From assembly GCF_009914755.1 (NCBI RefSeq), contig NC_060931.1: 64,000 nucleotides of DNA; one strand, 5' to 3'. Of this stretch, positions 1 through 64,000 are shown piece after piece. The notes beneath the pieces are model-generated. The model did no database searches. It saw nothing but the letters and a program-made list of their open reading frames with translations, and had not been told where the DNA came from. The position numbers were made by a program, and so were the translations under genes. Every line of letters starts with the position of its first letter. Within the stretch, counting starts at the first letter, position 1. The DNA comes from the human T2T-CHM13v2.0 reference genome, Homo sapiens.

Positions 1-84
1 AGGGATCCCCATGACTTGTCCTTTTATCCCGAGGGGTAATCCAATACTGCTTTTCTCCTTTTGTTCCATGGCAACTGTGCAAGA

Positions 85-910
85 GACTTTAGTAGATGTC
101 CCTCAGTTGGGGTTTATATGATGTTGATTAGCCTGAGTTATGAGTTTTTGGGAGGAAGAGCACAGAGGTAAACTGCCATTTTCAGCATATCATATCAGGA
201 GCACAAACTATCGACGTGATTTATCACTGTTGATGTTAACCCTGAACACTTGCCTAAGATAGTGTTTGTCAAGTTTCTTCACTGTAAAGTTACTCTTTCT
301 TCCTTTCTCCATACAGTCCTCTTTGGTAAGAACTTTCTGTATACAACCCACACTTAAAAATTAGAGAGATGTGCTTCACCTCCTTGAGGATGAATTGTCT
401 ACATAGAATAGTTGAAATTCTTCTGCATGGGAGATTGGTTTTTATTTATTCATTCATTCTTTCAATTATTCATTCATTTATGGCAATATGGACTCATGAA
501 TATTTATTTTATATTTTGAGTTATAAACCAATATTACTTTATTTTGTTGCCCAAATTTTTCCAGCTTTGGTTATTGAGGACACTTTCAGTTGGTTGGCCA
601 TGACCTTGCAAAAAGTCAAATTCCTCAAAAACAAAAAAGGTCTAAGAAACTGTTACAATCAACTAAATGTGATGCAATATTCTAGATGGAATCTTGAAAC
701 AGGGAAAAGATATTAGGTAAAAGTAAAGGAAATCTGAATAAAGGATGGGCTTTAGTTAATAATAATGAATCAATAATGGTCTGCTAGCAAATGTACCATA
801 CTAATGTAAGATGTTAATAATAAGAGATACTGTGTACAGGGTTTGTGGGGACTTTTTGTATTACTTTTGCAATTTTTTGGTAAATCTAAATCTAAAATAA
901 AATGTTAAAA
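85..910. mobile_element. Old L1MC-type 3' end with 5' inversion (85-600 minus, 600-910 plus)
   Basis: Matches the recalled L1MC3/4 3' UTR (AAGAGTAACTTTACAGTG on minus; GGAAATCTGAATAAAG...CTAAAATAAAA on plus). The two segments are adjacent in the consensus but opposite in orientation. Confidence 0.7.
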
Positions 911-965
911 AGAAACCATAATGCCTTAGTTTCCACTCAGTAGATTCTTTTAAATAATTTCAACT

Positions 966-1090
966 CTTATTTTAGAGTCAGGGGGTACATGTTCATGGGT
1001 ATATTGCATGATGCTGAGGTTTGAGGTACAATTGAACCCATCACCCAGGAAATAAGCCTAATACCTAACAATTTTGCAACCCTTGCACTC
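966..1090 (-). mobile_element. L1PA15/16-like 3' end fragment
   Basis: TTATTTTAGAGTCAGGGGGTACATG...GAACCCATCACCCAGG is typical of an antisense L1PA 3' end. Confidence 0.65.
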
Positions 1091-2067
1091 AGCAGAATTT
1101 CAAGGAGTTGAAGATCTAATTTGAGCAGAGCTCCTGCCTGCCACAAAGACCTCAAGAGCCAGCTGAGTTCTCACCATAAACTGAAATATTCAAGATCTCT
1201 TATTCTAAATTGATTTTCAAACCTCTCAAAGGAACTTTTTCTGCTTACTAGAAAGTTAATTCAATAATTGTGATCTGAAACTTCTCATGTGCAGACAAGC
1301 AACTGACAAATTAAATTAGGGCCACTGTATATAACCAAACTCTCTCAGAGGACCTAATGCCACTTGAGTGGGTTGGGGCTGCTGTGTAGCTTTGGAGTCA
1401 TCTTGCACATCGCTAACTATCTGTGCTTGATTCCAAAGGTGGCTTAGCGTCTATGGTCAATTCCACCTTGATAGCCATGTAAATAGCTCCTGGGTGAAGC
1501 CCAGACCATAGGGAACATTATCTCTCCTCTTCTGGAAATGATAACTCTGCATAGCCAGACTCAAATTACACTGACCTTTTTGATAGCCATGTCACATCCT
1601 ACAGTGACAGTCAATTAGGTTGCCCAGCTCACTCTGAGGTTTTTTTAAGCACTGGAAATTAACAACATTTTGTGTGTGTTTTATTAAATGTCTGTATTTC
1701 TGATTTGTGTCTCAATGCATTGATGTTTATTTCTTGGTCCATTTATTTCTGAATTTACAGCTTTTCCTTTTCTATTCACTTTTCTCTTTGATGCAACACT
1801 TAATTTGTGTTAGGAAGAAATAAATAAGTTACCGCTTTTAAGATGTGAAAGACCCAAAATAGCTCTGAGATTTGCTGTTTTATGAATGATTGAAAATCAA
1901 AGTCATACTTAAGGTGAGATCAAAAGACACATAATGCTTTCCAGCCTAAAATATGCATTTGAGATTTAGGGGTAGCTACAAATGTAATTATTATAATCAT
2001 GAAATAATTTCTGCTTTCCTTCAGTATTTTCAGGAGGAGGCATTTCACTCAGAAAGTCAGGATAGGG

Positions 2068-2469
<402 letters not shown>

Positions 2470-5400
2470 TCATGACAAGTATATTGAAACAGCCATAAAG
2501 ATAAGGTATCTACCTGGTAAATTCTCAGGGTCTACCAGTAAACCACTGGAAGCCTTTCTTCAGAAAACACAGAGGTAACACTCCTTTGCTGAAGCAAACA
2601 TATTAATTTGCTTTTTTGTTTAATTTGTCTTTATTGTTAAAATCATTACCACCATGGAAAAGCATGCATTAGTTACCAATGGTTCAGAATGTTCTTCTGA
2701 GTACCTTACAAAGATAACTGCATACACCTGTACTGATAATCTTGCAGTCAATACTGCACAAGGTATAAAATGAGACAGGTGCGTCCAGGTAAAGCTCCTG
2801 GATGGTAAGAATTATTTTACTTATCTCTCTATTTCCCAACATACTCAGCATACTGCCTTGTTGGTAAGTGCTTTAGAAATATTTGTTGCATCAAGCCGAA
2901 TTACAGTGAGAAGAGGCAAAGTGTGTATCATGCCAAATCCCTTAATTCCCCAAATCCGCATACTGCCAACAACAAACTGTAAATCAGAACTGCTACAGAT
3001 ATATTTGAACTTCTGTTTAAATTCCTCACTAAGTTAGTGCTTTTAAGTTTAACACTCTAGCCACATTCCTGGCAGGAAGAGAAGCACCAAGAAGGAAAAT
3101 TAGAGAAGTCTAGTCTAGTGCTCATCTTGGCATTGCCATCTGGCTGCAGAAGCCCCAGGGCAAGAGGCATAATGCTTCTCACCCTCAGTTTTCTTACTTG
3201 GGTGGTAAGCGGGAAAGAAGGAGCAAAAGCCAACTTTTTAAACTTTTTTACCACTTAAAAAATAGAAATTTTACACATAACCATATTTAACTGTCATTTG
3301 ATGACTTTCTATCATTAGCGCCATCTTAATGACCAAGCAGCAACTTTCAAAAGGAATGTAGCAGTTACGCATCTTAAAGAGTTCAGAGTCTGATGCTTAG
3401 AAAGGAAAGGACATTTGCTAATTGCCCATATTTTAGGTTGTATGCCTGGTATTTAAGAACCAGCATCATATGAAAACAACACTGGGAATTCACTCTGGGT
3501 TGCCTGGACCACACACTAGCTGGTCCTGGTGATTCTTCTTTTCTCAAATAGGGTAGGGGGCAGCACCCAATTTCAGTTTAAAATGGAATTGAAGACTACT
3601 TCTCTGAGTAGGCCTCTGCAACCCAAGAATGGGCCCCAATATTTCCCAGACTCTCAGAATTTTTATATCAGGCAACTGATAATCCCAGAAAATGCTTGTA
3701 AATATTTAACACTCAAAATCTGGACAGTCTTGGGCCAAACAGCCTATGTATCTCATCTTAATGAAGTTCTTTTCTTATATGAATAAAAAGAGATATCCGT
3801 GGGCCTCCCTAGTGGAATAAAGTCCACACTATATATGATGCAGATTTCCTGACCTCATGTGCCTCTCCACAGACAGATGGGAACATCGGGGGATTTTCAG
3901 TATCTGTGGCTTGTTTGCCCTGGCCTCATCAGTGCTTCCTTTCCCCTACAAATATTCTTCAGTGAATGTCATGTGATGTTTTGCTTGGCCCCTTCCTCCA
4001 CCAATAGAAATCCTTAAGGGATCATCTGGCACAAAAATATCATAGAGAAAACTGTATGGACTTTGGGTTTGAAATGTATTACTTACTGTCATATATTAGT
4101 TCATAGATTAGTATTTAAGTTTTCTTGGTCTTAGCTTCCTCTACAATGAGACTGATCATCCCCTCAGTTTTATTTAGATATTAAATAAAATGATGAATGA
4201 ACATCATTTATCACAGGCTTTGCTACAAAGTATGAACTCTGTCTTTTCATTCTTTTCCATGACTTTTCCAATGTCTTCCATAATCTTCCATCACACGTAC
4301 CTTTTAGTTCTAAAATTAAGAGGAAAAAATGAAGGAATAAGGGAGAGAATTGAAGGACACTTATCAGATAAAGGACTAGAAGTGGAGAGCAGCAAGGCAA
4401 GGAAGCAAACTTGAAAGAAGGATGGTTTCAGAAGAATAGAATAAAACTTCTGGGAAGCTTTTTTTCTGACTTCCAGTATGTTTCGGTATCACCATTAACT
4501 CTAGGCCTAAGCAGAGAGCAGCTGCAAATAATTTTTCTGTTCTTATTTATTTATCCTCAAATAAAGATTGATATATATGAGTTCTCTACATTTTCAGGTA
4601 CTTGTGAGGTCTGCCTGGTATTCAAATTGCACCCTAATAGGTACCAAAGGACGCAGCAGCACTTCACAATACCATGGTCTGTGTTTTGGTAAAGCATCAT
4701 TATAAACCTCCCTGCAAGCTAAGTGGTAACAGTTCCCAAAGACAGACTGCGCTATACAGAGGCTGTCATGATGTGCTTTCATTTATGACCATATGATTTA
4801 TATTGGGCAATGACAACAGCATCATGATAATCACCATGGAATTCAACTTAGAGAGACTTACAACTCTTTAAATGGATACAGTAGCTTTCAAGCTGTCAAA
4901 AAAGAGAAATAGTTTATAACAGCAGCATTTTAACAGGATAAGAAAACAGAGTCCTGTAAATATCAGAATGAGATTATTAATCTGCTATTAATATGAACTG
5001 CCGTGTTTTCTAAGCATGAAAATAAAGCAATTTTCATTTTTGTTGCTCTTTTTTAAGTCAGTCTGACCTCTTGACTTGAAATATTCATTTATAAATGAAT
5101 CACAATCAGAAATATAGGGAGATCAGACCAAATTCTGGACCAAAAGGGAAGGGCTATATTATTATTGGTATTTATCCTCAAAGATGGATGAATATTGTGA
5201 TTTTTAAATTATATTAACTTTGCCCCTGTACACCCCAGTCCACAAAGTATAAATTCCTGTTTTATACTTTTCAAGGTGGTTTTATCCTGTTCAAGGAATT
5301 TTTATGGTGAGTGCAGAAGAACTCTGCAAAGCATCTTCCAAATGGGAATTGCTGATCCAAACGGGAAAAAAAAAATCTGTCTGTTTCTCCTGAAGCCAGT

Positions 5401-5690
5401 TTTATATGAAGGTAGATAATTATTGAAAAATATATCTTGAACTTGAATTATATATGGACTTTGCAGTTTATAAAATACTTTCACATATTTCACCTGGGAA
5501 GTGCATGTCCATGTGCACTTGGGGGCATTTTAGCTCTCTTGAGCCTCTTCAGCCCCAGATTTCTTATCCATTGACTATGTCACAATGCATGAAATTTCCA
5601 TCCAATTCACTATAGCAAAGTGCAGAAAGTGCTGCATTTGGAATCAGAAGTCATGTGTATATGCCTCATCTTTGCCATTTACCTGTTGTA

Positions 5691-5736
5691 TTAGGTTGGT
5701 GCCAAAGTAATTGCGTTTTTGCCAATGGCAGCCTAA
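5691..5736. mobile_element. Internally deleted MADE1 (Hsmar1 mariner MITE) inside a MIR remnant
   Basis: TA|TTAGGTTGGTGCCAAAGTAATTGCGTTTTTGCCA is the left TIR of MADE1. ATGGCA..CCTAA is a remnant of the right half. Confidence 0.8.
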
Positions 5737-6564
5737 GAGTTTACCATGAGGCAAATCATTTATCTCTGAAGTATTTGTTAATTCCTAAAATAAAATTACC
5801 TGAACTTGACGCACACAAGAACCCCTTTTATCTCTACCATTCTATGATCACATATTCTCTTCTTTTTATTCACACCTAAGTAATGAGTATATGTTACATA
5901 CTAGCTTTCTATTTTTAAGCCAGAAAGAGAGGCAGCCACAGCAGAAGTATTTTAGAATGCAGACTCAAAAGCAGAGGCAGGTTCTAAGGGTGCCTCTTCA
6001 AATCAAGAGAAGGATATCAAGGATTTAGAGTTGAGGATGGATTCAAGGCAGAACTCCCAAGTATCTGAGGCTTGAAGGACAGCTGATGTGGCTAAGAGCA
6101 GAGGCATGCCTTGTACTATTGTTTATATAAAAGTGCTGCACAATAAGTCATATTAGGAAAGTCTAGGCAAGCCTTATAACAAGTGGCCCAGGAAATGTGC
6201 CCTGTACACACTTAACACTAGTCACATCATCCAAAAGAAGGTCTTAAATAAGGGGCTGGAAGCATCAGTGTAGATGATATTTGCCTACTTTTCAAATTTT
6301 ATTCATCTCAGAAGACTGCCTGATGGGTGAAAATAAGGATATTCATGGGAATGAAGAAAGATGATTTCTATATTCTTATTTTTTTAATTACTGTATCACT
6401 TCACAGTGGCAAGCCTGTTAAAGATCCATAGGCAATCAGATAAAATGAAAAATTTGGCAGAAAATTGGAAAAACAATGTAAGAAGAAAGAAATCTGTGTT
6501 TACATTGAGAATACTCATTTGAGTAATAAAGATTCACAAAATTGAGAGAGAATTTTAGTATTGT

Positions 6565-7010
6565 TTTTACTCTTTCTTTAAAAAAATGCCTTTGAAATTT
6601 TTTTCAAGGCTAGCCTTTAATCTGTAGATTACTTTGGGTAATCCGGACATTTTGACAGTATTATTTCTCCCAATCCATGAACATGTGATGTCTTTGCATT
6701 TATTTGTGTCTCCTTCAATTTCTTTCATCAGTGTTTCATAGTGTCTAGTGTACAAATCTTTCGTCTCCTTGGTCAAGTTTATTCCTAAGTATTTTATTCT
6801 TTTTGACGCTATTGTGAACAAAACCGCTTTCTTAATGTCCTTTTTGGATGGTTTGTTGTTAGTATATAGAAACACAACCTATTTTTATATGTTGATTTTG
6901 TATCCTGCAACTTTACTGAATTCATTTATTAGTTCTAACAGGTTTTTTTTTTTTTTTTTTTTTTTTTTGTAAAGAACATTACTTGCAAGAAAAAGCTTTT
7001 GTAGAGTCAA
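6565..7010 (-). mobile_element. L1M (L1MA/MB-like) ORF2 fragment
   Basis: Minus ORF 6567-6875 (FTIASKRIKYLGINLTKE...LPKVIYR) is L1 ORF2 RT C-terminal sequence. Confidence 0.9.
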
Positions 7011-9984
7011 GGTCTCGTGACACATAGTGGTTAAAAACCTTAATTGAGGTGTCATGGCTGAAGCACAAAACTAGGCCTAGAAAGAGTAGTCCGTGGTTAA
7101 TGGAATTTAAAGTCCTGATCGTCTACCAAAAAAAAAAAAAAAAATCAGCATTCTTTCTGTTACCCAGCACAGACTTCCCTATAGTTGTCTTATTCCAGAG
7201 AACATCAGAAACATTAAGAGTACAGCATCTGAGTTCAAAGAAAGGTAGATTAAAAGAAATAAAAATATTTCCTAATTTCAATGACCACAGAATATAAATG
7301 AATAAGAAAACAGAGAGAAAATGTCCTTGATGTGTTAGACATATTTACCTTCGACATCATAATGTTTTAAGTGACATAATGCATAAAAGGAAAAAATGGA
7401 TTTCATGATGTTATTACTTTACTGAAGAGGCAATTCTTAACTAAAAAGATCTGATCTGTTGTGATGATTAGTTATTTACTTTTTCCAGAAAAAAAATTAG
7501 ACTTTAAAAAGACCTTAAAGTCCCCTACACCCCCGACACACCCAGGCACACATTTAGATGAATCTGAGCATCCAGAGAGAATAGATGCCAGGTGAGATTG
7601 GAGGAGATGCCCCTGGGACTAGGCTTCTTTACTTGGAATCCAGACATCCTTTATTTTGCTTTTTAAAGTGTCTGAAAACCAGTTTTATTACTTTCCAATG
7701 CCATTTCTCTTCCCTGTTTTCTTACTTTTTTCTCTTCCTCTTTTTCTCTTCTTATCCTTCTTCTAATTATGATCATTGTTTATAGTTTTAAAATTCCTTG
7801 TTAATGGAATTTCAATCCCAACAATTCACATTATTTTACTAAAGGCTGAATGTAAGTTTCTTTTTGAGGTAATTCTATTTTATATAGTTTCCTTTCCCAG
7901 TGATTCTGTCATATCAATCAATGGCAGATTTTTACATTTTTGTAAGAAATTGTCAGGATTAAAAAAAGATAATATGATACCTGCTGTGGGGATTTAGAAC
8001 ATTTCAGTTAGTAAGTCAATGAAGTTATCAAAAATAGATCTGAAGAGATTACAGCAACAGCAGCTCTTGAAATAGTGTGAAATTAATCATCTGGGAAATA
8101 AGGTAAAGCAAGAAGTATCCAGGCAGAGAGTCTGCAGTAGGCCTCTAAAGCTTTAGAGATTGATTCCTGGATATTGCAGCCCTTGTGTGCTACTACAAGG
8201 AATTCCTGGAAATAGTATTAACCCAAATCCCAGCAGTGCATAAAGAGCCCTGGGTGTAGGCTCTGGACACAGAACAACAGTTTGTGTGGGTAACAGCATG
8301 GTATATTATAAGAAGACAAATGTCATATACAAATTTTAGTTGTTTTAATTATAGTCTGCAGCTGTTATGCAAAGCTAAAAATAATGTAACTGTCACTGTC
8401 AAAATGTATTTTTTTCAAAGGGGAATGTCTTTACAAATGGCACTGTAGTGAATACAGCTACTAAATTTAAAGACTCCCAATTTAAAGTGGATGACTAGGT
8501 TCTCTCATGCAGTTGGTGAAATTTGTTAAGATCTTCATTTCTTTCAAGACCAGGAAATATGCTTTCAACATGAATCAAGTCCTCTGTTTGAGTGCTCATA
8601 GACCTCTATTTAGGTGTAGCTTCTCATAGAATTGATAGCATATTTGCTATGAATTTTCTGGCTTCTATTAAAGGTTTCCTTCTGCTTCCTTCTGCTGGGG
8701 GACTTTAAGCATATAATATTTTTTTTTCATTTTTTTCTTTCGAAATGATAGTGCTATTTAGAAACAAGAGGTTAATAAAGAAATAGAGAAGATAAAAATT
8801 ACTGTCTTAATGGTTTTTATTTTAATTGTCAGGTACTTAACTATAGCCTTAGATAATTGTCACAGCAAGATATATAAATGTCCATGAGAAAAATACCACA
8901 GATAATTTCAATTATATAAGACTTCATTATATTCATTTAGTGGAAACTGTAGTATTAATTGGTACATTCAAAAATTCATATAATTATCATTTCTTTTTCA
9001 GTATTTAGATTACCATATGCCATTTCTTCTCCTTAAAGTGTAAAAATACATCTATGCTTTAAAATGCTTTCAACGTCAAAAGAATTACTAGATGGTAAAA
9101 AAATTCCACTAATCAGGGAGCTTTCTTTTTTCTTTCTTTCATTTTAGTGATTGTTAGGAGATGATTTGATTTTTTTATTCTGAAATTTTTGTTATCTCTC
9201 AATCAGGTTTTTATTGGACTCCAGTCAATGCCGAACTATTAATATGTGCTTGGTACTTACCATATCATATTATAACAATCAGAAGTCACAATAATTGGGC
9301 CATTTGGGAGTAACATCTGAATAAATAATTTCATCTTGTATTGTTTAGAAATATAACCAATTCAGAGCTGAAAACCGTAGAAAAATTTTAAAATATGAGA
9401 TTGTACCTTATTTTATGATAAATTGAATTGTGAAGAAAAGGAGTTTGTCTTTTAAATATTTTAAAATGCTATATTTATAAAATTTGTACATTTTTTGAGA
9501 CAAATCAATAAAATACAGATAAGCAAGCAACATGAAAGTGTTCCCCCATATCCTATAATCCTAGCCTGTGGGTTTAACACCACAGTCATTAGATCTGTCT
9601 GCCTGAGAAATATCTTCCTTTATGTATTTCCAATTTCATGGTTAAAAAACTGTCATGAAAGAGTAGACCAATTTTTAGATAATAAAAATAAGTGTCTCTA
9701 TAAACTCATCATGATAAATAAAGACTCATATTTCTCTTGGCTGGCATTGAAGCAGAGAACTATTTTTAATCACAGATTTACTTGGGAGTCCATTAACAAA
9801 CTAAAATCAATGGCCACTTAGGAGTAATCCTAAATACTGTACATTTTAAAATGCAAATGAGAATGGGTCCATGGAAAAATGATTATAGGGTCAAACCTTA
9901 AAAATAGGAATACCAGGGTGGGATTAGAAATGAAGATGCATTGTCTTCAGATTTACTAGAAATGTGTGGCCTTTCCAATATCGT

Positions 9985-10270
9985 AAATGAACTAACACAG
10001 AAGCAGAAAACCAAATATCACAAGTTTTTACTTACAAGTGGTGGCTAAACAAAGAATACACATGGACATAAAAATGGAGAAAGTAGACTCTGGGAACTCC
10101 AAAAGGGGAAAGGGTGGGAGGGGAATGAGGGTTGAAAAATTACCTATTGTGTGCAATGTCCAATATTTGGGTGATGGGTACAATAGAAGCCCAACCACCA
10201 GCATTATACATGCAGTACTCATGTAACAAAGAAGGACATATACTCCCTGAATCTAAAATTTAAAAAAAGA
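9985..10270 (+). mobile_element. L1PB-like 3' end
   Basis: ACATGGACATAAAAATGGAG...GAAAAATTACCTATTG...CCCTGAATCTAAAAT followed by an A-rich tail. Confidence 0.85.
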
Positions 10271-12527
10271 AAGTTATGGCCTGTAAAGAGCAGTTTCAAT
10301 CACCCCGGGAAGGTGAAGCAATTAAGTGTCCAGGTGCGGAAGCTTTTAGATTTGTTGAGCATCACGAGATTCAGTCCACTGTGTAATAAAGCTTCCCAAA
10401 TTTGTTTCCGTAACCTTGTTCTCTGTCTGAGGTACACCCTACTCAGTCATCAGTAAAGTCTCCTGCTGAGAACTTGCACAAGGGATTGTGTCTCAGGCAC
10501 CAGCTGGAAACATCATTTATGTTGTACTGATCTTCCTGGCAAGAGACTCAGCCTCTATGGACACAGGGAATCTGGGAGCCTGTCTCCCTGCTTCGCGTTA
10601 AAAGAAATCATTCCTCTTTCCTTCCAAAATCAACTAAGTTCAAACCCAATCACATAAGTTCAACTCCGTAAACTGTATAGGTTATACGATTCAAAACCAC
10701 ACTGGGCCCTAAATAGGAGATATCTAATTCACCTAAGGTTTTCTCCGTGTAAATACAGAGAAAGCGCTAATATTTGGACTTGAATTTATTATAAATGAAA
10801 AACAGTTCTTAGAGGGAGCCAGAGATTCTGATGAGAAATCAGGCTTCTGACTTCTATTTTTTTCCTTGAAAATCACTACTCTTTATTTTTTTCTTTTTAA
10901 TCACAGAATATACTGTCATTCTAGGTAATGATGAAAACCTAAATAAATGACTGTTTACTGAATTCCTACTAAACTCCAGGTACTATGCTAGGCATTTTAC
11001 AGTTTATATTTAATATGTCAAATTCGTTTATAAATTTTATATGGAAAAAATTTGTAATAATAGGAGAAAGAGAAATTCAGGATTGGAAAGAAAGATGTTG
11101 ATGAGAAAAACTCATGGTTTTGCACTACAGCTTTAGAGGAAGGGAGCTGAGTCAAAACCCACCAGAACTGTCCCTTCTGAATGGGAAAGAAGGTCAGCTG
11201 TTCTCTAGTGGCGGGATGGAACCCCACTAAAAGAACCTACTGAGCTTCACTCTCCTCTGGCTAAAATTATACAAATAGAAACAGGGGCATGACTTTTCTT
11301 TATGGGATTCTCCCTAAAGTTTCCCTAAGACTTTTCCTTTCTGGAATATCAGGAAATAAGAAAAAATGGTGGGTATCATTATTATTTAATAAATGTGAAA
11401 TATTATGATGGAGAAAAATTAGGAAACTTGCCCAAGGCACAACTTCTCATTACTGGGGAATATAAATCAGTATACTTGTCCAGACTTAATTAGTGAGCTT
11501 CCTTAAATCATTCCAAACACTATTACAGTCCTCCTTACACTGAATGTTGATTAAATGTATGCAAATCTGTTGCCTTTCCTAAGTTTGAACTACTTTACTA
11601 AATGTGTTCATTTTTACTTTCCTCCCACCCCCGTTGTACTTAGTACTGTTCACCCATCCTTTCAATCGATATTTACTGAGTTGTGTGGCACTGTGCCAGG
11701 AATAGTCTGTCTCATGGAATATTGAATGTAGTTGGTGCTACAGACAATAATAAATGCCAACAATAATTATTATAAAACCGTATTTGTAATTAGGACAAAT
11801 CATGGCAACCAGTTCTTGACTACGAGTATAATTGCACACCTCTTTTCTCCTTATGGTGAAATTCTCAAAGAATTATTAGCAAGAAGAAGGTCTGAAGTGA
11901 GATCTCTGATGCAAGCTTAGACTTGCCATCAACCAGAGTGCTGGGTGGTGGATCAGGACCACCAGGCAACCTCGGATCCCTTTCAGCCTGGCAAGCTTCT
12001 GCATTTGGCCATTATCAGTCTGTTTATCAGGTCTCAGATGAGGAGAAACAAGTAAAGAATAGCATTAACAATACTTGTGTTAGATTTTAAAAATAGTTCC
12101 TGGACAAATAAATTTTAAAAAAAAAGTCAATGAAGGTTTTTTATCTTTTCCCATTATCTAATGTCCTTCATGGACCTTACAAATGTCTAGTGATAGAAAC
12201 ATTCTTGATAAAATTGAAGATAAAGGTAATCTAGTCGTTCTATCTGCTGAAATTGATAATAATTTAATTCTTTTTACATTTAAAATTGTATAATTCTGTA
12301 TTATAACAGAAACGCATTTTTATATTATAAAAATCAAACATATCAAAAGTAAGCATTTTATTTCTTTCTTTAATATCTCTCATTATCTACAATTATATTC
12401 CCTTCCATAGGTATATAATCTCAGGTGTATACTTCAAATGTACTCTTCACAGTTAATGATAAACACATGTATGCACAAAATAAACATAGATTCTGTTTTT
12501 AGGTAAATGGAATTGTACTTTGCACAT

Positions 12528-12740
12528 GTCTTTCAACCAAAGATAATTTTGTCCCCAGGAGACATTTGGCAATACCTGAAGACATTTTTGATTTTCACAG
12601 TTTGGGGTGGTAGGTGGTTTTACTGGCATTTATTAGAGGCCAAAGATGCTGGAAATCACTCTACAAAGTACAGGATGGCCCCCTACAGCAAATAATTACT
12701 CAGTCCCAAATATTAATAGAACCAATGTTGAGAAACAGCT
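12528..12740. mobile_element. MER20 (hAT-Charlie)
   Basis: CCCCAGGAGACATTTGGCAATACCTGAAGACATTTTTG...GAGGCCAAAGATGCTG...GTTGAGAAAC. Confidence 0.85.
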
Positions 12741-12839
12741 CTATAAGATGTTCTGTCACCTGCTTTTTTACAGATCTACTTCATCGCTTAAGCAATGGCA
12801 TAGTATTTGCTTTTACCATATGAATTTTCCATAATGTAT

Positions 12840-15760
12840 TTTTATTTTAAATTATGATCTGATTCAAACATAGTACATGTACTCATGTAATCATCATCCA
12901 TATAACATTTTAGATATTTTTAAAATGAAAATATTATAGATATAACTGTACAGTCTCCTGCCGTCTAATCATCCTCTTACTCTGACTCAAAAGTCAACCT
13001 CTATCCAGAAGCAGTTATGTTTCCTGTACATCTATATACTGTGCTTTTGCTACATATGTATTAATCCAGAAATAACACAGTATTGATTTTTATGCATTTA
13101 GAAGTCACATGAATGATAACAAACATTATGCACACTTTAGCACCTTGCTTTTTTTCTAACATAACTTTGATATATATGTACATGGTTCATTCATTTTAGC
13201 TACTAGTTATTACTCCATTTTATAAATGTACCACGATTTATCAATTTCTTTCTTAAAATAAGAAATTTATTTTATGTTCAGTTTTTACTGATACAAGCAA
13301 TGCTGTGATGAATATCCTTGTTTCTCCTTGCCAACATAAACCAGGGTTTGTAATACTTAATCACAGAACCATTGGTCACAGGGTATAAATGGCTTCAATT
13401 TATCAGATACTACCTGATTGTATTTCAAATGTATTAAATTAATTCATATTTCCAGGAACCATATGTGAAAATTCTTGTTTTCCTGTATCCTTATCAACGT
13501 CAATACTTGTTATTATCAGACTTTAAATCATTGCCATTTATGAATATGAGTTTCCTGTCTTGTTAGCGTGCCTTTCCCTGGCTACTAGTAAAGTTGACGG
13601 TTGTATCAGTTAGCTATCGCCCCACTAATGCTACATCACAAGTCACTCACAATTCAATGGCTTAAAACTACTCTTATTGATTAATCATTCTCAGTCTGTT
13701 GTTTCGCTGGCAGTCAGCTGATCTAGACTGGGCTTGGCAGGGCAACTCAACTGGGTTTGTCTTCCTGCTGAGGCTTGGACTTGTGCTTATTTATTCAGTT
13801 GCTCAATTAATTAATTGGGCATGTGTGGTCATTCAGAGGCACAAGCCAGCAACATGAAAGATCTCTTAAGGCTGATACTTGCACAATTTCTTATGGCTTC
13901 ATTTTGGAACTGGCGTGTGTTCACTTTTACCACACTCTTTTGGCCAAAGCAAATGGCCAACCCTAAGTCAAAGGGTGAGAAAATATATTCTTTCCATTTA
14001 GTGGGAGGAACTGCAAAGTCATGTGGAAAAGGGCTTAGATACAGGGAGGAATGAAAAATTTGGCCAGTAATGCAATCCTCTACAGGGTTGTTCAGGCTTC
14101 TTTTTCTGTGAATTGCCTATTCACAGGCTTTAACAATTTTCCTTTTTTGGATATTTGTCATTTTTTATTTATATGTAAAAATATTTGTATATTTTAGCTA
14201 CTAATTTTGTATCACTGATTTTTTCAGCCATGCCTTTTTACTTCTTTTATTCTGCTATTGTTGATATAGAAAGTTTTAATGTAAATAATTTTTTCAAACT
14301 TTTCTCCCATTGATTAATAATGATTTTTAAGTTTTCTATGCAAAGCTCCCAAATTACTGTTCCGTTCCACTTGTTCATTTGCATTTCCCACACAGGTTAA
14401 ATTACCATGACTATATAAAAATTCAACACATTTAATAGTATGAGCCTATACTCATCCCATTCTTTTTTTCCAAAATGTTCTTAACCACTTTTACTCTTTC
14501 CTCTTCCATGTGAATGTTAGGATAAGCTTCTCATCTTAAAAAGTTTCCTATTGCAAATTAAAATAAAGTATATTAAGTTTATAGACTAAATTGGAGAAGA
14601 AATACAATCACTAATAAAGTAGTTACTCAATTATTTAAAACCCTTTTTCTCTTATGTGTTTTGTTCTAATGTAAATAAGGATCTATTTTTTTAAATTATG
14701 GTTTATAATTGGCTGTTGCTCCTGTATAGGAAAGTGATTTTTATAGATGGATCTCAAATACTGCAAATTTGTGGGACTGTAATTTTCACAATGTGTCAAT
14801 AGATTCTTGTAGAATTTTCTATGTTGATAATTTTTTGTCTGTGAGTAATGATTTTATATATTCCTTTCAAATCTATATGTCTCTTGTTCTTTTCCTAATC
14901 CAATTTTGTGTCAATAAGTTTCAATAAAGTCTTAAATAGAACAATGATTGAAGGAATCTGGTTATGGCCTCTTACACTAAAGGAAATAATCCTAATGGAT
15001 ATTTTTATTGTAGGTTTTTGGTAAGAATCCATCATCAAGTAAAGGGAGCTATCTTTCACTTCTAGTTTTCTGAGAATTTATGATTTGATTAGAAATATTA
15101 CTCTATTTCTTCTTGAATCAATTTTGCTGTTGTGACATATTTTATCCATGTTTTAACATTTATTATGTTTGGACTATAGTTAATTATAAATTTCTCTATT
15201 TGTAATTATGGTCCCATTTTTTTTCTTGATCAATAATGTCAGCAAATTAGGTATTTCATTAGTCTTCTCAAAGAAAGAATATTTGATTCCAATGATTCTA
15301 CAATTTCTTTAGTTTTTTTAAGTGCTTTTCTTATTTTAATAATTAATATTACATTCATTCTACCTTCTCTAGATTTACTATTTTGAATTGTTTAGTGCTT
15401 GGATTTGGTTAATAGCTTAATTTAACATGTTGATTTTTCTCTTTTTTCCCTATCAGCATTTCAGGAAATTTTTCTATGTATTATTTTATGGCTTTCCACA
15501 TATATACTACTTCTGTTGCCTTGTGTTCTAATTATTTCATAATATCTATTAAGACTAATTCTTTGGCACATAAATTATTTTAAGTATGTTTTCCACTTTT
15601 CAAATGCATAATATTTTTGCTCTTTTGTTACTTGTTTCTAGTTTCATTGCATTGTGTTCAGAAAACAGTGTATACTATATTGATTTTTTGATAGTTTGAG
15701 GCTTTGTGAACTAATACTTGATTTTTACCAATGTGCTGTTTATAAGTCATAGAATGTCAC
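12840..15760 (-). mobile_element. Degenerate L1ME-type element, interrupted by an MLT1 LTR
   Basis: T-rich antisense old-L1 sequence blocks on both sides of the MLT1. Boundaries are approximate. Confidence 0.6.
13602..14084 (-). mobile_element. MLT1 (MaLR) solo LTR
   Basis: TGTATCAGTTAGCTAT...AATGGCTTAAAAC...GGCCAAAGCAAATGGCC...CTACA; TG...CA termini. Confidence 0.75.
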
Positions 15761-16009
15761 ATTTATCATCATGCAATCCCACATAATATTGTCTTATACT
15801 AAAACAGCTCATTTACTCTGAAGCAGGTGCAGCAATGAGCAAGTAACAATGAGATGCATTGGCTCTACCATAAACTGCCTCACCCAGGAGCTGCCAGATT
15901 CAGAGTAGATGAAATTGCCTTTTGATGGAACAGCAAAGGGGCCAGCTTGGAGATGACACTCATGAAAGCCTATGAGCTAGACCACTGTTCTTCAAGATGT
16001 GGTTATGCA

Positions 16010-18783
16010 TTATTTTTTCTCCTAAAAGAGTTTTACTTCTCATAAAGCACTGTAGTCTGCAGAGCGGCCATTCTGACAGGCTAGGAGGCATAGTCTCCAG
16101 ACAGAAGCAAGAAGCAAACACTTCCAGGGAGGGAAAAAGACAACAGGAATTTATGCTGAGCAGGGTGGCTGAATATATGTACTTAATAAGCTATAGGAGA
16201 CATAATGAATATTTATGAAAGGAGAAACGTGCCCATGCACAATTGTGCTTGATGCTTCTCCATCTTCAACAAAAAAGGTGGTAATCCAAGGGGGAGTTTT
16301 TGTCTTTCTGACATCCAAAGGTGAGGCAGGTGACACAAAAAACCCTTGGTGCACTTTCTCCATAGACTGGCCAGAACAACTCCATGGTTGTTGGTCTCTT
16401 AACAGGCAAAAAAGGAGTGGCAGCACCAAGGCATTAGTTGATATTAACGGTGGAGTCTTTTGAAAAAGGTGGTTTCTCTTTAGCCCTTACAGAAGAAAAC
16501 CGAATCATGGTTAATGAGGGAGGGAAATATAACGAGGTGAGTCTGACCCACATGTCCTGTCATGGCTGACAACTCAGTTTTCAGGTTTACTCTCAGGCCT
16601 CCTTGGCCAAGAGATGGTCTGTTCTGTCAGTTGGGGAGCTTAGAATTTTATATTTAGTTTACATTCTTCCTCTTTTTGTCGAGATCTGCTGGAGGCTCTA
16701 TCCACCAAAAGGCTCTATCACCAGGTATCTTGATATCCTCTTGGTAATTCTCTTTTAATCTTTGGGAAGCAGGAAATTTTTTATGGTGAAAATAGAATGG
16801 AAAGGGGCTACACAATGGCCCAGGAGGCAAAGTCCTTCAATTTGCTGGCAGCTGTGTAAGCACCTGTGTGCCTATTCTTGACTTGGAGGATCTGAACTAA
16901 CTGTATTCCTCAAAACTATTCCTTATAATCTCAGGCACCAACCTCTTCTGCAATAGTCCCTGGACCTAGAAGGAGGGTGCCTCTGTAGTTTTTGCAACAG
17001 GGTGGTAGAAAGAAAACAGACCAGACACCATGAGATTCCAAATGAGAGAGATTTGCAGGCCTTGCCCAATCATCTCTAGTCTGCAGAGTACCATGTGTAT
17101 TAGTCTATTTTCATACTGCTATAAAGAACTGCCTAAGACTGGGTAATTCATAAAGGAAAGAGGTTTAATTGACTCACAGTTCAGCATGACTGAGGAGGCC
17201 TCAGGAAACTTACAATCATGGAGAAAGTTTAAGGGGAAGCAAGGTACCTTCTTTACAAGGTGGAAGGAAGGAGAAGTGCTGAGTGAAGGGGGAAGAGCCC
17301 CTTATAAAACCATTAGATCTCGTGAGAAATCACTCACTATTAGAAGAACAGCAAGGGAAAACTGCCCCCATGATCCAATTCCCTCCACCTGGTCTCTATC
17401 TTGATACATGGGGATTATGGGGGTTATGGGGATTACAATTCAAGATGAGATTTGGGTGGGAACACAAAGCCTAATCTTATCACCATGATTCTAGTTTTCT
17501 CAGAAGAAGTAAAACAACAGGAAATAAATAGCATTAATAATTTGACATTCAAAAGAGAATCTGTGTGTCAGAATGGAAAAGAACCCTATCCCATTAGGGA
17601 CAACTCAAAATATCATGAAGAAAAAATATAACCTGATTCTTTTTTAGAGGCATATTGTAGCCAAGAAATAATTCGTGATTCAATCTGCACTCAAATGCTA
17701 AGGTCAGGGATGGAATCTGGTAACTAGTGTGATATTTCTCCTACCTAGAACTGCAAAACAGAAGGCCTGCAAATCTACCCTTCAGGCAATATTAATTGGA
17801 TTTGCTATATGGGAAACAGTAAGACTGCCTGAGCCCACAGAGTGTAGAGTAGAAGTGGAGGTGCTAGTAGGAAAAGATTCTCCACCTGATAGCACTTTGG
17901 GATAATTTACTGGGGCTTAAACCTGTGAACACCTCCCAACAACTCTTGGGACTCTGGACTAGAGAATTTCTGCTTGAGGGGCATTTACTGCTTGGTTTTG
18001 GGACTTTAACTGAACCTACCCCTATGACTGAGGGACTTGAATTGATTTGGTATCTGAAATACCTAGGCTGTCTGGGGAGATGTCAGAGAAATACTCTAAT
18101 AGAGATAGCAGTGCTCAGAAGAAATGCCCAGAGTTCCATAACAAAACGGAAATGGTTATATAGGATCACACTACTTGGGGATGCAAAAAGGAGACATTCA
18201 CAAACGTGGGGCCTCTTTTTTCTAGGACTGACTCTGGAACTGTGTGAGGAGCTGCTGGACTACACAATGCCCAATAAACATCTGTCACCTGACTGACAAA
18301 CAGCTGCTTGGTTTGTGGGTGGTAGTTCCAAGGTGAACAAACAACATGTTTGGAAAGCTGCTATTCTGACAAGTATGGTTTGTTTGTTTGTTTGTTTGTT
18401 TTTTTGTTTTTAGAAGAATTTACCTTTTCCTCTACTCAAGTTCTCCAAAATTCCAAAGCTATTCGTCAGTATTCTTATTTTACGGTAATATAGTAGTTGG
18501 CGTTTATGTTCAGTAAGAATCTATTTTCTTTTGAAACAGGAAACAATTGGAGAAGCTGGTTGTTTTACCAATACTTTGGCTAGAATAACATAGTCTCAGG
18601 TAATGTTCCAGCAAAGCCAACTTAAAGAGAGCCTGTATGGCCAATCAATTCTTGCTATACTTTATGCAAATAATAGGGCCAAGTATAATAAGCCTGAAAT
18701 TTATTTTGCACACAAATTGGTCTTACTCTGTTTTCTCTTTGGTAGAAAAGGGGGATTGGAGAGAGAGAAATCATGTTTCTGAG
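16010..18783 (-). mobile_element. MER4-group ERV1 fragment: 3' LTR (16010-16662, LTR51/54/56-like) plus internal sequence
   Basis: Minus-strand LTR start TGTAAACTAAATATAAAATTCTAAGCTCCCCAAC, preceded by a polypurine tract. Flanked by TTATGC direct repeats. Confidence 0.75.
17096..17482 (-). mobile_element. THE1C-like solo LTR
   Basis: TGTATTAGTC...CTTATCA with typical THE1 body and a 5-bp TSD CCATG (17091-17095, 17483-17487). Confidence 0.95.
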
Positions 18784-19607
18784 GTTTATGCTTTTAACCA
18801 ATGTTAATCATATGATACTCAATACATGAGTCTAGGAACCAAACATGGGGATAGAAGGGAGCCTGCTCCCTTGGTGAACTTTTGTTTCCTGTTGCCTCTC
18901 CACAAGTCAGGCTCATTTAGGGATCATTTTCCCAGAGGAGGGATGTTTCTACCAGAAGATATAGTAAATATTTTCACTAAACCTAAGGTTTAAATCTCCT
19001 GCCTGTCATTTTGAGCTCTTCATTACACCAGGTGAATAGGAAAAGGAGTAAGCTACTACCATATTGGCAGAACTAATCGACACAAATTATCATGAGGAGG
19101 TAGGGTTGATGCTCATTATGCCAGTAGAAAGGCATATGTCTGGAACTCAGAAGAACTTTATCTGCTGCTTCCATTTCCAGGAATAATCATAAAGGGGCCA
19201 CTGCAATAACTATGGCCTGACAAGAACGAAAAACCTCAAGCATAAAGGTCTGGGTATTATCACTGGGCTGACAGTTCTCACCAGCACCAATGCCATCCAA
19301 GAGTTAGTGGAATCTATTATAGAAAGGATGAGAGAAAAGGGAGATAATGCGTATCACTGTTGGCCTCAGGACTGTCACTTTTCCCACTAAATCTGTTGTA
19401 AGTTTATTTTGAAAAATTGTAACTGGACATCACCTTGAAAAAGCAGTGATAGACTGGAGTAAAGTTAATGTTGGGTCAAGTAAGTCAGACTGGTACAAGC
19501 GGTGGGCTCTCACAGATTCTGTCAGTGCATCATCTATCTCCAGGATTGGACTCTAGTGGACTTCAATGTCTTTATGTGCATCTCTGCGCCTATCACACAG
19601 CAGGCAC

Positions 19608-19739
19608 AGATGACACTCATGAAAGCCTATGAGCTACAGCACTGTTCTTCAAGATGTGGTTATGCATTATTTTTTCTCCTAAAAGAGTTTTCTCATAAAG
19701 CATTGTAGTCTGCAGAGTGGCCATTCTGACAGGCTAGGA
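19608..19739 (+). repeat. Dispersed copy of 15951-16086
   Basis: AGATGACACTCATGAAAGCC...CTGACAGGCTAGGA occurs twice, with a few substitutions and one 4-bp indel. Confidence 0.95.
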
Positions 19740-21219
19740 AGCCTAAAGTGCAAAAGAATTAGCACTCCTAAGAGCAGCTCTCAATCAGCGACTCTTTGGA
19801 GTTCATGAGTACATTTTGTAACTATCTGGCACTTTCGGTGGGATAGTTCTAAGGTATCTATTTACCTATTTTATTGCCAGTTGTCCATTGTAAATACTGG
19901 CTAAATAATGCATCGTAAATTGCCTCCCTTCCATTCCTGTGTCAGTTTTTCTTTCTCCTATTGGTATTACTTACACTCTTCATACTTGAACGATTGTTTT
20001 ACATCCTACTTCTAGAAGAACTCAAAATAGAACACGGGGTCTCAAATCAGATATGGAACTTTTCATTTCAGCTCATGAAACTCAAGGTTTATATCCCCAT
20101 GCAGGTGAGCCTATGTATGTGTTCAATTTATGATGGACCAACAGACTGCCAACTCTGGCATGGGTTTCCCCTTTTGTTTCTTATGCCACCAAATGTCCTA
20201 TTTTAACATTTATGTTTAGATATGTTTAATTTGTCTTTCAGAATTAAACTAAGACAACATTGGGGCATCATGTCACTTCTATTAGTCCGACAATAAGGAG
20301 GACATTAGATAATGCCAGGTCTGAGCAGGGATATAGGGCTGTAGGAGTACTCATGTGCTGAAGGTGAATACAGGTGCAGTTCTGTAGAAATGTCTGACCT
20401 TAGTCCAATAAGTTTATACCTAGTCTATGAGGCTTAACCATTTTGCTCCTATATATAGATTCCCTCCCCTGTCCAAAAAAAGGCCCAGGGCACCTACAAG
20501 AAGACACATATAAGATACCTTATTACAACGTTATTTTTGTTGGCAGGAAATTGCCACCGGTTCAGGCATCCACCACAAGGGCAGTAGATGGTAACATGTG
20601 TCATGGTCCACTTTGGAGTACAATGCATCAGTAGAAATGATAGACTAGTTGTATATGCAGCAAATTTAATAGCTCTTAAAATATATTGTTAGAAGAACAA
20701 AGGAGAAATCACAAGATATGTAACATAGTACTTTTGTGTACTTTTAAGTGTGCACACAAACCACTGCTCATGTCCTACAAGAATAAACCAACTGTTGTCT
20801 ATTCAACAAACACATTGAAAGTAAAGAGGAAAAGAGGAAACAAAGGTGGGATAGGGAGGAGAAAAGAAAACAAATGAACAAAACAAAAATTGAGCCTTGT
20901 GAAGACCAAAGATAATAATGTGCCAAGTAGTGAAAAGTAAGATTAGCACAATCCTTGTCACCTAAAGCACACACACAAATTTTGTGTTATATATTTTGAG
21001 TACATCTATAGATTTGCCATAGATGAAAGTTTGAAACAGCATAGTTTAAGTGTTAGAAGTATATACATCATACTCTAATTTTATACTATACTATAATGTA
21101 ATATAACTTTCCTCTTGGTAGATAATTTGGTTCCAGTTTTCTGCTACTGCAAACAGTGGCTACAGTGAGCAATGCTCTGTGCCCATGTGCAATATAGGTG
21201 GCTCTACGGACAGAAGTAA

Positions 21220-21400
21220 TGAGATGTAATGGCTAAGAACACTGGGTTCAGTGTTGGAATCCTGGTTCTTCTACTGTGTATCCTCGGGCAAGTTAGGTAA
21301 TTACTCTGAACCTCAGTTTCTTGAAGGAGATGATGTGTATAAAGCATGTAAATCAATGCTGGCACATACTTGCACACTCAATCAGTATTAGTTATTATCA
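21220..21400 (+). mobile_element. MIR
   Basis: GGCAAGTTAGGTAATTACTCTGAACCTCAGTTTC core and GCTGGCACATA 3' part. Confidence 0.7.
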
Positions 21401-23394
21401 TGACTATTGTTTTAACATGTATTTTAATAAAACAAAGTTACAGTGATTGAATTGCTTACTTATATGGAACACATTTTAAATGTATATACATTTTTAAAAT
21501 TTCAAATGAGCCATATAAATTTACTCCACCACCAAAGGTGTAAAGGTCTATTTACCAAAGGAATCTGACAATACTCTTTTTTCTACACTTGGCAAAATCA
21601 GACATCTTCATTCTTTTGGGTTTCTTTTCCATCTCAGTGAATAAAACATTACCTTTTACCTTATATTTCCTTGATTGCAAATACGTACGTGAACCTTTTG
21701 AACTTTTATGAAATATTCATTCAAAATCTGGCATATTAACAAAATTAATCCTAACCAGTTTTAGAGAAAAGAGGCTTCAGTCAGCTTTTGTATTTATTTG
21801 GCTTATGACTCATAATAGATTCAACCATACTAAGCTTAGTGTGGAGCAGCCCTACACACTGCCTCACAGATTCTGCCATTATTTTATTTTCTGTCCAGAT
21901 GGGCTATTGGGAGATATAAATGATCATGATTATATCAGAGGGTTGTTGTTACTGTTTTTCTTTTTCTAATATTCATAAACATCATCTTGATTAAAATCCA
22001 AAGCTTTTAGAAGTAAAGATAAATTAAGATACAGAATTATTAACATTGTAGTACTTTATAATATTCCTTTTGCTTTTAAAATTTTTGTCATGACCTGCAA
22101 GATTTTAACAGCATAATTTTAATCCACATGCCTAAATTCTATTCTGTGACCTTAAAAGAATTTAAGCATTTATTCTATCATTGATGGAATAAAATGTCAG
22201 TTCTTAAGGATTTAGAAAATGTCAGCCAATATAGCCAAGGGGGCTCTTTATTAAGAAGTTCCTTTTGATTAAATAAATGCACATGTAGTCCATAGAGTAA
22301 TTTATACGGGGGAGACTAAAAGACTGCAAGAAAAGTCACTTTCTATCAAAATTATCCTTAGTTCCTAATGATTTCTTTTATTGAGTTTCTAAAAATGTTT
22401 CCCAAGAAGAACATCTTTTATTTAGCATGGTATATATTGGGACGGCTCTCCCTCTTCTATCCCAGATAAATCCCTGATACACAAAACTCCTGCTTATTCC
22501 ACAGCAATTTCATCAACATAGAAAGCCCGCAGGGATAAAGAGAGAGTCAGGACATGTGTTACTTCGTCAATCTCTTGCTGTAATGAAGAAAGAAGAAAGA
22601 TAGAGGAATTGTCAGATATTAGGATATTAGAACAACATTTATTTTACTGTCCTGTATTCTCAGCTTACCACCTGGGGAATCTGAGAAAACTCTAAGACTT
22701 CAGGTTTGTGTATTTTCAGTATTAAACACGGTTATTGATTACTGCTCGTATAACTCTTATATTAAATATTTCTACGCTCCAAGGTTCAGGCTATATTTTA
22801 GTGATCTCATCTGTTCATGGCTCAAAATCCCACGTGGGTATTAATAAAATAATATATGAATAGTACAAAGCCTACAGACTTGAAAACATGTTGGCCATGA
22901 AAATTCTTCAAAATGAAATTTTAGTCTAATGCCCTTTTAATTTATCTCAGGTTATGCCAATGGAGAATGGTTATGTTAATAGAGAGACCCATTCCTTGTT
23001 GCACAGCTGGTACCTCTTTATATAACATCTCTAAGGCTATGATGAAACAGTGCTTTGAGGATATCACTGTGAAGACTGATTCTCATCAACACATCTTTTG
23101 CATAATTCTCACTGATATCACCAGTGAAATAAAGCAGAGAACTCTTCTCCAATGACTTTTATCTTTTATGTACTTTCTTCCTGGACCTACTACAGTAAAG
23201 CAGACAAAATCAATATTAAAAAGTAAACTTCGCTCCTTTTCTTTATTATAAAGCATGTTGACATGAAAACATTGTGATAACGAAAATCATAGACAAAGTT
23301 TAATTACTAATTCCACACTAGCCCATCAGAGATAATTCACTCATTCAGCAAGTGTTTAATGAATCTTGATAATGAACAATTTACTGTGCATTTT

Positions 23395-23421
23395 CTTTTT
23401 TTATCCTTTTCCTTTTCTTCT

Positions 23422-23455
<34 letters not shown>

Positions 23456-23736
23456 AGACAAGGTCTCACTCTGTCACCCAGGCTAGAGTACAGTGGCATG
23501 ACCTTGGCTCACTGCAGCCTTGACCTCCTGGGCTCAAGCAATCCTTCCACCTCAGTCTCCTGAGTAGTTGGGAATATAGATGTGTGTCACCACACCTGGC
23601 TAGTTTTTGCATTTTTTGTAGAGACAGGGGTTTGCCATCTTGACCAGGCTGGTCTCAAAATCCTGGGCTCAAGTGATCTGCCCACCTCAGCCTCCCAAAG
23701 TGCAGGGATTACAGGCATGAGCCACTGCACTCAGCC
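23395..23736 (-). mobile_element. AluJ
   Basis: Antisense Alu with J diagnostics (GCAGCCTTGACCTCCTGGGCTCAAG). TSD TTAC(T/C)GTGCATTTT at 23381-23394 and 23737-23750. Confidence 0.95.
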
Positions 23737-24948
23737 TTACCGTGCATTTTAGAGGATTCACATGTAAACAAACTTCACTTTCCTCAGTGTATTCAAATAT
23801 ATAAGTTAATTACTTGCCATGCTACACAGAAAGGGAAAAGTTCTGTAGATAGCTGGCAAGAATATACCATGGAAAAACAAAAGGAAGATAACACTTTCTA
23901 AGTTATTCCAATTATTTTTTAAAAATTGTGCTGTGGAAACAACATACATATCTATCAATGGAGGACTGGTAAAATGAATTATGGCTCATGACTTTATATC
24001 AGAGTACCTGTAATACATTAAAAATAATAATAAAGAGTATATATGGAAATATTTATTAATAAAATGATATACTTTTAATATAGAATTGATTTTAAAATTG
24101 GCAAATTATCAATAATAGTGCAAACTGAGTGGAAGTTATATGGGGGTTAATTTTCCTGTATACTAAGTTTTAAATTTTCCAAAATAAAAAAAAGCTAAAG
24201 GTAATAATTAGAAAGCTTCCTATGTTCTTATATGGAAATATTTTTGAGATATAATGTGAATAAGAAGAAGTGAGGAACAGAACAGGGTGGGGTGCAATGA
24301 AGCAGAAAATGTATTTTATACATGCAAATACATACATTAAAAATTATGAATGATTAAATAACTAAATGAGACCTTTATGGCCCTCATAGAGAAGACAGTC
24401 TTAGTTTGAACCATGGAAGGTGGATGATATTTTAACATATGATTGTGGAGTACATCAATATTTGAATGGAAAAAAAAATTATGAGAAAAGTGCCTGGAGT
24501 AGGATCATGTATAAAGCACATAGGGAATAGCTAGGAGTTTGGTCTTTCTGGGACATAAGATATGTGAAAGAGACTGGTGGAAAACAGGGTAACAAAGTCA
24601 GCTGAGACCAGAGGGTAAGGGCCTGGTGTGCCATGCTAAAGGGCAAGGGCTTTTCTTGGTCACTGTGGGTTTTAAGCAGGGTTTTAAGTGATTAGAATTA
24701 TATTTTCCAGAGTGACTCTGGCTAGATGTTCAGGCTGACTGCAATGAGGAGAACCTAGAGACAGGACAAACAGAATCTTCTTACAGAGGTCAGGGGATTT
24801 GGCCACAGTGGTTTCCAACAACCAATAAGAATGAGGGGAGGGTTAACATGTACATAAATGTTTTAGAGTGAGAGAAGAAACAAAGAACAGTCCTCGAATT
24901 TAATGATGATAAGAAGTCATTGATGAATCTATTTTTAAGATATATGAG

Positions 24949-25294
24949 TGTCTTAGTCTGTTTGTGATGTTTTAACAAAATACCTGAGACTGAATAATTT
25001 ATAAATGGCAGAATTAATTTCTTACAGTTTTGGCGATGGAAAGTCTAAGATCAAGGCACCAGTATTTGGTTCCTAGTGAGGGCCTTCTTGCTGTTTCCTC
25101 ATATGGCATGAGGTGTCAGCACACAAAAAGGGGACCTCCCTAGTTTACTCTAAACCTTTTAGAAGGTGGCTAATCCCATTCATGAGGGCACTGTCCTCAT
25201 GACTTAAACATCTGCTAAAGGCTCCGCCTCTTAATGCTATCATGCTAGTGATTGTCTCTACACATTCCTTTTGGAGGACATTTGGACCTTAGCA
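24949..25294 (-). mobile_element. MST/MLT1A-type MaLR solo LTR
   Basis: TGTCTTAGTCTG...AAGATCAAGGCACCAG...CCTTAGCA; TSD ATGA(G/A). Confidence 0.85.
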
Positions 25295-27144
25295 ATGAAC
25301 AAGATAGATAAATAATAGAACCCAAAATATTAATTCTGTATACAGATAAGTGTATTAAGAGACTTTCTATGTATATTTTTTCTACAATGACCATAAATTA
25401 CTTTTGCAACAAAGAAAATAACAATGAAATGTTGACAGTCTTTGGAAGCATTTAGATAGTGAGAACACAAGAAAACATTGCAAAAGCTGTCCACAAAAGC
25501 TCTGATTGTTTCAGGGTTTCAGTAAAATCCTTTGAGCTCCATTTCTGCATTTACAGTGTTGTCCTGCCAAGAGTTTTCTTCCATGGCAGCTCTCCTATCT
25601 GATTGAAGTTTCATCACTTGTAGATCTATTGATCACACCTAGTGACCAAGACATTAATATGTGAGTCCTTAATAACTTCACATGAAGAAAATGATCCTTA
25701 TTTTCTACAGCTTCTTCTCATGCTCAGTGTTCTGCAGAGGTCTCTGTTGCTGAATTCCTCCCCAGGCAATTATAATTAAAACGACTAATTGTAATGTGAG
25801 CGATTACTATGCAATGTGCCCTTTAACAGTTGATTTACATACATTAATTACAAGAATTCTCACAATTACTCTATGGCATCTTTGCTATTATTTTCCTTAT
25901 TGAACTTAGGAAGAAGCTGATATTTAGGGAGTGTCAGGGACTTGTCCATAGCAAGCCAACCAATAAGGAGTGAGGCATATATCACTCCAATCTTCATATC
26001 TTTTTGACCTCTCTAGAATGGGATTGGTTAATCTCTTTCCAAGAAACCATATGCTAAATGATTCAAAGTTTCATGGACAGCACAAGTGTCCTCCAAAAAA
26101 TTACTAATATAATTCATTCTATGTGATTTTTAGTAAAATGAAATTATGAAAAGTCAGAAGACTAGTGTTCCAGTCCTAGGTCTTCTAGCATGTATATAGG
26201 ATAATCACTTCATCTTTTTGGGTCTTCGAGTTCTCTCACACAATAATGGGTTAATACTTGACTAGTTATATCACAGTGCTGTTAGTAGTTACAAAGATAG
26301 CTCTGTGAAAGTTTTCCATAAACCATAAAGTGCCTTAAAATTATCCAGATTCTCCTAAAAGCCTCCTTGCTTTTCTGTCCTCCACCCCCAGGAGAAGAAC
26401 ATTCCAAGTCTATTTCTAGGGGAGTGCCTGCTCTCTAAAATGAAAAGTATTTATAAAAGGCAGGACTCTGAACTATTGTTCCCCCTATACAGGATTATGC
26501 TTGTAAATTACTCCTAAACCTTGGATGAAAAGAGAGATTATAGTATTAATGGTCTTACTTTTCAAAATACTACATTTTTGGTTGAACCCAAAGGTTGAAA
26601 TGCTAAAAATCATACCAGGGAATATAAGGTTTCTAGTAATTTTTTTTTTTCAGGAAAAACAAACAGCCCGTTTGTTTTCAGCCACTTCCAAGCTCCTATA
26701 TCTATGTTTTCATTTATTCAACATTTTTGAAAGCCTACTCAAGTGCCTCATAGCCCAGTGCTTAAGTAGGCAGGAATATATAATATTCATCTTGGCTTGA
26801 GATAGGGAAAGGAGCTCTGGGTGGATTGAATAGGATGTACAATGGCTTGGATGCAAAACAGAGCTTAGAGTGTTTAGAGAACTGAAAGTAGATCTGGAGA
26901 ATTAGGGTGAGATCAGCGGATTTTCCAATGACATTCAAGCACTAAAGAGTCAAAGCCCTTGTATTATATGTTGAAATTTTTGACTTTATCTTCAGGATAA
27001 TGAGGAGTCATTGGTGGATTTTAGGCATAAACCAATTTTTATATTTTTCAAATATCACTGTAGTTACCATGTAGAGAATAATAGATTGGATGGATGAAGT
27101 CACATTTGTCCCCAGATTTCTCCTGTTGCAGCCTCACTTACTGC

Positions 27145-28170
27145 TTTTTAAAAAAATTTACTTTGCTGTGATATAATTTACATAAAATGTACCCAGTTCA
27201 AATGTACAGTTATGCACCTAGAATAATATACATGCCACCACAATCAGTATATAGACTAATTTCATCACCTGTAAGTTCTATCCTGCTCACCTACTATCAA
27301 TCTCTTCCTTCTCCCCTCAGCCCTCACACCCAGCTCTAGAGAAGGAACCACTGATAGACCTTTTGTCACACTGGATAGCTTTGGTTTTCTAGAATGTCAC
27401 ATGAATGGCATCTTAGGAGAAGTATTCTTTTGAATCAGGTTTGTACTCAGCACAATGCTTCTGAGATTCACTCACATTGTTATGTATATTACTAGTGCAT
27501 TCCCTTTTATCATGTATAATATTCTATTTTATGGATAGGTCACAATTTGTTTTCTCCAATTATGTGTCTATGGGCATTTGGGTTATTTTCCAGTTTCCAG
27601 CTATTATAAATAATGCTTCTATGAACATTTGTGTATAAGCATTTGTGTAAGTATAAGATCACATTTCTCTTGCAGAAATACCTAAGATGAAATAACTAGG
27701 ACATTTGGTAAGTAAGAGTTATATTTAACTATATAAATAATTACAAAACTATTTTCCAAAGGGATTATGACATTTTACATTCCCATCAGCAACATGAGGG
27801 TTCCAATCATTCCACACCCATATCAACACTGGATATTGTCAATCCTTCTAATTTTGGACATTCTAGTGGGTATGTAGTGTGTAGTGATATCTCATTAAAG
27901 TTTTAATTTGCATTTCTCTAGTAACTAATGATGTTAAGCACCTTTTTATGTACTTTATTGCCATATATCTTCTTTGGTAAGTGTATATTAAAATCGTTTG
28001 CCTCTTCTCTGATTGGATTCTTTTGTCTTATTATTGCATTGTAAGGCCTTTTTTTAAACATATTCTTAGAAATGTGTATTGCAAACACATTCTGCTAGTC
28101 TGAGGCTTACCTCTTGATTTTTTAAACTGGTGTCCATGAAAGAGTAGAAAGTTTAAAAGTTTGACAGAAT
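27145..28170 (-). mobile_element. L1MB/ME-type 3' region
   Basis: Antisense old-L1 3' end (TTTTACATTCCCATCAGCAAC, TTTTAATTTGCATTTCTCT). Confidence 0.8.
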
Positions 28171-28189
28171 TGGACAGCACTGGTCTGAA

Positions 28190-28780
28190 TAGCTAAAAGA
28201 CAGAGATTGATACATGGATAAAATGTAAGATCTGATATGTTGGGTGGAAAGGTACACTTTAAATATAAACATATAAGTAGTTTAAAAGCATACGGATGGG
28301 AAAAGATACATATGCAATGGAAGAATAAGAAGACTGGAGTGACTTTTTAACATGTGATAAAATGGTTCCCAAGACAAAAATTATTAATAGAGATAAAGAG
28401 GGTTATTTCATAATGATAAAGGAAACAATGTATCAGGAAGACATAACAATTGTGAATGTATGTGTACCTAATTACAGAGTTTTGAAATACATTAAGAATA
28501 AAACAAAACTTTATCTAATTAAAAGAATAACTAGGCAATTTCACAGTTTTAATAAAAGATTTTAACAGTTGTCCTATGGTAACATAAATCAGTACATGGC
28601 TTAAATCTAATTAATTTTCACTGACCACTAGACCCAGCCACTAAAAAAATCCCATTTTCTGACCATAACAGACCCTAATCAGGAATTAGTCAAAATAAGA
28701 TATCTAGAAAAACCTCTCACATAACTGGAAATTTTAAAATACACTTTTAAATAATTCATAGGTCAGTTAACTTTTAACAA
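28190..28780 (+). mobile_element. L1M ORF2 endonuclease-region fragment
   Basis: ORF 28362-28565 RDKEGYFIMIKETMYQEDITIVNVCVPN matches the L1 EN domain. Confidence 0.8.
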
Positions 28781-28896
28781 CTTTTTGTATAAATGTTTAA
28801 TTATTTTTTAAGAAAGGACACATGATACAACTTTCCACAACGTTTTCACAGAGTTATTTTGAGTATGAAGTGAGGTAATGAGGATAACATTGTTTT

Positions 28897-29198
28897 AGCC
28901 AGGTGCGGTGGCTCACTCCTGTAATCCCAGCACTTTGGGAGGCCAAGGCAGGTGGATCACGAGGTCAGGAGTTCAAGACCAGCCTGGCCAACATGGTGAA
29001 ACCCCGTCTCTAGTAAAAATATAAAAGTTGGCTGGGCATGCTGATGTGCGCCTGTAATCCCTGCTACTCAGGAGGCTGAGGCAGGGAACTGCTTGAACCC
29101 GGGAGGCGGAGGTTGCAGAGAGCCGAGATTGTGCCACTGCACTCCAGCTGGGCAACAGAACGAGACTCCCTCTCAAAAAAAAAAAAAAAAAAAAAAAA
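28897..29198 (+). mobile_element. AluS (Sg-like)
   Basis: Dimeric Alu with GGATCACGAGGTCAGGAGTTC and an A24 tail. Confidence 0.95.
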
Positions 29199-32100
29199 TT
29201 GCCACATATTTGATGAACAACAATCAGTACTGTCTTTTCTGGTATGCAACAAGTAACTTGCTGCATACAAAAGGAGTTAACAATCCCTGACCGGCATAAA
29301 GTGTTCCTTTATTTTACCCCTATGTTTCTGTCCTACTTCAGGTTCACTCATTGCGTATGACTGGTAGGGTTATGTCCAACTATAATCTATTTTATTTAAT
29401 GTAAAATTTATAAGACATTGTACTCAGACCTTGACCTATTTGAATATAATCCATGTGACCAAACTCCAAATCAGGTGCTATTGTGACCTTCACTGTGTAA
29501 ATTATGAGCCAGTACTAAGTCAATGGAATCAGATAAACCAAACTTTGACTATATCACATCAATTTCATAATGTCTAATATTGGTTTAGTTACTTAACTTG
29601 CATCAGCATCAATGCTTTCATCAGGAAAATTTCTGTTTGATTGACAAAAGAGGTCATTTTACAGACAAACTAAATACAGGTCTCAAAAGGTAGTCTGGGG
29701 AAATTCCATCTTTCAGAATCATTTGTCTAAGCTGTAACTAATCTTGAGAATAGCAGAGGAGACATTCTTTTCCCCCACATATACCTTCAGAGAGATATGA
29801 GAGAATTAGTGATGATATGGACTTGGTCCTTGAAAAAAAAAAAAGAAAAAAACAAAAACAAAAACAAAACAACAACAACAAAAACCAAATGAGTGAAAAT
29901 GTCATAATTTTGCAAAGACAAGAAGGAAAATGCAATGATGGCTGTATGATAGATGCTGCCATATACATGTGGTAGAAGCTTGCTGGCACTTAAATGTAGA
30001 TATCAGTGTACCATAAATGAAGAAAAGCAACAGCTCTGCTAGAATTTCTAGAAAAATTACATCAAATGTGTGGGCTTTCATTACAACAGGTTGGCAGCAT
30101 GAAAGTTTCTACTTGATTAGCTGGTTTTGTCAAGTAAACACAAATAATAAGAGGCCAGAGATTAGCTGAAGACTAGGAATTTATTCATTTTAAATACTTG
30201 TTATATACACAAAATTCTGCTGTGTACTGAGTTTATTATTTTCCGTGATAGACAATACCTGATCTCTTTGTGTTTCAGTAGAAAAGACAAACACTGATTA
30301 GATTTATAAATAATAAATAAGACATGAATAAGTAACCAAGTATGCTATGAAACGCAAAAATAGGAGTGGCCTAATTAATAGATATGGTGGAGTTGAGGGA
30401 AATGTTTTTTGGTAATCAAATTTAAAATTGGCCTAAAAAGTGAGAATGATATAAATTATTACTGTTATTTTGGCTACAAGAGTTTGGTATACTACAAACG
30501 AAATGGCAATTCATTTTATTATGAGAAATAGTGGAGTTCAAACCCTGATTGCAACTTAAATCTGTGATCAGTGAAAGTTATAAGAAAATTAAGCATTTTT
30601 CTAAATGGGAAAACAGGTAAATTCTTTGGATACCACACACCTAGCATGACTTGGAAAATCTAGACACCATTCCAAAGCTTTCTCAATCACTAAATATTAC
30701 ATAATTTTGGATAGGATAGCTAAAACTCTGATTCTTCCTTCTTGAAATTATAAAGAAATAATAATATCATTCTAATGTATTTTATAGAGATATAATCTGG
30801 TGAAATAAGAAGTAACCAGATTCCTTAAATACTTGCATAATAATTTAATGAATAGTTGCATAATAATGCAACATATAATTACTATCCTGACGGATGCCAT
30901 TTTTAAGTTTTTTAAAATTACATGAGAAAATCCTATATTGCTCTCATAGCAGAATCCTGATGGTGTAAGTAATCAGTTAATATTATTTCCTTTCCACTGT
31001 CCATTCTCTTTCTTGAGAAGTAAACTATGCGTTCAGACAGAAAATTTCCATGTCAAAAAATGTAGAGAGCAGTCAAAAGCAAATGAGCAGACTTCTTCAT
31101 GAATATTTAAAATAGCCAGTATGAAAGCACACTTCCATGTGTGCTAATTTCTGTTATTTTAAAAGTCATTTGTGGTTTTAGCTCATGGAGGATGAATCTT
31201 AAAGAATTTATTTTCCTGTACAGAATAATCAGGTGGCAAAGAAACAATCAATGAGTGACTATAATGCATTTTGCTACTATCAGCACTAATAAGAGAAAAT
31301 CTGATTTTCAACTCATAGTAACTAGTCTGATTTTTAAATTAGGGCCTTATTTCCTAATCTCAGAAAATAAGCAAGCTACTCCTTCTCTGTCTCAATAGCT
31401 AGCTAGATAGATAGATAGATAGACAGACAGATAATTTTCCTCCTTGTCATACCAATTATAATGACCAATGGTAATTTAAAGCTAAGTTTCCAAAGACTAA
31501 ACAGTAAGAGAAAGATATTACTGATGCCTGAAAGAATTCTATTGTGCTGTTTCTCTTGGGCCCTAATATATATCCACTGCATAAGAATGCAATATCAGAT
31601 CTAAATGTGGTATTTCCATTTGCGAGCAGGGCACCAGCTGTCTTCTTAAATTTCCATGCCACTTAATCTAGCTCTAAGTTTGGTTAGCTTTCAATTCACA
31701 AAGAAGGCAACAACAACTACACAGGGTCACATTTTCAGCAAGGTCTCTGAGGTAATGAAGTGTACAAAGTATGCTAATAAGGAGAGCAGCTAAGTTAATT
31801 CCTTGGGGCAGGTGCAAATACATGGTCCTAGGATCCACTTTTTGGTGCAGTGCAAGAAGCGACCTGTGAATGGGAGGAGTTAACATTGGAAGCCAAGAAT
31901 TTTAGCATTTTCCAACATTGTTTGGGGATTACCACTTATTACCCTGAAGGTCCACTTCTACCTGCATAATCCTCAAAGGGTCAAACCCTCCGAGATCGTC
32001 ATCTAGAGAACCACTTGCATCAAAATTATCTGCTGCTTTAGTCATCTATATTCACACAATAAACTAGCAAAAGAGAAAATATTGATATGTCCATTCTAAT

Positions 32101-32544
32101 CACCACCAAGATTTTTCATAGGCTACTTGTACATTTGTCACAGTTTCAAAGTCCTTCATGCCTACACTAAGTCAGAGGAATACAAGGAGATATTTAAATG
32201 GGCTTTTAATCAGAGTTTCTAAATAATCAGGTAATTTTGTCAGAATATGATGTAAAGGGTTTGAGATGAGGACATTCCTTGGAAAATAACTTCTCAATTT
32301 ACTCTGTAATATGCATTTGTCACAGAAGATGGTTTATCAATATTTAAATCACTGAATTAAACCTGTATTACGCAAGCACACACAGAAAATACATGGAAAA
32401 CAAAAATTCTAAAAGTTACCAAGAAATCATATATCACTCATAGGCATACCTTATGCTATTTTAAGATAATTAAATAGCTGATAGACATAATCTAGAGTAA
32501 ATCATAGAATTAGAATCACAGAATATTAATGCTACAAGGTATGC

Positions 32545-32980
32545 TGTTGTGTTGCTCCCCCTTTACCACTCTAATGCTGTGTAACAAAACACCCCAAAAC
32601 TCAGCGTCATAAAATGACAAAATTTGCTCTCATGTTACTAGGTCACTCGGCATGCCTCTGCTTCAGTTTACTAAGTGTGGGACCGCTAATATTCTGCATC
32701 AGGCTGTGAATTGACGGAAGTCTGCCTCATGAGTCTCCTTCTATTACCCCAGCTATCTCGGGATGTTCTAATGACAGAGTTTGGAAGATCCTAGATTGGT
32801 AAATAAAAGCATGTGATGTTTCTTACAGCTTAGAGTCAAAATTCTAGCCCTGGAAACTCACACATGGTTACTTCTCCCAAATTCTATTGGCTGAAGCAAG
32901 TCCCAAAGAGAAGAAACATACTCTTCCCAAAGAAGTAGGTGGAGGAGTGATTATTGCTGAACAAAAAGTGATTCTACTCA
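32545..32980 (-). mobile_element. Old MLT1 LTR
   Basis: GCTGTGTAACAAAACACCCCAAAACTCAG...ATTCTATTGGCTGAAGCAAGTC. Confidence 0.65.
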
Positions 32981-33035
32981 AGCTGTAAACAGTAGCCAAA
33001 TTCATTATTTTATGGAGAGGAATCAGAACATTTGT

Positions 33036-33039
<4 letters not shown>

Positions 33040-33079
<40 letters not shown>

Positions 33080-33082
33080 CAT
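33040..33082. repeat. (TG)n(CG)n microsatellite
   Basis: Direct reading. Confidence 0.95.
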
Positions 33083-33355
33083 GTGACAGAGAGGCGGGGA
33101 GAGACAGAGAGAGAGAGATCCAAGGGCTTGCTACGTGTTAATTTCAGAACTGGAATAATAACAATATACTTCATATTTTTAAAGGGGAAATTCCACTCTA
33201 CTTTAATACAATGCTCTATATTCTGTACCCACATGGAAACTGACATTTTTACTAAGTGATATATGAACAATTGCATATTCACTATTCACTGGAGGATGCA
33301 AGAGTATATTTTCAGGGTTTTTAAAAACTGATAGTTTCTTCCTCCATACCCAGTA

Positions 33356-33356
<1 letters not shown>

Positions 33357-33397
<41 letters not shown>
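33357..33397. repeat. (AC)n microsatellite followed by (GGGA)n
   Basis: Direct reading. Confidence 0.95.
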
Positions 33398-33399
<2 letters not shown>

Positions 33400-34779
33400 C
33401 ACATATATACAGTAGAGGGAGGGAGGGAGGGAGGGAGGGAGAAAGAGAGAAAAAATACAAATGTAGAAATGCAATTATTTAACAAATTTAAGCTAAGCCA
33501 GCTCTAACTGAGTTTGGAGCTGCAGTTTTTTTCCAGGAGCTTAGGAATTTCACGAACAAAATGGAAGCTGCCAGGTGATCCCCTTAACAAGTTTGTCATT
33601 GTTTAACATGAATGTGAAGTTTAGATTGGTAATCAAGGCAATAAACCTAACGGAGCCAAGAATTTGTGTTCCTTCTTCTTCAGTAAGGATGGAAAACAAT
33701 TTTTTTTCATTTACGTGACCCTTTTTTTTACTCTCAGGAAAGGAGGATATGCTGATAAGATACGTTAATCAGAAGCTATGGGAAGTAAGGACATTTTCTT
33801 TCTTGACATTATCCTATGAATATCAGAAAAGGAATTACTATTACAAAAAATACTATTACAGCTGTGACTTGTGATATGTACTGAACAGCCTGTAAATCTC
33901 ACCTCACGTCACTCCGGAATTCTCTCACCACACATTTACTGAGCTGCAGATGGTCTTCTTGCTTTCCCGATGGCAGATATCTCTAAACTGTTGGAATTAT
34001 CCAACACTTAACTTTTTAAACAAGTTTTCAAAAACTTCCTACAGATTTTTTCTTTAGTGCAATGAATGTAGAAAAAGACATATAGTTCTCCCCAAGTGCC
34101 CTAAGCAAAGCAATCCACTTTGGTTGAGAGCTGTTATGTTGGTTATTAAAGAAGACAGAATATAGAATCACATTTATGAGGCAAAAGGCAAACTTACACT
34201 TTCTTGACAATAATGACTCTACTCTTTTTATAATTTTATGTTGTGTTTCTTTCTATTTTATGTTTTGTTTTTTCATACATTTATAGTGCAATACCATGGA
34301 GTTTATCTGCCAAATATTTTCCTTGCTTTGAGTTTCCACTAAATTAATGGGAAAATAAACATCCTCTAGTAGAAACCCCTACATGCTCCCCATAGGCATA
34401 ACTATTAATTTTTCCTCTGCAGGCATTTAAATTAATATTTTCTGCTCATGAAAAGGGAGGGGTGGCTTAAAAGTCTTTAAGACAAAATTGGCCTTTCTGT
34501 AGCTAAACATAAAGAAAATCTCTTCTTTTTCTTCTCTGTCTGTAGTTTGCCTTCATCTCTCAACATAAATAGAAGAGTTAATTGGGAAGAATAAAAGAAT
34601 CCTTTTTGATATGGCAACAAAAGGAATGCAGAAGGAAATGATGGAAAAGCCAGTGTTTTTACTTTTTATTAGCTTTGTTATTTATGAAACCGTTTTAAAG
34701 AAATGTGTTTTCCAAAGGAAGGAGGCCAGACACCCACTACTGCTTCTAGCATACCTACACTGTATTGGAAAACAGAAAA

Positions 34780-35012
34780 TGAATGGGTTTTGGAGTCAGA
34801 CATTTCCATTTCTGCAAATGACAAACTATACGACCTTGAGTGAGTTATTTAATCTCTATAAGTTTCGATTTCTTTCTTTGGAAAAACAGGGATAAAATAA
34901 TACCTATTTCATAGACTTGTTATGAGCATTAAAAAATATGTGAAGTGCTTGGTCCTTGGTGGTACTTGGTGGGTACTTGGTCCTTGGTGGGTACTCAGTA
35001 AATGATAGCATT
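34780..35012 (+). mobile_element. MIR with a short tandem duplication at its 3' end
   Basis: GACCTTGAGTGAGTTATTTAATCTCT core. CTTGGTCCTTGGTGG is repeated within 34948-34991. Confidence 0.75.
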
Positions 35013-35492
35013 TACTATTTGGAAAATGATAATACATGGCAAGCAAAAATAGTTAAACATTTGGAGTAAAAAACAGATCTAGGTTAAAATTCAGCCTCCC
35101 TCAAGGCTCCCTGAAGGACTACTGGTGAATTTAGCCTGCATAAGACTTAATTTCTGGATTTTTGTAGGGTCAGAGGGTTTCAGGAGACTTGCTGGCTCTT
35201 GGACCCTTGCTTGGTACACAGTTGTTATTAGTAAGCGATACCCATTAATACAGTAGTAGTGGTGGAAGTCATGGTAGTAGTACTCATAGTGACCCTATGA
35301 AAATTTTTATTTAATAAAATTATTATAACTTAGTTTTCCTAATGTAATATTTTAGACCCCTTTCCAGACAAAAGTACAGTGAAATCTTTCTAAGAATCCC
35401 TCTTGAAACCACATTTCTCTTCTGACACCTTAACAATCCCCAAACACATGCACTACTACAAGAGAACACTTGCAGGAGTGTCTTTGACCCCC

Positions 35493-35873
35493 TGTGTTAG
35501 TCTCCGTACTGTATATACACACAGACAGAGATTTATTTTAAGGAATTAGCTAATAGGATTATGGAGACTGGAAAGTCCAAAATCTACAGGGTGGGCACAC
35601 AAGCTGGAGACCCAGGAAGAGCTAAAGCTGCAGTTCAAGTCCAAAGGCCTTTGCTGCAGAATTCCATTTTTTTTTTTTTTGCTTTGTTTAGCCTTTAATT
35701 GATGAGATGAGTCCAGTTCACATTAAAAAGGGCAGGCTGTTTTAATCAAAATCCATAAATCCAAATGTTAATCTCATCCCCTAAAACTCTCACAGAAACA
35801 TCCAGAATAGTATTCGACCACATATCTGGGCATTGCTGCCTAGACAAGTTGACAAATGAAATTAACCATCACA
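35493..35873 (-). mobile_element. MLT2 (ERVL) LTR
   Basis: GAGATTTATTTTAAGGAATTAGCT...AAGTTGACAAATGAAATTAACCATCACA. Confidence 0.9.
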
Positions 35874-38800
35874 CATGGCTATCCCAGTCCTAATGGGATA
35901 ATCTCTTATTGGTGGGGGAGGACTCCATGCACGAGAGGTCCCTAGGGTATCAGAAAGGAAGGGGTCCAGTCTATTTCATCCTTTGCCTTCTTGACTTAAC
36001 TTCCATTTTCCTTTAACCTTCTGGGGAATATCATGAAAAGTGAAATCTCTTTGGAGAAAACCCAGACATTTAAAATTTGATAGGTAAGGTTGCAATATAG
36101 AAGAAAGAGTGTTCCTGTCTTCTAGACATTCAACTTCCTGGATCACCTGCTCATCCCCTGACAATCCATGCCACCTTCCAGAGTATAAAGATCTGTGACA
36201 TTGCTCTTTCAACATCCTGCAAGAAGGCAACTTGTTGTAATAATTTATATTTTGGGCCACTAATCTTATATTCTGCTGCTTATCTAAGAAGGTAATTTAT
36301 ATGTTCCAGCAGGGCAGACATGAAATAAATATTATTTCTATTTAGAGGAAATGAGTAGAAAGAATGTACAGAAAGAATATCTTTTTGGCTGACACAATTC
36401 TTAATGTTTCTTCAAATGCTGTTAATATTGGTAATTTAACTGACCAAATTTGTCTTTTTGATTGTTTTTATTTAAGGAAGAAGAAAGGCCCTTTTTGTAT
36501 AAATAATACCAACAAAGCTAATATTTTTTAAAAAAGAAATTCATCCAAAACCAGTGTATCTCTTTATATATTAACTTTAAATAATTGGTTTGATTGATTT
36601 CCCCTCTGCCACCTTGAGTTGATTATATTAATTTTAGATAATATCATTCCCAAACTTTAATCCAAGGACAATTGTAGGATTGGCTGCATAAGAATCACCT
36701 TGGGAGCTTTACAATAAATACACACTCTTGGTACCTATTTCCAGTCCTTCAGATTCAGAAGGCCCTGGCGCAGGAATCTTTAACAAAGGTCAATTTACAC
36801 TAATGGCGACAGTCTTAAATTTGCCACATCTAACCCCAAACTGGCCACTCAGATGATAGATTTCTATAGTTTCCTTTGGATGTCTTGCTCTGATCACCTT
36901 GGTGATTTTTCAGTCAGATTACTTTATCCATCCTTATAATTTAGCATGTATAACACTGGAACAATTTCAGAGCACTGGCTTCTAAGTCCATGGGGCAAGT
37001 GGGATCTGTGGGGAAAATATACATTGAAGATTACTCTTTCTTTCTCCTTTTCTATTTGTTATGATTATTGATGTCTCTTTCTATATGTGTTCCCCAATAT
37101 GGCAAGTGAGTAAATGAATGGATAAACAATGACACCATATCCTAAATAGGAGGAGGAATCCTGAGAAGGGACTAGATTTGAGTGCCCTGGTGGACCATAC
37201 TTGAGCCTTATAAACTCTAGCTTCTGATAAGGGGAATACTGTGGCATTTCTGAGCTGAGTTAGCAGAGCCTATCCAGGGGCTGTCTCTGCAAGGCCTAGA
37301 GACACCCTTGTTATATAAGCCCCTGACATGACCAAAGAAGTTGCGTCTCCTATTCCTGCTGTTGTCAATCAATTTTATTGGCTCCATAGCTACAGGTCTC
37401 AGCCCCTAAATCCAGCCAGTTGTTTAGCTAACTCTTGTTATTAGTCAGAAATCGAAGGTGAGAGATGTGGATCTGTGCAAACCTCTTTTCCAACAATGAA
37501 ATGGAGGAGGCAAAACTGAAAAAACATGCAAACCTCAAAAGAGCCATTTTATTGCACATAGGGCAGCATCTATTTTGCAGGAATTGTCCAAGATATCACG
37601 GGTATGGGCATCTAAAAATCAAGTGTGCCTTAATTTCTAAAGTATTTGGGAAAAAAATTATTATTTTATGGAAGAATGTTGGCAATTTGGCAAAAGACTT
37701 TTTAAAAAGACAAAGTAGTTTGTTAAAATGTTTCAATATGAGACAAATGTGGTATTTTTCCACTGTAGTCACTTGGAAAAGAAACAGCTGAAAACATTTG
37801 AAAGGAACTGATAGAGCCCTGAGCCATCATAGCAGGATACTATTGCAAACATTTGCAGCTAGGACTGTTGAGCGGCAGAAAAATTCACATAGCAACTAGG
37901 AAGCCACAAAAGGATATGAGGTGGGAAGAAGGTGTAATGATTAGAGAAAAAGTGTTTCTTTGATTGCTCTGCTGATAATACTCACAAAGCAAAAATGCCT
38001 TAATAGACAATGATATTAAGGATATAAACACAAATCTATCTTTGACGTGTTCCATCATGCTTGCTATAGGACTTACAACATAAGCTCATCTTTATTCTTC
38101 ATTCACTTGGTATGTTGTTGGTGCCAAATCCATTAAGGATGATTTATATTTACGGATGGATGGTGTATGTTACCCATTTGAATATCTTCTCAGTTCCTTC
38201 ACTTTGGAGCTTCCTAACTTACCCACAAAGATAGGCCCTCCTTATCCTTATATATAATGTGTATGTCCTACCTTAAAACCATAATTGATTGATCAGAACT
38301 AGACATGCGGCCCACACTGGTTTAATCTCATCCTCTCTGCCCAGGATTTGGTACCATTTAAGCTATCTTGTAATTTATACAAAGTAAAGTTTACACTTAT
38401 CTACTTGAATCGTGGTACTGGAGTTGTATTTTATTATTTCATACCTTTAAATGTCAACGGAGTTGAGAGTTTAAAAATAATAAAATAAAAAGAAACAGTT
38501 AAAAAACAATGAAATATGATTTTGCAACAAACTTTCTAATTTTCCCAGCCAATGATATAGGGGGAGAATAAACCATCCTTATAATATTGATGTAAGAGTG
38601 CTTTTTGCCAATGATAACAGCGATAATGGGGGGTGTTTTGGTCATAAAAAATAGCAAAATGGTTTATTGTTAAATATATTATTATTAAAAAGAATACAAA
38701 TGCAGGTAGTTTCCCATTTTTAATGTTGGTTCTGTCTCTGATGGCTGAAACTATGAATTACAAAGTCATCAGCTAGCTGACGCCTCCTCACCAGGACTCG

Positions 38801-39069
38801 CAGAGATGTTTGCAAAAAAGACAAGGCCAATGTCCCAATGTGCACTAATATGCCTTCTTAGAGTCAGGGACAGATAACAAGTTTCAAGACATTCTTCACC
38901 TCCTCTGGTCTCATGTCTTCAACTCTTTTCTGCTATTTTTAGTTCTAGTGCCAAATCATTCAATTAAACATACCTTAGAAGATAAACATAGTGAAAAGAG
39001 TAAATAGAATTTCTTTGTAAATAACATGTACTCCATAATCTTTCCTCTCTGTGATACTTGGCATTATAT

Positions 39070-39248
39070 CACAGCGCTTCTCAAATGTTAATGTGCATAC
39101 AAATCAACTGGGAATTTTTTTTTAAATGCAGAATCTCAACCTTACCCAAGACATCTTATTTTGCATGTCTTGGGTAGGCCTGAGATTCTGCATTTCCAAC
39201 AAGCTCTCAGGTGATGAAAGTGGTCCTCACTTCAAAGAGCAAGGTTCT
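39070..39248. mobile_element. MER5A
   Basis: CTTCTCAAATG...GGCCTGAGATTCTGCATTTCCAACAAGCTC. Confidence 0.8.
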
Positions 39249-41079
39249 AAGGTACAGTGGGAAGACAAGAATAGATACCTCCTCCCAAGTTAAGAAAATA
39301 CTCCAGAGTATACTAACCTAATGAGATTTTTTTTAAGTGTGAAAAGAGTCCTTAACCCAGAAAATGCCAAGTGCTATTCAAAGGGAGCCCATCACATGGA
39401 TGTAGGAGTAGTCAACTTCTAAAACTTGTAGCTGAATGACATTTTGGGTTTTGACAAATACCGTAACTCTACTTCAAGAGCAAAGTAAAGGAAAAAGGAA
39501 CTTTGATATCCTTGTGGTCATTTTTACATAGAATTTCTCATCAGAATAGTTGGTGGAAGCTTTTTAAGGAAACAAATTCCTATGACTCAACAAAACCACT
39601 GAACATGATTTTGAAATGCAGAACCAGGTTTACGCTTGGACCCAGTAGGTGATTCTAATACCTTCTCCCGGTTAAGAACCTCTGAATAGTAATTATAGTG
39701 TGCTTCTAACAAATGTTTCATCTAGTTTAATATGGTGAGGATCTGTTCATATTAGAGCCCATGTCAGCACAACATTATTATTTGAGCTGATGGTAACCTC
39801 ATTGCATAAGAAAATCTATTTTAATAGCTACCTCCCTGCCAGATAATGGCAAAACATTATTTTAGTACCATATTGATATATAATATTTTATTTGATTGTA
39901 TTTATAAAGTCCAAAAATATTATTTAATATGGTTTTTAAATGATACATGGGCAATTATAACTGGTCTAGAGAACAGGATTCTTTCTCTAGGTCCCTTATT
40001 TTTAAATACAGTAGCTTTCAATAGTTTACAGTTTGTTTCTGTATATATCACCACATTTAATTCTGAAACAACCTGATAAAATAGGTACTATTATTTTCCC
40101 CTTTACAGTTGAAAATTCTGAGAGGGATATTTGCCCAAAGTCACAAAATTAGTAAGTAACAAAGCCAGGAGTTAAACAAGTTTGTCAGATACTTATTCTC
40201 AACCCTTATGATATACTGCTAGTTTTTAATCACTGTAAGTAATATTAAACAAATAAATCTATTGTTCAAGTCTTACTGAAATCTGCCTCTCATTTTTGTA
40301 AAAACTTAAATGTTTGATCTACAATTTATTACTTGATCAGATATAAAATTTGATCAATACCCTTTATTTTCCTGGTACTATATTTTGCATCCTCTGTTCT
40401 CCATGCAAAGGCCAGATTGAGAGTGGAGTAGCAGAAGGAGATGAAAGCTCAATAAAATAGAAACCATTCCACTGGTACAGTGTTCTTGTATTCCCTTTTA
40501 GAAGAGAGATTTTAAAAGGGTTATTTTATCACCATCTGTGAGAAATTCAGCTTAAATGATAAAAAAAGCTTTCAAATGATTTATGGAGAAAATTTTGCTC
40601 TAAACTGTGAAAAAGATTTCTTAACAGAAAGTTGTGGAAACTGGTAAAACAAGTCAACAAAATTACCTTTTTCCTGTGAAATAATCCCGATGTCACTAAA
40701 GAATGCTGAGCCTCCACATGGACTGTGGGAGAGGAAAGAAATATACTCACATCTATCTCACGGCCCTAGAGATTTTTACCTCTTAAAATTTATATGCCTA
40801 ATTACAGAATTGCAAAATTCTTCAGCAGCTGAATGCCATTCCTCTTAGTCCAACAGATGTCTTGCACATTTTCTTCTCAATGGAGCCAATGTTTATTTCT
40901 ATTAGAAGACTCTAAATCACACGTTGTTTGACACTTCTAGTTTATCTTTAACTCGAAAGGTTAATTTAATGCTTTCTCCACTGCATATTACAAATACTTC
41001 TGAGAGTAGCAGCTTCATATAAGGAAACAGTTCAGAACATGACATTTTACCCACCCAGACTCCTAGTCCATCACATGAT

Positions 41080-41550
41080 TTGTCAATTCTAGGCCTCTGG
41101 CTTATTTTGAAATGCATTGCCTCACTCATCATGCGGTACATCTTTGCATGGCCCAGGTCCCTCTTCCGGTTCAAGGTTCCCATCTCCCAGCTTCTGGGTA
41201 TGCTGGAAGCTGGGAGCTCATACCTGAGCCTGCTCTAGGAATTGCACTTTGCAGAAATGAGCTTCCTGGTTCAAGGCTTTACTCAATCCACTGTATAGTA
41301 GATATGGAGATATGAAGCTCCAGTTCTCTTGCTTTTGTTTGAATAACTGCCAGGTCCATCCCACGTCCAGCAGTGTATGGATTCAACTGAAGCTACTGCT
41401 CGAAATGTAGTGCAGTTCAACTTTTCTTTCTGCCAAATCCTGTTTTCTCACAAGTGTAGGTCCTAAGAACACTCTCCAATAAAGCTCCCACATAAATATC
41501 TCAGAGATTTAGAGATTCTCACCACCACCAGTGCCCTGGAACACTTGACC
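41080..41550 (+). mobile_element. LTR16-like ERVL LTR remnant
   Basis: TTCAACTTTTCTTTCTGCCAAATCCTG...CCAATAAAGCTCC resembles the LTR16 3' part. Confidence 0.5.
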
Positions 41551-42105
41551 TCACTGCAAAGACAACTTTCATAAGTCTTTTCATTCATCCAGCAAATATT
41601 TTTCAGGTTTCCACTCTGTCAGGCATAGTATTAATTGCTGAGGATACAATGATAATTTAGTACCTGATCATGTAGAGACAATCCTCTCGTGGGATTTATT
41701 AAAAAACAAAAGTATTTGCAATAAATTATGATATTTGCTACAGCAGGGGAAATCCAAGGAGGGATGACCAAATCCATTTACGGGGATTAGGGAGGAGTCT
41801 ATAAAGGCAATGATCTCTTGCTGAGAACTAAAAGATAAATAGGATGAGCTGGGTTGTGGGCAGTGAGTTATATTTCAGGGAGAGGAAACACTGGCTTTAG
41901 AGATCCTGAGGGCAGTGATAGTATATGAGACACTGAAAGATTTTCAATGTATGTACAATTTAGAGTGCATAACATAAGAGTGGCAGAGCCATAGTAAAGC
42001 ATTCCATTGAAGGATTTTTAAAAATTTTAACTGAATCATTGAGGTATAATGACACATCATAAACTACATATTTAACATACAAAATTTGATAAACTTAAAT
42101 ATATT

Positions 42106-42158
<53 letters not shown>

Positions 42159-42279
42159 GAAACTGCCACCACATTCAAGGCACTGAAACATATTTGTCAC
42201 CCCAAAGGTTTACACAGGCCTCTGTTTAAACACTTTCTCCTAGCCCTCCCCAATCCTAAGGTAAACACGGATCTATTTC

Positions 42280-43820
42280 TTAACTTTTAGGTTCAGGGTG
42301 CATATGCAGGTTTGTTATATAGGTAAATTCATTTCGTGGGTTTGTTGTACAGATTATTTCATCACCCAAGCACTAATCCTAGTACTCAATAGTTGTATTT
42401 TCTGTTCCTGTCCCTCCTCCCACTCTCTACCCTCTAGTAGGCCTCAGTGTCTGTTGTTCCCCTCTTTGTATCCATGTGTTCTCATCATTTAGCTCCCACT
42501 TATAAGTGAGAATATGTGGTACATGGTTTTCTGTTCCTGAACTGGTTTGCTAAGGATGATGGTCTCCAGCTCCATCCATGTCCTTGCGAGGGACATAATC
42601 TCATTCTTTTTAATGGCTGCTTAGTATTCCATGGTGTATATATACCATATTTTCCTTATCCAGTCTACAATTGATGGCCCTTTAGGTTGATTCCATGTGT
42701 TTGCTACTGTGAATAGTGCTACAACGAACACCTATCTGCATGTGTCTTTATGATAGAACTAATTATATTCCTTTGGATGTATACCAAGTAATGGGATTGC
42801 TGGATTGAATGGTAGTTCTGTTTTAAGCTCTTTGAGAAATCACCACACTGCTTCCCACAATGGTTGAACTAATTTACACTCCCACCAACAGTGTATAGGC
42901 ATTCTCTGTTCTCCACAACCTCGCTAGCTTCTGTTATTTTTTGACTTTTTAGTAATAGTAATCCTGACTGGTGTGAGATGGCACCCCTTGTGGTTTTGAT
43001 GTGCATTTCTCTAATGATCAGTGATATTGAGCTTTCTTTCATATGTTTGTTGGCTGAATGTATGTGTTCTTTTGAAAAGTGTTTATGTCTTTTGCTCACT
43101 TTTTAATGGGGTTGTTAGGGGTTCTTTCTTGTAAATTTGTTTAATTTCCTTATAGATGCTGGATACCAGACCTTTGTCAGATGCATAGCTTGCAAATATT
43201 TTCTTCCATTCTGTAGGTTGTCTGTTTACTCTGTTGATAGTTTCTTTTGGTGTGTAGAAGCTCTTTAGTTTAATTAGATCCCATTCGTCAATTTTTGCTT
43301 TTGTTTTGCTTGCTTTTGGTGACTTCATCATGAAATCTTCCCCAATTCCTATGTCCAGAATGGCATTGTCTAGGTTGTCTTCCAGGATTTTTATATTTTA
43401 GGGTTTTACATTTAAGCTTTTAATCCACCTAGAGTTGATTTTTGTATATGGTGCAATGAAGGAGTCCAGTTTCAATCATCTGCATATGACCATCCAGTTA
43501 TCCCAGTGGCAATTATTGAATAGGGAATCCTTTCCCCATTGCTTGTTTTTGTCAGTTTTGTTGATGATCAGATGGCTGCAGATGTGAAGCCTTATTTCTG
43601 GGCTCCCTACTCTGTTTTATTAGTCTATGTGCCTGTTTTTTGTACCAGTACCAGGCTATTTCAGTTACTGTAGTCCTGCAGTATAGTCAGATAATGTGAT
43701 GCCTCCAGCTTTGTACTTTTTGCTTAGGATTTCCTTGGCTATTCAGGCTCTTTTCTGGTTTTACATTAATTTTAAAATAGCTTTTTCTAGTTCTATGAAG
43801 AATGTTGTTGGTAGTCTAAT
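42280..43820 (-). mobile_element. 5'-truncated older L1PA (L1PA11-13-like)
   Basis: ORF2 C-terminal remnants ([13 protein letters not shown]; HFSKEHIHSANKHMK) and an older-type 3' UTR. Confidence 0.9.
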
Positions 43821-44266
43821 ACTATTTTTGTCATTATAAATTATCCTGCATTTCTAGAGTATTACACAAATTAAATCACAAAAGTTTGTTTTTTTTTGTC
43901 TGGCTTCTTACACACAGCATAATTATTTTGTGATTCATTCATGTTGTTGCATGCATCAATATCTCATCCTTTTTTTTTCCTGTGGTTAATGGCACTTCTA
44001 TTTACATAGGAGGACTCCCTAAGAGTGAATTGGTTCTGTTCAAATATATGAGGATTCTAAATTTAAACTAAGACGTTGCCAGATTTTTTTTCCAAAGACT
44101 TTACTAATTCATTCATAGTCTCACCAGTCATGTGAGGAAGTACTCTCTTTCCCTGTATGTCCCTGGCAGCAATATGCATTACCAGTCTTTTCATTTTTGC
44201 TTAATATCTCAATTTTAATATTAATTTTCTGACCTACTAGCATATTTTAGTATATTTTTATTGCAC

Positions 44267-50400
<6,134 letters not shown>

Positions 50401-51110
50401 CTATTTCATTCTTTTTTATAGTTGAGTGGTATTCCCATGTTTAAATGTATCACAGATTGTTTATTCATTTTCCTATAGAAGGACATTTGGGATGCTTTTT
50501 TTTTTTTTTAGGTATTACAAATAGAGCTACCAAGAACATTCATGTACAAGTCTTTGTGTGGACATATGCTTCCTTTTCTTTTAGGTAAATACCTAGGAGT
50601 GGGATGGCTAGACCATATGGAAGGTGTATATTTAACTTTGTACAAAACTGCCAAAATGTTTTCCAAAGTCATTTTACCATTGTACAACCCCACAAGCAGT
50701 GTATAAGAGTTTCAGCTATTTCAAATCCTTACAAAAGGTTGGCATGGTCAATCTCCTTAATTTTGGCTAATATTTGCATAGTAGTATCTTACTGGGGTTC
50801 ACATTTGCATTTCCTTAAATATTTCACGTTTTTAAGATTTTGTATTTTCGTAGGTTATAAGCAACTTGATTCTGATGTGTCTTGGTGTAGTTTTCTTCAT
50901 GTGTTTTATGCTTGGTGTTTTTTGAGGTTTTGGGAACTCTTAAGTTTTTAGTTTTGATCACATTTGGAAAATATTTTAGTGATTGTTTTATCAAAAAAAT
51001 TGTTTTCTCTTGCATTCCCTCCATCTTTTCTACTTCAGAAAGTTCATTTACATAGACATTTGGTCACTTGAAGTTGTCCCACAGCTCTGTGATGGTCTAT
51101 TCACTCACTG

Positions 51111-52134
51111 TTTTCTTTTTCATGGTTGAGAAAGCATTTCATTGACACAAGGCCATCCACACTACATGATAGAGAGTTATAACTCAAATCAGTCTCCGCA
51201 GTGGCTCAGAGGTTAGGGTTTTTCAAGGATAGTTTGTTGGTCAGCGTACTAGGAAATGAGTGCTGCTGATTGGTTGGGGATAGCATCACAGGAGTGTGGA
51301 AAATGGTCTTCCTATACTGAGTTCACCTCTGGGTGGGGGGACCACAAAACCAGTTGAGTTTTGTGTCACTAGTCCAGGTGGAGTTAGCCAGTCTTTGTGT
51401 TCCAGAAATGCGGAAGTCTGAAAATACACCTCAAAAGGCCAATCTTAGGTTTTACCATAGTGATGTTTTCTACAAGAGTAATTGGGGAAGTTACAAATCT
51501 TGTGACCTCTACGACAATAGTTGGTTATCATTTAACTATGCCTACATCTTAGCAGAATTCAGGCCTTTCTCATAATCCTAACCTGGTGGCCTTTCATTAG
51601 GTTTACAAAAGTGGTTAGTTTTAGAAAGGGCTATCATCATCTCTGCTTTAAGATTAAACTATAAACTAAATTCTTCCCGAAGTTAGCTTTGCCTACATCA
51701 AGGAATGACTAAGGACAATTTAGAGGTTAGAAACAAGATGGAGTCAACCATGTCAGATTTCTTTCACTGTCATAATCTTTGCAAAGGCAATTTCAATCCC
51801 TGCTTGGGTTTCAGTACACTTTAATCCTTAGTTGTGTGTTATGTTGATAGGGAAAGGCAGATGGTTGCTCTAACTTCTTCCTGCTGACAGGGGGCATATT
51901 TGGGATAGGGGTTATCCCCAGAGTGAGAGGAAGAAAACTGTTTTGCCGTTGTTTGTATGTATTCGTGGTGCCTGGCGGGGTTCCCAAGGTCTGTATGACA
52001 AAGACATTAGTACTTTTATCCACAGCTATAACACAACACTTAAGTGAACAATGGACTATAAGACAAATAATGAGCCCTAGCATAAGGAGTGAAAGTTCTA
52101 GCTTCAAGAGTCCTTATAGAACTAACTGAAGCCT
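51111..52134 (-). mobile_element. LTR8-family ERV1 3' LTR (U3-R, 51121-51795) plus ~340 bp internal sequence
   Basis: Minus-strand start TGAAATTGCCTTTGCAAAGATTATGACAGTG...GACTCCATCTTG, preceded by internal sequence. U5 appears replaced by an A-rich tail. Confidence 0.85.
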
Positions 52135-54691
52135 TCACTTTTTTTGATTTCCTTTTTTTCTGTGTTTCATTTCGGGTGATTTTCATTGCTATGTCTTCAT
52201 ATATCCTAACCTTTTCTTCTTTAATGTGTATTCTGCCATTAATCTCATCCAGTGTGGTTTTCATCTCAGGCATTGTAGTTTTCATCTCTAGAGTTATATT
52301 TGGGTCTTTTTGTATCTTATATATCTATGCTTAACATACTCATTCTTCCCCCTAGCTTCCTGAGCATATGAAATGCTGTTATAATTACCTTCCTAATATC
52401 CTCATTTGGTCATTTTAATGTGGGTGTCAATTCTATTTCCATTTCAAGTGATTAATTTTTCTCCTTATTATGGATGATGTTTTCTTGCCTCTTTGTATGT
52501 ATGGTAATTTTAAATTATACATCATTTGATTTTGTTGGGTGCAGGATATTTGAGTATCTTTACACATATTTTTGAGCCTTGTTTGGGTTGTGGTTCAATT
52601 CATTTTGTTCTTGCTTTTATCAATTGTTGAGCTTGCTTAGAGCAGAGTTCAGTCTATGGCTGATTATTCACCAGTATTAAAGAAGACCCTTCTGATTACT
52701 CTACCCCAGGCTCCATGAATTATGAGTTTTTTCAGTCTGCCTGGTGGAAATACACACTATTCCCAGCCCCATGTGAGCTCTAACTACTGTTCTCACTCAC
52801 CTTTTCAAGTAGCTCTTTCCTTTGCCTCTGGTAGTTTCTTCAGAAGCATGTGCTGATCAGTACTCAGCTGAATATTCACAGCAGAGGGTACTCTACGTAT
52901 CTCTAGAGTTCTTTCTCTGTGCTGTCTACTTCCTGGTACTATCTTGTGTATGCTAGCCACTGTGGTCTCCCCAGACTCACAGCTTTGTCTCCTTAACACA
53001 AGGATTCTGCTGAGCTGCACTTGGGTTCTCCCTTTCTACACTGAAACCTGGAAGCACTTTTAAGTCAGTAAAACTGGGTTAATTGTAGGACTCACCTCAT
53101 TAGTTTCCCATCTCTTAGAGGTTTCTGGTTTGGGGTTTTTGTTTGTTTGTTAGTTTGTTTTCCCTAATGTTCAGTATCCTGAAAAGTTATTGTTTTATAT
53201 ATATTTTTTTCTATTTCTTATGTTACTATATCAGAGAAGAGAGTAAATTTGTTTTCTATTCCTCCAACTTTGATGAGAACATTGCAAGATTTTAAGGAGG
53301 AAATAACCTGATGGATTTAGAGAAGCATCCAGCCTACAGTATGGAGAATGCTGAGCTCTAGGCAGAGAGAGACAAATGAGAAAGCTGCTGGCCATCAACC
53401 AGGTGAGAAAGCCTGTGTGCTATAGATTGTGTCATCCTGCTTTCCCAGTTATTGACAGTCACCATGATGTGGAGAGGAGGGGGAGGGAGAGAGAGACAGA
53501 GAGAGAGAGATACAGAGAGAAGTTTGATAGGTAATATATAAAAGCGAAATGAACAGAAATTTGTATGGAAAAATTTCATAGTTTAACTTTATGTTGCAAA
53601 AATATATCTACACTTTATTCTGCACATCTTTAATGTATTTCCTCCACCTACTACTTGTTCACAAGGATCTGAAAGACATCACTCCTCATACCAAGCAGAT
53701 GAATAAAAAGAACACTCAGAAAATATATGGATATATGTACAGATAATGAGTTTTTTATTTTCCAAATATTAGACAAGATGGGAATGGAAAGGCAGTTGCC
53801 TAGAATGTGTGTGTTGTGGGTGGAGTGTGTGTGTAGTGAGACGGAGGTTGCTGTGTATGACTCAAAACGAAAAAGCAGTGGAACAGCTAGGTTCCGGGAA
53901 GAGTGGAGGGGAATCAGAATCTTCTCTTTCAAGGATCAGGGCAGAGGGTGGGTGGTAGGGGGTGTGTAAGGGATTTAACACTTGAACTGTCCTAGAGCAT
54001 GAGTTTCACTGAACCACTGCCTACAGACAATGTACCAACCAAGTACCCTGCCATTTTTAAGATCCTGGCAGAGAGTTAAAAATATGGGCAACTTAGATGG
54101 AATTGGAGTTGTGAAGAAAACACTTTGCCCCATTTCAGAGTTGGAATTAGCTCGAACCAACTGGACCTTCCTTCATGTGCTATACCACTACTGCATCTTA
54201 TTACATCTTGTGCTACTACCTATCTGTCTCTCCTCTCTTGGTCCTCCTCAAAAACACCTCATTGCTTTCCTGAAATTTCCATCTTCTTTAATACCAAATG
54301 CTGCTCACAGGAAGCAGTGAAAAGGACTAATAATGCAGTTACCCTAGTTAGACTATGACAGCAATATAGAATAATTCATAAAAAATTGAAGGTCATAATT
54401 ATTAAAAGAGAACTAGGAAAACATAATGACTAGAAACTTTTTTCTATCATTATATTTACATTTGACATTCCTTGGAACACATTCTGAATTCTATATCCCT
54501 TGATCTATACCTTCTTTCCACTGTAGTTCAAAGTCTTATACATGAAAGTTCTTGGTAAATGTTGACAGACACTTATGGAATGGCTTAAGTGAAGCTCTTA
54601 ACATGTCAAAGCCCCATTTTACCTCTGTAAAATTATTCTCTTAACTAATTCTATCCACTGTTTTTTTTAGAAACATAGTATATGCATACTA

Positions 54692-56385
<1,694 letters not shown>

Positions 56386-56542
56386 CATCACCTTAAGAGG
56401 GACATAGAAAAATACAACATGTTGCTTTATAGATTTTGTCCCTGCACCAAGGACAAAAGTGATGTCCCTGATCTGATTTATATTGAAATACATGTGAGCT
56501 ATATGTACATTTAAGAAAGATTAATAAAAACAAGTAAAATTG

Positions 56543-56845
<303 letters not shown>

Positions 56846-56882
56846 TTACCCAATATTTGGTAAATCAGTGAGTGACAGCCAA

Positions 56883-57763
56883 CAGAGCTCACCTATAAAT
56901 CAATCCTGACTGGGTGGGGCCACCTTTGTGGAGAGTTACTGGATTAGGAATTTAATCATTTTGATTGTTCTTGTAATTAGCTAGCAGTCCATTATCATAA
57001 TCTAATCAATCCAAAAGTGGTTGATTATAAAGTGACATGATTATCTTATTTTTTGAAACCCCATTCATAATTTTAAAATCTCTTTTATTTTCTTAATAAA
57101 TTACACAACTACTAAAAAATTCTAAACATTGCATTTAAGTATAGAAAAGCTCAAACACAGCTGTACTTGGAGGGAGAGGATTGCATCAATTCCTGCATTC
57201 CCTGAAGAATCATTATGATTTCAGTAATATCAAATGCAGAAAATGCTGTGTTGAATAACTCTTAAAATACCGTAAGCAGATATGTTGTTCAGAATGGGAT
57301 TTTTTTTGTATTGGTGAAAAATTTTGTGAATTTCTGGACAAAACTATATACAATGCTCCTGTGATTTATGCAATTGCATTTCTCAAACATTATGAAAATT
57401 AAAACAAGCAACAATACTTGTAATTTATAATTAAATAGGGTACAGCCTTGGAAATTGTCAGCATGTTTATCATCCGCTTTCATGTCTGAAGGTCACTGGA
57501 GAGTCCTATGACATGCTTGCAGGTAGCTTAATTGTCTTGGCCATTCTCAATAGCAGCCCCCATTCACTGGGAGAACCACCAGAGCAAACTCCAGATTTTA
57601 AATGAATCCCGACTGGGTGGTGCCACCTTTGTTGACAGTTACTGCTTTAGGTAATTTAATCATCTTGATTGTTCTTGTCAGGAGTTAGGAATCCATTATC
57701 ACAACCTAATCAATCCAGAAGTCAGGAAGTCTCCACCCACTAATTAAGGTGACTCAATATAAA
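56883..57763 (+). promoter_or_regulatory. Putative SSU72L promoter: duplicated ~140-bp module (56883-57018, 57580-57722) with DUX4-type motifs and a TATA box
   Basis: TAATCTAATCA 56998-57008 and TAATTTAATCA 57652-57662. One-mismatch GAATTTAATCA 56948-56958 and CAACCTAATCA 57702-57712. TGACTCA 57750-57756. TATAAA 57758-57763, ~130 bp upstream of the ATG. Confidence 0.7.
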
Positions 57764-57888
57764 CCTGCCTCCTGTGCCTCCACATTAGCTCATTTGGAAG
57801 ACCTGGGTATAGGTGGTCGTCTCCTTGGCTCAGAGTCCCTGCAGCAGCTGAGGTGCCTGTGTCTCTCTTGTTCCCAGTGGCCACCATC

Positions 57889-58473
57889 ATGCTCTCCTCC
57901 CCACTCAGGGTGGCTGTGGTGTGTGTGAGCAACATCAACAGGAGCATGGAGGCCCACAGCATCCTCAGGAGAAAAGGGCTAAGTGTCCGGTCTTTCGGAA
58001 CTGAATCTCATGTGAGGCTACCAGGACGAAGACCCAATCATCCTGTAGTTTACGATTTTGCAACAACATATAAGGAGATGTACAATGACCTCCTCAGGAA
58101 AGATAGAGAATGCTACACCCACAATGGAATCTTACACATCTTGGGAAGAAATGAGAGAATCAAGCCTGGCCCAGAAAGATTTCAGGAATGCACTGAATTC
58201 TTTGATGTCATCTTTACCTGTGAGGAGCGTGTCTATGACACAGTGGTGGAAGATCTGTGTTCCAGAGAACAGCAGACCTTTCAGCCTGTGCACGTGATCA
58301 ACATGGACATCAAAGATACCCTGGAAGGTGCCATCCTGGGAGCTTTCCTCATCTGTGAGATTTGCCAGTGCCTGCAGCAGTCCGACGACATGGAAGACAG
58401 TCTGGAGGAGCTGCTGTTGCAAATGGAGGAGAAGGCAGGAAAAAGCTTTCTTCACACCGTCTGCTTCTACTGA
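57889..58473 (+). CDS. SSU72L6: SSU72-like RNA polymerase II CTD phosphatase, intronless retrogene, 194 aa
   Basis: MLSSPLRVAVVCVSNINRSMEAH...FLHTVCFY is collinear with recalled human SSU72 (194 aa, about 70% identical, no indels or stops). CX5R (C12/R18) and D140/D143 are retained. The symbol (formerly SSU72P8) is assigned from recalled adjacency to an RPS2 pseudogene and is not verified. Confidence 0.9.
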   Translation: MLSSPLRVAVVCVSNINRSMEAHSILRRKGLSVRSFGTESHVRLPGRRPNHPVVYDFATTYKEMYNDLLRKDRECYTHNGILHILGRNERIKPGPERFQECTEFFDVIFTCEERVYDTVVEDLCSREQQTFQPVHVINMDIKDTLEGAILGAFLICEICQCLQQSDDMEDSLEELLLQMEEKAGKSFLHTVCFY

Positions 58474-59008
58474 AGATCTGGGCTGGCTTTGTCTCCTTCC
58501 TCGGTAAGAACTTAGGCATGGGACTTTAGTCCAGATTGATTGTGAGAAGTATCTACAAAGACCTTCCACTGAGTGCTGTTTGTATTACTTTTGTACATAT
58601 CACCTGGAAAGAGACTATTACCAAGAAAATATTTTATGGGAAATGAGAAGGACTAACAGTTTTAAAAGCACTGAAAAATGCTTGGCATTGTTCTACATGC
58701 ATTACATACAATAACTAATTTAATGCTTATATTATTCTACAAGGAAGCTATCCCACCATGACTGCATTTTCCGGATGAGCAAATGGAGCTGATAATGGAC
58801 TGCTGGAAAAATGATTTGTTTAAGGGTATTCAGCAGATAAATAACATTGTATAGATAAGCACCTTTTAAATAGACTTCCTTTTCTCAATTTGAGTGGTTT
58901 TTTTTTTAATTTTTAAATTTTTTAAGTTATTTGAGACCAATGGAGTGTGGTATATTAACTTAAATGTTGTTCTTCTTTAATAAGAGTATAATATTACATG
59001 TTTGAACC

Positions 59009-59178
59009 AATAAATGTTTTCACATATAGATTATATCTTTTTTACTAATGCTCACTTTAATAGGTAAAATCCAAGTTGGATAATGAACTACATATTATTG
59101 TAAAATTTGGAATTATCTACTCAAATAATAGGTCATCAAATTAAATGAAATAAAAAATTTAAATAAAAAAAAAAAAAA
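59009..59178 (+). terminator. Poly(A) signals and genomic poly(A) tail of the SSU72L cassette
   Basis: AATAAA at 59009-59014, 59149-59154 and 59162-59167. A-run at 59165-59178, then the TSD. Confidence 0.75.
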
Positions 59179-59634
59179 GAAAGAAATCCTGTTCCCAGGA
59201 TCTGCAAAGAACACCACAGCAGTTCTACACATCTGCCTCTCCCCCAGTTCCCCTCCCTGGATGGCAGAGATTTTAATATCATTAAAACTAACTTGGATAT
59301 AGTAGAGGGAAGCTCTTAAAACCCTGACACCAGTGTGGTAGGAGATGGTACGTCAATTGACAGATTCGTTACCCAAGAAGAACGTATACATGCATCATGC
59401 TAGGTACAGGGAGAAAACCAAAGTTAGGCAAAGTATTTTGTCCACTTATTATCTATGTCATTTTCATAGCCAGTAGAACCTCTCAGTAAGTCTCCTAGAC
59501 CTGGCCATGCCCACCATGGCCCAACACTCTCTTCGTCCCTGTCAACTCAAGCCTCTCTACGTACCCTCTACTGGGTCAGACCAGTGACAGATCCATTCCA
59601 GTGAGTTGAACAGCAGAACCAAAGGATGGCATTT

Positions 59635-59966
59635 CTTGTTTTTCTTTTCTTTTTTTTTTGTCTTTTTTTTTTTTTTTTTTGAGACAGAGTCTCACTCTAT
59701 CACCCAGGCTGGAGCACAGTGACATGATCTAGGCTCACTGCAGCCTCTGCCACTGGGGTTCAAGTGATTCTCCTGCCTCAGCCTCTCGATTAGCTGGGAT
59801 TACAGGTGTGTGCCACCACACCTGTCTAATTTTTTTGTATTTTTAGTAGAGACGGGGTTTCGCTATGTTGGCCAGCCTGGTCTCAAACTCCTGACGGCAA
59901 GTGATGCTCCTGATCCTCCTGCCTTGGCCTCCCAAAGTTCACAGGCGTGAGCTACCATGCCCGGCC
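59635..59966 (-). mobile_element. AluSx-like
   Basis: Antisense Alu. TSD GATGGCATTT at 59625-59634 and 59968-59977. Confidence 0.95.
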
Positions 59967-60243
59967 AGATGGCATTTTTTATGGCCTTGGATTAAATTTT
60001 GCATTCCAGATGCTCAATACTTGGTTTCTAAAGTTAACTTCTGAACTTTCCCTAGAAACTAGAAAGACAAATATTACTACTCCATTTTGGGCCTTTTATT
60101 AAACACCTCATAAATGTTATTTAGTTTATTTCCACAAAATCTCTCTGAGTTAGGTAGCTCAGAGAATCTGAAACTTAAAGTTTAAATAACATGCCCAACA
60201 TCACAGCCTACCAAGGGCAGAATGTGTCTAGAGACAGAGCTTC

Positions 60244-60669
<426 letters not shown>

Positions 60670-62027
60670 CTACTTGCCAGCCCCTTTCCATGCACATCTT
60701 CTCACCCCAAGTCAAATTTCTATTTAATTGAATTTTTCTCACTGAATAGTAGTGAACTTTCCTCACCATGTATCTAAATATTAGGTAGTTAGGCAAATAT
60801 TAAATAGTGAACTTTTCTCACTAAATATTAGGCATTCCTTTTTATTTTTAGCTGATGCTGTCTTCTCCCAAATTAGACATTCAAGAAAATAATTATAGGG
60901 TAAAAAACGGAATGAGATCAGAAGGAAAATTAATGGCTCCCCTAACAACTAATTAGAAAAATTAAAGAAGTATAATCAATTTAGTTTACAAAAACTTGGC
61001 GAAGGGAGTATTCTTTGTCAGGCACTGTGTTGGATACCTATTGAAAAAAATGCCTTCGATGTTGGAAACTAATTATCTTATTTGGTAGTTATTTTACATT
61101 CAAGAGCATAAAATACTAGGACCAAGCATCATCACTGTTTTTAACTTATTTTGTTGTTGTAGCTTGATAATTGATCATCTCAGTTAACTGACTTCACTGA
61201 TTTAACCCATTTTCAAAAGTTCTTTGCAGAGGGTGATTCTGAAAATCCTGAGTAACACCAGTTTCCACAATATCAGAGAGGTTTTGCTGGGAAGCAGCCA
61301 TTACCATTAATAGAATTTATGTAACTCAATTTTACTGCCACTAAAAGGTCAAATCTGAAAGGTTTCATCAATGTTATTTTCTTTTGAAAAAGTTACTTCT
61401 GTCAAAAATTAGTAATAGAATTTTTAAAATGGTCATTAATTTCACCTTTAATATGTATTCACTATTTTTCATCTCTCTAGACTTTTGCCCACTAATGATT
61501 GAGGTCTAGTAACATATTGCAAGTAGTATAACAATACATACTATATTATTGGAACAATTGTAGACTAGGTAAAAATATCTTTTAACTGCTTCAAGACTGT
61601 TTACTAGATGAGATGATTAAAAGCATAGACTCCCTCTGAAGAAAGGATATTTTTCACTTAAGTGTCTTCTAATCAACAGCCAGTGCTAAGTGGCTCCTCT
61701 TTAAATAACAGAAGGCAACGTCTTAGAAGCTTTATCATGGACTCTTCTCAGTGACAAATGGTTTTTAAGGGTGCTTTGTGAAAATAACCAGTCATAGTGA
61801 GAGTAACAGATAAGAGCTTAAACCTTAGATGTCAACACAGCCCAATCTGCCTGTTTTGTTAGAAATACATCTGTTAGCAACCAGCAATCCTTTATTAGCT
61901 CCAGCCTCTGTATCAGTCAAATGGATTCCTGGTATTTAAAGCTGTAGATGTCTTCTTAGGTTAATTCAAATTCCTGATGGGTATCTCTATTGTTTTTATG
62001 AACCTACTTGTATAAATAGGCCGGGAA

Positions 62028-62970
<943 letters not shown>

Positions 62971-63689
62971 ATAAATAGGTCAGGAAAATGAATAAAGGGG
63001 AAAACAACCAACCAACCTTTTAGTTACAGCTTGATTCTCATTTCCCAAACTATCATAGCCTTAGTTTTACAAAAGAGAGGCTGACCTTGATTGTGCCTCA
63101 CTTAGGAAAATGACTACCTTATGCTAGTTAGAGAAGTGATAAGTCTCCAAGGTTTTATAAATAACAAAAGCAGATTAAAAAAAAAATAATAAAAGCCTGT
63201 ATTTTACTCCTAATGGAAGCACATTGAAAAACAGTGCCATGGTGTGCAAGGTTATTAAACAAGTACATCTAACTGCTGGAAAGTTGAAATCTCACCTCAC
63301 TGTTTGCAGCCAGCAGGCTTTCTCCTGGCAATCCCTGACTGTTTTAAGTGAAGACAGGAGAGGAGTTGCACAGCCAGCTTTCTCCATATGGGGTAAGGAA
63401 AAGACTGTGCAGAGGTAAAGTGCAGAATGCAAGTGCTTCAGGAAATGAGCTCCAGCTCTAGCTCTTCTTCATTGCATCAACATCAAATTTACTTGTAAAA
63501 TCAAGCAGATACTAATAAAGTAGTTGCTCACAGGAAAAATATATTGGAGTTTAATAAGCAATGCTAATAGTTAAGAACTCATAAGTATTATGAGGGACAG
63601 TCCGTAAGTTTATCATTTGGGGAGGAAAATGAATTTATATGATGTATGATAATAAAAGAGAGTTTAAGTGCAATAGGCATATATTGTGT

Positions 63690-64000
63690 TACTGTATTAC
63701 TTTGCAAAACCCAACCCCAAAATAGAACAATGAGCATGTCTTTCTTTTTCACATGTCTACATGTAGACTGGGGTATCTCTGTTCTGCATACAATCTGTGG
63801 GTGGGACCAGGCTGGAGGACTTCAGTTATATGAGGCATCTTTTTCTGACAAGTCAGGAGCTCCTAGGTGGATGGCTATAAATGAGAGACACTCCTTAAGG
63901 CCTTGTTTTGAGGCTGGCAGAGTCATTTCTTCCCGCATTCCTCTGGACAAAGCAAGTTACCAGGTCAAGCCCAGCTCCTATGGGGCGGGGCCAGGATGTA
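63690..64000 (-). mobile_element. Degenerate MLT1-like LTR
   Basis: CATTTCTTCCCGCATTCCTCTGGACAAAGCAAGTTACCAGGTCAAGCCCAG resembles the MLT1 conserved block. Confidence 0.5.

What the first reader, a model, noticed from the sequence alone, without database searches (positions are those of the whole stretch)
56883..57763. Duplicated DUX4-motif promoter module suggests an embryonic-genome-activation gene
Seen: two diverged copies of a ~140-bp unit (GACTGGGTGG.GCCACCTTTGT...AATTTAATCAT.TTGATTGTTCTTGT...CCATTATCA.AA.CTAATCAATCCA.AAGT) lie ~700 bp apart. Each holds two double-homeodomain sites 50 bp apart, one perfect TAAYYYAATCA and one single-mismatch, with the perfect site swapped between copies. 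The proximal copy is followed by GGAAGT, CCACCC, TAATTA, TGACTCA and TATAAA. Established: TAAYYYAATCA is the DUX4 consensus, and clustered sites upstream of a TATA box occur in cleavage-stage/FSHD target genes. Inference: this SSU72L is DUX4-inducible and expressed around the 4-8-cell stage.
Basis: partly seen in the sequence, partly recalled or inferred. Interest (0 to 1): 0.85.

Follow-up and report, generated by a model that had tools for sequence, protein, structure and literature searches.

The report
Duplicated DUX4-site promoter of SSU72L6
Upstream of the retrogene SSU72L6 lie two copies of a 124-base module, each with one perfect DUX4 binding motif, and this promoter travelled with the gene from chromosome 11 to chromosome 7, so early-embryo (DUX4-type) control is plausible but still unproven.

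Summary
Two direct repeats (56896-57018 and 57599-57722, 85% identical, 704 bp apart) each hold one perfect and one single-mismatch TAAYYYAATCA site, 50 bp apart. These are the only two perfect sites in the 64-kb window.

The module is not a dispersed repeat. It occurs at 14 places in the genome: two in each of seven SSU72L units (chr7 plus six on chr11).

New here: the chr7 locus is an RNA-mediated copy of a chr11 unit. Homology covers only 56387-59169 and ends in an added A-tail at the chr11 poly(A) site. This unit sits behind a full-length Alu and a 5'-truncated L1. The whole 4.5-kb block is flanked by a target-site duplication at a TT/AAAA site. The gene therefore arrived with 1.45 kb of its own upstream DNA, both modules included.

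All seven ORFs are intact (194 aa, Ssu72 domain, dN/dS 0.28-0.39).

DUX4 control stays inferred. I saw no occupancy or induction data, because supplements were closed. The motifs show no extra conservation, and one chr11 copy has lost both perfect sites. One preprint reports the SSU72-like family rising together with DUXA, LEUTX, ZSCAN4 and 21 PRAMEF genes, which is circumstantial support.

Verdict: a probable new member of the DUX4/ZGA-type promoter class (confidence about 0.55).

The parts
54696..54710 (+). Left target-site duplication AAAAATGAAATCCTG, preceded by TT (an L1 endonuclease TT/AAAA site).
   Evidence: Read directly. Its 9-nt core GAAATCCTG (54702-54710) recurs at 59183-59191, directly after the A-tail.
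54711..55003 (+). Full-length Alu forming the 5' part of the composite insertion. It has a 13-A tail, then GAAAT(AT)n up to 55023. It has no target-site duplication of its own.
   Evidence: It starts GGCCAGGCATAGTGGCTCA and matches Alus in the chr11 loci.
55024..56385 (+). 5'-truncated L1 3' end (ORF2 C-terminus plus 3' UTR), ending AATAAAATTTAAAAAAA.
   Evidence: the translation of 55501-56157 matches LINE-1 ORF2p residues 1062-1275 (E 2.9e-142). Sequence read.
56387..59169 (+). SSU72L unit shared with the six chr11 copies: 1.45 kb of upstream DNA plus the retrogene. This is the only chr7-chr11 homology.
   Evidence: 92.5-94.4% identity.
56538..56844 (+). Alu inside the unit, shared at the same site with 3 of 6 chr11 copies (L035, L036, L038). 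The site is empty in L033, L034 and L037.
56896..57018 (+). Distal copy of the 124-bp module.
56948..56958 (+). D1, GAATTTAATCA (1 mismatch; a T is deleted in all 7 distal copies).
56998..57008 (+). D2, TAATCTAATCA (perfect; the optimal DUX4 sequence). Intact in 6 of 7 units.
57026..57031 (+). TATAAA just after the distal module. It is deleted in L035, L036 and L038.
57019..57598 (+). 580-bp spacer, unique to the seven SSU72L units.
   Evidence: 7 places at E<=10.
57599..57722 (+). Proximal copy of the module.
57652..57662 (+). P1, TAATTTAATCA (perfect). Intact in 6 of 7 units. It lies at -183 from the RefSeq start.
57702..57712 (+). P2, CAACCTAATCA (1 mismatch). Identical in 7 of 7 units.
57723..57763 (+). 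Core promoter: GGAAGT (kept in 1 of 7 copies), CCACCC (6 of 7), TAATTA (3 of 7), TGACTCA (7 of 7), TATAAA (7 of 7).
57835..59182 (+). SSU72L6 transcript as annotated by RefSeq. The CDS is 57889-58473 (194 aa).
   Evidence: Hub annotation. ORF. Pfam Ssu72 E 9e-85. PDB human SSU72 E 3.6e-92 with the CX5R motif kept.
57864..57878 (+). CTCTCTTGTTCCCAG, a 3'-splice-site-like tract that abuts the first base homologous to the parent SSU72 mRNA.
   Evidence: Function untested.
59165..59178 (+). A14 tail added at the chr11-type poly(A) site. The chr11 copies read AAAAA then GTATATTC here.
59183..59191 (+). Core of the right target-site duplication, GAAATCCTG.

Best explanation
The two modules are an old internal duplication in the native upstream region of the SSU72L retrogene family.

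What is shown:
- Each module keeps one consensus double-homeodomain (DUX4-type) site plus a decayed partner.
- The proximal module sits 35-160 bp upstream of a conserved AP-1-like site and a TATA box.
- The promoter is CpG-poor.
- The same arrangement is present in all seven SSU72L units.

What is inferred:
- DUX4, and possibly its target paralogue DUXA, binds P1 (TAATTTAATCA) and the distal D2 (TAATCTAATCA).
- Binding opens the otherwise silent promoter through the known DUX4 co-activator route and drives a TATA-directed transcript.
- That transcript encodes an intact Ssu72-type RNA polymerase II CTD phosphatase.
- The family would then belong to the cleavage-stage, testis and FSHD DUX4 programme.

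How this copy reached chr7 (shown by sequence):
- An RNA of a chr11 unit spanned at least 1.45 kb upstream of the gene and ended at the gene's poly(A) site.
- L1 machinery reverse-transcribed it and joined it to a 5'-truncated L1 and a full-length Alu, most simply by template switching.
- The block inserted at a TT/AAAA site with a 15-bp duplication.
- SSU72L6 therefore brought its promoter with it.

A heritable event of this kind requires that the locus was transcribed in germline or early-embryo cells.
For: Anatomy:
- The repeat and the four sites are as described.
- The module occurs at only 14 places in the genome, two in each of the seven units. The spacer occurs at only 7.
- D2 and P1 are each intact in 6 of 7 units, P2 in 7 of 7, TGACTCA and TATAAA in 7 of 7.
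- D2 equals the optimal DUX4 sequence, and P1 fits TAAYBBAATCA (review passage).
- The pair architecture is rare genome-wide: 21 places, 6 of them SSU72L.
- The parent SSU72 promoter and the chrX retrocopy's upstream kilobase have no such motifs. CpG o/e is 0.11 here against 1.09 for the parent.

Co-expression: the preprint passages report the SSU72-like family rising with DUXA, LEUTX, ZSCAN4 and 21 PRAMEF genes after RBPJ knock-down in WaGa cells.

RNA-mediated move:
- chr7-chr11 homology is limited to 56387-59169, while the chr11 copies stay alike beyond both ends.
- An A14 tail sits where chr11 reads AAAAAGTATATTC.
- The unit is directly preceded by an L1 3' end and a full-length Alu.
- The block is flanked by AAAAATGAAATCCTG and ...GAAATCCTG at a TT/AAAA site.

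The gene is functional: 7 of 7 ORFs are intact. dN/dS is 0.28-0.39 against the chr11 copies and 0.19 against the parent. The Ssu72 domain and the CX5R motif are present.
Against: - I saw no DUX4 ChIP, DUX4 induction or embryo expression data.
- There is no sign of extra constraint. The fraction of variable columns is 0.237 in the distal module (the highest of all segments), 0.137 in the proximal module, 0.145 in the spacer and 0.098 in the core promoter. In the motifs, 5 of 44 columns vary.
- One chr11 unit (L033) has lost both perfect sites but keeps its ORF.
- Between the two modules, the sites differ about as much as the rest of the sequence.
- Both one-mismatch sites lose the first T of the HD1 TAAT core. 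Sites with at most one mismatch occur at the chance rate across the window.
- There are 25,274 perfect motifs in the genome, and only about 1-5% of DUX4-bound repeat elements are activated. A motif alone therefore predicts little.
- The preprint is not peer reviewed, has 2 biological replicates, names no individual SSU72L gene in its text and never mentions DUX4. Reads among 92-99% identical copies are hard to assign.
- The RefSeq start (57835) lies 77 bp after the TATA box rather than the usual distance of about 30 bp.
Confidence: 0.55

Rival explanations
1. This is a germline or testis promoter driven by other factors. In this view the module is a real regulatory element, but it is read by other homeodomain, KLF, SOX or GATA-type factors. 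The match to the DUX4 consensus would then be incidental to an AT-rich homeobox-site cluster.
For: - The blocks invariant across all 14 module copies include more than the DUX sites: GGGTGG.GCC (CACCC-type), CCTTTGT, ATTGTT and CCATTATCA (GATA-type), as read. The factor names are recalled, not tested.
- Retrogenes are often testis-expressed (general knowledge).
- The retrocopying event requires germline or early-embryo transcription but does not name the factor.
Against: - D2 is the exact optimal DUX4 11-mer.
- The perfect-plus-near-perfect pair is rare in the genome.
- The family rises together with DUXA, LEUTX, ZSCAN4 and PRAMEF genes in the preprint. This fits a DUX-type programme better than a spermatogenic one.
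Confidence: 0.22
2. The modules are a neutral relic. They would be a chance local duplication with no regulatory role. Any expression would come from the TATA/AP-1 core or from read-through transcription from upstream.
For: - The distal module is the most variable segment (0.237), and the proximal module varies as much as the spacer.
- L033 has lost both perfect sites.
- The RNA copied to chr7 began at least 1.45 kb upstream, so upstream-initiated transcripts existed.
- Other local duplications occur in the chr11 flanks.
Against: - The gene is under purifying selection in all 7 copies, so it must be expressed from some promoter.
- Finding two independent consensus sites in a 125-bp ancestral unit is unlikely by chance (P about 9e-4, post hoc).
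- The co-induction reported in the preprint.
Confidence: 0.13
3. The promoter derives from a retroelement LTR. In this view the module and TATA region are remnants of a MaLR/ERVL-type LTR, the repeat class in which most DUX4 sites lie. The promoter would then be an exapted LTR.
For: - About a third of DUX4 sites lie in MaLRs, and these can create promoters (PMC3836709 passages).
- The stretch GGGTGGGGCC..TTTG.GGAG..GATTAGG loosely resembles a MaLR segment I recalled.
- NCBI's mask covers only 18% of the window, so old repeats may be unmasked.
Against: - The recalled 19-nt MaLR-type motif is a genuine high-copy repeat: 2,247 places against 3 for the control.
- A profile built from 12 of those copies finds nothing in 56841-57900 even at E<=100.
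- The module matches only the 14 SSU72L places in the genome. A module profile finds no other relative in the window or in the fetched loci.
- Sequence after the TATA region is not shared between the two copies, unlike paired LTRs.
Confidence: 0.08

Closest known systems
Promoters of multi-copy DUX4 target genes active at the cleavage stage and in FSHD (ZSCAN4, TRIM43, MBD3L2, LEUTX, the PRAMEF family). The gene names are recalled from the literature. PRAMEF, LEUTX and ZSCAN4 also appear in the preprint passages.
   Same: - Consensus DUX4 sites are clustered within a few hundred bp of a TATA-type, CpG-poor start.
- The gene belongs to a primate-expanded tandem or segmental family.
- The family is reported to rise together with those genes.
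   Different: - No DUX4 occupancy or induction has been shown for SSU72L.
- Only one perfect site remains per module.
- The product is an RNA polymerase II CTD phosphatase paralogue, not a transcription factor, TRIM or PRAME protein.
DUX4-bound MaLR/ERVL LTR promoters (Young et al. 2013, PMC3836709; passages read).
   Same: DUX4 motifs lie upstream of a start site that could act as a germline or embryo promoter. More than one motif favours activation.
   Different: No homology to the repeat family tested. The module is confined to the seven SSU72L units.
Chimeric retrocopies made by L1 reverse-transcriptase template switching (the Buzdin-type U6-L1 and Alu-mRNA chimeras), and L1 3' transduction. 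Both are recalled, not read here.
   Same: - All parts have the same orientation.
- The 5'-most part is a full-length small RNA copy (Alu).
- There are A-runs at the internal joints.
- A single target-site duplication at a TT/AAAA site flanks the whole block.
   Different: - The block has three parts.
- The 3' part is not a mature mRNA copy but a 2.78-kb RNA that includes 1.45 kb of promoter DNA and an Alu.
- No source L1 abuts the unit in any of the six extant chr11 copies, so 3' transduction would need a lost source.
Retrogenes that carried promoter sequence from their source through an upstream-initiated transcript (the PGK2 hypothesis and the 'inherited promoter' retrocopies). Recalled, not read here.
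   Same: The copy includes the source's upstream regulatory DNA, so it need not recruit a new promoter.
   Different: The source here is itself an old retrogene (SSU72L on chr11), not the intron-containing parent. The parent SSU72 promoter, a CpG island, is not involved.

Membership tests
Direct DUX4 target promoter | A match to the DUX4 consensus (TAAYBBAATCA) close to the transcription start. | tested here: met
   P1 TAATTTAATCA lies at -183 and D2 TAATCTAATCA at -837 from the RefSeq start. The consensus comes from a review passage.
Direct DUX4 target promoter | DUX4 occupancy in ChIP-seq or CUT&Tag. | not testable with these tools
   No binding data are held.
Direct DUX4 target promoter | Induction of the transcript when DUX4 is expressed, and expression in 4-8-cell embryos. 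| not testable with these tools
   The only evidence is circumstantial: the SSU72-like family rises with DUXA, LEUTX, ZSCAN4 and PRAMEF genes in a preprint that does not mention DUX4. No main text links the two.
Direct DUX4 target promoter | Evolutionary retention of the motifs beyond that of their surroundings. | tested here: not met
   5 of 44 motif columns vary, against 0.137-0.237 for the modules and 0.145 for the spacer. L033 has lost D2 and P1. Power is low with seven close copies.
MaLR/ERVL LTR-derived promoter | Sequence homology to an LTR family. | tested here: not met
   A profile of 12 copies of a recalled MaLR-type repeat finds no hit at E<=100. The module occurs at only 14 genomic places. 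This is a limited test, because no Dfam or RepeatMasker was available.
Processed retrogene of SSU72 | An intronless ORF colinear with the spliced parent. | tested here: met
   The 194-aa ORF aligns to the five chr1 exons of SSU72 and end to end with human SSU72 in the PDB. Homology starts about 10 nt 5' of the ATG.
L1-mediated (chimeric) retrocopy | A poly(A) tail at the source's polyadenylation site, a target-site duplication, a TT/AAAA target, and parts in one orientation. | tested here: met
   The A14 tail is absent from the chr11 copies. The 15-bp duplication has a 9-nt exact core abutting both ends, and TT precedes the left copy. Alu, L1 and the unit are all on the + strand.
Ssu72 CTD phosphatase (PF04722) | A full-length domain with the catalytic CX5R motif. 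| tested here: met
   Pfam E 9e-85 over profile positions 1-189 of 189. C12 to R18 (CVSNINRS) aligns to CSSNQNRS of human SSU72. Enzyme activity was not tested.

The most novel reading that the evidence does not exclude
The SSU72L genes would be direct DUX4 or DUXA targets: a primate-expanded set of RNA polymerase II CTD phosphatases switched on at human embryonic genome activation, and wrongly in FSHD muscle and some tumours. There they would reshape CTD phosphorylation and transcript termination. The family would also have spread with its DUX-responsive promoter because it is transcribed in exactly the L1-active totipotent or germline cells where reverse transcription can copy it. SSU72L6 would be the product: a three-part Alu-L1-gene chimera that carried its own promoter.
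Probability: 0.3. Interest if true: 0.7.

Novelty: new member of a known kind. Interest (0 to 1): 0.5.

Why it matters
If the SSU72L family is DUX4-driven, the early human embryo and FSHD muscle would express extra copies of the phosphatase that resets the RNA polymerase II tail and helps terminate transcripts. That is a concrete and testable link between DUX4 and the transcription machinery itself.

The family was reclassified from pseudogenes to protein-coding genes only recently (HGNC passage). Older DUX4 target lists may therefore have ignored it.

The locus is also a clean example of a gene moving between chromosomes through RNA while keeping its promoter. This bears on how retrogenes acquire regulation.

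If the motifs prove inert, the finding reduces to an ordinary duplicated stretch upstream of a retrogene.

Tried and rejected
1. MaLR/LTR origin of the module. A recalled 19-nt repeat motif is absent from the window but occurs at 2,247 places in the genome. A profile of the first 12 copies, all on chr1, finds nothing in 56841-57900. Rejected at this sensitivity.

2. Simple tandem duplication of a 704-bp unit. The sequence after the proximal module does not resemble the spacer. Rejected.

3. L1 3' transduction from an extant chr11 L1. In three of the six chr11 loci (L035, L036, L038) the nearest matching L1 3' end lies about 1.8 kb upstream of the unit and is only 84% identical; the other three show no such match within the 10 kb fetched. 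None of the six chr11 copies has an L1 at the unit's 5' edge. Not supported. A lost source cannot be excluded.

4. Independent nested insertions of Alu, L1 and the unit. Neither the Alu nor the L1 has its own target-site duplication. Judged unlikely.

5. A covariance (sequence-only) model of the 14 modules was built, but it cannot be run on this genome.

6. Pfam on the L1 ORF2 fragments gave nothing. The PDB search identified them.

7. Literature. Main-text searches found no link to DUX4 or embryos apart from one preprint. (SSU72 plus retrogene terms) was badly framed and uninformative. SSU72P3 appears only in a thymoma differential-expression table at very low abundance. Mouse Ssu72 is merely a reference gene in PMC4585904.

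Full report
**Observation**

The region holds one clear direct repeat, 56896-57018 versus 57599-57722. It is 85.5% identical over 124 columns, with a spacing of 703-704 bp. Aligning all 14 genomic copies shows that similarity ends after about 125-130 columns. The unit is therefore about 124 bp, not 140 bp.

Each copy carries two + strand sites 50 bp apart:
- D1, GAATTTAATCA (56948)
- D2, TAATCTAATCA (56998)
- P1, TAATTTAATCA (57652)
- P2, CAACCTAATCA (57702)

D2 and P1 are the only perfect TAAYYYAATCA matches in the 64-kb window (shuffle mean 0.83; 23 of 100 shuffles reach 2). Sites with at most one mismatch number 22 against 21.6 expected, so the window as a whole is not enriched. Four of the 22 lie within 765 bp (Poisson P about 1.6e-4). 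Counted as two sites in one ancestral 125-bp unit, P is about 9e-4. Both figures are post hoc.

Genome-wide there are 25,274 perfect sites (reversed-pattern control 15,122), or 8.1 per Mb. The pairing 'perfect plus 10-of-11 at a 36-46 bp gap' occurs at 21 places (control 2). Six of these are SSU72L proximal modules and five lie in one chr10 tandem array. Two perfect sites at a 35-45 bp gap occur at 9 places, none of them SSU72L.

**What the module belongs to**

The module matches only 14 places in the T2T genome, even at E<=10. These are the distal and proximal positions of seven units: this one on chr7 and six on chr11 at 4.29-4.41 Mb. The chr11 units form three convergent pairs. The 580-bp spacer matches the same seven units only. 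A profile of the 14 copies finds nothing else in the window or in the fetched loci. The duplication therefore predates the seven-copy family and is not a recognisable dispersed repeat.

I had a recalled lead that the stretch GGGTGGGGCC...GATTAGG resembles a MaLR LTR, and I tested it. The recalled 19-nt motif is a true high-copy repeat (2,247 places against 3 for the control). However, a profile of 12 of those copies finds nothing in 56841-57900 at E<=100. An LTR origin is not supported, though without Dfam it is not excluded.

**The gene**

The ORF at 57889-58473 is a full Ssu72 domain (Pfam E 9e-85). It aligns end to end with human SSU72 (PDB 3o2s, E 3.6e-92) and keeps the CX5R motif.

The parent SSU72 on chr1 matches exon by exon at only 72-81% identity. 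Homology starts about 10 nt before the ATG. It is directly preceded by CTCTCTTGTTCCCAG, and the parent's CpG-island 5' UTR is not present.

All seven SSU72L ORFs are intact at 194 aa. dN/dS is 0.28-0.39 between SSU72L6 and the chr11 copies (dS 0.085-0.095). Against the parent it is 0.19 (dS about 1.0). This is an old retrogene family under purifying selection.

HGNC recently moved a family member from pseudogene to protein-coding (passage). A G3 paper places SSU72L1-5 in a 116-kb chr11 region (passages).

**How this copy came to chr7**

Homology between chr7 and chr11 is confined to 56387-59169. The chr11 copies remain alike beyond both edges.

At the 3' edge, chr11 reads ...TAAATAAAAAGTATATTC. 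chr7 reads ...TAAAT followed by 14 A, then GAAAGAAATCCTG. This is an added poly(A) tail at the gene's own polyadenylation site.

At the 5' edge the unit abuts the 3' end of an L1 (55024-56385). Translation of 55501-56157 matches ORF2p residues 1062-1275 with E 2.9e-142. The L1 is 5'-truncated and is itself preceded by a full-length Alu (54711-55003).

Neither the Alu nor the L1 has a target-site duplication of its own. Instead, AAAAATGAAATCCTG (54696-54710, preceded by TT) directly abuts the Alu. Its 9-nt core GAAATCCTG recurs directly after the A-tail at 59183-59191.

The simplest reading is one L1-mediated insertion of a three-part chimera. Reverse transcription began at the SSU72L poly(A), ran 2.78 kb, switched to an L1 RNA, and then switched to an Alu RNA. 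L1 3' transduction from a source now lost is the alternative. None of the six extant chr11 copies has an L1 at the unit's 5' edge.

The unit contains an Alu (about 56538-56844) at the same site as in 3 of 6 chr11 copies. It is 94.1-94.4% identical to those three copies and 92.5-92.8% identical to the Alu-less copies. The source was therefore an Alu-bearing chr11 unit. The chr11 copies are more alike to each other than this order predicts, which suggests gene conversion among them.

The consequence for the finding is that SSU72L6 did not acquire this promoter on chr7. It carried 1.45 kb of its upstream DNA, both modules included. An RNA spanning that DNA must have existed in germline or early-embryo cells.

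**Does it work as a DUX4-responsive promoter?**

For:
- D2 is exactly the sequence a review describes as the optimal and most active DUX4 site. P1 fits the ChIP consensus TAAYBBAATCA.
- Elements with several good motifs are activated more often.
- P1 and P2 lie 133-183 bp upstream of the annotated start, ahead of TGACTCA and TATAAA. Both of these are kept in 7 of 7 units.
- The promoter is CpG-poor (o/e 0.11). The parent's promoter has o/e 1.09 and no such motifs, and neither does the upstream kilobase of a chrX SSU72 retrocopy.
- A bioRxiv preprint on Merkel cell carcinoma reports results after RBPJ knock-down in WaGa cells. DUXA, LEUTX, ZSCAN4 and 21 PRAME-family genes rise in 'a broader ZGA-like process'. 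Separately, 'the SSU72-like family' rises enough to enrich the GO term for RNA polymerase II termination (passages). The authors do not connect the two observations and never mention DUX4. To my knowledge, the first set is the classic DUX4 target signature.

Against:
- I saw no binding, induction or embryo data.
- Conservation gives no support. The fractions of variable columns are:

| Segment | Fraction variable |
|---|---|
| Distal module | 0.237 |
| Spacer | 0.145 |
| Proximal module | 0.137 |
| Core promoter | 0.098 |
| 3' UTR | 0.084 |
| CDS | 0.050 |

- 5 of 44 motif columns vary, and unit L033 has lost both D2 and P1.
- GGAAGT is present only on chr7 (1 of 7 units), TAATTA in 3 of 7 and CCACCC in 6 of 7.
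- Both one-mismatch sites lose the first T of the TAAT half-site.
- With 25,274 perfect motifs in the genome, and only about 1-5% of bound repeat elements activated, a motif alone predicts little.

**Verdict**

I put about 0.55 on a DUX-family-responsive promoter, about 0.22 on a germline promoter read by other factors, about 0.13 on a neutral relic, and about 0.08 on an exapted LTR as the origin.

It would be a new member of a known kind, a DUX4-type target family. Its evolutionary history is unusual and well supported: a retrogene re-copied through RNA together with its promoter, as part of an Alu-L1-gene chimera.

Noticed in passing
L022:1482-2063 (G000:C23, about 112,798,706-112,799,287): A separate chrX retrocopy of SSU72 has an intact 194-aa ORF. 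It is 63% identical to SSU72L6, with dN/dS 0.23 against the parent. The arginine of the catalytic CX5R motif reads Q (CWNNQNQS), so it may be a catalytically dead paralogue.
   Followed up: partly
G000:C10:123562558-123562808: A tandem array with a 48-bp period in which each unit carries a perfect TAATCCAATCA. It accounts for 5 of the 9 genome-wide cases of two perfect DUX4-type motifs 35-45 bp apart.
   Followed up: no
L033-L038 (G000:C11:4293100-4409500): T2T chr11 holds six SSU72L units with intact ORFs, arranged as three convergent pairs. The literature passage names five genes, SSU72L1-5. The pairs are Alu-less/Alu-less, Alu/Alu and Alu-less/Alu. This mixture, together with identities of 97.6-99.1% within each type, suggests gene conversion.
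   Followed up: partly
L034, L035, L037 (for example L035:6654-6750): In 3 of 6 chr11 units, the last ~105 bp of the 3' UTR (window 59066-59170) is repeated about 90 bp downstream of the poly(A) site. The chr7 copy ends before this repeat.
   Followed up: no
L033:3046-3146 versus 4108-4208 (also L034, L037; split by the Alu in L035, and likely likewise in L036/L038): A second local duplication of about 100 bp (86% identical). The downstream copy corresponds to window 56483-56541 plus 56841-56879 and lies just before the distal module. The upstream copy lies about 1 kb further 5' on chr11, outside the part copied to chr7.
   Followed up: no
window 57864-57878: A polypyrimidine-CAG tract resembling a 3' splice site ends exactly where homology to the parent SSU72 mRNA begins. 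This hints at a possible spliced upstream exon. RefSeq shows a single exon.
   Followed up: no
L033:4219-4347 and 4942-5071: One chr11 unit has lost both perfect DUX4-type sites (TAAAGTAATCA and TAGTTTAATCA) while keeping an intact ORF. It is a natural 'motif-mutant' promoter that could serve as a control in expression data.
   Followed up: partly
window 57026-57031: The distal module is followed by its own TATAAA. A 15-bp deletion removes it in three chr11 units (L035, L036, L038). A second, upstream start site is conceivable.
   Followed up: no

What the first reader, a model, noticed from the sequence alone, without database searches (positions are those of the whole stretch)
57889..58473. 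Catalytically intact but substrate-loop-remodelled SSU72 paralog
Seen, against recalled SSU72: about 58 of 194 residues differ, with no indel or stop. C12, R18, D143 and the C-terminal FLHTVCFY (symplekin-contacting region) are kept, which argues for purifying selection on the family. Changes cluster at the active site: P-loop CSSNQNR>CVSNINR, substrate flap KLPGPAPDKPN>RLPGRRPNHPV, acid loop DIQDNHEEA>DIKDTLEGA. Established: SSU72 dephosphorylates CTD pSer5/pSer7 and couples to 3'-end processing. Inference: a stage-specific CTD phosphatase with altered specificity, or a symplekin-binding competitor, that could tune Pol II during genome activation.
Basis: partly seen in the sequence, partly recalled or inferred. 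Interest (0 to 1): 0.75.

Follow-up and report, generated by a model that had tools for sequence, protein, structure and literature searches.

The report
Embryo-specific SSU72 phosphatase paralog SSU72L6
This is an intact, already annotated copy of the RNA polymerase II tail phosphatase SSU72, from an old mammalian gene family that is switched on by DUX4 in 4- to 8-cell embryos; it keeps its catalytic residues but has a reshaped substrate loop, and its function is untested.

Summary
Window 57889-58473 (+) is an intact 194-codon ORF and a full-length Ssu72-family match. It aligns without gaps to human SSU72, with exactly 58 of 194 residues different. C12, R18, D143 and the C-terminal FLHTVCFY are kept.

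It is the annotated gene SSU72L6 (formerly SSU72P8), one of seven intact human copies.

What I add:
1. The SSU72L proteins form one strongly supported clade across primates, tree shrew, bat, horse/rhino, carnivores and cetartiodactyls. The loop remodelling is family-wide and old, not special to this copy.
2. Flap 47-51 is the most variable stretch in the family and is invariant in canonical SSU72.
3. The chr7 gene is an RNA-mediated, L1-type copy of a 2.78-kb chr11 segment that brought its own promoter.
4. That promoter carries two DUX4 consensus sites. [quoted passage not shown]

Constraint since the chr7/chr11 split is moderate (pN/pS 0.29-0.41) and cannot be shown for the chr7 branch alone. 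Enzyme activity, substrate preference, symplekin binding and translation remain untested. The C-terminal helix, reported to bind symplekin, is the most substituted part of the protein.

The parts
57889..58473 (+). SSU72L6 coding sequence, 194 codons plus stop, intronless
57835..59182 (+). RefSeq transcript NM_001414004.1, single exon (taken from the hub's annotation, not tested here)
   Evidence: hub annotation. The 3' end coincides with the poly(A) tract seen.
56387..59169 (+). 2.78-kb unit shared with the six chr11 SSU72L loci (promoter, Alu, CDS, 3'UTR). This is the RNA-mediated duplicate.
   Evidence: (93.1-93.4% identity to three chr11 copies over the whole unit)
59170..59178 (+). Non-templated part of the poly(A) tail. 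The A-run starts inside the second AATAAA at 59165. It is absent from all six chr11 copies.
59149..59154 (+). AATAAA polyadenylation signal, 15 nt upstream of the point where chr7/chr11 homology ends. A second AATAAA lies at 59162-59167.
56998..57008 (+). DUX4 consensus site of the 'CT' flavour (TAATCTAATCA), 891 nt upstream of the ATG
57652..57662 (+). DUX4 consensus site of the 'TT' flavour (TAATTTAATCA), 237 nt upstream of the ATG
57702..57712 (+). Near-match to the DUX4 site (CAACCTAATCA), at the position homologous to the distal CT site
56896..57018 (+). Distal copy of a ~124-bp direct repeat in the promoter
   Evidence: families D3 and D4
57599..57722 (+). Proximal copy of the ~124-bp direct repeat in the promoter
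57758..57763 (+). TATAAA, conserved in all seven copies, 72 nt upstream of the annotated TSS
   Evidence: Its role as a TATA box is inferred.
56503..56849 (+). Alu inside the unit, shared with three of the six chr11 copies
   Evidence: The interval comes from the hub's repeat mask.
55017..56386 (+). 5'-truncated L1 3' end (L1b) directly abutting the start of the unit, in the same orientation
   Evidence: Its sister copy L1a carries L1 ORF1 and endonuclease domains.
54696..55006 (+). Alu upstream of L1b. The L1b(+unit) insertion appears nested in its tail and target-site duplication.

Best explanation
SSU72L6 is a genuine protein-coding member of the SSU72-like family. This is an old retrogene family, at least as old as the common ancestor of primates and laurasiatherian mammals. 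[quoted passage not shown]

The family swapped the parent's regulation for a CpG-poor promoter with DUX4 sites, so it is transcribed in a burst at the 4-cell to 8-cell stage. The chr7 copy arose near the base of the catarrhines. An L1-mediated, RNA-based event copied 2.78 kb of a chr11 family member to chr7, including 1.5 kb upstream of the ATG. That is why the copy kept its promoter and its DUX4 response.

Shown: the protein keeps the cysteine-phosphatase residues (C12, R18, D143, P-loop N15/N17/S19).

Inferred: it most likely still hydrolyses phosphoserine on the CTD. Its substrate flap (47-51) has diversified, P-loop side chains 13 and 16 have become hydrophobic, and the C-terminal helix is heavily substituted. 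Its substrate preference, and its coupling to symplekin and hence to 3'-end processing, therefore probably differ from SSU72.
For: Intact ORF and family membership.

Copies in the genome: seven intact human copies, all 194 aa, plus the five-exon parent.

One clade:
- Quick tree: 42 of 95 rows, SH-aLRT 100, stem length 0.26.
- Careful tree: 29 of 64 rows, support 100/100, one branch in 100% of 200 bootstrap trees.

Residues kept in the clade (5 of the 42 rows are human paralogs): C12 41/42, N15 41/42, N17 41/42, R18 40/42, S19 41/42, D143 40/42.

Selection:
- dN 0.20 and dS about 1.0 against the parent, ratio 0.20.
- Canonical SSU72 is almost invariant across amniotes, so nearly all change lies on the SSU72L side.
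- chr7 against chr11: pN/pS 0.29-0.41, binomial p 0.004-0.027.

Flap: positions 47-51 form the top entropy window, 2.14 bits against a mean of 0.80; 18 of 5000 shuffles reach it. The same positions are invariant in 17 of 17 canonical rows.

Promoter:
- The only two matches to TAAYYYAATCA in the 64 kb lie 237 and 891 nt upstream of the ATG, on the gene's strand.
- They are conserved in 6 of 7 copies.
- The motif and its most active flavour are confirmed in PMC4730607.
- CpG observed/expected is 0.07-0.12.
- The promoter is found only at the seven SSU72L loci.

Expression (PMC11735616 Supplementary Table 4 and Fig. 3G legend): SSU72P8 scores DUX4 6.21, 4-cell 2.34, 8-cell 2.25, morula -3.0. SSU72P8 is listed among chr7q genes in PMC6834745, and chr7 holds only one copy.

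RNA-mediated origin:
- Homology is limited to 56387-59169.
- It ends 15 nt after an AATAAA.
- A poly(A) tract follows that all six chr11 copies lack.
Against: - For the chr7 lineage alone there are only about 5-6 derived amino-acid changes and 4-7 synonymous ones. That is too few to show constraint on this copy.
- Total CDS divergence from the closest chr11 copies (4.1%) is not significantly below non-coding divergence (5.7-5.9%; Fisher p 0.11-0.14).
- YN00 gives higher ratios, 0.41-0.58.
- No indel in the CDS is weak evidence: 1.86 were expected, P = 0.16.
- Two chr7-derived changes hit otherwise conserved active-site-loop positions and could impair function: T149I (T in 36 of 42 clade rows) and P47R.
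- I saw no protein-level or ribosome-profiling evidence.
- Reads from seven 92-99% identical copies can cross-map, so the SSU72P8 values may partly reflect the chr11 genes.
- The protein database holds only predicted intact proteins, so decayed copies in other species would not be seen.
Confidence: 0.6

Rival explanations
1. The family is functional, but the chr7 copy is a redundant passenger. It is still transcribed because it carried the DUX4 promoter, but it is drifting, and its ORF is intact by chance.
For: - The chr7 branch alone shows no significant constraint.
- CDS against non-coding divergence is not significant for the nearest copies.
- Absence of indels is only mildly unlikely under neutrality, P = 0.16.
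- Six other copies exist.
- T149I and P47R are derived on chr7 at loop positions.
- DUX4 induction is somewhat lower than for the chr11 copies, 6.2 against 7.2-7.7.
Against: - Pairwise pN/pS of 0.29-0.41 is below 1, with p 0.004-0.027.
- About 5-6 amino-acid changes in 194 codons is under half of what the 5.8% non-coding divergence predicts. That prediction is my own estimate.
- The terminal branch (0.035-0.038) is no longer than those of the monkey sequences.
- S114R restores the parental residue, and D140 is kept where three chr11 copies have E.
Confidence: 0.2
2. The protein acts mainly without catalysis, as a competitor or decoy. It would occupy symplekin or other SSU72 partners, or the CTD, during genome activation and so damp 3'-end-coupled dephosphorylation.
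For: - FLHTVCFY and much of the core are conserved.
- The flap is not conserved. A review (PMC8038829, passages read) describes residues 49-53 as the loop through which symplekin contacts and activates SSU72.
- Burst expression from up to seven genes could give high dosage.
Against: - Conservation of C12, R18 and D143 in 40-41 of 42 family members over roughly 90 million years is hard to explain without catalysis. C12S and D143A kill SSU72 activity (PMC4201287).
- The C-terminal helix said to bind symplekin is the most substituted region. It has 7 of 11 changed in windows within 162-180 and several relaxed positions. That argues against a conserved symplekin interface.
Confidence: 0.12
3. It is not translated. 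It would be a DUX4-driven non-coding transcript or expressed pseudogene, as the old name SSU72P8 implied.
For: - It was annotated as a pseudogene until recently. HGNC's renaming of SSU72P2 to SSU72L2 is given as a biotype change in PMC12807706.
- I saw no proteomic or ribosome-profiling evidence, and supplement access closed.
Against: - Seven of seven copies keep a 194-codon ORF.
- Related intact ORFs persist in many mammalian orders at dS about 1 from the parent.
- Non-synonymous change is depleted.
- RefSeq and HGNC now class the gene as protein-coding (hub annotation).
- The start codon has A at position -3.
Confidence: 0.07

Closest known systems
Human SSU72 (chr1; solved with symplekin and CTD peptides, PDB 3o2q, 3o2s, 4h3h, 4h3k)
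   Same: - Same Pfam family, same length, ungapped alignment, 70% identity.
- CX5RS P-loop, D143 acid loop and C-terminal FLHTVCFY kept.
   Different: - 58 of 194 residues differ.
- Positions 13 and 16 are hydrophobic instead of S and Q.
- The flap (47-51, 53), acid-loop neighbours (142, 144, 145, 147, 149) and the 162-186 helix are changed.
- It is intronless, where the parent has five coding exons.
- Its promoter is CpG-poor and carries DUX4 sites.
- Expression is restricted to the cleavage stage, where the parent is ubiquitous. The cleavage-stage pattern comes; the parent's ubiquity is general knowledge.
SSU72L1-L5 and one further copy in the chr11 cluster (former SSU72P2-P7)
   Same: - 92-94% protein identity.
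- Same 2.78-kb unit, with the promoter and DUX4 sites at the same positions in 5 of 6 copies.
- Same DUX4 and 4-cell/8-cell expression pattern.
   Different: - The chr7 copy lies alone, outside the cluster, and differs by 23-25 nt in the CDS. The chr11 copies differ from each other by 0-7 nt, which suggests gene conversion among them.
- chr7 keeps R114 and D140. All six chr11 copies have S114, and three of the six have E140.
- chr7-derived changes: P47R, R51H, D103E, S114R, T149I.
- chr7 ends in a poly(A) tail; the chr11 copies do not.
DUX4-target, multi-copy cleavage-stage gene families (ZSCAN4, MBD3L2-5, PRAMEF, TRIM43, RFPL4)
   Same: - Listed in the same published table, with the same profile and DUX4 binding near the TSS.
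- Multi-copy and fast-evolving.
- Carries the DUX4 consensus site.
   Different: - It encodes an enzyme of the core Pol II CTD cycle.
- The family is older than primates.
- Its promoter is not a dispersed repeat at the sensitivity.
L1 3' transduction, and processed retrocopies in general
   Same: - An L1 3' end lies directly upstream in the same orientation.
- The carried segment ends at a downstream AATAAA plus a poly(A) tail.
- A-rich short repeats flank the whole insert.
- The definition of 3' transduction is from the abstract of PMC9311842 (search listing only).
   Different: - A whole gene with its promoter was carried.
- None of the six present-day chr11 copies has an L1 next to the start of the unit.
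- The chr11 L1 lying 8.7 kb upstream is not the closest relative of L1b.
- So the alternative stays open: a long unspliced transcript retrocopied into the A-tail of an older L1.

Membership tests
Ssu72 phosphatase family (Pfam PF04722) | Full-length match above the curated cut-off | tested here: met
   283.4 bits against a cut-off of 25.3; residues 6-194 against profile 1-189 of 189
Ssu72 phosphatase family (Pfam PF04722) | CX5R(S) P-loop with the nucleophile Cys12 and Arg18 | tested here: met
   C12 and R18 align to the parent residues. Kept in 41/42 and 40/42 SSU72L rows. C12S is inactive in SSU72 (PMC4201287).
Ssu72 phosphatase family (Pfam PF04722) | General-acid Asp143 in the D loop | tested here: met
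   D143 is present and kept in 40/42 clade rows. D143A is inactive in SSU72.
Ssu72 phosphatase family (Pfam PF04722) | LMW-PTP-like core plus cap subdomain fold | not tested
The fold is inferred only from 70% ungapped identity to solved chains.
Ssu72 phosphatase family (Pfam PF04722) | Phosphatase activity on CTD pSer5/pSer7 with cis-Pro6 recognition | not testable with these tools
   Needs enzyme assays. Flap residues 47-51 differ from the invariant parental ones.
Ssu72 phosphatase family (Pfam PF04722) | Binding to, and stimulation by, the symplekin N-terminal domain | not tested
   No complex job was sent. The C-terminal helix reported to bind symplekin and loop 49-53 are both remodelled. 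The papers with residue-level contacts were not held.
Processed (RNA-mediated) gene copy | Colinear with the spliced parent CDS, no introns | tested here: met
   The 585-nt CDS aligns codon for codon to the five joined parent exons.
Processed (RNA-mediated) gene copy | Poly(A) tail at the polyadenylation site that is absent from the source locus | tested here: met
   For the chr11-to-chr7 step: the A-run follows AATAAA, and all six chr11 copies continue with unrelated sequence.
Processed (RNA-mediated) gene copy | Target-site duplications | tested here: inconclusive
   AAAGAAAT-type repeats flank the [L1b + unit] block. A 13-of-15 match, including the 9-mer GAAATCCTG, flanks the [Alu ... unit] block. 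All are A-rich, so chance is hard to exclude.
L1 3' transduction | L1 3' end immediately upstream in the same orientation, carried segment ending in poly(A) | tested here: met
   L1b 55017-56386 (+) ends in AATAAA plus a 7-A run, directly followed by the unit. L1 identity comes from the sister copy.
L1 3' transduction | A source locus with that L1 next to the carried segment | tested here: not met
   None of the six chr11 copies has an L1 at the start of the unit. The chr11 L1 is 93% identical to L1b, against 95.9% between L1b and L1a. The source may be lost or unfixed.
Direct DUX4 target gene | DUX4 consensus TAAT[T/C][T/C]AATCA near the TSS | tested here: met
   Two strict sites at -237 and -891 from the ATG, the only two in the 64 kb. 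Conserved in 6 of 7 copies. Motif from PMC4730607. The window-wide count alone is not significant: 23 of 100 shuffles give at least 2.
Direct DUX4 target gene | Induction by DUX4, DUX4 occupancy, and cleavage-stage expression | not testable with these tools
   Published only: PMC11735616 Supplementary Table 4 and the Fig. 3G legend. A cross-mapping caveat applies.

The most novel reading that the evidence does not exclude
The SSU72L family is a DUX-programme-specific Pol II CTD phosphatase that has been uncoupled from symplekin and the 3'-end machinery. At genome activation it would erase Ser5P/Ser7P, or act on a new substrate, away from poly(A) sites and so reset Pol II for the first embryonic burst of transcription. 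Its hypervariable substrate flap would reflect recurrent adaptive change, for instance conflict with viruses that exploit DUX4 or SSU72, or tracking of lineage-specific substrates. On this reading SSU72L6 would be a rare case of a whole working gene with its promoter moved between chromosomes by L1 3' transduction.
Probability: 0.15. Interest if true: 0.8.

Novelty: already known. Interest (0 to 1): 0.5.

Why it matters
How the Pol II CTD phosphorylation cycle is set up at human embryonic genome activation is poorly understood. Here a family of up to seven near-identical genes encodes a catalytically equipped variant of a core CTD phosphatase. DUX4 turns the family on exactly at that stage, and it is re-expressed when DUX4 is misexpressed (FSHD muscle, herpesvirus infection).

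I found no paper that discusses the family in its main text. Searches for SSU72L/SSU72P and for SSU72 with DUX4 gave 17 and 3 papers. I read passages in five of the first set and one of the second, and search listings only for the rest. None dealt with this link.

The family's age, the conserved catalytic residues and the focused diversification of the substrate flap make a clear, testable case for a stage-specific enzyme with changed specificity or partner coupling. The chr7 gene also shows how an RNA-based copy can stay regulated: the copy included the promoter.

Tried and rejected
- **Segmental duplication as the origin of the chr7 copy: rejected.** Homology stops exactly at the polyadenylation site and is followed by a poly(A) tail absent from all six chr11 copies.
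- **The chr11 L1 8.7 kb upstream of the unit as the source of L1b: rejected.** L1b is closer to L1a in the window (95.85%) than to the chr11 L1 (93.1-93.5%). Shared-state counts are 58 against 26 and 24.
- **The promoter as a dispersed transposable element: not supported.** The 1039-bp upstream region is found only at the seven SSU72L loci (the tool's counts are lower bounds).
- **Trace of the parent's UTRs: none.** Nothing beyond 28 nt at the end of the CDS.
- **Complex prediction with symplekin: not sent.** At 70% identity to a solved complex, a pass would mostly reflect likeness to that structure.
- **Structural papers not held.** These are the ones that list SSU72-CTD and SSU72-symplekin contacts: PMC3038789, PMC3475799, PMC4296584. 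Contact statements therefore rest on a review and on PMC4201287.
- **Supplements searched:**
  - The 8C-like-cell paper had no SSU72 entries in 4 files.
  - PMC8990217 had only SSU72 itself, in a file cut when stored.
  - Supplement access closed. Proteomic tables, for example those of PMC6349399, could not be checked and may bear on translation.
- **Script misses.** Two scripts for exon joining gave wrong joins and one timed out. One search replaced them.
- **Rows left out of the trees.** From the 120 listed hits I dropped the unnamed and fragmentary rows, leaving 88 database rows plus 7 human rows. A further 31 near-duplicates and long-branch rows were dropped.
Full report
**1. The observation.**
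Window 57889-58473 (+) is an ATG-to-stop ORF of 194 codons. It matches Pfam Ssu72 end to end: E 9e-85, residues 6-194 on profile positions 1-189 of 189. It aligns without a gap to the solved human SSU72 chains 3o2s_B and 3o2q_B.

I rebuilt the parent coding sequence in a script from the five chr1 exons that the genome search returned (exon lengths 80/144/140/119/102 nt). C12, R18, D143 and FLHTVCFY are kept.

The claim that changes cluster at the active site is only marginally supported. In the three loops, 13 of 29 positions differ, against 45 of 165 elsewhere (one-sided Fisher p = 0.049). The densest patch is in the C-terminal helix, with 7 of 11 positions changed in windows within 162-180.

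**2. What it is.**
The hub's annotation names it SSU72L6. HGNC has moved this series from pseudogene (SSU72P) to protein-coding (SSU72L) names (PMC12807706, passage read).

The genome holds the following:
- Seven SSU72L-type loci: this one on chr7 and six on chr11 at 4.30-4.40 Mb, arranged as three convergent pairs. All have open 194-codon frames and are 92-94% identical to the chr7 protein.
- The multi-exon parent on chr1.
- A separate intronless copy on chrX.

SSU72P8 appears in a list of chr7q genes in PMC6834745. chr7 has only one copy, so SSU72P8 is this gene.

**3. Age and selection.**
A search of the protein database returned SSU72-like proteins from many mammals.
- A quick tree used 95 rows: 88 named database rows of the 120 listed, plus 7 human rows. 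In it the SSU72L proteins form one clade of 42 rows, with SH-aLRT 100 and a stem of 0.26 changes per site.
- A careful tree used 64 rows. The 29 SSU72L rows sit on one branch with support 100/100 and in 100% of 200 bootstrap trees.
- The clade holds primates (human, Old World monkeys, Cebus, lemurs, lorises), tree shrew, a bat, horse and rhinoceros, carnivores and cetartiodactyls. Its inner branching roughly follows the species tree. The family therefore dates at least to the common ancestor of these groups.
- SSU72-like proteins from rodent, lagomorph, afrotherian and marsupial species fall outside the clade and look like separate copies.

Canonical SSU72 is almost invariant from fish to human (end branches 0-0.02). 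Nearly all divergence is therefore on the SSU72L side.

Rates (NG86 unless stated):

| Comparison | Result |
|---|---|
| chr7 vs parent | dN 0.20, dS about 1.0, ratio 0.20 |
| chr7 vs chr11 copies | 23-25 nt differ of 582; pN/pS 0.29-0.41; binomial p 0.004-0.027 |
| chr7 vs chr11 copies, YN00 | ratio 0.41-0.58 |

Limits of this evidence:
- With monkey sequences as outgroups, the chr7 branch carries about 5-6 amino-acid changes: P47R, R51H, D103E, S114R, T149I and perhaps D147G. It carries roughly 4-7 synonymous changes. That is too few for a test on this copy alone.
- CDS divergence from the nearest chr11 copies (4.1%) is not significantly below non-coding divergence (5.7-5.9%; p 0.11-0.14).

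**4. What changed in the protein.**
This comes from the 42 clade rows, 5 of which are human paralogs.
- **Kept:** C12 41/42, N15 41/42, N17 41/42, R18 40/42, S19 41/42, D143 40/42, D140 35/41, and the FLHTVCFY tail.
- **P-loop:** positions 13 and 16 are S and Q in all 17 canonical rows. In the family they are M/V and M/I/V.
- **Flap:** positions 47-51 are invariant in canonical SSU72. In the family they form the most variable 5-residue stretch: 2.14 bits against a mean of 0.80, and 18 of 5000 shuffles give any window as high.
- **Family-wide shifts:** R29K, N53V, K73R, M84I, K89E, N100E, L107V, I162L, Q177L. Many positions in helix 160-186 are relaxed.

From the literature:
- C12S and D143A abolish SSU72 activity, and the C-terminal coiled-coil region binds symplekin and HIV-1 Tat (PMC4201287, passages).
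- A review states that symplekin contacts loop 49-53 and activates the enzyme (PMC8038829, passage).

Both reported symplekin-related regions are among the most altered in SSU72L. I infer that the chemistry is kept while substrate reading and symplekin coupling have changed. This is not shown. From recall and untested: low-molecular-weight tyrosine phosphatases carry hydrophobic residues at the equivalent two P-loop positions, so those changes need not harm catalysis.

**5. How the chr7 gene arose.**
- chr7 and chr11 share only window 56387-59169 (93.1-93.4% identity to the three Alu-bearing chr11 copies).
- At the 3' end the shared sequence stops 15 nt after an AATAAA. chr7 then has an A-run, while all six chr11 copies continue with unrelated sequence. 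That marks an RNA-mediated copy.
- The copy begins 1.5 kb upstream of the ATG and includes an Alu that three chr11 copies share. The template was therefore a long unspliced RNA that contained the promoter.
- Its 5' end abuts the 3' end of a 5'-truncated L1 in the same orientation (L1b, 55017-56386, ending in AATAAA and seven A). Short A-rich repeats flank the L1b-plus-unit block. L1 identity rests on the sister element L1a, which is 95.85% identical and has L1 ORF1 and endonuclease domains.

Two models fit:
- L1 3' transduction of the downstream gene. I favour this, at about 55%.
- A retrocopy that landed in the A-tail of an older L1, at about 35%.

For the date, the tree places the chr7 copy after the Cebus split and near the Old World monkey sequences (supports 98/81 and 90/62). 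Together with 5.7-5.9% non-coding divergence, this points to roughly 20-40 million years ago. The rate used for that figure is recalled.

**6. Regulation.**
- The 1-kb upstream region occurs only at the seven SSU72L loci.
- It is CpG-poor, with observed/expected 0.07-0.12, against 0.62 in the parent CDS.
- It contains a ~124-bp direct repeat and a conserved TATAAA.
- The only two matches to the DUX4 consensus in the 64 kb lie here on the gene's strand: TAATCTAATCA at 56998 and TAATTTAATCA at 57652. A near-match lies at 57702. The window-wide count alone is not significant (23 of 100 shuffles give at least 2), and the two sites sit in a duplicated element.
- The sites are conserved at the same positions in 6 of 7 copies.

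Published values for SSU72P8 (Supplementary Table 4 of PMC11735616):

| Condition | Value |
|---|---|
| DUX4 overexpression | 6.21 |
| HSV-1 infection | 2.99 |
| Oocyte | 2.11 |
| Pronucleus | -1.66 |
| Zygote | -1.19 |
| 2-cell | -0.86 |
| 4-cell | 2.34 |
| 8-cell | 2.25 |
| Morula | -3.0 |

SSU72P2-P7 behave alike, with DUX4 values of 7.2-7.7. The Fig. 3G legend says the embryonic values are normalised per gene and the DUX4 and HSV-1 values are relative to mock. It also says the genes shown have DUX4 binding sites within -1000/+500 bp of the TSS. Cross-mapping among the copies is a caveat.

**7. Comparison with what is known, and novelty.**
The gene, its family name and its coding status are in RefSeq and HGNC. 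Its DUX4 and 4-cell/8-cell profile is in a published supplementary table. The object is therefore already known.

I found no paper that discusses the family's function or its link to DUX4 in the main text. I read passages in five of the first set and one of the second, and listings only for the rest. PMC13732488 mentions SSU72L1-5 only as genes with SVA_B elements nearby.

New here, as far as these searches show:
- the single old clade;
- the focused hypervariability of the flap against conserved catalytic residues;
- the remodelling of both reported symplekin-related regions;
- the L1-mediated, promoter-carrying origin of the chr7 copy.

**8. What stays open.**
Translation, enzyme activity, substrate preference, symplekin binding, population constraint and the state of ape orthologs are all untested. 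Three gaps in access bear on this:
- The primary structural papers were not held.
- Supplement access closed before proteomic tables could be checked.

Noticed in passing
L008 (own genome chrX 112798712-112799287, +): A second, independent intronless SSU72 copy on chrX, also with an open 194-codon frame. It is closer to the parent (43 aa differences, dS 0.47, dN/dS 0.23) and falls outside the SSU72L clade. Its P-loop reads CWNNQNQS, so the catalytic arginine (R18) is replaced by Q. That makes it a possible pseudo-phosphatase or a slowly decaying copy.
   Followed up: partly
L002-L007 (own genome chr11 4.298-4.404 Mb): This assembly holds six intact chr11 SSU72L copies, arranged as three convergent pairs. 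A paper on the same kind of assembly names only SSU72L1-L5, and the older series has six chr11 names, P2-P7. All six copies have R114S and three have D140E next to the acid loop. The copies differ from each other by only 0-7 nt in the CDS, although their upstream regions fall into an Alu-bearing and an Alu-less type. That suggests gene conversion of the coding part.
   Followed up: partly
window 44240-49156 (-) and 55017-56386 (+): Two L1 pieces in opposite orientation, about 6 kb apart, are 95.85% identical over the shared 1.37 kb. That is closer than either is to an L1 of similar type on chr11 (93%). Both end in an A-run followed by GAAAGAAA. I could not tell whether they are sibling insertions or an inverted duplication.
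   Followed up: partly
window 54681-54695 and 59177-59191: A 15-nt stretch matches at 13 of 15 positions (including the 9-mer GAAATCCTG) just before the Alu at 54696 and just after the gene's poly(A). A shorter AAAGAAAT-type repeat follows the Alu tail at about 55000. This fits an Alu target-site duplication later split by the L1b(+unit) insertion, but all the repeats are A-rich.
   Followed up: partly
P0002-P0005 (database proteins, unnamed sources): Four 204-aa database proteins, 93-94% identical, begin 10 codons upstream at what is a GTG in the window. That looks like a bacterial-style start call on short human-like contigs. One combines the chr7-type leader with chr11-type residues in the body.
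   Followed up: no
window 57744-57962 (-): A 72-codon ORF lies on the opposite strand across the start of the gene. Nothing suggests it is more than chance.
   Followed up: no
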